Shown: piece by piece, positions 1-64,000 of the stretch
Numbering within the stretch: position 1 is the stretch's first letter
Layout of the letters: each line of letters starts with the position of its first letter
Source of the DNA: Bugula neritina
Taxonomy: Eukaryota; Animalia; Bryozoa
NCBI GenBank assembly: GCA_964035545.1
Contig: OZ037767.1
Span: 8,814,581 to 8,878,580 of the forward strand
DNA length: 64,000 bases
Direction of reading: 5' to 3'
The notes under the pieces: generated by a model
Seen by the model: only the letters and a program-made list of their open reading frames with translations
Databases searched by the model: none
What the model was told of the DNA's origin: nothing
Program-made: the position numbers and the translations under genes

Positions 1-1939
1 ATGTTGACATAAAACTATATTACACCTTTGGAGTTGTATACCCAACAGAATTAAATACATGTGCATTTTGTTTACACATAACTTCAATCAATCCATCAAC
101 TTTAGCAACATGACTGTGAGATTTTTTTTCAGTGAAAAAAATGATTGATAAAAACTATATCTAGCTAGAACCTTTAACACATACAGCTTTTTTTCTTTAC
201 GTGCTTAAGTTGCTTGAATCAGCTATAGATGGCTTTCTCTTGTGTTTTTACTGAATTCTAGGCTATAGGTAAGATAACGTACTTGGCAATGAAATTATAC
301 TATTTTTATTGTTGATGTGTTGTAATAAATTGTCAAATAATATTTATTGTAATAATTTTCTACTATCACGCAAAGCAAATTTTCAACCCTATTTTATAGT
401 TTTTATAATTCAGCCAACATTATGAATATCTCATAATAATTAATTTGTTATTGTGACTAATTACTGAATTAAATTTATATAATAACATAATATCCATTGT
501 AATATAAATATTCATATTGATACTCATCAGTTACATAGGTATAACATGTTATTTTGATTGTGTTTTGTTGTTTTGTTTTGTTGTAAAGCATCATTGAAAA
601 AGTATTTGAGATGTGCATTTTTATTAGATATAAACCAGTGTTGGGCTTATATAGCAAGTTGAATCAAACTGCAATGCGACTGAATATGTGGAAACAAGAA
701 GCAGTTTCTTGTTTTAAAAAGTTTCTTTACACAAATAACTTTGTATAATCAAACAAAAAAATCATCATTTTAGTAGAATAAGCATAACATTCATAGTGTG
801 TGTGCTACATGCCCAATTTGTGCTTGAATATTTAATAAAATGCCTATGTTTAAATAGTTTAAATCAGTGTGTTTAGTTATCAAAATTTTATAATTGGAGC
901 AAACATTTTCAGGTGTATTTAGCGCAATGTGTCAGCTATATAGTAGTATGGTATGTTATAGTAATTGTATTTTGGAGTGTTTTAGCCATACATCTTTAGA
1001 GTGCTGCAAATATTTCACAAATTGACCAAATCATCGAGAAAGAAAAGGCTGGTGCATACAACTGCTTCCACTATGCATTAATTCAAGTTTAATCGTTTTA
1101 CAAACCTGTTCAGATTAAGCAGCTTAAAATAATGCAATTGTAAACTGTGTATAAGTCATGGCTGCAGCTATCGCTGTTCTAAGTACTTTCCTTAAATTGT
1201 TTTATGCCTTTCCTTAGCTATAGTCCACAGCAGTTGTACAAGACAATGTTTCAAAGTACCACTTGGATTAGAGGTTATCTATAGGAATTTTTTTGAGCAT
1301 ATCAAAACCGTTTGATAAAATGTAGGTTCTATGTATATATAAGTGAACTTATATAAATATTCACACTACGTTATTAGCAGTGTAAATGTACTATTCTACT
1401 AACCATTCAGGGTGGTGAAGCAAGGAATGAATAATACACAGATATATTTTAGCTGATGCATGTAAAACTGCTCCATAAGCAAATTACCTAAGAAATGCTT
1501 TCGAGTCCACTGCGTAAAAATTTCTCACTCTATATAGTTTTTAAAACCTACAGAAATCTTGTATGTAAAATGATGGAATTTTTGATTATTGATTTCCATT
1601 TCATAGCATAGTGCATTGCATTTTAAATAACATATGCCATTCCATTCATGATAATTAGGTTAAAGGTCAAGCAGATGTGGTGCACACAAAACTGAGCAAA
1701 AACCTAAGGAATGGGCTTGCAAAACATCTCATTCAGATTGCTATATGTACAGCTTTTAATTAATGATATTTTATTTCTTTTTCAGTCAAACCTTTATATA
1801 GTTAGACTATAATCATTGATTGAATGATTTAGCAATAAAATAAGATTTCATAAAATAAATTCTTCTCTTATTTTAATTACAGAGCAATGATACTGTTTCC
1901 CTCACATTATTCTTATAACATATGGCTAACCTTTTTCAG

Positions 1940-2459
1940 ATTCCGGCTAATACAACTGTATTGGTAAATGCTTTCTACACATCTCACAATCCAAGTGTTT
2001 ATAAAGATCAATTTACTATCAAACCAGAAAGATTCCTTGATGAACATGGAGCTGTTGTACCACCTGGCAACCCTGTTCGTCATAAGTATGTATTCAACAA
2101 CTTATGAAGCATAACATACTATATTAAGCTATTGTATTTTAAAAGAATTGCTGACTATTTTAAAAATGTTATCTTAGCTTGATTACACACGACAGACGAT
2201 AGTTATTAAAATTGATTTAAAAACAATGTATAAACATATTTGTTGCAGTTCTGTTGGCCTATCTTTTGGGAGTGGGATGAAAGGCTGTATCGGGAAGAAC
2301 TTAGCTGAGACTAGAATTTTTCTGTTTCTTGCCAATATTTTGCAAAAGTTTACAGTCTCTCCTGCTGGAAAGCTGCCAAATGGAGATGTTAGAAACTACA
2401 AGTTGGTGGGAATATTAAGACCACCCAGTGTGTCAGCAAAGTTCATCCGTAGACAGTAA
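1940..2459 (+). CDS. Cytochrome P450 copy A (clan 2-like), last two exons only; 5' part lies left of the window
   Basis: GT-AG exons 1940-2085 (IPANTT...KPERFLDE) and 2249-2459 (FGSGMKGCIG heme loop, ends FIRRQ*); same sizes (146/211 nt) as exons 9-10 of the other copies. Confidence 0.9.
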
Positions 2460-3513
2460 AGTATGTATATTATAGAACATGATGGTGAAAGGTGAACATT
2501 AGATTTTCTGATGCAGACAGAAATTTGCAGCAGCTGAGCTTGTAAAAGGAGTTATCTTTCCATAACTACCCAGAATGCAATTTATTACTATATACTGAGA
2601 AAATGGTAAACCTCCAAACACTCACAAACTTCTGGTCATAACGAAATGTCTTCTGAGCAATTGCATGTAGCCATTAGGATCATGTTGGTTGTTAGAAAAT
2701 GCTGTCGAAAAAAACTAATAATATTTTGTGAAAAAAAAGTAAGATTCAAAACACTTTGCCTTGTCCAGAGCTTATAATATATAATTACATGTATGTACAC
2801 TTTATTACTTATTATATGTGTACAGAGACAAACTGGCCAAATTTAATGAACCTATGAGTTAAATATGGTATTCTACTTTGTCAAATATTAAGGTTTTGTT
2901 ACCCGTAGCTTGCTGTGAGATACAGAGGGATTAATGCAGTTTATACAAAAAATTGTTCAGATTAATTGATAACGTGAAGCATTTTTATTCATTCAGCTAA
3001 TTGTAATATTAGCAATGAAAGGTCTAAGTACTTATAATCTAAATAATAGATTGTTGAGTCCTCGATTTTTAGACAGAATGGATAAATTGAGAGATTGTGC
3101 AATTTATAATGCATCAATGTTTCCGTGATCCATGTCAGCAATGTTTTGGCACTGCACATGGGAAAAAAATATTGCTCTTTATTACAAACACCACACTAAC
3201 TTGCAATTACAAATATGAATGCTAATAGCTGTTAGTGTCAGTGTTTCATTGTCTATGTTGTGGTTGTTTATAAACAACATAAGGTGAATGACCTACTGAG
3301 AGTTCATCATATTATAGGTGATTGTACATGAACAAACCTGCTACCAAAGTAGCAACCTATGAGTACAACTTTAGTAGTGATCATCAAAGTGCAGCTTTAG
3401 TAGATGTGCTGCATTTATTGTAACTAAATGTTATAAAATCATACTGCTGTATAAATTTATAACAATTAACGCAAATTACTTAATATATGTATTATGGCTG
3501 AGCCAGTTTAAAG

Positions 3514-3710
<197 letters not shown>

Positions 3711-3716
3711 CAGATA

Positions 3717-3921
3717 GGGAGCAGCCGTGGTCTAGGAGTTAGAGCGTTTGCCTAGTGAATACGAGGTCATGGGTTCGAGCCCTGACAAAGGCCATTGGTG
3801 ATGTTAGGAAGAGAATCCATTCATAATTGCTCCTGTGCCTAATTTAAAATAAGTCTTTAGCCCGCTAAAACAAAAACTCTTTCCACCAGGGGTTTCTCAC
3901 AGGAATAGTGACTATAAACTT
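3717..3921 (+). mobile_element. tRNA-derived SINE (about 205 bp)
   Basis: Pol III A-box-like TGGTCTAGGAG and B box GGTTCGAGCCC followed by a non-tRNA body; homologous copies at 12225-12430(-) and 62392-62605(+). Confidence 0.8.
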
Positions 3922-4362
3922 GCATGAGTTTTTTTATATATATAATACAGATATTAATGTTTTTTCTGTTTCTTGAGGCTATGCTTAAAGCTTATATCTA
4001 TATGTGCCAATACAGCGTTGCTTTATTTTATATTAAATTCAAGTTTCTTGGCTTGGAGAGCCAGTTGACAAACCTAGCCCAAAATAAGGATGATCATCCT
4101 TATTTTCATCTCGAGATATTAGGATCCTTTCAAAATCTTTAAACTTTTGTGCTGTTACAGTGTATAGGATCATTAACTGTAATAGAAGGTCATCACCTTG
4201 TTTGCTCATGCATACATATGCTGATCAATTGTTATATAAAAGTCAGTCTTAACTATTTAATTCAGTATAGATGAAAACTAGCAGAGCAGACAGTCTAGTT
4301 ATCCAGTTAGAGCTCAGTGACTTCACATTAAATTAAAAGAGTTGAACCTTAGTGACGGCAGA

Positions 4363-7300
4363 ATGGTACTAGCTACAACACCTGTCCTAATTGCAATAGC
4401 ATTAGCATTACTTGCTTATTTACTTTTTAAATGGCTAGAGGTAAGTAAGTTAAACGTTAACTTAAATATTTAGCTTTACAAAATACTTTACAACTATGTA
4501 AAAAAATATTAATATATAATTTAATTTTTTGTCTTATTTGGAAGTTGCATTAATTAGCATGTTTATCTCTCACAGTTTGGTATATTGGTAAATGATAAAA
4601 GTTTTATATGTTAGTGCATGCATAAATAATAGCTGATGTTCAAATTCAGGATCCATTGAGAAAGATACCAGGTCCAAGAGGGTTACCATTCATAGGTAAC
4701 ACATTATCTTTTGATCCAACAAGACTTCATATGATATTGTATGACTGGGCAGAGAAATATGGAGATATTATGAAGATTTCACTATTCAACACTCCTATGG
4801 TGGTTGTTAACTCAACTGAGTTAGCTTATAAGGTTCTCGTGAAAAGTGGTAAGGGTAATTTTATTTCATATGTATTTATGTATGTATAGGTAATCATCAG
4901 AAGATTAGATTTATAGTTTAGCACAGGCTTTTTATTAAAACGTTAGTTTAATTGTTCCAACTTGTCTGTTAACTTTCTCTTGTTTCATGTATCCTAGTTA
5001 TTAGTTTAACAGGTTTCATGACTCATTTAAGGCACGGACTTTCAAGGCAGACCACCACTTGCACGGGCAGAAAGAGTTGCCGGTAAAAATCTGGCTTTTA
5101 GGGTAAGTTCTAGTAAAGTTATCATGCATTGCCTTGGTTTGTTGACCGAAAAATAATATATCACTGAAGATAGCAGCTCTAGCCATGAAACAATATGCTG
5201 AGACATCAGCTAAATGTTGTAGAGTTTTGCTGGTAGATGACAACATAAAATCTTTATAATATCTTTTTACAATGTATGTATGTAGTTTTTAATACATTCC
5301 TCATATACTCTAAGTTTACAAACTATTGCAACATTAGTACTTTTGTTGTACAAGTACAAGTTGTAATATCTAAATAAACCTTTAAAGCAATAATTTTAGT
5401 CAGTTGATGAACCTGGATATCAGCAAAGAAGACACTACGCTATTAAAGCAATTAAAGGGTATGGAGAAGAAGTAGCTCACCTCGAGGATATAATACAAAG
5501 TATTACAATCACATTGATTGATGACATCACAAAACAAGATGGCCGGCCTATGGATGTTGATCAGCTCTGTTACGGATTTCTCTGCTGTGTGATGGCTTCT
5601 TTGGTATGTTTAAAGCTCACGATGCGGTTAGAATAAATACTTGAAATTGAATAAGAATTACATAGCTATAGTGCAGATAATTGGCCTGTGATCAATAAAA
5701 TAATACCCTTGCAGCTGTATGGTGAGGAGTATGCCTTTGATGATCCAGTGTGCCAGTCTATTAGCAGGATGACGAGAGAAGTTCTAAATGCTGTAAATCC
5801 TGTGTCACTTGGAAGTCTTTTAGACAGTTTTCCTGTTTTGTTTAAGCAAGATTTCTTTCTTAAAGAAACTCAGAAGCAAATTCAGCAAGCACGCAATTTC
5901 ATAGATGAGTCACTTTACAAGAAAATTGCAGAGTATAAAGTGAGTTATACATACAAAATTACAAATTTTTGAAAGTCTATTTATACTTGTGCTTAAACTA
6001 TTGTTTATAGACAGCAACTAATTAGTATATTTATAACTAAGAAACTTATTGTGCGTGTAGCAAACAATCAACTTCTTAAAAAAGAATTACTAATCTGACT
6101 TCATCGGCCTCTTTCTGTCCTGAGAGATGATATGGCTGCACCAGGTTGGTTGATGCCAACACCCATGCTCCTTGTGTTGCCCTGATCTGCAGGTTTTGTT
6201 TATTTTATTACTTAAGCTTGAGCAAATAGTCCAGCAAGCCGCTGGCAATGGTTACGGGCTGTCTTCAGTGCACTTGTAGAACTGTGCCATAAGTATTTCT
6301 TATATACTAGATGTGTAGCATGCTTGGTCTCCACCGCAGGTTAAACTTCTTCCCAGTTTTGTTCGAATCAATCCGAATTTCCCTGTTCCTTATACTCAAG
6401 GGCTTTAAGCCTGGATTTGTATAGAGCTGTATGTGCTGCTCTCTCTGCAGTTGTGAATTATTTTTAGTTGTTAGCAATGTCTCAAGAGTTTCCAGTCTTT
6501 CTGCCTGGGAGGCTTTGAATTCTGGTGCAGTGCATTTGACATGTGCTGGTGTTGATTTTTGATCATATAAAATGTGGTCTGCCTAACAGTCAGCACTGTC
6601 TATGCTTCTGATATTTTATTTACTATAGAGGTTAATATTCCTGATAAAAACCATGTCAAGTCAATGCAAATGCTTGGATGGCATCATGACCTTGTACTGA
6701 AGAAAGGTGTCTGTTATGGTCAGGTTTCTATAGGAGCATAACACAAGAAGTTTTTGAGCATTTTCATTTATCTTACCCTGCTTCCCAATAACTGAAGGCT
6801 GCGAATCAAAGTCTGCGTTAACTCTTGGGTCAAGTGCGCGTTCATACACCAATGGGCCATACATGCCACACGTTTATATATAAGTCAGAGCTCCTTTAAG
6901 TCCTTTGTAATCTAGCCTGGCTGCAAAGTATAGCCAGTTGACATGAATTGCCACAGGGAGATACTATACATAGGGCTTGTTGATAAAGGCTGTGTACTGG
7001 TAAAACAGGATTCATGCCCTCAGCTTGCCGATTCATATCGCTACAAGCAGCTGTGCTAGCAAGTTGTGGAGATTGAAAGCGAGAGGTGACAGCCACACAG
7101 ACATTTAACCATTACACTTGATGCATATAATTACAAACTAGTAATTTGTTTTACATAAAAATGTGTACTTAATCTCGTGAAAAACTAATTTAGGTTGTAC
7201 ATTGGGGGTTATCTTCTCTAACTATATTTTAAAACTATATTGTCAAATACGTTCTGTTCAGCCACATTCTGATTATACTGACTTTTGTATTTTATATTCA

Positions 7301-10066
7301 TTTACTTGAAACAATTATTTTAAGTAGAATTTCTATAAACAAAACAATTTCAGTTTATTGATTTATAGCTTCTCGGTTATATAATACATATTAAAAATTT
7401 TAGGCTTCTTTTAGCATGTGAAATGAGTTGTCTCGGGTTTTGTAATTATAATTTCAATTTATGTTTCCTCACGCTACCACCTCTTGTCACTACAGGCTGA
7501 GTTTGATGAGAACTGTCTGAAGGGAGTGTTGGATCAGCTGATTTTAATTCAGAAACGGGAAGTTGGTACAGATGACCCAGTTATGAATGATGATGCAATT
7601 CGGGGCATAATGCTAGACTTTATGGTGGGAGGTATATGTAAAGTTAAATTAAGATTATACTGCATGGAACTGTTACTGCTTAATCATGCCACCTACAACT
7701 TGTACAGAAAGTTTAAGCCAACTAGTTTTTCTTTAAACTTCAGGTCATAATAATAATGCTATTATTTCCTTTTCAAATTACAAGGGACGACAACTACTAA
7801 ATGGCGGTGTCTTGTATGCTAAGAGAAGGCAACTATTTATACTTCATATGAAATAATTATTTAGCATATCAGAATTTTATTACAAACTAAATAGTACTTT
7901 TGTACAGAATAGATAAGCATGCTTAGCACACTTTTAATTAATTAATTTCTAGAAAAACTCACAAAACAATGTTTATTCTAGCTGGTATAGAGAAATTTAG
8001 TCTTGGTGATTTGATAGAATAATGCATGTTATTTTTCTGATATAGGAATAGAGACTAGCCAATCTGTACTCTGTCAGGCTTTTCTTGATCTTCTTTGTGA
8101 ACCAGATTTACAGAAGAGACTTCAAAGTGAGATTGACTGCCAGTTTGAATCATCTCATGTCATCATGTTAAAAGACAGGTACCTAATTTTATTATAATTC
8201 CATCTTTTTGTATTGTTAAAAACAAGCAACTTATAAGATTTCTCTGCTGGTTGAGGTATAACAAAGATGACTGTTTTGTATGTTTGTTTACAAGCCAAAG
8301 CTGCCGTTACTGCAGGCATACATATATGAGAATCTACGGTACAAAACAGTGACTCCTATACTACTTCCACATAGGACTATTAGAGACACAGAGCTTGCTG
8401 GATACAAGGTAAGAGATATGATAACTCTGCTTTAAATAACCATACCATTTTTATTGAAAAGGTGGATCTACTATAGCAGTAGATTTTTATTTTAATTTTA
8501 CAAAACAAACTGATGAAAATTCTGGAGTTGTGAAATTTCAACTAGCTGTTCTATGGAGTTGTTTTCCCAGAAATAAACGGTCAAGTAGCAGCACTGATAC
8601 TAGTATTCCAATAGACTTTGTAACAACAATTATTACCATTAAATTTTAGGAGAATATAAACTTGAAACCAAATTTTATAGCTATAGGTGTACTTGTTTAT
8701 TGGCCAATGCTATTGAGGCAGCTGAAATAAAATTCCATAAGCAATTTGGTACCTTAATGTCACAAGTATGGTTACTAGATTGATGCCCGTCACACTATAA
8801 AGTCAACAGCCTATACTGGGCTACTATAGCCCCCTGCACTGTCTTCTTGAGTAATATAGGAAGTTTGACCACTCAAATTTTATGTATACTTGTAGAAAGT
8901 TTTAGTCAGACTGGAGAGTTAGATTTTTAATATAAATCTATAATGGACCAAATTAACATACTTTTTGCTCAAATGTATGCGTTTCACAAACAACTATTGT
9001 GCTTAGGATAGTTTAAATTGTTGATAGTTGAGACTAACACCTTCAAAGCATGCACATAATGCAATGTCTCTGCAGTGCTATCATTTTCTGGCGATTATAC
9101 GTTGACGAGTTTGTGGTACATTCTTTTTTTGAGATTTACAAACTTCTATAAGCCTACTACAATCGACTGTTATAACATTTATAAAGATATATCTGCTTTC
9201 TTGGAGAATTATAACTCCATAGTATATAGTTTGCACTTTTACGTGACAGAAAAATGTGGGAATTATTGTGATTCTGTTCATGATAACTAAGTTAGAGAAT
9301 ATAGACTACTGTGGTGAATAAGATATTTAATCAAAGATCAACAAATAGATATATATATAAATGAAAAAAATTTTAAATTACTCTGAAATCGAGATGCTCA
9401 CTTTTGGTGAGCAATATATGTTTTAATTTTCAGTTAAACAATAATCATTGATTAATTGATTTGGCAAATTCCAGAAAATAGAGATTCTTCTATTACGTCA
9501 ACTGCAAGACTTAGACTATTTCCCCGCACCATGTTTATTATCTATAACAAATTCATTACAGATTCCAGCTGATACAACCGTGTTTGTAAATGCTTTCTAT
9601 ACATCTCACAACCCGAGTGTTTATAAAGATCCGTTTATTATCAAACCAGAAAGATTCCTTGATGAACACGGAGGTGTTGTAGCACCAGGTCATCCTGCTA
9701 GATATAAGTAAGTGTTGATCAATTTACTAAACACGTACTAAACAAATGATATTTTAATAATTATTTTGGTAAATATTTCAGAAAACATTTTATATATAAA
9801 CTAAGGAGAGCTATTGATTATGTTTGAAAGGAATGTGTTCGCATATTTGTTGCAGTTCTGTTGGCCTATCTTTTGGAAGCGGGAAAAAAAGTTGTATTGG
9901 GAAAAGTTTAGCGGATGCTAGAATTTTTCTGTTTCTAGCTAATATTTTACAAAAGTTTACAGTCTTGCCTGCTGGAAAGCTGCCAGATGGAGATGTTCGA
10001 AACTACAAGTTGGTGGGAATATTAAGACCACCCAGTGTTTCAGCAAAGTTTATCCGCAGACAGTAA
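4363..10066 (+). pseudogene. Cytochrome P450 copy B, 10 exons (505 aa if spliced); probably splice-defective at exon 8
   Basis: Exons 4363-4440, 4650-4848, 5032-5102, 5400-5603, 5715-5939, 7496-7631, 8046-8178, 8294-8408, 9562-9707, 9856-10066. N-terminal TM anchor, PGPRGLPFIGN, GRP, GGIETS, ENLR, PERF, FGSGKKSCIG. The exon-8 acceptor reads CAA where paralogs have CAG/TAG. Confidence 0.7.
6100..6830 (-). mobile_element. Decayed RTE-clade LINE fragment (AP endonuclease C-terminal part and linker) in intron 5 of copy B
   Basis: Minus-strand translation VIGKQGKINENAQKLLVLCSYRNLTITDTF...SKHLH*LDMV...SADC*ADH resembles RTE APE motifs (NENG.RLL..C...L.ITNTFF, HQLD, ADC.TDH); boundaries approximate. 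Confidence 0.7.
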
Positions 10067-11010
10067 AGTATGTATATTAGGCTATAGAACATGGCGGTGA
10101 AATGTGAACATTAGATCGACTGGAATATCTATAATCTTCAATTTACACATAAAACCATGTGTAGTGCTTAAATATGAAGAGTAAATCAGAACCAAAATAT
10201 AAACCTACAAATCATGACAGCCAACATTAATTTCTATATTTAAATATTCAATGTATTTTGCTATAATTTAATGATCAGGAAACTGTGTAAGAAAATATCT
10301 CAATAAAGCATAGAGCTTTTCTGAAAAAAAATCTACAGTCTAAAACTTGTTTGAGCATAACATAACAGGTTGAACAGAGGTTTATAGACAGAAACTGGCA
10401 GAAGCTATGTTTGTAAGAGTTATCTTCCCATGACTACCCATAATGCACCTTTAAACTTTATATTATATACTGGCAAAATGGTGAACCTGCAATCCATCTA
10501 AAAACTTATGAGTTATGGTCATTATAAACTGCCTTATATGAGTTATTCTATAGCTATCAAAATTATATTGGATGTTAGTAAATGTTGTTGAAACAAACTA
10601 ATATAATGGGCAAAAAAAAAATTCAGAACATCACATTGTTTTTGCAATGTCAAGAGCTTATAAAATACATTCTAAGATCACACATATTCAATGAAGCATT
10701 ATAATATTGTGCACTCAAGCACTTTGTTATATATTTTTTGGACACATATATTCTGAATTAACTTGAGAGTTTTGGTTTACTGTTGTTGTGGGCAGTGCTG
10801 CAAGGTATTTAAGATGGAGTAGTTAACATAAAGCTGAACTGTAATCATATCTCACTTGAATTTAAATCGACGTACAATAGATTCAAAAGTTGGTTCACCA
10901 AGCAGTGAAAATATGGAGTTCTACTTAATTTCAAATTTAAGAAAAGAATAAGCATGGCTGTATAATACAGAAGCATGTTATAAATTTATTCATGCAGCTA
11001 CACTCAGTAT

Positions 11011-11079
11011 AGCCCGTGGTGTAATGGCTAGCATGCCTGCTTACATGCCAGAGGCCCGAATTCAAATCCCAGTGAAAGC
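11011..11079 (+). mobile_element. tRNA-like fragment or truncated SINE head
   Basis: TGGTGTAATGG A box and degenerate B box AATTCAAATCC at tRNA-like spacing; stems poorly paired. Confidence 0.5.
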
Positions 11080-12224
11080 AATAGTTATATATATAATATA
11101 TATAACTATTTTATGGGTATAAAACAGCATGCATGGAGCCAATTCTAAAAAATTCCATATATGCAAAATGCAACAGTTTAATTTGGATTAGAGTAACTCT
11201 GCCAATAATATTTATTTTTAGTACACTCATGGTTTGTGATGTTGAACATCATATCTCACATCAAAGCATTGCAAAATATACCTTGAATTATATTTTATTT
11301 GAATAATATTTTGTTAATGGCATCTCAAGTTATTATTCTGCTTATACTTCATAGTCTACATATTATAATGGGTAGATGATAGAGACAATAATATTTACTA
11401 GTCACAATGTATAGCTGTATCGTAATATAAAAAAGAATATAAGGAAGTATTCTTGTTGTTAAACCAAGATAGCAGTTGGTTGACAACAAGTTTATGTTTA
11501 TATAAAACATGTAACAAATAAACAACATTTTCAGGTGAATGACCTCACGTCTGGAGATCCCAGCAAAGTAGCTTTCCTGGGAGTAAGACTGTATTTATGG
11601 TGACTAAATAGCATATCTCAACTATGTGGGGTTATATAACTGACATTGTTATCTACATATTTTCAAGTTGTTATAAACGTTACTTTCCAAGAAATTTGAC
11701 TCTATATTTAATCTAAACTTGTCAATTTATACACATTTGACAATTAGTCCACTGACTACCAAAGCATCACATTTCATGCCTACATGAGATACAAGAGATA
11801 GCTTTCCTAATAATGACTGCTTTACTTACTCAAAAACGTGTTATGCCACGTATTTTCAATGGGGTTTCAGCCAAATATAATGTTCACACATATTTAACAA
11901 ATCCTATTTAATTTTAGAAGTAGAACTTCAGGTATTCTAAAGCTCTTCATTCTAGCTGTAGTAAATTTTAAACTGGCTTTGTTGTATATAATAGCATTTT
12001 TGTTATACAGGCTTTAAGAGAAGCGTTCATATAAAAAGCTATCACTTTATGTATGTACTATAGCTGTTCTGGGTGACTCTTCCTTTATGACTCAACTTAC
12101 AGTAACATGTTCTGTCCTCAATAAATACTACAGGCTCTCCTTGGTGTGTATATATAAAGCAATCAGAGTTCTGCTATAGAACTATGTTACAGTATGAAGC
12201 TATAATGTTGTATACATAGTAACC

Positions 12225-12430
12225 AAGTTTCTAGTCGCCATCCCTGTGAGAACCACTGAAGGAAAGGGATTTTTGAAGCAGACTTAGACTTATTCATTTA
12301 TGTGGCACAGTAGCTATTATGACTGGATGCTCTTCCTATAAACATCATCAATGACCTTCGCTGGGGTCTGAACACATGACTTCTTGTTTACTAGACCAAA
12401 CACTCCAATCCCTAGACCACGGCTGCTCCC
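12225..12430 (-). mobile_element. tRNA-derived SINE copy
   Basis: Reverse complement begins GGGAGCAGCCGTGGTCTAGG and aligns along its length with 3717-3921. Confidence 0.8.
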
Positions 12431-13940
12431 CAATAAATGCAACTCATGCACCAAAATTGTACTCCCAGGGAAGCTACTTTGATAACTAATTTATTTATAG
12501 ATACTGATTATATATGCTAAAATGTCAATGCCATTCACAGCTAATGTTGTTCATATATTATGTTGTAACTGCCAATTACATTATACACAGTGAAAATGTG
12601 GGACTGGCCAGTATTGGAATTCACATTTGACACAAATTATTTGATAAAAAAAGCTTCAAAGAATGATTTCTAATGACTATTCATATCGGCTGAAAGTCAT
12701 GAATTTTAAATAGCTGTATTAACAGAATCACACTACACTGTTATACCTGGTAAAGTAGTATATATACTACCATATATAGTATAATCGAGCAACCTGCTAT
12801 TGAAGAAAAGCTGTTAATAACATGTTTCCAAGTTTTTTGTCTCTAATATGTATGAAGATGTCTTATTGAATTTATTCAACTTGATTTGCATGGTTTATGC
12901 CAGCGGCTTTCAAAGAGGGATTTGCCCTTGGAGGAGAGGGAAGAGTTTGGTCTTTGTAGGGTAGGATTTCATTTTCCAAAAGTTTCTTCAGTTCAGACTG
13001 TTGGAATGTTTCTGTCTCCATGAGCTTGTCTAGATGAAAATAGCCTCATTGCACAATAGTGATGAGCAGTTATTTGAACATTCTTTTATTATCTATAAAT
13101 AGTGAATTCAAATCAGACTGTTCTAAATGTTTTTGCCAACAAAAGTTATTAATGTCCTCCCATTTATTGATACCTTTAATTGCAGCTAAATTGAAAATGA
13201 AAGCAAGTTAAATGTCAAACTTAGTGATCTGGGCCAGTCTATCTGCTTCACTTGAATACCTGTGTGTATATGCATGAATAGTTCTACTTAAATCAGATCG
13301 AACTGCATATTTTGATTCTAGCTTGTCTATAGATAAAAATAGTAAAGAACAGTTACCAGCTAGACGTGATCACTGTATCATTTTAAGCTTTGCAGGGTCA
13401 AGTTCCAAATTTAGACAGCAAATTGACAATCTAGATAACAATGCCAGTTATAAAACACTACATAGTTGAGATATCACTGAAGTTAGTTGCAATAAAACAG
13501 CTTGTGTACTAAAATCGTACTCCCAGGGAAGCTGCTTTGATAACAGGTTTATTTATAGACAATCACTATGCTGGAATTTCATAAGGTCATTCACCAGTTC
13601 AGTTATTACATGTTTTTATATAAAGATAAATGTGCTATCAACTAACTGTTATCATGTCACTGTTTACTGTTCAGCTAGCTTTATTAGGAGCCTTTTTATT
13701 TTTTGTCCTGATTCAATAACATGTATTTCATGTGTTACTAAATGCTTCCCTCTATATTCTTTTTCTATATTATAATACAGTTATACATTGTGACTAGTAA
13801 ATATTATTGCCACTATCATCTACCCATCATATGCAGATTATGAAGTATAAACTGATGTCCAAAAACAAAATATCATTTAGGTAAAAATAAAATTCAAAGT
13901 ATTTTGTGAGGCTTTGATGTGAGATAAAATATTCAAAATC

Positions 13941-14014
13941 GTGCGTGTGTGTGTGTGTGTGTTTGTGCCGCGTGTGTATGTGTGTGTGTGTGTGTGTGCG
14001 TTTGTGTGTGCGTT

Positions 14015-14045
<31 letters not shown>

Positions 14046-14060
14046 TGTGCATTTGTGCCG

Positions 14061-14116
<56 letters not shown>

Positions 14117-14220
14117 TGTGCATTTGTGCCGCGCGTGTGCATGTGTGTGTGTGCATTTGTGCCGCGTGTGTGTGTGCGTGTGTGTGTGCGTGCGTGCGTG
14201 CGTGCGTGTGTGTGTGTGTG
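13941..14220. repeat. Complex (TG)n microsatellite with recurring TTTGTGCCG interruptions
   Basis: Directly visible. Confidence 0.97.
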
Positions 14221-14475
14221 TTGTTATAATATAAACCTATACAAGCAGATGCACATAATAAATAAAATGTGAATATATAAAGTATTACTCAGTTATTCAA
14301 GTGTTCCATTTAAGCTATGTATGAATATAAGCATTTACATATATATGCCAGATATATTAGTGAAAACTGTTGTTGTATTTATTACAATGAGTTCATGCCT
14401 CTCTGTTTGACAAGTAAATTTAACACTTCAATTTTGAAAATAACTAACACAGTTTGTAATTGGACAGCATCTAAT

Positions 14476-14523
14476 AGGTCAAAGTTATATTGTAGCATGA
14501 GTGACTAAGATATGAGCCAATCA
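14476..14523 (+). promoter_or_regulatory. Conserved proximal promoter block of copy C: AGGTCAAAGTTA (nuclear-receptor DR1-like) plus CCAAT box AGCCAATCA
   Basis: Same block at 26237-26286 (D) and 45058-45107 (E); CCAAT box also at 60123-60131(-) for F; lies roughly 170-220 bp upstream of the ATG. Function inferred only. Confidence 0.45.
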
Positions 14524-14689
14524 CCCTGCTACTTCATGCCTATAACTAATAAGGCAGTGTTTAATAGCATTTATTTTTAACTAGTTTGTTCAGTGTAATT
14601 CACAACTAGCATTGCAGACAGTTTAGTTATCCAGTTAGAGCTCAGCTACTCAAATTTAAGTTAGAAAAGTTGACAGCAGTGGCAGCAGA

Positions 14690-17600
14690 ATGGTACTGGC
14701 CATCACACCTGTCTTAATTGCAATAGCATCATCATTGCTGGCTTACTTGTTTCTCAAATGGCTGGAGGTAAGTAACTCAAATGTAACTAGAAACTTAAAT
14801 ATTTTGATTTACACAATATTTTATAATTACCCCATTAAAAATATTGAAATTCAATTTAATATCTTTTGTTTTTTAGAAGTTGTATACATATTAACATGTG
14901 TAATGTAACCTATATTCTGTTGTGTTTTAGTATATATAGAAATATTTATTTTCGCAGACTGAAAGAAAATAGCAATGTGAGAAATTAGTTATATTATAAG
15001 TTACAGTCGCAAGTGTAAAGATAAGTTTAAATGCTGGATTTTTATACCAGTCAAAGAGGTTAGCTATTGTTTAGTAGCCACAATGAGTTTGGAAAAAACA
15101 TAATCTAGCTGGTATAGCTGTGATGATGCACGAAAAGCTATAATAAATTAAGGAAAAACTTTCGCAGCCCATGTAAAGTCCCAATTTCTCCCAACTAGCT
15201 TGAAGTTCTCCGTTTATATTGGTTCTGGAGTTGTGGTATTCTTCTTAGGTTGTCACGATTATACTCGCCACCATTGGATAATCGGGAGGGGGGAGGTTAT
15301 GTTTTCTACATAATAAGGCTGCAGGGGTAGGGTCTTGCTGTGGGTTTTCCTCTACAGTAGTAAAAGGGTAATCAGATGTTTGTATTTCCTCAGGAGGTTC
15401 AGCATCTTCAGCATTGGTATGTTTTAGACAGAGTTGGTCAATGTGTCGCTTCCAAATAGGTTCTCTAGGCATAACTTTTACATCTACTGATCTGCTTCCC
15501 AGAACTTTAGTGACGGCAGCTACAATCCATTTGGACTGTCTGTCTCTTTTGGGGCCACAGTGTAGAGCGTAGCAAAGTGTGCTTACACAGTAGCTGTGTA
15601 GTTTTCTGTTGCTCCAATTTTCCTTTCTTCTATTCTTGGGCAAGGTGGGCTGGTGATGATTGTAATGTGTCTAGTTTTGTTTGGATCTGACGTCTATTGA
15701 GGTGAAAATCCATAGGGCAGTAGTGTTCTACTGTATTGCATCTGGAATTCTTGGAAGGCTTCTCTATGTGGTAGAGCAGACTTTTTCAGCGATTGCTTGA
15801 AAGATTATACTAACTGTTCTGCTGCTCCATAGGTAGCTGGTTAGTAAGATTCTCCTCTCAGGTATATAATTCATCTGTCTTTACATCACTGTATGAACTC
15901 CTCCAATGTAAAATTCTGTCCGTTGTCAGTAACTATGATATGAGGGTATCCAAAATGAGCGAAGTCTATCTCTAGTAAGTCTGTTGTTGTCTTAGTTAAT
16001 ATAGAGCTTGTAGGATGAATGCAGGGATATTTGGTATAGGCATTCACTAGTGCCAACCAGTTGGTTCTCATGAAATTGATAGCATCGTCTATATGTAGTC
16101 AGCTCCAAGGTTTTTCCGGCATCATCCAAGGGTGAACTGGCAATTTTCTGGCTTTTTATGGCGCTCCATGTAAGTGGTGCACTGCTGGGTCATCTCCATT
16201 ATCTCCTGGTCCAATCAGGGCCAATAAATTATTGTACGAGCAAGTTGCTTCATCCTATTTATCTCAAAGTGATGCAAATGTAAAAGTTGAAGCACTTGTT
16301 TTTGTAACGATAGAGGAATGACAAGCTTAGCTCCATATAGCAGGTATCCGTTTTCGATTGACAATGGTGGCATTAATTTCTTAAAGTATGTGACAGTGTA
16401 GCCATCTGTAATGACTTCAGTGTGACATTTGCTGCTGTCATCATCTTGCCATCCTTCTATGATGTATCCCATTACTGTGCTTAGTACTGGCTCCTTCGCT
16501 GTTTCTTTAAAACTTCTGGATCGGTGAGTTTAAGCTGTGTTTTAATGGTCTTTATGCTGCAAACAATGTCAATATCATCACCTTCTTCCTCTCCGTCAAA
16601 GTGTACGTCGAGTCCAACAGGCAATCGACTAAGTGAGTTTGCATTACTATGCTCTGACGTTTTTTTGTATTCGATAGTGTAAAAATCCTGGCTCAGAGTG
16701 AAAATCCATCTGGCCAGTCCGTTGGCTGCCATAGCTGGGGTGGCCTTGTTGGGTCCAAACAGAGCGAGTAGTGGTTTGTGATCTGTAACCAGGATAAAAT
16801 TTCTTCCATAGAGAAGCTGATGAAACTTGGTGATTGCAAAAATTATTGAGAAAGTTTCCTTCTGTATTTGACTGTAACGTTGCCGAGTCTTTGTTAAAGT
16901 TTTGCTGGCGTGGGCAATAGGTCGTTTTGTATCCTTTCCATGTCGATGGAAGAGTACTACATATATAGTTTCAATGCCATTTTGCTCCTTTTCGTAGTAG
17001 CTCCTGTAGAGGTGTAATAACTGTTAAGAGGTCTGGCAAAAGTTTGTTGTAGAACTGAACTGATCCCAGAAAAGACTTTAAACTGCTTACATCTGTAGAG
17101 GCTGGCATCTTCTTGAGAGCTTCTATTCTTGATCCTTCAGCTATGCCGCCGTGCGATAGTCAATGCTCCAGGTACTCCAACAATCATTCAGTGGATATAC
17201 ACTTCTTCCTGTTGCATCTCAATCCTCGATCTTGGATTCATTGTAGCAGCTTCCAAAGATTTGTTAAGTGGTCTTCTGCTAAAGCTCCACAAACTACATT
17301 GTCATCCAGGTATACTGCTACTCCTGGTAGATCTCTGGTGAATTGCTCCATAATTTCTTAGAAATATCCTGGTGCAGAACTTATTCCGAATAGCAAGCGT
17401 TTTTGTAGTAGAACTCATCTGTGTGTGCTGAAAGCTAACCGACTAGCTTTCAGGGGTACAAAGAATCTAATTGTATGCATCTACTAAGTCAGTTTTTGAA
17501 AAAAATCATGTCTTCCTCCTAATTTTCTCATTAAGTCTTCAGGCAAAGGAATCAGCAGGCGATGGTCCTCAAGCTGTTGATTGACCATGGCGGAATAGTC

Positions 17601-20600
17601 TCCACACACTCGCAGTTTTTGCCTCTGCTGTCCTGGTAGCTGTGTTTTCTAGATGGAAACTCCTGGTGTACCAGAAACATTAAACTACATTGGCTCCCAC
17701 ACTCCTTTAGCAATTTCTGCATCATAGGTTTGAGCCAAGTCTTCTTGAATGGCATTTGGCATTGGCTTGGGTTTTCAGAAAACAGATTTAGCGCCCTACT
17801 TGAATTTCACTTCCAATTCGAAGTCATTGGGACATTATAATTCCGGTTTGAAAAGTTCAGTTAACTCTATAGTAAGTCTTTTTAGCATGTTTTCTGTAAG
17901 CTTGGTTTAACTGAATAAGTGTTAACTTTGGTTACTCCATCTTTGTTCTGCATCAGGGCATCCGTGAAAACTCCAAGCTGTCAAATTTCATATCTGCGCA
18001 GTAGGTTGAGGTTGGGTTCTTTGCTAATTACAAAGTGGAGCTTTTTTTTGCTGCTCTCCCAGTTTAGTGTTGAGTTCGCAGGTTTTCAAATGTTAACCTT
18101 ATGGTGGGCAGTAGAATATTAATGTACTTTTGATGATTGAAGAGTTGGGGATCCTAACTTCTTCCAAACTTTCTAAAGAAAAGAAGTTGTATCCAGCTCC
18201 AGTATCGACTTCCACTTCCACGGTTGATTTTGTAGTTTCAAACTCAACTGAAATTTTAGAATAGCGTTTACGATCTTTAAGGCTCTCATGATCTTCAAGG
18301 GCTTTTTGTCTCTATACATCTTCTTCCGGCATACAACATCTACATGTTTGTTGATTTTGCAGTAACTACACATAGAGTTCTTGTGTCTGCAGTCACTGGA
18401 TTGATGATTGGATTTACCATGGCGATAGCAAGGATGTTGAATCGGTGATTTTTGTAACGTTGTACTTATAGTCATCTTCTTCTTATGGTGTAATTTATAA
18501 ATAGCGTTGTCTGGTTCATGAACTGTTTCCTTGGCTACCTTTGCGGCTTATTCAATTTCTACGACAACTTGAATAGCTCGGTGAAAGTGAGATCTTCATC
18601 ATCAAGTTTGAAAAGTGTTCTCAGTATAGCTTTTTTGCCAACTGAGCATATAAATCTTGTCCTGAGTGCTTCGTTTTGTGGGTCGTGAATAGAAGTAAAG
18701 TCACAAGTGGCTACGTCATGTCGAATTCTGGCAGCTAGTTCAGAAATTGTCTCTCCTAGTTTTCTTGTCACGTTGCTTCAAAATCTGTATCTTTCTCTGA
18801 TGATAAAATTCCATGGGTTGTACTGGGTCATCATGTAGTTATGAATACTGTCCATCGAGAGTTTGTTGATCGGTATCTTTGGTGTCTGTTGCTTTGCCCA
18901 ATTATTCAACTGCTTGTAGGTGGCTGTTGATTGATTCGTCAAAACACTTGCGATATTTTGTCATCGGTGATGGAGTTGGCGCCAATAAATGTCATAAACT
19001 TTGCTCTGTAGTGTGTCCATAGTTCAATACTTGGGTTGAATGGTTTAAAACTTGGGGTGGCTGTTACTGCTTTTTTCCTGTTGACTGAGTGAGTAGTTTG
19101 ATCAGTTTCTAATTTTCTTCTCTCTGCATTTCCGCCTGCTCCTTATGTAAAGTTGCGTTTAAACTTTTACTAAAAAAAGTTCCCACTTTCTGTTAAGAAA
19201 TCTTGTCCGAATACCCCTTTATAGTCAGATTAAAACTTGGTGAAACCATATTAATGTGGAAGCTTACTTTTGAAAAGTGTAATCTTACTCGCGTAATCGA
19301 TATTCGATGCCCGTTGAAAACATCGCGCATTAGTAAAGTTGACAGCATAAAAACGATATAATTAGGAAGGCGCAGGCAATATGATTATTAACATATAAAT
19401 ACGTCATCTAATCGACAAAGTCATAACTAAATAACAATATTCACAAGGAGTTATTACTCTTTTAATTTATTATTATGAACTCGACTGATTAAGTTATCAC
19501 AGTACAAAAATTTTTACGAGTGGCTCTTACAATGTCACACAACTCGAAACAATTTCAACTCGACCAAATTAAATTCTTGACTGAGAATCGTAAAAGTATA
19601 AGCATAACTTAACTCCATCTGCTCCTTCTGCTGTGTTAGCTGCTGGGTTAGCAAGACAATTAGCTGTCTGTAAATGTGGACATATAAATTGTGGTCTACT
19701 TTTTGTTGATCGTTGAAAGAGTCTCTGGTGATAGTTAAAAATTGATAAGTGTCTTATAGTCGGCTTGGATATTGAAGAAAATCTTTTAAACTGATCTCAT
19801 CCTCGTCGCCAATCTGTTGTTTTTTAGTATATATAGAAGTATTTATTATCGCAGACTGAAAAAAATAGCAATGTGAGAAAGTTATATCATAAGTTATAGT
19901 TGCAAGTTGCAAGTGTAAAGATAAGTGTGGAAAAAGCATAATATAGCTGGTATAGGTCTGATAATACGTGAAAAGCTATAATGAATGAGGGAAAAGTTTT
20001 CTCAGCTTATGTAAAGTCACAACATTTTTGTATAATTATAGTAAGTAAGTGTTAATATTTATCAGTAACTTGAACTGAACAACCGTACTGAACAAAAGAA
20101 GGAAACTTACATTTTTTAGGTGAAAACAATTTTTAGTTGAAGTAACCAATTTACAATGCTTTCTCGCAGGCTTTTGTGTACAGGTGAAAACTGCTAGATA
20201 GTTATGGCATGCATATTTCACTTCAAGCAAACAATATAAAAAGTTTTAATAATTATTATATGCATAAGTAATAGCTGATGTTACAATTCAGGATCCACTG
20301 AGAAAGATACCAGGTCCAAGAGGGCTACCATTCATAGGTAACACATTATCTGTTGATTCAACAAGACTTCACATGATATTGTATGACTGGGCAGAGAAAT
20401 ATGGAGATATTATGAAGATATCACTATTCAACACTCCTATGGTGGTTGTTAACTCAACTGAACTGGCTTACGATGTTTTAGTAAAAACTGGTAAGTCTTA
20501 TTACTTCTTTGATGTGTTGTCATATGTATTTGTGTATGTATGAGCTATTATCAGAAAATTAGATGTGCCTTTACCAAAAAATTCAGAGTGTTGCACAAGT

Positions 20601-23600
20601 TTTTTTAATATTGGACTAGGTTTTACAAAATATAGCCGGCTGTTTCATTCTCCAACTATCCTCTCTCCCTTTATGCTATTATTTAGTTTAGCAAGTTTTA
20701 TAACTTATTTAAGGCACAGACTTTCAAGGCAGACCACCAGTTCCAAGGGTAGACAGGGTGGCGGGGAACAACTTGAGTTTTAGGGTAAGTTCTAATAGGT
20801 ACAATAATAAGTTTAATTTAACTCCCCTCCCTTATACACATACTTTGCCATAACGTAGAATGTCCAAGCTGAAATTCTGAAAGTCCAATATTGGGTACGA
20901 TCTCTGGTACCTCATGTCCATGTTCAATAGAAGCTCAGCGCAACTTTTTTAAGTCAAGCAGCGCTTGATCCTTACGTATCGTAGCATCTGACGGGAAGCT
21001 CTAACATTTTTAAAAATAGCTGACATTTGCTGTTATGGCCTACGTTACTGCAAGCTGTGTTTAGGCGGTATTATAGTTATGCATTAACTTATGAAAATAT
21101 TTAGATTGTTAACCCCATATTCACACTTTGCCGTATCGTACGACGTAGCATAAAATATCAGCCATTTTTACAAATGTCTGACTTTCCTGTACAGCGTTGC
21201 GACACGTTTGGATCAAGGACTGCTTGATTCAAAAATGTTTCGGCGGACTCCAATTGTACAGAAAAACCTTTTTGTTAACTAATTGAATATAATTGTCCAA
21301 TGAGGTGTCAGATCGTACTTAATGGTGGACTTTAGAAACTTCAGCCTGGACACATTAAATATGGCTAACATTCTATGTTACAGTGTACAATACGGCAAAG
21401 TGTGCATGAGTGGTAAGAATGAAGAATAGTATTTGGCTGTAAAAAGCATTTTGACTTATGAAATAATATGTTGAAATATCTATTGCTGAATCTAGCTTAG
21501 TCATGAAAATTGTTGCTATATATGTTTTTAAAATATACTTATTAAAGTTATAGATGCTGGTTCTCCTCACTAGAAGGACGTTTTTTAACTTCAAGTTGTA
21601 ATATCTAAATAAACCTTTAAAACAATAATTGTAGTCAGTTGATGAACCTGGATATCAGCAAAGAAGACACTACGCTATTAAAGCAATCAAGGCATACGGT
21701 GAAGGGGTGGCCCACCTCGAGGAAATAATACAAAGCATTACAATCACACTGATTGATGACATCACAAAACAAGATGGCCGACCTATGGATGTGGATCAGC
21801 TACTTTACGGGTTTCTCTGCTGTGTGATGGCTTCTTTGGTATGTTCAAAGCTTACTATGGTAGTTAGAATAGATAATTGAAATTGAATAAGAATTATGTA
21901 GTCAAGTATTATGTAGTCAAAAGTATCTGGGACTATGAACAATAAAATACTTTACTCTTTAGCTGTATGGCGAGGAGTATGCCTTTGATGATCCAGTGAG
22001 CCAGTCTATTAGCAGGATGACAGCAGAAGTGTTGAAAGCTATAGATCCCGTGTCACTTGGAAGTCTTTTAGACAGTTTCCCTGTTTTATTTAAGCAAAAT
22101 ATCTTTCTTAAAGAGACTCTGAGGCAAATTCAGCAAACACAGAGTTATGTAAATGAAACTCTTCATAAGAAAATCGCAGAATATAAAGTGAGTTCTAATT
22201 AAAATTATATACCTATATATCTAAAAGTACTCCCTGCATTAAAATTTGTGATTTTGATTTCTATTCATGTTCAATCATGCAGACGTTGTGATTACAAAGA
22301 CTACTTCTTGTCACTACAGGCTGAGTTTGATGAGAACTGTCTAAAGGGAATACTGGATCAGCTGATCTTAATTCAGAAACAGGAAGTTGGTACAGATGAC
22401 CCAGTTATGGATGATGGCACAATTCGAGGCATTATGATGGATTTGGTTGTGGGGGGTATGCATACTTAAATTTATATTATTGGAACTAATATTGCTACAT
22501 CATCAATTTACAGCTTGTAAAACAATTGTAGGCCAGCTAAGTTTTGTTAAACCTATTATAATATGGTGTGCTTTTATTATCTTAAAATTTTACTGAAAGA
22601 AAACTGCTGATAATTCGCTCTTATACACTTATAAGCAGTAAGTGTTTGTACTTGCCTTTCAAGGTACATGAAACTACAACTATAGCGTGTCATAGTTCTA
22701 TTAAAAATATATCATAAATTTTTACTGAATATAATATTACCATGCTCAGAACATTTTCAGATAAATAGCTGGCAGAAAAACAGTCATGAAAAGATTATCT
22801 TTAGTTGCTATTTAATAATCTAATCTCAGTGATAAGATAACACAATGTGTGTCTGCATAATAATTTTTATAATAATGCAATGCAAATTATTTTTCTGGTA
22901 GGAATGGAAACTAGTCACACTGTTCTCTGCCAGGCTTTCCTTGATTTCTTTCATGAACCAGATTTACAGAAGAGACTGCAGGATGAGATTGACAGTCAGT
23001 TTGACCCATCTCATATCATAACTCTGAAAGATAGGTACCTAGTTTTATCATCATTTCAGTATTGACAATAAAAAAATAAGAAGATCAAATTAATTGCTTA
23101 GATATAACAAAGATGACTGTTTTGTATGTTTATTTACAGGCCAAAGCTGCCATTGCTGCAGGCATACATATATGAGAATCTTCGGTACAAGACAGTGCTT
23201 CCTATGCTAGTTCCACATAGGGCTATCAAAGACACAGAACTAGCTGGGTACAAGGTAAAAGATATGAAAGTAGCTAAAAACATGTCACACATATGATGAA
23301 TCTCTTTTGTATACCAATGCCTATATAGTAAGGCTAGAAAGTTTATTGGAATTTAATCAACAAGAACAACTTTTAGTAATACTTTATTTATATTAAAACA
23401 CAAGAAAATAATATTCATCTTTTGAGTTTAAAAAAGCATTAAAATTGGAGACCTCATGTTAAACTTGATGTGGTGGATATCTTGCAAGTGTATGACATAG
23501 AATAGGGAATATACATTTAGTGATTAATGTGCTTCTGTTCACAATAATTAGGTTACAGGATGTACTGCTACATGAAAAAGTGTTTCTTATTTCAATTGGC

Positions 23601-24270
23601 TCAGAAAACTTGACTTTTGATGAATAATATTTTGGTTAAACTTAGGTTAAATCTCTATAGTAGCTAAACAGTGACTATTGATTGAATGAATGAAATTGAA
23701 TTACAAGGCTTTGCCAATCTTCTTCACACTATATTTTTAAAATATAAGTTAAACAAACCGTTTACAGATTCCAGCTAATACAACCGTATTAGTAAATGCT
23801 TTCTATACATCTCACAACCCGCGTGTTTATAAAGATCCATTTACTATCAAACCAGAAAGATTCCTTGATGAACATGGAGCTGTTGTACCACCTGGTCATC
23901 CTGCTAGATATAAGTAAGTATTCAGTAATTTATCAAGTATATAACATATTAAGCTACTGTATCTAAAATGCTTTAATGAATATCTTAACTTAATTAAACT
24001 TTGCTAAAAATAGTTATTAAAATTGATTTAAAAAGAATGAATAAACATATTTGTTACAGTTCTGTTGGCCTATCTTTTGGAAGTGGGATGAAAGGCTGTA
24101 TTGGGAAGAACTTAGCAGAGACTAGAATTTTTCTGTTTCTAGCTAATATACTACAAAAGTTTACTATCTCACCTGATGGAAACCTGATGGATCGAGATGT
24201 TAAAAACTACAAGTTGGTGACAATATTAAGACCACCCAGTTTTTCAGCAAAGTTCATCCGCAGACAGTAA
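14690..24270 (+). CDS. Cytochrome P450 copy C, apparently intact, 505 aa
   Basis: Exons 14690-14767, 20292-20490, 20714-20784, 21635-21838, 21963-22187, 22320-22455, 22902-23034, 23140-23254, 23768-23913, 24060-24270; all GT-AG with consistent phases; GGMETS, ENLR, PERF, FGSGMKGCIG. Confidence 0.9.
14918..20024 (-). mobile_element. Decayed Ty3/Gypsy LTR retrotransposon in intron 1 of copy C, antisense to the gene
   Basis: Diverged LTRs at 19815-20024 (5') and 14918-~15185 (3'); PBS TGGCGACGAGGATGAGAT (19811-19794) resembling the tRNA-Ser(GCU) 3' end; frameshifted gag (zinc-knuckle remnant), RT/RNase H and integrase (IVTDNG) fragments in 15245-19140. Confidence 0.9.
20820..21415. mobile_element. 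Foldback/MITE-like element with long inverted arms in intron 3 of copy C
   Basis: 20830-21030 is the imperfect reverse complement of 21150-21410 (e.g. TCCAAGCTGAAATTCTGAAAGTCCA vs TGGACTTTAGAAACTTCAGCCTGGA); absent from intron 3 of the paralogs. Confidence 0.75.
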
Positions 24271-24934
24271 AATAAATGAAACTGTTATGAATAACATTAT
24301 CTTCAATCAGCTCTGACAAGCTACCTGTACACATCAAACATAATTATTATTATTATGCTCAAATATAAATATTCAGTCATAAACAATATATATAAATCAA
24401 TTATATCTGCCAGACGCTAACAAGTTTTCTGTTTATGTATTAAATATGTATTTTGCTATAACATAATTATCATATATATATGATTTTAACGAATAAAATA
24501 CATCAAGAAATAAAAGTGTTTGTGAGAAAAATGAAAAGAATTTTATTGTCTGGGCAACATTTGTTATGCTCTTGTGCTACTGCAAGCTCCTGGTTTCTTA
24601 TTCTCCCACATGTGAGAAGATAACCCTAAACTGGTCATAAAACGTACATCTAATGGAGAGATAACTTTCAATAAGCAACGTAAAAATATTAGTGTTTAAT
24701 ATGAAATAAGTCTAGCACATTACAAATAATTTATACTTTAACGGATTATGAAAAATGGTATATGGGTAATTTAGTGTAATATAACATCATAAACTAATAT
24801 AAGGGGTTTTCTTATTTTTAAACCAGTGTAGTTTGAGCATATCATGTAAAAAATATATAAAAATCTCTACTAGTAAGCTGTGCTCTAATCATGCAGTGAG
24901 CTATATGAGTAAATTAAAATATCATACCTACATA

Positions 24935-25190
24935 ATACGTATAATACACACTATACAGAGTGTTACATTATCATACGTATAATACACACTATACAGAGTG
25001 TTATATTACCATACGTATAATACACACTATACAGAGTGTTATATTATCATACGTATAATACACACTATACAGAGTGTTATATTACCATACGTATAATACA
25101 CACTATACAGAGTGTTATATTATTATACGTATAATACACACTATACAGAGTGTTATATTATCATACGTATAATACACACTATACAGAGTG
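24935..25190. repeat. 38-bp minisatellite, about 6.7 copies
   Basis: Unit CATACGTATAATACACACTATACAGAGTGTTATATTAT; TACGT recurs at 24936, 24974, 25012, 25050, 25088, 25126 and 25164. Confidence 0.97.
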
Positions 25191-26459
25191 ATAATTTGTA
25201 ATGTAATCAACAAAATACATGATATAGGCCTATATATAATATGTCAATATAAAATTATATTATATATAACTGAATTTGTACATTAGAACTATATGAAATT
25301 TTGAGGTCTGTAGTTTTCCCACAAGCTTTAATCTTATGCCAACCTACATGTTGCTAAATTTTCTCATTAGAATTTTTGATTTTGCCCGCTTGAAGAGTTG
25401 TGGAGTAAAGGATTGATGGTTAAAGTTATAAGTCTACAGTTCAAAACTTCAACTAACGCTGGTTGAAATACCGTTTAAAATCTGTGACATAGATTTTTTC
25501 TGTCAATTTCAAATTTTGTGTAATTAAATCCGCCATTATTAGAAAAGCTATCCCTTGTATTATAACCCATAGGCGGGACCTGTGTTAATTTGATTATAGT
25601 AGTTGCTTGAACTAAATGTTAAATGTGTATAAATTTACAAGTTTAGATTAAATGGCCAGGGGTCATTTAAATAATATGTGTATACAAGCCTATGTTGTGT
25701 GTGTAGAGACAACATAGCCAAACTTCAACGATTGGGAGCTAAATTTGGTATTTTGCTCTGTCATGGTTTGAGGTTTCAGGACTGTAGCTTATATATATAG
25801 TGAGTTACGGAAGGAGCACTGTGTAAAATATACATATGTACGAGTATAAGATATTACTAAATAACATACATGAATATAATACTTACACACACAGGCACTC
25901 ACGCATGCACACACTAATATATTATTATATAACATAATACAATATAATATAATAAAATGAAATATAACGAAATATAATATAATATTTGCCCATGCGAATA
26001 GAAACACATAATAAGTAAAATGCAAATATATAAAATATTACTTAATGATTATTTATATGTTCCATTGAAGCTATGTATGAATATGAGCAAATTACGTGCC
26101 ATATGTGATAATGAAAATTGTTGTGTTATTTATTGTATTGAGTTCATACACCTTGCAGTTTAAAGGGTAAATTGGACACCTCAGTTTTGAAAATAACAAA
26201 CAGACTTTATTATTATTACACACCATCTACAATAAAAGGTCAAAGTTATATTGTAGCATGAATGACTTTGATATATCAGCCAATCAGTGATCTGTTAGCT
26301 CATGCGTATAACTGATAATGCAGTGTTATATAATAACAGTAAGTCTCAACTAGTTCTTTTAGTGCAATTGACTACTAGCAGTGTAGACAGGTTAGTTATT
26401 CAGTTAGAGCTCAGCTACTCTACATCAAATCAGAAGAATTAAACTATGGTGACAGCAGA

Positions 26460-28514
26460 ATGGTACTGGCTACCACACCTGTCTTAATTGCCATAGCATT
26501 ATCATTGCTGGCTTACTTGTTTATCAAATGGCTGAAGGTATGTAACTCATATGTAACTAGAAACTTGAGTATTCAGGTTATCAAAAAGGTTTATAATTAC
26601 CCCATTTAAGAAATATTGAAATCAAATTTAAGATGTTTCCTTCTTTGGAAGTCGAACTAAGTAGCATGTGTACTGTACAATTTCTCAACGTTTTGTGTTA
26701 GGGAAGTAAGTGTTGTTATTTATCAATAACTTAAACTGAGGAATTGGGTCTAACAAAAAACAAACTATATTTTATAAGTGAAAATCATTTTTCAGTTTAG
26801 GTACGAGTATATGCTTTGCTGTAGTTTTATTACACGTTTTTGCGTGCAGGTAAAAATTACTGATTGCATGGTAAATACAACATTCATATTTTACTTCAAG
26901 CAAGCAATATAAAGAGCTTTATTAATAATTATATGTATGAGTATATTAGATTTATTAAATAGCACACAGTATGTATAAGTATAACAGCTGATGTTACAAT
27001 TCAGGATCCACTGAGAAAGATACCAGGTCCAAGAGGGCTACCATTCATAGGTAACACATTATCTGTTGATTCAACAAAAATTCACATGATATTGTATGAC
27101 TCGGCAGAAAAGTATGGAGATATTATGAAGATATCACTATTCAACACTCCTATGGTGGTTGTTAACTCAACTGAACTGGCCTATGATGTTTTAGTAAAAA
27201 CTGGTAAATCTTATTATTTCTATGTATTTGTGTAAGTATGGACTATTATCAGAAGATTAGATGCGCCTTTACTAAAACATTCAGAGTTTTGCACAGGTTT
27301 TTCAATATAGGTTCAGATTTTACTATTTGACTGTTTGCTTTTTCTAATTGTCCTCCCTATGATATTCAAGGCAGACCATCATCTGCAAGGGTAGACCTAG
27401 TTATGGGTTATAATAACCTGGTTATGAAAGTAAGTTCAAATATGTACAGTGATGAGTTCAGTAGTCATGCATTTGCTTACAATATAGCTCGCTGACTGAA
27501 TAATAATAATTATATGTCTGTATATAGGGAGCATTTCAACTTATGAAATAATATGCTGAAGAATCATTTGACTATTGTTGAATCTACATGTATAGCTTAC
27601 ACATAAAAATTTTAAAGTCTATATTTTTCTACATGGTAATTATTATTTAGTTAAAGATGCTTTTCCCAGCTATGAGAAAATTTTTTAACTTCAAGTTGTA
27701 GTATTTAAATACACATTTGAGGCACTAATTTTAGTCAATTGATGAACCTGGATATCAGCAAAGAAGACACTACACTATTAAAGCAATCAAAGGGTATGGG
27801 GAAGGGGTGGCCCACCTCGAGGATATAATACAAAGCATTACAATCACACTGATTGATGACATCACAAAACAAGATGGCCGACCTATGGATGTTGATCAGC
27901 TATGTTACGGATTTCTCTGCTGTGTGATGGCTTCTTTGGTATGTTTAAAACTTACTATGGTGGTTAGAATAGATAATTGTAGTCGAATGAAACGTATTTA
28001 GTTGAAGTTGCATATTAATAAATTTGATCAACAAAATAACACTTTTCAGCTGTATGGTGAAGAGTATGCTTATGATGATCCAGTGTGCGAGTCTATTAGC
28101 AGGATGACAACAGAAGTGTTGAAAGCTATAGATCCTGTGTCACTCGGAGCTCTTTTTGACAGTTTTCCTGTTCTATTCAAGCAAGATATCTTTCTCAAAG
28201 AAACTCGGAGGCAATTTCAGCAGGCACGCAATTTCGTAGATCAATCACTTTGCAAAAAAATTGCGGAGTATAAAGTGAGTTATACATACAAAATTACATA
28301 ATTATAATTTCATTCGAATGTGTCCACATCAGTTCTTATAAACAGCAAACAAATTTAACTAAAAAGATTGTTGGTTGAGCAGTAAAGCCAAAGCTGACAG
28401 GAATTGTCATCTGCAATCTATCAGTTATAATATATCCCAAATCAATTCAGCGCATATGAGCACAACATTAATTATGAGACAAAATTAGTTAGGCAAACAA
28501 TATGTAGATGAAAG

Positions 28515-28566
<52 letters not shown>

Positions 28567-30654
28567 CAATCTGTGTACAACAGCTGTTTCGAGATTTGTC
28601 CGGAAACAGCGAGAAACTCATGAGGAGTAGCAATCTTCAAGTGTTGGTCACTACTAGAATTTTATTGAGGGTGTAACATGGCAAAGACTTTTGTCACTAC
28701 AGGCTGAGTTTGATGAGAACTGTCTAAAGGGAATATTGGATCAGCTGATCTTAATTCAGAAGCAGGAAGTTGGTACAGATGACCCAGTTATGGATGATGA
28801 TGCAATTCAAGACATTATGTTGGGCTTGATATTGGGGGGTATGTGTAGTTAAATCTAAGTAATTAGAAGTATTATTGCTATATCATTCATCTACAGCTTA
28901 TATAAAGAGTGTAAGCCAGCTCTTATGTGCTAAGGGGAGGCAAGTGTTTGTACTTATCTTTTAAGTTATATGCAGCTTCAACTAACATACTATAGTTATA
29001 TTACAAACTCTATGAAACTATTTGTTGAATATATAAGTATGAAAAGCACATTGTCAAGTAAAAAGTTTTTTTAGCTGCAGGCATTTATTAATTTCTACTT
29101 TTAGTAATATACCATAATTCAACTTTTCAATAAACTGAAGTTGGCTCAAAATTCATGAACATTTGCTATATAGGGTAATTCTATGTGCCGATTCTAAATA
29201 TTATGCATCTAGCAAAGGACACTAGCAGCAACATTAAAGCATAATGGCATTGTAGATTGATGACTGTTCGTGTGTGAGTATGCATGAGTTCGCCTGTGTT
29301 GGTGCAGGCGTGTGTGGGCTGTGATAAAAACACTAGAAAAAGATATTGAAACTCTAGGATAATTAGAAAACTGTGATTACTTAATACTGTAGTTATATTT
29401 GATAATATTTCATTAGTTTGGGACAAAAAAAACCTTATACAATAGTGAGGAAATTGTAAAAAAACCCAAAAACTAGAAATATTGAGCATGTACTCAATTA
29501 AGTAAAATAACCTTCGTTCTTGTATAATTATTTTATAAAATTAATATAATGATTTCATTTTCTGGTATAGGAATGGCGACTAGTCATTCTGTACTCTGTC
29601 AGGCTTTCCTTGACTTTCTTCATGAACCAGATTTACAGAAGAGATTTCAAGATGAGATTGACTGCCAGTTTGAACCATCCCAAATCATAACTCTGAAAGA
29701 TAGGTACCTAGTTTTTTTATTATTGCATTATTGACAACAACCAAAGTAGAAGATCTATTTAATTTCTCGGATATAACAAAGATGACTTATATATGTTTAC
29801 TTACAGGCCAAAGCTGCCATTACTACAGGCATACATATATGAGAATCTTCGGTACAATACAGTGACCCCTATACTAGTTCCACATAGGGCTATTAGAGAC
29901 ACAGAACTTGCTGAATACGAGGTAAAAGATATCAAAGTAGCTAAAAATATGTCACATATGATAAATCTTTTTTACAATTATTAATTTCTATGCATGTTCT
30001 TTGAATATATGTGCTTATTAGCTAATAATTTTATTGAAAAGCAATGAACGTTAAAAACTTTTAATTATACTTTATTCGTATTACTACAGAGCTTTGCCAA
30101 TTTCCCTCACACTATATATTTATAATATATAAACTAAACAAACTCTTTATATATAGATTCCAGCTAATACAACTGTATTGGTAAATGCTTTCTACACATC
30201 TCACAACCCTTGTGTTTATGAAGATCCATTTACTATCAAACCAGAAAGATTCCTTGATGAACACGGAGCTGTTGTAGCACCTGGTCATCCTGCTAGATAT
30301 AAGTAAGTGTTGATCAATTTACTAAACATTAAACAAATGGTATTTTAATTATTTTGGTAAATGTTTCAGGAAACATTTTATATATAAACTAAGGAGAGTT
30401 ATTAAAGCTGATGCTAAAAAATTCGTAAACGTATTTGTTACAGCTCTGTCGGCCTATCTTTTGGGAGTGGTCAGAAAGGCTGTATCGGGAAGAATATAGC
30501 CGAGACTAGAATTTTTCTGTTTCTAGCTAATATATTACAAAGGTTTACAGTCCTGCCTGTTGGAAACCTGCCAAACCGAGATGTTAGAACCTACAATTTT
30601 GTTGGAATGTTGACCCCACCGAGTGTGTCAGTAAAGTTTATCCGCAGACAATAA
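26460..30654 (+). CDS. Cytochrome P450 copy D; native exon-3 acceptor deleted, in-frame cryptic acceptor available
   Basis: Exons 26460-26537, 27005-27203, (27371)-27429, 27735-27938, 28050-28274, 28703-28838, 29571-29703, 29807-29921, 30157-30302, 30444-30654; GGMATS, ENLR, PERF, FGSGQKGCIG. Confidence 0.75.
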
Positions 30655-33485
30655 ATTATTTATAGTAATTACTCTTTGATTTAATAAACATAAAACCAAA
30701 GTAGGGCCTAAATATGAATAGTAAATCGGAATCAAAATATAATTCTATAATGGCGTATAGCAGCCAACAATAATTTCTATATTTATATATTCAGTATATT
30801 TTGTTATAATTTCATTGTCAGGAAACCTATACTATTTAGATGATGACCCTATATATATACCTACAAACTTATGGTCATTACAAAATGTCTTCTTATAGGT
30901 AATTGTAGCTATCAAAATCATGCTGGTTGTTAGAAAATGCTGTCGAAATAAACTAATATTATTTTGTGAAAAAATAAAGATTCAAAACAATTACGCAATG
31001 TTTTTGTATTGTTGAGTGCTTATAGCAGACACTCCAAGACGTAATTCGATATTAAAAACTTCCTGACACACTTATCTTATGACATATTATATTTTTGTGC
31101 ATTCAAGCAGTTTTGTTACATATCAAATCTTTTGCACACCTGTGCCAAATTAACTTTGGGATTTCTAATTTGATTACTTGCTAGCAACACTTTTGTTTGG
31201 CTCTGCTTAGAGCAGCATTATAAAACTAACAGATTTAATATGTAGTTGTAATAGAGTTAAAATCTATGATAGAATAAATACAGTTTCACTAAACTGTAGA
31301 TATGCAAAGGTTTAAAAAGTTGCTTTATCAAATTATAAAACTCTTAAGTTGTACACAATCACTCCTTATAATAGCAAATAACAGGAAAATAAGTATGACT
31401 ATATGCACTGGCATGTAATATACGTCTTACTCAGCTACTTCCTTAGCCTGGGAAACAACCTGTGTTGGCAATAAGTTGTTATATATGAAATGTAACACAA
31501 TGCTTAAACAGTATGAAACTAAGGCTAGAAAGTTATGAGATGCAAACAATATAGTTTGGAGGAGGGTACGTAGCTCAACAAATAACATTTTGCTTTAATA
31601 CTTATGGTCTGTGATGTTGGACAATTCATCTCACATCAACTCATTACAAAATACTCTGAATTTTATTTTACTTGAGTAATGTTTTGTTTATGGCATTTCA
31701 AGTTATTATTCTGTTTATACTTCATATAGTTGACTTAAAATGAGTATAGCACTTAGCAGACTGTAGGTAGACAATAATGTTTACTATAGTCACAGTGTGT
31801 AACTGTATTATAATATGGAAAAATAATAGAGGGAAGCATTTAGTAACACATGAAATACATGTTATTGAATCAGGACAAAAAATAAAAAGGCTCCTAATAA
31901 AGCTAGCTGAACAGTAAACAGAGACATGATAACAGTTAGTTGATAGCACATTTATCTTTATATAAAAACATGTAATAACTGAACAAGGTGAATGACCTTA
32001 TGAAATTCCAGCATAGTGATTGTCTATAAATAAACCTGTTATCAAAGTAGCTTCCCTGTGAGTACGATTTTAGTACACAAGCTGTTTTATTGCTACTGTA
32101 ACAAACATTATATATCTCAACTATAATTATGTTGTTTTTTGATTGATTGATTGATTGATTTATTTATTGCATATCACAGACATGACAACACATTGCGAAA
32201 TTCATATTTACAACTGGCTTTGTTATCTAGATTGTCAATTGCTGTTGTCTAGATTTGCTTCCCAATGAATTTAAAGTTTAAAATAACAAATTGATTATGT
32301 CTAGCTGGTAACTACCCATTAATATTTCACAATGAGGCTATTTTTATCTATAGACAAGCTTGACTTAAAATATGCAGTTTGATCTGAGTTTAATAGAATC
32401 ATTCATGCATACACATACAGGCATTCAAGTTAAGTAGATAGACTGGCCCATATCACTGAGTTTGACCTTTACCCTGCTTTCATGTCTCAATTTAGCTGCA
32501 ATTGAACATATCAATACATGGGAGGACATTAATAACCTTTGGTGGCAAAAGCATTTAGAACAGTCTAACCTGAATTCACTATTTATAGATAATGTTCAAG
32601 TAACTGCCCATCACTATTGTGCAATGAGGCTATTTTCATCTAGGCAAACTTGCATGATATACTAGACTCATGTAGACAGAAACATATTATAGCTGTAACA
32701 AGCTACCTGTACACATAAAACATAACTATTATAAGGCTCAAATGTGAATATTTAATCATAAACAATGTGTATAACTCAATGATATCTGCCAGACACTAAT
32801 AACTTTTCTGTTTGTGTATTCAATATGTATTTTGCTATAACATAGTTAGCACACATATATATATGCATTTTAACGAAAATACATCAAGAAATGACAGTTT
32901 TTTTTGAGAAAATTGAAAAGAATGCTATTGTTTGGGCAATAATTGTTATGCTCTTGTGCTACTGCAAGCTCCTGGGTTCTTTATTTTCCCACATGTGAGA
33001 AGATAACCCTAAACTAATCATAAGAAGTACAACATCTAATGGAGGGATAACTCTTAATAGGAAATGTAAAAATATCAGTTTTTAATATGAAATAAGTCTA
33101 GCACATTACAAATACTTTATACTATAACAGATTATGGAAAATGGCATATGGCATAATTTAGTATTTTATAACACCATAAGCTAATATAAGTGGTTTTCTT
33201 ATTTTTAAACCAGTGAATTTTGTGCTTGTCATGTAAATGGTTTCATCTCACTTAGACGTTTCCCACTTGGACGCTTCGTTTATTTTGGTACAATATATAT
33301 AGTAATATACATAATATATTACTGTTGCATTTACTGCTAAACATGAAATAAGCTACCAAGCCAGCTATTTACTTTAACTCAATATTAATTTAGCTACAGT
33401 TTATTTTATTCAGAATAACAGAATAAAATGCACAAATGCATTTTATGGTATATCACATACTGCTATATTACAACTTCACTCTGCC

Positions 33486-33878
33486 GTCAAATTACATTAT
33501 CCAGGTTACTACTTTTTGGGGCCCGGTACCAAATTAAGTAAGCGTCTTAACGATGACACGATGCCTAAATAATAGAGCATACCGGTAGATCAAGATGATG
33601 TGATAGCTTATCGCCACGATTTGTGCTACGCGATAAATAAGGACGGGAAGACTAGACATTCTGTACGCAATAAAAATATGTTAGATTAACTAAAGGCTAT
33701 ACCAAATCCTACACCCGCTGAACAACGACACAGCCATATTGCCGAGACAATAATAGGAATGAAAAAGCGCTTAGGGTGGGTACTTAAAAAAAGATTTCGC
33801 TGGACAGATGAATTAGCCGAAGAACTTCGTAAACCGGTGCAAAAAATATTTCGTAAAAGAGGAGTCTGGGTATCATGA
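33486..33878 (+). pseudogene. Polinton/adintovirus parvovirus-type phospholipase A2 domain running into an integrase-like N-terminus (3 internal stops)
   Basis: One frame reads VKLHYPGYYFLGPGTKLSKRL...AYRHDLCYA (GPG Ca-loop and HDxxY motifs), then RWTDELAEELRKPVQKIFRKRGVWV, which resembles the LHKP.R..F.RR.V leader of Polinton integrases. Confidence 0.8.
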
Positions 33879-34530
33879 TTTCTTTGATAAATAATGGTAT
33901 CACATATTTATTTAAAAGTGTTAAATATCAGATTAACGGAAAAGACCTCGAGTATATAAATAACCCGAGGAACGCTCTGACCATAATGGGTCTTCTAACT
34001 TATCCCGATGACTACGGCAAGTCAAGAGGCCTCAACCAATTATGGTCAAAAGACACCACTGATGCTGCAGCTGCTGCTAACTTGAGTTTTGCGGCTCGTC
34101 AAGCCTATCTTATACAAAAGCCTGATCCTAAGGGTACTTTTAGTATTAAGGTGGATCTCAGACATTTGCTCAGTTCTACCGATGATTGTGACACAGCTTT
34201 GTATGGCATAAAGCATCAACTGACTTTAGTTCGTGATACCAATAATAATGCCATTTTCAGAGCGAATGGCGTTGATGCCAAAAAAGTGGAACTAAGCAAG
34301 ATTTCTTGGTGGGTACTGCACGTAATGCTTAGATTTGAAATGAAAGTCCAGCTTAACAAGATTATGGAATTCGAATTCCAATAATGTATAGGTCAAGATG
34401 GTGCGATAGTATCTCAGTGCCTTAAACTACTAGCTTTATTTGGCGTTTGGGCTCTAGAGAGATAATGAAAAACCTTGCTACATCATTGTAAGTTTTTAGA
34501 CGAATAAGACCGAAAACCAGGAAACGAATT
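33875..34530 (+). pseudogene. Polinton/adintovirus-like major capsid protein, internal fragment
   Basis: NNGITYLFKSVKYQINGKDLEYINNP...MGLLTYPDDY...GLNQLWSKDT...PKGTFS...YGIKHQLTLVR...SKISWW, continuing after a frameshift as YRSR.CDSISVP.TTSFIWRLG; recognised from memory of Polinton double jelly-roll capsids and supported by context. Confidence 0.7.
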
Positions 34531-35134
34531 TATTTTACCAATAACCACCAATTGCTTTTTTTTGAGCTCCGATGATCCACCAAACTTGTATACTGTACTT
34601 ATTTATCATAGGTATTTATAATAAGATTTTACTGATGCCCACGCAAATGGACTAGATCCTGAGTTTTCAGAATTCAACGGTGGGGAACCACCCAAAGATG
34701 ATCCATCAGGAGGTTTACGACTCGTAAATGACTCTGAACATAATAACGTGAGACTATAGTCTTTATTTGCGTTGATAGTTTCTGATATAGAAATATTGAT
34801 GTACGAAACACTCTGTACATCACCTCGAATGGTAAAATAATTAACGAAAAGATATCTTTTCTCAGTAAGTAGTGTATCACCCCTTATCGTTAATAGCAAC
34901 TTTTTGTCTGTCCAATATAGAGAGTGATTCTTAAATATGTTTTCACAACTTAATTTTATCAACGCGCGAGTTAACTCTATTTTCTCATCTACTATAATAT
35001 TGAAAATTAAATTGGCAATTAGGTCCTACATGATACTTGAATTCATTAATCACCACGAGTCTCGTAACGTAATTTCTCTCCTTTGTCAACTGTATACGAT
35101 ACTTGTATACGAACTTGTATACGATACTTGTTTA

Positions 35135-35542
35135 TTAAAATAACGTATTTATAACTTTCTGAGGTCTTTTACCATCAGACAACTCTTTGAGCCGGTACAA
35201 ACATAAATGACCACAAATAACCGTGTCGGGTCTTTGAACTTTTTCCGTGTTATGCGCTACCTCGGGTCCTAAACATAACACCGACTTTCGAGGAGGGTGT
35301 AAGCCCAAACTATCAAAATAGTACTTTTGGTCATTATCTTTATACCATGCTGTCCGGTGAGTACCACCGCCTAGGATATTATCTAAATTTAAAATTCCCT
35401 ATTTTTTTTGCAACTTACCCTGTAAAGCGTCTCTAGAAAAAGGCTCCTTAAAGTTGAGAATTTTTAACTTTTTCAATGCTGACTTGAGGTCAACATCTGT
35501 GAGAGGTTTATTTAGAAGAATTATATCGTGTATTTGTATCAT
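35135..35542 (-). pseudogene. Adenain-like cysteine protease of Polinton (one internal stop)
   Basis: MIQIHDIILLNKPLTDVDL...GILNLD...GGGTHRTAWYK...YYFDSLG...VQRPDTVICGHLCLY: His, Asp, Gln and Cys catalytic-type motifs in order; missing from the ORF track because of the TAG. Confidence 0.85.
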
Positions 35543-35663
35543 TTATTTAATTTGTTTTGCTCGCCGTGGTGCGACACGCTTTGTTAACTTTCGAAACGCA
35601 AGAATCAAAAGTTATTTCACAATCTTACCGAAAATTGTGCATATAATGAAAAACAATTTAGCC

Positions 35664-37854
35664 TCATTCATATTTGTTATATCCATAAAGAATTGTATTT
35701 AGTCTGTCTTCCAGTATATTTCTTTTATCATCCTCGGCAGACAAGGTTACTTTGTTTAGAGTTTCAGCGTACATCGTATGTTTATGACTTCTTAAAACAT
35801 TCATCGTGCGATGCTGGCCGCATTGTGTCTGAAGGCATTCTTGATAGTAGTCAAATGTTATACATTTGTTTCGTGTTGTTTTGTTAATTCTTTTGCACTT
35901 TTTCTTTTATTGAGTCATCCATTTTGTAAAAGTACAACTTGGTGTGAAGACCTACAAACTCAATGATTTGTTTACTGTCGGTTTCATCTTTAAACATACC
36001 TATTTCTATACCCGATTTATGGCCTTTTAAATAATTACTTGTATCAAACATAGACTCTACATCTTGAAATATTTCTTTATAGAGATCATCAGTCTATATG
36101 TGATACATTAGGTTATCCGTGTCTGTAAACAACAACTGCGCATTTGTACCAAACTTTGGTTTGATGTAGCTATAGTGAAAATCATACGTTAATGTTTTGC
36201 TGATGTCCAAGATTGCCGCTCCTAAATATACGGGTTTGCCAAACTTTAGTTTTGTTACACTCATGTGAACGGCTACGAGATTATCAGAAAATATTGCCTA
36301 GCTTTTGTAGTTTAATTGAGCTGTTAATTTTTTAGCTTGACTTTCTTCGCTAATGAGTTTAACATCGATTCGATTACGAATATTTTCCATTGTCTTACCA
36401 AACACCGAGTTATTCATGAGCTTGAAAAAGTCTTTTTAAAAAATCATTTTGAGCTTGAGCTCGCAGCTCCGTATTTTTGTCTATGTAGTCTTTAAGTTTA
36501 TCAGATTTGTCAAAAGTTATGCCTCTATGAATCTTTGTAAGTTTTAAGCCATATTTAAGGCAGTGCTTTAGCGCCTTGTATTGTAGAACATTATTTTTCT
36601 TATCTCTTAAATTAAGAATTAATTTTTCCACTACGTTAATGATTTGCATTTCCGGGCAAAATGAATGATCTTTATGAAGGTCGCGTAGAATGTTCGGATA
36701 CTCCAAATACACTTCTAAAAAGCTAGGTGGTAAAGTTCCACCTTTGTCTAGGTTTTGACAATGTTCATCGGTCATCCACTTAACTTTGCCGACCGGTACC
36801 TTTTGAGACATAGCCCACTCGTATAAATAGTCATACGGAGAAACTCCTTTTCTTAATAAATCTAATTGCTTCTTGAGATAATATTTTCTCAAGTGTTTAA
36901 AGTCGTCACCCTTTAGATTCTCAACTAATTTTGCTAACGAAGAACTCATAAATTTGAATGTGTCTAAAAGTCAAATTTCTCGTTTAACTTCAATTACTTT
37001 TTTACCCCCTTTGTCAATAAATTCATCTACTACCAGTTGTTTACTAAAAGATAGGTACTTTTCTTCGTTGTTCGGGATACAGGAAATTTTACCGTTCCTT
37101 AAATTCTTAATGAACAGGTGAGCATCGTATCCGGACAAGTGGTGAATAAACACCGGATAAAATTTCAGAATCTTATAATTCAGATTGCACTTATTATGAA
37201 CCACTCCTCGAAAGCCTCTAGTTAAATGGCAATGATCTCATACTTTGTCGTCGCCTAATTTTTTTTGCATATGTGAAAAATCTTAGCTACTCAAAACGAT
37301 AAATTCTCTTTTGGTGTGCGTTTGATAGTTTTTGAAAATTTATGCTTTTTATACAGTTGTCTAACTTCGTTTTCTATATTTTCCACAAACAAAAATATTT
37401 TGCATTTACATGACTATTTACTTGTGAGCTAAGCAGTCTGCTCAAATTTTTAATGCATGCGTATAGTGACTACCGTTCTCATTGGTTATAAGAAGAAAAT
37501 TTACCATTTTCCCTTGTTTTTTAGATAGATTTCACGGGTACACTACTGCACCATCCCATGTCAGAACATTTACCGCAATACAAGAGTTAGCTTCTTCAAA
37601 AGGTTTAATAGATTTTTTATCAGCTTGGAATTCAACGCATTTCCACGATACCGTGTCAACGTACCCCCTGTATTTAAATATTCTTTCCCTATTATCATCG
37701 GCTGAAAAGAGTGATGCCAAAACGGCCCATTTAAAGGATTCTACATCTTTTTTTTTTGGTTTTATCACGCTTTTTGTGTTTTTTATTTTTTTCCGGAAGA
37801 TCAATCCACGATGATCATCTTAGAGGTTGATATTTGTCAATGTTAATTCCCATT
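35664..37854 (-). pseudogene. Protein-primed family B DNA polymerase (Polinton pPolB), C-terminal part
   Basis: FKWAVLA, DHCHLT..FRG..HNKCNL, HHLSGYDAHL (exonuclease), RKGVSPYDY, LYEWAMSQ, FKLMNNSVFGKTMEN (motif B), KPVYLGAAILDISK, FTDTDN (motif C), KVTLSAEDDKR; stops, frameshifts and an internal deletion. Confidence 0.92.
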
Positions 37855-38162
37855 TGCTATGTATTGAACTAGCCTTGTCAATACACCACATAGATGCATA
37901 TTATGACATACCACATTTTATGTGCTGGGTTACTTTTTATTCTAATGTCTATTTGTTTAAACTCATTATATACAGTTTTTTGCCATATCAATATACAAGC
38001 CAGTTGTTATTCTGTCACTGTTTATCTACATGTATTTTTATGTCAGTTACTTGTTAGCTTCAATACAATACAGTCATACATTCTACTCTACAGCCAATCT
38101 TACTTATACGTGCTTAATCTTACTGTTTACTCTTGTTTAACATAAATAACAAGAACACAACA
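37855..38162 (+). repeat. 5' LTR
   Basis: No difference from 42279-42586 seen by eye. Confidence 0.97.
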
Positions 38163-38164
38163 AC

Positions 38165-38182
38165 TGGTGTCAGAAGTAGGAT
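38165..38182 (+). promoter_or_regulatory. Primer binding site, tRNA-Leu type
   Basis: TGGTGTCAGAAGTAGGAT, 2 nt after the LTR; 17/18 match to the complement of the tRNA-Leu(CAG/CAA) 3' end as recalled (TGGTGTCAGAAGTGGGAT). Confidence 0.85.
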
Positions 38183-38205
38183 AAATACAACCATATCATT
38201 TTGAA

Positions 38206-41200
38206 ATGGAGGAAGTTATAAAACAACTTGTAACAACAATGCAGCAACAACAGCAGCAGCAGATGGAGCAATTCGCTCAAATACTGGGACAATTTACTAC
38301 AGCTGTAAAGCCTGGTGAACCTGCACAAAATAAATCTGTAACTGTGACTAGATTTGACTCTTATGACAGAGACAAGGAATCATGGACTCAGTATTTACAG
38401 CGGCTCAATCAACACTTTACCGTTTACAACGTAAGTGACAGTGAACAAAAACGAGCTTGCTTACTTTCATGGATTGGCTCAGAATGTTATGAATTGCTGA
38501 CAAAACTGTATGGCTCGGAGGACATAACTACCATGTCGTTCGATAGTCTAGCAGGTAAGCTTAGCACACATTTTATTGAAACAAAACATGTGCAAGCAGC
38601 TAGATATCAGTTTTATAACTGTAAAATGAAACCTAACCAGTCATACTCAGATTGGGCAGCTGATTTACGGGGTTTAGCTCGTAACTGCAATTTTACCTGT
38701 AAAAAGGAAGACTGTGGTGAAAGTTATGTTGATGATCAAATTCGTGACATAATTATTAAAGAAACTCCACATGCTGATGTACGTAGACAATGCTTATTGG
38801 ATCCAGATCCTACACTGGAAAATGTGTTAAAGAAGGCAGCTACATACATTCAAACAGTAGAAACTGATAAAGTTTTGAAGGGTGAGACCTCTACACCTGT
38901 TACCACAAATCAAATGTCCTCAACATACAAACGTCAAAACAAAGGTAGTCAGGGCAAGAGACCACAATTTCACAAGTCTGAAAACCAGACTGCTATGCCA
39001 ACACAGCCTTCCAAGTTGAAATCGTGTCCACAATGCTACATTAGCCACGATCGTAAACAATGTCCTCACCGTAACAAACAATGTAAGCTGTGCAACAAAA
39101 CAGGACATATTTCTAGCGTCTGCAAAACTTCATCAAAATCAAGTGGGAACAACTCTCACTTCGTAGAAGAATCTTCAAGTAGTGTTTACAATATATATGA
39201 ACGCAAGGGGAAACAAATATGGATTAACACTACTGTGAACAACAAACAAACACAATTTCAGTGGGACACAGGCGCTACTTGTTCTATGGTAGGGAACAAA
39301 GGCTACAAAGCCCTAGGCTCTCCACCATATCAACAGACAGACACGACCCTTCATTCATATGGAAATACCGCTATGCAGGTACGTGGTGAATGCTATGTAA
39401 CAGTAACCATTGGTCAGACTACAAAAAACAATCTTCGATTATTAATAGTAGACTCAGATGAAGGTGTCAACTTACTGGGTGTAGACTGGAGTGACAGTTT
39501 TGGACTATCACAACAGGGTCTATCTGCTGTAGACAGTGACACCGAGGTTACTAACGCAGTACACAATGTTGATACCAAGGTCAAAGTTCTCACAACAAAA
39601 TATCCCGATGTTTTCAAACCTGGAATAGGACATTGTAAAACATTTAAAGTACCAATTTACCTCAAATCAGAACATAAACCTTGTTTTTCTAAACCTAGAG
39701 AAATCCCCTATTCTCAACATGAGGCCACTAGGGCTGAATTAAACAGGCTTGAAGCTGAAGGTGTCATACAACGTATTAACTTCAGTAACTGGGCCGCTCC
39801 TATAGTAGTGGTTACCAAACCGTCTGGCAAAGTTCGCATCTGTGGAGATTTCAAGCGACTCAATCAGTGCATCTCCATAGATCAGCATCCACTACCAAAA
39901 CTGGATGATTTAATGAACAGGCTTAGAGGAGGTAAATTCTTCACCAAACTTGACTTGGCTGATGCTTACTTACAACTTGAGCTAGAAGATGATGCCAAAC
40001 AGCTGTGTGTGATAAACACTCCATTCGGATTATACCAATATAATAGAATGTGCTTTGGAATTGCCCCTGGTCCAGCTCAGTTTCAACGGTGTATGGATAC
40101 CTTGACTCAAAAATTACCAGGAGTTGCTGCATACCTTGATGATTTAATCATTACTGGTAAAACGGAGGAAGAACACTGGACTAATCTGACAAACCTGCTT
40201 TCAACACTTCAAGAGCATGGTTTTCGAATACGATTAGACAAGTGTGAATTCTTCAAGCACTCTGTTGAGTATCTGGGTCACACCATCGACAAGGATGGCA
40301 AACGACCAACAGCTGCTTCCATGGCAGCTCTCTCTCAATTACCTCGACCACAGGACTTGCACCAACTGCAAGCATTTCTAGGAAAGGTTAACTACTATGG
40401 GGGCTTTATCTCTAATCTTGCGGATAAAGCAGCTCCACTTTACAAGCTCCTCAAGAATGATACCACATTCACATGGTCAAATGAATGTGAACAAGCCTTT
40501 ACCCAGCTGAAGAATAGCATTATCAATGCTACTAGCCTGACACACTATGATGAGACAAAACCCCTAATTCTTGCAGCCGATGCGTCATCCTATGGATTAG
40601 GAGTTGTTCTCTCGCAGGATACTGATCAGGGAGAAGTTCCAGTGGCTTACGCTTCAAAAACATTGACTGACACTCAAAAGAACTACTCTCAGATTGAACA
40701 TGAAGCTCTCTCTATTATATATGGTGTGACCAAGTTCAGACAATTCCTATATGGACGACATTTTACGCTAGTCACAGACCATGAGCCTCTCACTACTATT
40801 TTTGCACCAGGCAAAAATATTCCAACTTTAACAGCACAGCGTTTACAACGCTGGGCTCTCACTCTAATGGGTTTCCAGTTTACTATCAGGTACAAGAAGA
40901 CCTCCCAACATGGGAATGCTGATTGTCTTTCGAGGTTACCATTTGGTCCTGATAGCAATTTTGACCGGATCGAGCAGCAGGACAACAAGGAGACATCCCA
41001 TGCAATACAAGAGCAAATATTTACATCACCTGTTGCTGGATACAATGAGGTCAGACAGGAAACTGTCAAAGATCAACACCTTCAACGTGTCATAACATGG
41101 ATTCAGCAAGGTTGGCCAGTCACAAAACTAGATGACAAAGAACTGGGCACTTTCTGGATTCACCGTGACTCCCTGCAACTTGAACAAGGTGTCTTGTTGT

Positions 41201-42249
41201 TGATACGCGAACACACAAGTCGTGTAGTTATACCTCGTTCACTTCAATGCAGAATACTAGACACACTTCATTCTTCACACTGGGGTGTAGTCAAGGTAAA
41301 GCAACTAGCTTGCCGCTATGTGTGGTGGAGCACCATCAACACGGATATAGAGCTAGCCATGAAATCTTGCGAAGTATGCCAGGAGTCAGCAGCTGCTCCA
41401 GACCAGAAGTTTCAAAGCTGGCCCAAGACAGACAAGCCATGGGAACGCATACATCTAGATTTTGCTGGACCTTTTAGAGGAAAAATGTGGCTTATCTGCA
41501 TTGATGCTTGTTCAAAATTTCCATATATTGGACGCATGGAAATAGGGCAGACAACTTCTCGCCAAACATTACAAGTATTAAAAGATATCTTTGCTATAGA
41601 AGGTGTACCTGCTACTATAGTTACAGATAATGGCCCACAGTTTTCCAGCCAGGAATTTACTAATTTCTGCAACAGTTTCCACATCAACCATGTCTTGTCA
41701 CCTCCATACCACCCACCTTCAAATGGTGAAGCTGAACGATTTGTCAGAACTTTTAAAAGCTCTGTGGACAAGAATTGTGAGGGAGGAGCATCTCTAGACG
41801 AGAGTATCAGACTTACATTAGCATCATACAGAACCATTCCACATCCTGCTTTGGAATGGAAAACACCTGCAGAAGTCCTGCATGGCCGCCAGCCCAGGGG
41901 CTTACTATCCCTTCTCCAACCTACTAATCACAAATACCCTAAACATGACAAGCCACAGACAACACAGTTCACTATTGACTCACTAGTGTACGCTCGTAAC
42001 TACAGTACTGGTCCAAAGTGGATCCCAGGAAGTATTATATCAAAACAAGGAAATGCTATCTACATAGTACAAACAGACAGTGGCAACTGGAAGAGGCATG
42101 CTAATCAGCTTCAAATTCGCCTGCCATCTACAAATATAAACAAATCAGTGGTACCCAACACACCCCAAGCTGATAATAATATTGTCCATCCTCATGAGAG
42201 GCGCTATCCAACCAGAGAGCGCAGACAGCCAGATTGGTACAAACCATAA
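38206..42249 (+). CDS. Gag-Pol polyprotein, 1347 aa (Gypsy, K02A2.6/Mag-like)
   Basis: Zinc knuckles (CPQC..H...C; CKLCNKTGHISSVC), protease WDTGAT, RT YLDD, RNase H ADASSYGLG, integrase HHCC plus LDF/TDNG/AER; PR-RT-RH-IN order. Confidence 0.98.
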   Translation: MEEVIKQLVTTMQQQQQQQMEQFAQILGQFTTAVKPGEPAQNKSVTVTRFDSYDRDKESWTQYLQRLNQHFTVYNVSDSEQKRACLLSWIGSECYELLTKLYGSEDITTMSFDSLAGKLSTHFIETKHVQAARYQFYNCKMKPNQSYSDWAADLRGLARNCNFTCKKEDCGESYVDDQIRDIIIKETPHADVRRQCLLDPDPTLENVLKKAATYIQTVETDKVLKGETSTPVTTNQMSSTYKRQNKGSQGKRPQFHKSENQTAMPTQPSKLKSCPQCYISHDRKQCPHRNKQCKLCNKTGHISSVCKTSSKSSGNNSHFVEESSSSVYNIYERKGKQIWINTTVNNKQTQFQWDTGATCSMVGNKGYKALGSPPYQQTDTTLHSYGNTAMQVRGECYVTVTIGQTTKNNLRLLIVDSDEGVNLLGVDWSDSFGLSQQGLSAVDSDTEVTNAVHNVDTKVKVLTTKYPDVFKPGIGHCKTFKVPIYLKSEHKPCFSKPREIPYSQHEATRAELNRLEAEGVIQRINFSNWAAPIVVVTKPSGKVRICGDFKRLNQCISIDQHPLPKLDDLMNRLRGGKFFTKLDLADAYLQLELEDDAKQLCVINTPFGLYQYNRMCFGIAPGPAQFQRCMDTLTQKLPGVAAYLDDLIITGKTEEEHWTNLTNLLSTLQEHGFRIRLDKCEFFKHSVEYLGHTIDKDGKRPTAASMAALSQLPRPQDLHQLQAFLGKVNYYGGFISNLADKAAPLYKLLKNDTTFTWSNECEQAFTQLKNSIINATSLTHYDETKPLILAADASSYGLGVVLSQDTDQGEVPVAYASKTLTDTQKNYSQIEHEALSIIYGVTKFRQFLYGRHFTLVTDHEPLTTIFAPGKNIPTLTAQRLQRWALTLMGFQFTIRYKKTSQHGNADCLSRLPFGPDSNFDRIEQQDNKETSHAIQEQIFTSPVAGYNEVRQETVKDQHLQRVITWIQQGWPVTKLDDKELGTFWIHRDSLQLEQGVLLLIREHTSRVVIPRSLQCRILDTLHSSHWGVVKVKQLACRYVWWSTINTDIELAMKSCEVCQESAAAPDQKFQSWPKTDKPWERIHLDFAGPFRGKMWLICIDACSKFPYIGRMEIGQTTSRQTLQVLKDIFAIEGVPATIVTDNGPQFSSQEFTNFCNSFHINHVLSPPYHPPSNGEAERFVRTFKSSVDKNCEGGASLDESIRLTLASYRTIPHPALEWKTPAEVLHGRQPRGLLSLLQPTNHKYPKHDKPQTTQFTIDSLVYARNYSTGPKWIPGSIISKQGNAIYIVQTDSGNWKRHANQLQIRLPSTNINKSVVPNTPQADNNIVHPHERRYPTRERRQPDWYKP

Positions 42250-42278
42250 CTCTTAAGTCTAAATTTGTGAGGGAGGAG

Positions 42279-42586
42279 TGCTATGTATTGAACTAGCCTT
42301 GTCAATACACCACATAGATGCATATTATGACATACCACATTTTATGTGCTGGGTTACTTTTTATTCTAATGTCTATTTGTTTAAACTCATTATATACAGT
42401 TTTTTGCCATATCAATATACAAGCCAGTTGTTATTCTGTCACTGTTTATCTACATGTATTTTTATGTCAGTTACTTGTTAGCTTCAATACAATACAGTCA
42501 TACATTCTACTCTACAGCCAATCTTACTTATACGTGCTTAATCTTACTGTTTACTCTTGTTTAACATAAATAACAAGAACACAACA
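42279..42586 (+). repeat. 3' LTR, preceded by polypurine tract GAGGGAGGAG (42269-42278)
   Basis: Direct repeat of 37855-38162. Confidence 0.97.
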
Positions 42587-43260
42587 CCATTCTTACGATA
42601 GATTTAAATATCCAGTTGCTCCCTCTTGCATTAAGCGCGGCTAAATTTTTTTGCTTTTTCCATCATCACGTCATACAATTCAGAGGCATCTTTAGACTCT
42701 AATACAATTTCAAAACTTGATAGAAATGGCATAATTTCTAAAATAGTTTCACCAGTATTTATATTAATTTTTTCCATCTCACAAAATAAAAATATTTAAA
42801 CTTTTATAGAAGATTTTAACAATGTAAACATTTTTGATTTAATAATTTGACAAATGACTCGAGATTGCGCTTTGGTAAACCCTGAATCTCGTAGGTTTGA
42901 AACCAATTACCTCTAGCGGCTTGCTCTTTTAACACGGGCTTGATTTCAGGTTGATTATACAATGCCATAATTTTTTCCTTAAATGATTTTATAACCGGAT
43001 CTATGGCTTTTAGTGTGGGTACATAACTCGTAATCCACTTCTCTAAGTCATCTATTTTTTCTTTGGCTTTAGTCATCATATTTCTTTTACTATGCTTTAC
43101 GGCTTGTGGTATTAGCGGAGCTTGTTCAACATTGGGAACCGGCTCATCCATAATATTTGCAGGAGTCAATAGTTGTACAAGTTCAGCCTTTTAAGTTGAG
43201 AGTATTCTTTTTAGGCCTCTCCGCTTAGCCAAGGCCTTGAGGTCCTTGACCGTTGAAAAG
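42587..43260 (-). pseudogene. pPolB N-terminal part, separated from the rest by the Gypsy insertion
   Basis: Removing the Gypsy element and one TSD restores ARGSNWIFKSIVRM-GINIDKYQPLR*SSWIDLP; starts with a Rho_N/HeH-like TVKDLKALAKRRGL...KAELVQLL. Confidence 0.8.
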
Positions 43261-43728
43261 TGTTTATTATATAAAAATTCTTTAGGTATATCAAAATCAA
43301 TTTCTATATAATAAAATGGATAGAACTAAGAAACATTTTTTTTCAATGAGGTTCATTGCACAGGCTGCCGATTAGCACAGGAATCAACCGGTCCTAAGAG
43401 CGCTTGCCCATTGTACAGCTCTCTCCATTTATTATAAAAAAGTTCTTTTAAACTATGGGAAATGATTTACACAAACATTACTACTCATTTACATGACTAG
43501 TCGTAACACTGCTAGGTCAGTTGCTATCAAGAGTTAGCTCAATTGCTAATACTATACAACTGTAAGGCATTGCTGTAATTTCTATCACTAGTATCTCGAT
43601 ACATAGAGCATTGCTGTATATAGAGACTAGATATTTAATGTAAATTATACTGCACACTGCTCGACTCTCATGCGTGCACGCCTTGACTGTGAAGTGGTCC
43701 TGATTCATTTTTAGAGTTGTCTCATGCG

Positions 43729-43886
43729 TGCACAGATTCCTGTATTTTGTGTAAAAGTGAGCTAGAAAAGTGAGCCAGAACCATAAAATAAATTTATTTA
43801 TTTTTGGAGTTGTCCCTACCCCTCAAAGCATGCACAGGTTCCTGTATTTTGTGTAAAAGTGAGCTAGAAAAGTGAGCCAGAACCAT
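43729..43886. repeat. Pair of 56-bp direct repeats near the putative Polinton terminus
   Basis: 43729-43784 and 43831-43886 differ at one base; followed by GTTCTGCTACT ending at 43901. Confidence 0.9.
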
Positions 43887-44505
43887 CAAAGTTCTGCTAC
43901 TTAAGCTAAATAATAACATAAAATACATATATTACACTTAAATCTATAAATGTCGTTCAAGTGGGAAGCGTCCATGTGGGAATCATCTAAGTGGGATGAC
44001 ACCCATGTAAATAAATATAAATATTTACTAGTATGCTGTGCTGTAATCATGCAGTGTGCTATGAGTAAATTAAAATATCATCTACATATTTTTATTATTG
44101 CAAAAGTTGGAGTAAAGGATTGATAGCTAAAGTTATAAGTCTATTGTACAAAACTTCAACCAGCGCTGATTGAAATACCATTTAAAATCTGTGACATATA
44201 TTTTCTTCTGTCAATTTCAAATTTGATTTGATTATAGTAGTTGCTTGAACTAAATTTCAAATGTCTATAAATTTACAAGTTTAGATTAAATGGCCAGGGG
44301 TCATTTAAAGAGTATGTGTATACAAGCCTGTGTTGTGTGTGTAGAGACAACATAGCCAAACTTCAACGATTGGGAGCTAAATTTGGTATTCTGCTCTGTT
44401 ATGATTTGAGGTTTCAGGACCGTAGCTTATATAGTGAGTTACGGAGGGAGCACTGTAGAAAATATACGTTTGTATAACATATACTAAATAAGGTATATGT
44501 ATATA

Positions 44506-44765
<260 letters not shown>

Positions 44766-45280
44766 CATTATAATATGATGTAATGTAACATAATGAAATA
44801 CAATGAAATATAATGAAATATTTACCCATGCGAACAAAAGCACATAATAAGTAAAGTGCAAATATTTAAAATATTACTTAATGATTATTTATATGTTCCA
44901 TTGAAGCTATGTATGAATATGAGCAAATTATATGCCAATTGTTGTGTTATTTATTATATTGAGTTCATACACTTTGCAGTTTAAAGGGTAAATTGAACAC
45001 CTCAATTTTGAAAATAACAAACATACTTTATTATTATTACACACCATCTACAATAAAAGGTCAAAGTTATATTGTAGCATGAATGACTTTGATATATCAG
45101 CCAATCACTGATCTGTTAGCTCATGCGTATAACTGATAATGCAGTGTTATATAATAACAGTCAGTCTCAACTAGTTCTTTCAGTGCAATTGACTACTAGC
45201 AGTATAGACAGGTTAGTTATCCAGTTAGAGCTCAGCTACTCCACATCAAATCAGAAGAATTGAACTTTAGTGACAGCAGA

Positions 45281-47386
45281 ATGGTACTGGCTACCACACC
45301 TGTCTTAATTGCCATAGCATTATCATTGCTGGCTTACTTGTTTATCAAATGGCTAAAGGTATGTAACTGGAATGTAACTAGAAACTTGAGTATTCGGGTT
45401 ATCAAAAAGGTTTATAATTACCTCATTTAAAAAATATTGAAATCAACATTAAGATGTTTCCTTGTTTGGAAGTCAAACTAAATAGCATGTGTACTGTACA
45501 ATCTCTCAACGTTTTGTGTTAGGTAAGTAAGTGTCGCTAGGTTGATCAATAACTTAAGCTGAGTAACTGGGTCTAACAAAAAACAAACTATATTGTATAA
45601 GTGAAAATCATTTTTTAGTTTAGGTATATGCTTTGCTGTAATCTTATTACACGTTTTTGCGTGCAGGTAAAAATCACTGATTGCATGGTAAATACAACAT
45701 GCATATTTTACTTCAAGCAAGCAATATAAAGAGCTTTATTGATTAGTATATGTATGAGTAATAGCTTTATTAATTAGCATACAGTATGTATACGTGCAAC
45801 AGCTGATGTTATAATTCAGGATCCACTGAGAAAGATACCAGGTCCAAGAGGATTACCATTCATAGGTAACACATTATCTGTTGATTCAACTAAACTTCAC
45901 ATGATACTGTATGACTGGGCAGAGAAGTATGGAGATATTATGAAGATATCACTATTCAACACTCCTATGGTGGTAGTTAACTCAACTGAACTGGCCTACG
46001 ATGTTTTAGTAAAAACTGGTAAATCTTATTACTTCTATGATGTGTTGTCATATGTATTTGTGTAAGTATATTATCAGCAGATTAGATGCGCCTTTAATAA
46101 AACATTCAAAGTGTTGCACAGGTTTTTGAATACAGGTTCAGGTTTTACAATTTGACTGTTTTTCTCCAACTGCATGTTCTACTCCCTATGAGCTATTTAT
46201 TAGTTAAACAGGCTTTATGACTTATTTAAGGTACAGACTTTCAAGGCAGACCATCATCTGCAAGGGTAGACCTAGTTATGGGTTATAATAACCTGGTTAT
46301 GAGAGTAAGTTCAAATATGTACAGTGATGAGTTCAGTAGTCATGCATTTGCTTACAATATAGCTCGTTGACTTAATAATAATTATTATATGTCTGTATAT
46401 AGTGAGCATTTCAACTTATGAAATAATATGCTGAATAATCATTTGACTATTGTTGAATCTACATGTAGCTTACACATAAAAATTTTAAAGTCTATATTTT
46501 TCTACATGGTAATTATTATTTAGTTATAGATGCTTTTCCTAGCTATGAGAAAATTTTTTAACTTCAAGTTGTAGTATTTAAATACACATTTGAGGCACTA
46601 ATTTTAGTCAATTGATGAACCTGGATATCAGCAAAGAAGACACTACGCTATTAAAGCAATCAAAGCATACGGTGAAGGGGTGGCCCACCTCGAGGATATA
46701 ATACAAAGCATTACAATCACACTGATTGATGACATCACAAAACAAGATGGCCGACCTATGGATGTTGACCAGCTATGTTACGGATTTCTCTGCTGTGTGA
46801 TGGCTTCTTTGGTATGTTTAAAACTTACTATGGTGGTTAGAACAGATAATTGTAGTTGAATGAGAAGTATTTAGTTGAAGTTGCATATTATAAATTTGAT
46901 CAACAAAATAACACTTTTCAGCTGTATGGTGAAGAGTATGCTTATGATGATCCAGTGTGCGAGTCTATTAGCAGGATGACAACAGAAGTGTTGAAAGCTA
47001 TAGATCTCGTGTCACTCGGAGCTCTTTTTGACAGTTTTCCTGTTCTATTTAAGCAAGATTTCTTTCTCAAAGAAACTCGGAGGCAATTTCAGCAGGCACG
47101 CAATTTCGTAGATGAATCACTTTGCAAAAAAATTGCGGAGTATAAAGTGAGTTATACATACAAAATTACATATTTATAATTTTCCTTGAATGTGTCTACA
47201 TCAGTTCTTATAAACAGCAAACAAATTTAACTAAAAAGATTGTTGGTTGAGCAGTAAAGCCAAAGCTGACAGGAATTGCCATCTGCAATCTATCAGTTAT
47301 AATATATTCCAAATCAATTCAGCGCATATGAGCACAACATTAATTATGAGACAAAATTAGTTAGGCAAACAATATGTAGATGAAAG

Positions 47387-47468
<82 letters not shown>

Positions 47469-49566
47469 AATCTGTGTACAACAGCTGTTTCGAGATTTGT
47501 CCGCAAACAGCGGGAAACTCATGAGGAGTAGCAATCTTCAAGTGTTGGTCACTACTAGAATTTTGTTCAGAGTGTAACATGGCAAAGACTTTTGTCACTA
47601 CAGGCTGAGTTTGATGAGAACTGTCTGAAAGGAATATTGGATCAGCTGATCTTGATTCAGAAACAGGAAGTTGGTACAAATGACCCAGTTATGGATGATG
47701 ATGCAATTCAAGACATTATGTTGGGCTTGATATTGGGGGGTATGTGTAGTTAAATCTAAGTAATTAGAAGTATTATTGCTATATCATTCATCTACAGCTT
47801 ATATAAAGAGTGTAAGCCAGCTCTTATGTGCTAAGGGGAGGCAAAAGTTTGTACCTACCTTTTAAGTTACATGCAGCTTCAACTAACATATTATAGTTAT
47901 ATTACAAACTCTATGAAACTATTTGTTGAATATATAAGCATGGAAAGCACATCGTCAAGTAAAAAGTTTTTTTAGCTGCAGGCATTTATTAATTTCTACT
48001 TTTAGTAATATACCATAATTCAACTTTTCAATAAACTGAAGTTGGCTCAAAATTCATGAAAATTTGCTATATAGGGTAATTCTATGTGTTGATTCTAAAT
48101 ATTATGCATCTAGCAAAGGACACTAGCGGCAACATTAAAGCATAATGGCATTGTAGATTGATGTCTGTTCGTGTGTGAGTATGCATGTGTGCGCCTGTGT
48201 TGGTGCAGGCGTGTGTGGGCTGTGATAAAAACACTAGAAAAAGATATTGAAACTCTAGGATAATTAGAGAACTGTGATTACTTACTGGAGTTATATTTGA
48301 TAATATTTCCTTAGTTTGTGACAAAAAACCCTAATACAGTAGCGAGGAAATTGTAAAAAAACCCAAAAACTAGAAATATTGAGCATGTACTCAATTAAGT
48401 AAAATAACCTTCGTTCTTGTATAATTATTTTATAAAATTAATATAATGCTTTCATTTTCTGGTATAGGAATGGCGACTAGTCATTCTGTACTCTGTCAGG
48501 CTTTCCTTGACTTTCTTCATGAACCAGATTTACAGAAGAGATTTCAAGATGAGATTGACTGTCAGTTTGAACCATCCCAAATCATAACTCTGAAAGATAG
48601 GTACCTAGTTTTTTTATTATTGCATTATTGACAACAACCAAAGTAGAAGATCTATTTAATTTCTTGGATATAACAAAGATGACTGTTTTGTATGTTTACT
48701 TACAGGCCAAAGCTGCCATTACTACAGGCATACATATATGAGAATCTTCGATACAATACAGTCAACCCTATCCTAGTTGCTCATAGGGCTATTCGGGACA
48801 CAAAAATTGCTGAATACGAGGTAAAAGATATCAAAGTAGCTGAAAATATGTCACATATGATAAATCTTTTTTACAATTATTAATGCCTATACATGTCCTT
48901 TGAGTATATGTGCTAGTGAGCTAGTAATTTTATTGGAAATTAATGAACTTGAAAAACTTTTAATTATACTTTATTTGTATCACTACAGGGCTTTGCCAAT
49001 TTCCCTCACTCTATATATTTATCATACATAAATTAAACAAACTCTTTATAGATTTCAGCTAATACAAATGTGTTGGTAAATGCTTTCTACACATCTCACA
49101 ATCCGAGTGCTTATAAAGATCCATTTACCATCAAACCAGAAAGATTCCTTGATGAACATGGAGCTGTTGTACCACCTGGTCATCCTGCTCGTCATAAGTA
49201 TGTATTCAACAGTTTATCAAACATAACATATTAGGCTAATATATTTCAAACATTTTAATGAATATTTTAGAAAGCTGATCTTAACTGAATAAAAGATGGC
49301 TAAAGACAGTTATTAAAATTAATTTAAAAAGAATGTATAAACATATTTGTTGCAGTTCTGTTGGCCTATCTTTTGGAAGTGGGATGAAAGGCTGTATTGG
49401 GAAGAACTTAGCCGAGACTAGAATTTTTCTGTTTCTAGCTAATATACTACAAAAGTTTACTATCTCACCTGATGGAAACCTGCCGAACCGAGATGTTAGA
49501 ACCTACAATTTTGTTGGAGTGTTGACCCCACCGAGTGTGTCAGTAAAGTTTATCCGCAGACAATAA
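45281..49566 (+). CDS. Cytochrome P450 copy E, apparently intact, 506 aa
   Basis: Exons 45281-45358, 45820-46018, 46231-46304, 46608-46811, 46922-47146, 47604-47739, 48468-48600, 48706-48820, 49052-49197, 49356-49566; GGMATS, ENLR, PERF, FGSGMKGCIG. Confidence 0.9.
47390..47466. repeat. (TA)n microsatellite in intron 5 of E (shorter paralog at ~28517-28565 in D)
   Basis: Directly visible. Confidence 0.97.
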
Positions 49567-50988
49567 ATTATTTATAGTAACTACTCTTTGATCTAATAAA
49601 CATAAAACCAAAGTAGGGCCTAAATATGAATAGTAAATCGGAATCACAATATAATTCTATAATGGCGTATGGCAGCCAACATTAATTTCTATATTTATAT
49701 ATTTAGTATATTTTGTTATAATTTTATTGTCAGGAAACCTATACTATTTAGATGATGACCCTACAAACTTATGGTCATTACGAAATGTCTTCTTATAGGT
49801 AATTGTAGCTATCAAAATCATGCTGGTTGTTAGAAAATGCTGTCGAAATAAACTAATATTATTTTGTGAAAAAATTAAGATTCAAAACAATTACGCAATG
49901 TTTCTGTATTGTTGAGTGCTTATAGCAGACACTCCAAGACGTAATTTGATATTAAAAACTTCCTGACACACTTATTTTATGACATTATATTTTTGCTCAT
50001 TCAAGCAGTTTTGTTACATATCAAATCTTTTGCACACCTTTGCCAAATTAACTTTGGGATTTCTAATTTGATTACTTGCTAGCAACACTTTTGTTTGGCT
50101 CTGCCTAGAGCAGCATTATAAAACTAACAGATTTAATATGTAGTTGTAATAGAGTTAAAATATATGATAGAAGAACTACAGTTTCACTAAACTGTAGATA
50201 TGCAAAGATTTAAAAAGTTGATTTATCAAGTTATAAAACTCTTAAGTTGTACACAATCACTCCTAATAGCAAATAACAGGAAAATAAGTATGACTATATA
50301 TGCACTGGCATGTAATATACTTACTCAGCTACTTCCTTAGCCTGGGAAACAATCTGTGTTTGCAGTAAATTGTTATATATGAAATGTAACACAGTGCTTA
50401 AACAGTATGAAACTAAGGCTAGAAAGTTACGAGATGCAAACAATTAGTTTGGAGGAGGGTAGCTCAACAATTACCATTTTGCTTTAACACTTATGGTCTG
50501 TGATGTTGGACAATTCATTTCACATCAACTCATTACAAAATACTCTGAATTTTATTTTACTTGAGTAATGTTTTGTTTATGGCATCTCAAATTGTTATTC
50601 TGTTTATACTCCATAGTCTACATATGGATAGATGATAAAGGCAATAATATTTACTAGTCACAATGTATAGCTGCATTATAATATAGAAAAAAATTGAAGG
50701 AAGCATTTAGTAACACATGGCATACTTGGTATTGAACCAGGGTAAAAAGGCTCATGATAAAGTTAGCTGAGCAGTAAACAGTGACATGATAACAGTTAGT
50801 TGATAACACATTTATCTTTATATAAAAACATGTAATAACTGAACAAGGTGAATGACCTTATGAAATTCCAGCATAGTTATTGTCTATAAATAAACCTGTT
50901 ATCAAAGCAGCTTCCCTGTGAGTACGGTTTTAGTACATGAGCTGCTTTTATTGCTACTAACAAGCAGTATATTTCAACTATGTTGTGC

Positions 50989-50990
<2 letters not shown>

Positions 50991-51023
<33 letters not shown>

Positions 51024-51100
51024 TATTGATTGATTTATTTATTGATTGATTTATTTATTTATTGATTTATCTATTGATTTATTAATTTATTTATTTATTG
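50991..51100. repeat. (GATT)n/(TATT)n tetranucleotide repeat (shorter paralog at ~32140-32168)
   Basis: Directly visible. Confidence 0.9.
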
Positions 51101-51844
51101 CATATCACAGGAATGACAACAGATTGCAAAATTCATATTTATAGCTGATAATGCATGTTTTCTAGATTGTCAAGTTGTTGTCTAAATTTGCTTTCCAAGG
51201 AATTTAAAGTTTAAAATAACAAATTGATTATGTCTAGCTAGTAACTACCCATTAATATTTCACAATAAGGCTATTTTTATCTATAGACAAGCTTAACTTA
51301 AAATATGCAGTTTGATTTGAGTTTAATAGAATCATTCATGCATGCACATGCAGGCATTCAAGATTAAGCAGAAAGACTGGCCCATATCACTGAGTTTGAC
51401 CTTTAACCTGCTTTCATGTCTCAATTTAGCTGCAATTGAAGATATCAATACATGGGAGGACATTAATAACTTTTGTTGGCAAAAGCATTTATAACAGTCT
51501 GATTTGAATTCAATATTTATAGATAATGTTCAAGTAACTGCCCATCACTATTGTGCAATGAGGCTATTTTCATCTAGACAAGCTCATGGAGACAGAAACA
51601 TTCAAACAGTCTGAACTGAATGAAGCTTTTGGAAGTGAAATCCCACCCTACAAAGACCAAACTCCCCCTCCCCCTTCTTATGATTCGTTTAGGGTTATCT
51701 TCCCACATGTGAGAAGATAACCCTAAACCATTCATAAGAAGTACATCTAATGGAGGGATAACTCTTAATAAGCAATGTACAAATATATAGTGAGTGTATA
51801 ATGTGAAAGCATAAACCATATTACACATTGCAAATAATTTATGC

Positions 51845-52190
51845 CAGAGGTGTCAAACCTTTTTAGGGCAATGGCCATTGAAATTGAATATTCCATGGCC
51901 ACATTTTGAACTTTAGCTTGAGCTGGGGGGGGGGGCCACAGTATCAGTGTTTCCAAATTACTGTATTCCAAATTATCATGACTCATTACACAATGAAATA
52001 AAGCCCAATAGTTATTGCAGGCTGCATTTTTTTAGCATGTATATAAATTTAAAACATTTAAAAGTGGTTTTTCAACTCTAATTCACATATATGTGCAATT
52101 AATAGTTTTATTTGTTGTGCCCGCATAAATAGAGGCTAGGGGCCACATCCAGACCTGGGGCCACCTGTTGCATGCATGCAGACAGCCCTG
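51845..52190. mobile_element. hAT-type MITE (346 bp)
   Basis: CAGAGGTGTC...GACAGCCCTG termini; 8-bp TSD ATTTATGC/ATTTATAC (7/8); GGGCCAC subterminal motifs; absent from paralogous flanks. Confidence 0.8.
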
Positions 52191-53529
52191 ATTTATACTA
52201 ACAGATTAGGCAAATCTGCTTACATTAACTTTAAGGTAAACAGTTCACTGCTTCATGCATAAATTCTTTGGCAGATCACAGTAAAGTTTTTGTACAAATA
52301 AGCTGTAACCATCATTACCGCTAAATTATTTTGACAAAACTTAATATACTCACAAAGCACTAAGAGCTGTCACCTGTGTAATCAGGTTTTAGACTTATGA
52401 AACACTTTAATACACAGCAACTAGCAGATTAGAGTAATTTAATATAATAAAATATAAAATGAGATAATTTATTATAATTAAAAATAGACGGGTAATCTAT
52501 AGTATAATATAATATATTAGCACCTGATAAAGTTTCTCTTTGATAAAGCAGTACAAACTTATAACTTTAGCTTTTAATCATGTACTCTAATTTGCAATAC
52601 TGAAAATTTGTATAGATGATATATTTTCATACTTATAAGGCACTGATTAGAGCATATATAGCATACTAATGTGTCTTCATAATATCTACATGAAATGCAC
52701 AAACAATGCTTTATAAATGGAAAAATCAGTTAAGTTATACTATATTATAGGCCTACTATAATAAATTGGTATATCATTCTATAATTTAAATTATTTCAAT
52801 TTATATGTTATTTTATTAAATCAATTTTTAGTTTATTAGTAGTGTATTAAAATGTTTTAAGTTTAAAATCATGTCAATAGGTGAGGGATTTCTGAATGCG
52901 GAAAGTGTTACTTTGTTATGTAGGGTAGGCCTACCTATATTATAGTATTGACATAACAATTTAGCAGTAATGATGGTTACAACATTGTACAAAAACTATA
53001 ACCGTTACTGTGATATGCTAAAGACTTTATGTATAAAGCAGTGAACTGTTTAGCTTAAAGTTAATGTAAGCAAATGTGCATAATCTGTTAGTATAAACTA
53101 ATTGTAATGTGTTATGACTGATGAGAGTTTCGCTATATTTTTACATTGCTTATTGAGAGTTATCCTTTCATTAGATGCTTTACTTCGTATGATTAGTTTA
53201 GGGTTATCTTCTCACATGTAGGAGAGCAAGAAGACAGGAGCTTGGTAGCACAAGAGCATAACAATTGTTGCCTCAAACAATAGGATTCTTTGTATTTTAC
53301 CCAAAGAAACTTTTATTTTTTTATGCATTTTTGTTAAAATGCATATGTGATTACTATAATGTTATAGCATCAATTATATAAACATAAAACTTTTTAAAGC
53401 GGCTGACAGATATCATTGATCATTTATAGTACATTGTTCATGATTAAATATACATACTTGAGCATAATAATTATGTTTGATGTGTACAGGTATAAGAAAG
53501 TAATGTTATTCATCAAAGTTTCATTTAGT

Positions 53530-59988
<6,459 letters not shown>

Positions 59989-60199
59989 TCTGCTGTCACT
60001 AAGGTTCAACTCTTTTAACTTAAAGTGGAAGAGCTGAGCTCTATCAGGATAACTAAACTGTCTGCACTGCTGGTAGAGATCTATATGACTGTATAATCAG
60101 TTATACGCATGAGGTAACAGAATGATTGGCTCACATCATAGTCACTCATGCTACAATATATAACATCAGTAGACACTATGTTGCTGCATCTTAAAAAAG

Positions 60200-61270
60200 A
60201 GTGAAATATTAAAGCAAGGTGGCACATCTCTAAAAAAGACATCGTGGGAAATCTTATGTAGAGCTTGGAGAAATGGGACAATTCCTAAAGGCTGGAGGGA
60301 CGCTGCCATGATAACTACATTTAAGTTATCATGACTGTAGTAACTACCGAGGTATCTTCCTGCTATCAATCCCTGGTAAAGTCATGGCAAGAACTCTGCT
60401 CTAACGGATAAATGATCACATCGAAACTATTATTCTCCCAGAAACTCAATGCGGTTTTTTCCAGCTGAGAGGAGCACAGTGGATATGATTTTTACATTAA
60501 AGCAAGTGCAAGAAAAGTGTAGTGTACGCTGTGTTCATAGACTTCACCAAAGCCTTTGACACTGTTAGCAGAGAGACGCTGTGGATCATCCTTGGGAGAT
60601 ACAGTGTTCCATCACACTTGATTAAGCTGATTCAGCAATTTCATATTAGAATAGAAGCACATATATCATGCAAAGGCCAGCTGTCACCGCCATTTGCTGT
60701 CAATAATGCAGTAAAGCAAGGCTGGCTTCTTGTGCCTACATTATTTAGCATATACCTGGGGTGCGGTACTTGATGAAGCATTCTTCAACACCAGCCACGG
60801 TATCTACCTGCAAACCAAACCTGGTGCTAATCTATTCAACCTTGCTTTTTTTAAATTTAAGAGTTGTCACATTTAACTACACTTTGTGAGTTGATGTACG
60901 TAAATGAGACAGCACAAACAGCACACAGCTTGGAGGATATGCAAGTGGTTACATCACGCTTTGCTAACGCTGCCCATGACTTTGGATTGTGTATAAATTT
61001 GCACAAAACAGAGGTCATGTACCAATCATGTGCGCATACAACCGAAAGATCTGGCAACAGCCAAATTGAGGACCACCCTCTCGAGAATGTTAGCAGGTTT
61101 ACATACCTTGGAGTCTAGAAATCGAACTACAAACTAGGATGTGTAAAGATTCAGTTGCACTTAAGAGATTAAGAGAAAAACTCTGGAACAACAATGGTGT
61201 GACAATCAGAGTGAAATGTCAAGTGTACAGAGCTATTGTTCTGACCACCCTACTTTACGGCTCTAAAATG
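60200..61270 (+). mobile_element. Decayed RTE/BovB-like LINE reverse transcriptase fragment just upstream of copy F
   Basis: DCSNYRGI.LLSIPGKV.AR, LPETQCGF, RSTVDMIFTLKQVQEKC, FIDFTKAFDTVSR, VKQG, INLHKTEVM, FTYLG across frameshifts. Confidence 0.9.
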
Positions 61271-62391
61271 TCATTTGAGTAAAATGAAATTTAAAGTATT
61301 CAATTGTGGTGCTTTGATGTGAGATATAATGTTCAACATCATACAAACCATAAGCTTTGAAGATACATTTTCTTTGCGCAAATTGCTTATGCAATTTAGA
61401 AATGTCAAATATTAGTTCTATACTTTGTTAACAACTACATTTGAGGCTATTTTTTATCCATTATAGACAAGCTAGACTCAAAATATGCAGTTTGATCTGA
61501 TTTAAGTAGTCATTCATGCATACACATACAGGCATTCAAGTTAAGCAGATAGACTGGCCCATATCACTGAGTTTGACCTTTACCCTGCTTTCATGTCTCA
61601 ATTTAGCTGCAATTGAACATATCAATACATGGGAGGACAGTAATAACTTTTGTTGGCACAAACATTTAGAACAGCCTAATCTGAATTCACTATTTATAGA
61701 TAATGTTCAAGTAACTGCCCATCACTATTGTGCAATGAGGCTATTTTTATCTAGACAATCTTGTATGGTATACTCACGAAGACAGAAAAATTCAGCAGTC
61801 TGATGACTGAATGAATTTTTTGGAAAATGAAACCCTACCCTACTAAGACCAAATTCTCCTCCCCCCTCCAGTGCAAATCCTCCCTTTGGTGGGAATCACA
61901 AGCATAAGGCAAGCAAATTAAGTTGAATAAATTAGATAAGTCATCTTCATACATATTAAGACAGGTGTTCCGAAAAAATTGGAATTATATTACTAACATC
62001 TGATCTTCAATATCAGATTGCTTGATTGTGCTATAAGGTAGCATCCTACTCGACCAGGTATGGCAGTATATAGTCTGATCCTCTGATACAGCTAATTAAA
62101 ACTCATGACCTAGTTTTCTGCCAGCGATATGAATAGCCATTAGAAATCATTCTTTGAAGTTTTTTATCAAATAATTTGTGTCAAATGTGAATTCCAGTAC
62201 TGGCCAGTCCCACATTTTCACTGTGTATAATGTAATTGGCAGTTACAACATATATGAACAACATTAGCTGTGAATGGCATTGGAATTTTAGCATATTTTA
62301 GCATATAATTATAATCAGTATCTATAAATAGATCAGCTATCAAAGTAGCTTCCCTGGGAGTACAATTTTGGTACATGAGCTGCATTTATTA

Positions 62392-62605
62392 GGGAGCAGC
62401 CGTGGTCTAGGGGTTAGACTTTAGAGTGTTTGGCTTAGCAAACACGAAGTCATGTATTCTGACCCCATCGAAGGTCATTGATGATGTTTATAGGAAAATC
62501 ATCCAGTCATAATAGCTACTGTGCCACATAAATGAATAAGTCTTAGCCCCACTTTAAAAAAACCCTTTTCGTCAGGGGTTTTCCAGGAATGGCGACTATG
62601 AACTT
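62392..62605 (+). mobile_element. tRNA-derived SINE copy (duplicated with its flanks relative to 12225-12430)
   Basis: Begins GGGAGCAGCCGTGGTCTAGG; flanks match those of the 12.3-kb copy in reverse complement. Confidence 0.8.
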
Positions 62606-63691
62606 GTTAGTTTTTCGTGAGTGAGTTGCATTTATGGTGATTAGATATAAATTATAGCTTCATACTGTAGGTTAGTTTTATCGGAGAACTCTTATTACTT
62701 TATGTATACACCAAGGAGAGCCTGCAGTCCGTGACAAACTTTGTTGGGCACAGAACATGTTACTATAAGTTGAGTCATAAAGGGAGATTCACCAAGAACA
62801 GCTAGTACATAGTACATACATAAAGTGATAGCTTTTTATATGAACGCTTTCCACAGCTTTTCCCTTAAAGCTTGTATAACAAAAATGCTATAATATACAA
62901 CAAAGCCAGTTTAAAATTTACTACAGCTAGAATGACAGCTATAAATATTTGAAGTTCTACTTCTAAAATTGGATAGGATTTGTTATGTGTGAACTTTATA
63001 TTTGAGAATGTCATCATAATGTGTATGCTAATTGTCAATGTCAAAATAATATCACATACTATAGATTATAAAACAGTGCTCCCTCCATCGCTCACAGACT
63101 TAATTCTTACAAAATTCCATGGATCACACAAAGGCTTGGGTGTCCATTTTTGGCTGAAGCACCATTGAAAATACGTAGTGACATAAGATTTTTGTGTGCT
63201 TATTTCAAAGCATGTAAAGCAATCATTATTAGAGAAAGTATTTGTTGTATGGCATGACCTGTGTTGATTTAATAGTAATTAAGTGGACTAATTGTCAAAT
63301 GTGTATAAATTGACAAGTTTAGATTAAATATAGAGTCAAATTCCTCAGAGAATATTTTTATAATAATTTGACAGTGTAGATAACAATGTCAAGCAGTTAT
63401 ATAACTCCACATATTTAAGATAGGCTATTTAGTCACCATAAATACAGCTCATGTACTTAAATCATACTCCCAGAGATATGCTACTTTGCTGGAATCTCTA
63501 GAGGTTATTCACGTGATGATGTGGTTCATTTGGTACCTGCATGTACTCTATGTAAACATAAACTTGTTGTCAACCAACTGCTATTTCGGTTTAATAGCAA
63601 ATATGCTTCCATTTATCTTTTTTTCTGTATCATAATATACAGCTATACATTGTGACTAGAAAATATTATTGCTGTATAGAGTTTCACTGTT

Positions 63692-64000
63692 GGGTTTCAC
63701 TAGCTGCTGGGTTTCACTAGCTGCTGGGTTTCACTAGCTGCTGGGTTTCACTAGCTGCTGGGTTTCGCTAGCTGCTGGGTTTCGCTAGCTGCTGGGTTTC
63801 GCTAGCTGCTGGGTTTCGCTAGCTGCTGGGTTTCGCTAGCTGCTGGGTTTCGCTAGCTGCTGGGTTTCGCTAGCTGCTGGGTTTCGCTAGCTGCTGGGTT
63901 TCGCTAGCTGCTGGGTTTCGCTAGCTGCTGGGTTTCGCTAGCTGCTGGGTTTCGCTAGCTGCTGGGTTTCGCTAGCTGCTGGGTTTCGCTAGCTGCTGGG
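63692..64000. repeat. 17-bp tandem repeat GGGTTTC(A/G)CTAGCTGCT, at least 18 copies, running off the window
   Basis: Directly visible; first four units carry A, the rest G. Confidence 0.98.

What the first reader, a model, noticed from the sequence alone, without database searches (positions are those of the whole stretch)
33230..44012. Three-layer nested element: Mutator-like TIR shell carrying Polinton/adintovirus genes, split by a young Gypsy
Seen: 39-bp TIRs, a perfect 9-bp TSD (CATGTAAAT) and an empty site in the paralogous unit (~24843) delimit 10,765 bp, about 6.0 kb without the Gypsy. I found no transposase inside, only PLA2/integrase N-terminus, capsid, protease and pPolB remnants. 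Known: 9-bp TSDs with G...C ends typify MULEs, whereas Polintons make 6-bp TSDs and start with AG. Inference: either a Pack-MULE-like element moves virus-derived cargo as a unit, which would be unusual in an animal, or a Polinton landed in a small MITE and then decayed in place.
Basis: partly seen in the sequence, partly recalled or inferred. Interest (0 to 1): 0.85.

Follow-up and report, generated by a model that had tools for sequence, protein, structure and literature searches.

The report
Decayed Polinton nested in small transposon
In a bryozoan-like animal's cytochrome P450 gene cluster, a short DNA transposon holds the broken remains of a Polinton virus that is itself split by a young retrotransposon; this is likely an ordinary pile-up of three insertions that decayed in place, though a single move of the whole package is not excluded.

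Summary
The anatomy is confirmed: exact 9-bp TSD, TIRs 34/39 identical, empty paralogous site, broken PLA2/integrase, capsid, protease-like and pPolB genes, and a Gypsy with identical LTRs and a 5-bp TSD. The Pack-MULE reading is not supported. No assembly is held, so junctions were tested with contigs of one public run. The shell is a high-copy family whose other members have other flanks and another interior. Polinton-side contigs stop exactly at 43901, an AGT-type Polinton end, so the right junction is the virus's own terminus. The left junction is a break inside the PLA2 gene, one of at least five large deletions. One internal segment lies on a single contig at single-locus depth, so the composite has not multiplied. 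Best reading (0.7): a Polinton integrated into a non-autonomous MULE-like (Merlin not excluded) element, decayed by deletion, then Gypsy landed. Against this, two rough clocks put cargo decay (about 7-9%) above the age ceiling of the site (about 5-6%), with touching intervals, and no contig showed this locus's own right junction. One cut-and-paste move of the nested package therefore stays open (0.2).

The parts
33230..33238 (.). left 9-bp target-site duplication
   Evidence: exact copy of 44004-44012
33239..33481 (+). left arm of the non-autonomous DNA-transposon shell; TIR 33239-33277 with two 15-bp repeats
   Evidence: summed contig depth 5593 in bin 33284-33667 against about 100-135 on single long contigs; right edge uncertain by about 5 bp
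33482..33875 (+). Polinton PLA2 gene lacking its start, running into the integrase N-terminus; 3 stops; catalytic core of integrase absent
   Evidence: PF08398; aa 60-197 of a 378-aa relative ORF with PLA2 and rve domains
33875..34529 (+). major capsid fragment, aa 75-295 of 424, two frame changes, 2 stops
34530..35137 (.). unassigned stretch inside the Polinton remnant; holds the segment seen on one contig only
   Evidence: no hit to ORFs of 80 related loci, Pfam or the Atlas; bin 34820-35203 depth 107.2
35138..35539 (-). adenain-like protease remnant, 1 stop
   Evidence: 48% to relative ORF, E 8e-38; protease label weak
35679..37854 (-). pPolB, middle and C-terminal part, several stops and frame changes, two large internal deletions
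37855..42586 (+). young Gypsy LTR retrotransposon: LTRs 37855-38162 and 42279-42586, ORF 38185-42249, 5-bp TSD CCATT on both sides
   Evidence: a contig joint skips exactly 4737 bp
42592..43301 (-). pPolB N-terminal part, broken
   Evidence: tblastn E 1e-9; weak SAP-like hit E 0.0075
43302..43901 (-). non-coding Polinton end with an internal ~90-bp duplication (43703-43788, 43796-43890); terminus at 43901, 5 of 6 letters matching the (AGT)2 end motif
   Evidence: family contigs stop at 43901; motif from PMC8097293
43902..44003 (+). right arm of the shell; TIR 43965-44003, three 15-bp repeats
   Evidence: summed depth up to 24,962; 9 contigs leave into unlike flanks behind 44003
44004..44012 (.). 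right 9-bp target-site duplication
24843..24851 (.). empty site in the first copy of the ~8.4-kb tandem cytochrome P450 duplication

Best explanation
This is a three-layer nest, likely built and decayed at this site: a short non-autonomous DNA transposon with a 9-bp TSD, likely MULE-type, inserted first, a Polinton/Alpha-adintovirus likely then integrated by its own end about 100 bp inside the right TIR, and an intact Gypsy sits inside its polymerase gene. Shown: the TSDs, TIRs, empty site, broken genes, Gypsy boundaries, and that other copies of shell and Polinton part from this locus at the junctions. Inferred: the order shell, Polinton, deletions, Gypsy; integration by the Polinton's integrase (its 6-bp TSD cannot be checked because the other end is gone); loss of the other Polinton end by the same kind of large deletion that cut the cargo in at least four other places. 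The package has no known function and no transposase; it could only move if a transposase acted in trans.
For: Right junction: of 40 pieces laid on 43836-43965, 8 are listed; 3 Polinton-side pieces stop exactly at 43901, 3 contigs have loose letters behind it, shell-side pieces start at 43905-43912, and 4 contigs carry another interior before 43905; the longest listed piece is 63 bp and none crosses the junction. The end matches 5 of 6 letters of the published (AGT)2 motif. Shell is high-copy: summed depth up to 24,962 against 564-939 on the Polinton side; 9 contigs leave at 44003 with agreement 0.47, as expected for unrelated flanks (0.44-0.52). Left junction: 2 contigs of another Polinton copy end at about 33484, computed from their from_end values, where PLA2 homology stops. 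Bin 34820-35203 has summed depth 107.2, equal to one 1,344-bp contig with 0 differences; other long contigs lie at 100-136. Deletions: integrase aa 197 abuts capsid aa 75, capsid stops at aa 295, two gaps in pPolB, plus the lost end with ATPase and minor capsid (no hit for these or 7 other ORFs of a complete relative). Pairwise differences to other copies are similar for Polinton end (16 of 186) and shell (26 of 229) in the listed pieces. A perfect TSD pair survives 4-6% decay with probability 0.33-0.48. [quoted passage not shown]
Against: Clocks: the site is younger than the tandem duplication, half-distance 4.8% (4.1-5.6; 173 of 1930 sites) or about 6% from the adjacent left block (62 of 536). 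Cargo stops, 12 in 1,088 codons, give 6.6% (3.4-11.5) under an AT-biased model (P 0.17 at 4.8%) and 9.0% (4.7-15.8) without AT bias (P 0.03). At capsid columns invariant in five relatives the window differs at 12 of 62, an intact relative at 1 of 62, about 9% (4.8-16.4). Both point estimates exceed the ceiling. This locus's own right-junction contig was not listed, so the filter hides junction contigs; the tool says depth is no copy number and a hole proves nothing. Agreement 0.70 of the 3 loose ends behind 43901 lies above my model for unrelated flanks (0.52-0.67) and near two-alike (0.71-0.82), so there may be only two other flanks and the family end may lie a few bases further on. One run only.
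Confidence: 0.7

Rival explanations
1. The nest formed elsewhere, decayed, and was then moved here once (or a few times) as a unit by the shell's transposase acting in trans; the Gypsy came afterwards.
For: Both TIRs with their 15-bp repeats survive; TSD is perfect; cargo clocks (6.6-9%) exceed the site's ceiling (4.8-6%); a cut-and-paste move leaves one copy, so single-locus depth does not exclude it. Non-autonomous Muta1 derivatives in a mosquito carry mixed internal sequence (PMC5225508).
Against: No second copy of either junction among listed pieces; intervals of the clocks overlap the ceiling; gene conversion between tandem P450 units (5-12% across blocks) or a Polinton already defective on arrival would give the same excess; only 4 of 281 animal Pack-TIRs (1.4%) were multicopy (PMC8277862).
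Confidence: 0.2
2. The cargo was copied or ligated into a break in the resident shell (gap filling or end capture of a linear viral genome), not integrated by the Polinton integrase.
For: Only one Polinton end is present and no 6-bp TSD pair can be shown; transposition-independent gap filling explains most single-copy animal Pack-TIRs (PMC8277862).
Against: The right junction falls on the Polinton end, unlikely for a random template switch; the cargo has four further large deletions, so loss of the other end needs no special cause; no parental copy with the same deletions was seen (tables cut).
Confidence: 0.07
3. An amplified Pack-MULE-like family that carries Polinton genes as regular cargo.
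For: Shell ends and TSD are intact; filter may hide contigs.
Against: Internal segment on one contig at single-locus depth; other shell copies have another interior; all cargo genes are broken.
Confidence: 0.03

Closest known systems
Degraded endogenous Polinton/Maverick, Alpha-adintovirus type (PLA2X-bearing virion module; PMC8502044, passages read)
   Same: pPolB, double-jelly-roll capsid, adenain-like protease, integrase start, parvovirus-like PLA2, AGT-type end; capsid 79-80% identical to unnamed intact proteins and about 50% to Watersipora subatra proteins
   Different: 5.7 kb left against 16.9 kb for a complete relative; one end, no ATPase or minor capsid, no TSD pair; capsid and pPolB/protease face each other, an order seen in 0 of 29 mapped distant relatives
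Non-autonomous MULE/Foldback derivatives such as those of Aedes Muta1 and Muta5 (PMC5225508, passages read)
   Same: 9-bp TSD, 15-bp subterminal tandem repeats in the TIR, many copies with other interiors
   Different: clear TIR only 39 bp with 2-3 repeats; no transposase seen; one TSD only could be read
Merlin (PMC8101967, passages read)
   Same: 5'-GG ends, 8-9-bp TSD, TIRs 24-462 bp (one family has 39-bp TIRs with a 9-bp TSD)
   Different: no DDE_Tnp_IS1595 here; repeats lie within the TIR, as in MULEs
Pack-MULEs and animal Pack-TIRs (PMC8277862, passages read)
   Same: foreign sequence between TIRs with a TSD; single copy like most animal cases
   Different: Pack-TIRs are defined by non-TE filler; here the filler is a mobile element ending at its own terminus, and no extra transposed copies are shown
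Nested insertions in MULEs (PMC3903597, abstract read)
   Same: element within element, LTR retrotransposon as the youngest layer
   Different: middle layer is a Polinton; host is an animal

Membership tests
Polinton/Maverick (adintovirus) | protein-primed PolB | tested here: met
   broken remnant
Polinton/Maverick (adintovirus) | retroviral-type integrase | tested here: inconclusive
   only the N-terminal ~30 aa remain; they align to relatives whose ORF has rve
Polinton/Maverick (adintovirus) | double-jelly-roll capsid and protease | tested here: met
   PF21738; protease by 48% match to relative, family label weak
Polinton/Maverick (adintovirus) | packaging ATPase and minor capsid | tested here: not met
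   no tblastn hit in the element; read as loss, so this is a remnant, not an intact member
Polinton/Maverick (adintovirus) | TIRs with (AGT)2 or (AG)3 ends and 6-bp TSD | tested here: inconclusive
   one end, 5 of 6 letters; no second end (best inverted score 32, shuffles mean 36), so no TSD pair
Alpha-adintovirus module | PLA2X gene | tested here: met
   PF08398 E 3.8e-7; PMC8502044; pX tail not tested
MULE (shell) | 8-10-bp TSD | tested here: met
   9 bp at this locus only
MULE (shell) | long TIRs, often with 9-15-bp subterminal repeats | tested here: inconclusive
   15-bp repeats present; clear TIR only 39 bp, weaker likeness beyond
MULE (shell) | MULE DDE transposase in the family | not testable with these tools
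   none inside; no assembly held
Merlin (shell) | 5'-GG ends and 8-9-bp TSD | tested here: met
Merlin (shell) | IS1595-type transposase in the family | not testable with these tools
Pack-MULE / multicopy Pack-TIR | same cargo junctions at several loci with different TSDs | tested here: not met
   one run, cut tables, filter caveat
Pack-MULE / Pack-TIR | filler is captured non-TE sequence | tested here: not met
   filler is a Polinton ending at its own terminus
Gypsy LTR retrotransposon | LTRs TG..CA, TSD, protease-RT-RNaseH-integrase order | tested here: met

The most novel reading that the evidence does not exclude
A MULE-type transposase moved a 6-kb package of decayed Polinton virus genes as one unit into this P450 cluster, so that endogenous virus DNA was relocated by an unrelated cut-and-paste transposon in an animal.
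Probability: 0.2. Interest if true: 0.55.

Novelty: new member of a known kind. Interest (0 to 1): 0.22.

Why it matters
As read here it is a tidy dated nest: it shows a high-copy 9-bp-TSD transposon family, a Polinton family and an active-looking Gypsy family in a bryozoan-like genome, and gives their order at one site. That is useful for annotation but not new biology. If the package had moved as a unit, it would show that DNA transposons can ferry endogenous virus relics between loci in animals, which would upset dating of such relics from their flanks. My two searches for such a case listed no paper whose title or abstract start describes one; these are word searches of an open-access library and I saw only listings, plus passages of one hit.

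Tried and rejected
Whole-genome BLASTN: no assembly held. TIR pattern in metagenome contigs: 0 matches. Capsid relatives in viral contigs: none confirmed. Shell or Polinton-end DNA against 80 related loci: no hit better than E 0.4. Second Polinton end inside the left part: none above shuffles. Identity of 34530-35137: no hit. Earlier scan notes: nothing in three look-ups. Absence of any contig across 43901/43902 is not used as proof, since this locus's own contig is missing too. A 5-bp microhomology at the left junction (33482-33486) was noticed by eye but the 5-mer occurs 29 times in the window and it was not confirmed; not used. The stop clock with the 71% transition share (11%) was set aside because those differences include selected coding changes among copies; host flanks give 55%. 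The pPolB N-terminal stretch (8 stops in a poor alignment) and the two short pieces next to the Gypsy were left out of the stop count. Chance pairing of two unrelated ends was rejected by the TSD and the empty site. Literature on transposons of the host genus: nothing relevant in 10 listings. Supplements were not read; lists of Polinton or MULE families there may bear on family names.
Full report
Observation. The element runs 33239-44003 between two exact copies of CATGTAAAT. Its TIRs match at 34 of 39 and carry a 15-bp repeat, two copies left and three right. The first copy of an ~8.4-kb tandem cytochrome P450 duplication has the empty site at 24843-24851. A P450 exon is 87-93% identical to four Bugula neritina proteins, the only 4 hits among 14 candidates, so the host is likely that bryozoan or a close relative.

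Inner layer. The Gypsy spans 37855-42586, with 308-bp LTRs that are identical, one open 1,354-aa ORF with protease, RT, RNase H and integrase, and a CCATT duplication. Contigs of run X1 match it at about 99% with depth near 1,100-1,500, and one contig skips exactly 4,737 bp, the empty Polinton site. It is the youngest layer.

Middle layer. 5,683 bp of Polinton remain. On the + strand: PLA2 without its start running into the integrase start, then capsid aa 75-295 of 424. On the - strand: pPolB and a protease-like gene. In 26 of 27 related loci that hold both, PLA2/integrase lies upstream of the capsid on the same strand with other sequence between (29 of 80 loci had three or more markers), so their abutting here marks a deletion. 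Counting the lost end, the capsid tail and two gaps in pPolB, there are at least five large deletions. ATPase and minor capsid are gone. PLA2 marks the Alpha-adintovirus virion module (PMC8502044, passages).

Junctions. No assembly is held; one public run holds the DNA. On 43836-43965, 40 pieces were laid and 8 listed. Three Polinton-side pieces end exactly at 43901, with loose letters behind it in three contigs; shell pieces begin at 43905-43912 and four contigs have another shared interior before 43905; summed depth jumps from under 1,000 to about 25,000. The end reads like the (AGT)2 Maverick motif at 5 of 6 letters (PMC8097293, passages). So the right junction is a Polinton end, as integration would leave, not a random capture point. 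At the left, contigs of another Polinton copy end at about 33484, where PLA2 homology stops. Behind 44003 nine contigs run into unrelated flanks. Bin 34820-35203 lies on a single contig with no differences at depth 107, like other long contigs, so the package has not multiplied, though two half-depth copies cannot be ruled out. Limits: tables are cut, depth is a rough guide, and this locus's own right-junction contig was not listed.

Age. The duplication caps time in place at about 4.8% per lineage (4.1-5.6), or about 6% from the nearest block. Stops give 6.6% (3.4-11.5) with AT-biased mutation and 9.0% without; invariant capsid columns give about 9% (4.8-16.4). This leans towards cargo older than its site, but the intervals touch, the P450 blocks vary from 5 to 12%, which suggests conversion (inference), and the Polinton may have arrived defective. 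Listed pieces differ from other copies by 16 of 186 at the Polinton end and 26 of 229 in the shell, about 4-6% per lineage if the others are as old, which fits decay in place. A perfect TSD is expected 33-48% of the time at that age.

Shell family. A 9-bp TSD and 15-bp repeats in the TIR fit MULEs such as Aedes Muta5 (PMC5225508, passages). GG ends with 8-9-bp TSDs also define Merlin (PMC8101967, passages). Without a transposase I put MULE at about 70%.

Verdict. Most likely a nest formed in place: shell, then Polinton, then deletions, then Gypsy (0.7). One move of the package in trans remains possible (0.2); gap filling (0.07) and an amplified Pack-MULE-like family (0.03) are weak. Animal Pack-TIRs are known and nearly all single-copy (PMC8277862, passages), degraded Polintons are the norm, and nesting in MULEs is common (PMC3903597, abstract). 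Interest is low unless the move is shown. The dating check against a family consensus was left out, so the age question stays open.

Noticed in passing
window 1900-61800: Tandem and inverted cluster of cytochrome P450 gene units, 75-95% alike, with uneven divergence along the youngest duplication (5-12%), which may reflect gene conversion.
   Followed up: partly
window 43951 to 33263 (joint): One contig at depth 678 reads right-arm shell sequence followed by left-arm sequence on the same strand; possibly head-to-tail shell copies elsewhere in the genome.
   Followed up: no
window 34770-35330 (joint): Another Polinton copy joins 34770 to 35330, lacking 559 bp, which suggests the unassigned stretch next to the protease belongs to the family.
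   Followed up: no
window 34606-35025, minus strand: 139-codon open frame downstream of the protease with no match in Pfam, the Atlas or related loci.
   Followed up: partly
window 37814-42598 (joints): Three contigs join across the Gypsy site; one is the exact empty site. Could be other Polinton copies or an allele of this locus without the Gypsy.
   Followed up: no
window 32700-44480: CpG is depleted in the host flanks (observed/expected 0.09 and 0.45) but not in the Polinton coding remnants (0.8-1.3).
   Followed up: no
window 24894-25235: 38-bp tandem repeat of about 9 copies inserted just right of the empty paralogous site.
   Followed up: no
L070 1-16929: Complete-looking 16.9-kb Polinton with ~1,086-bp TIRs and integrase, PLA2, ATPase, capsid, pPolB and protease genes.
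   Followed up: partly
L050 4243-13504: A capsid-bearing stretch of only 9.3 kb between 425-bp inverted repeats, possibly a short Polinton derivative.
   Followed up: no
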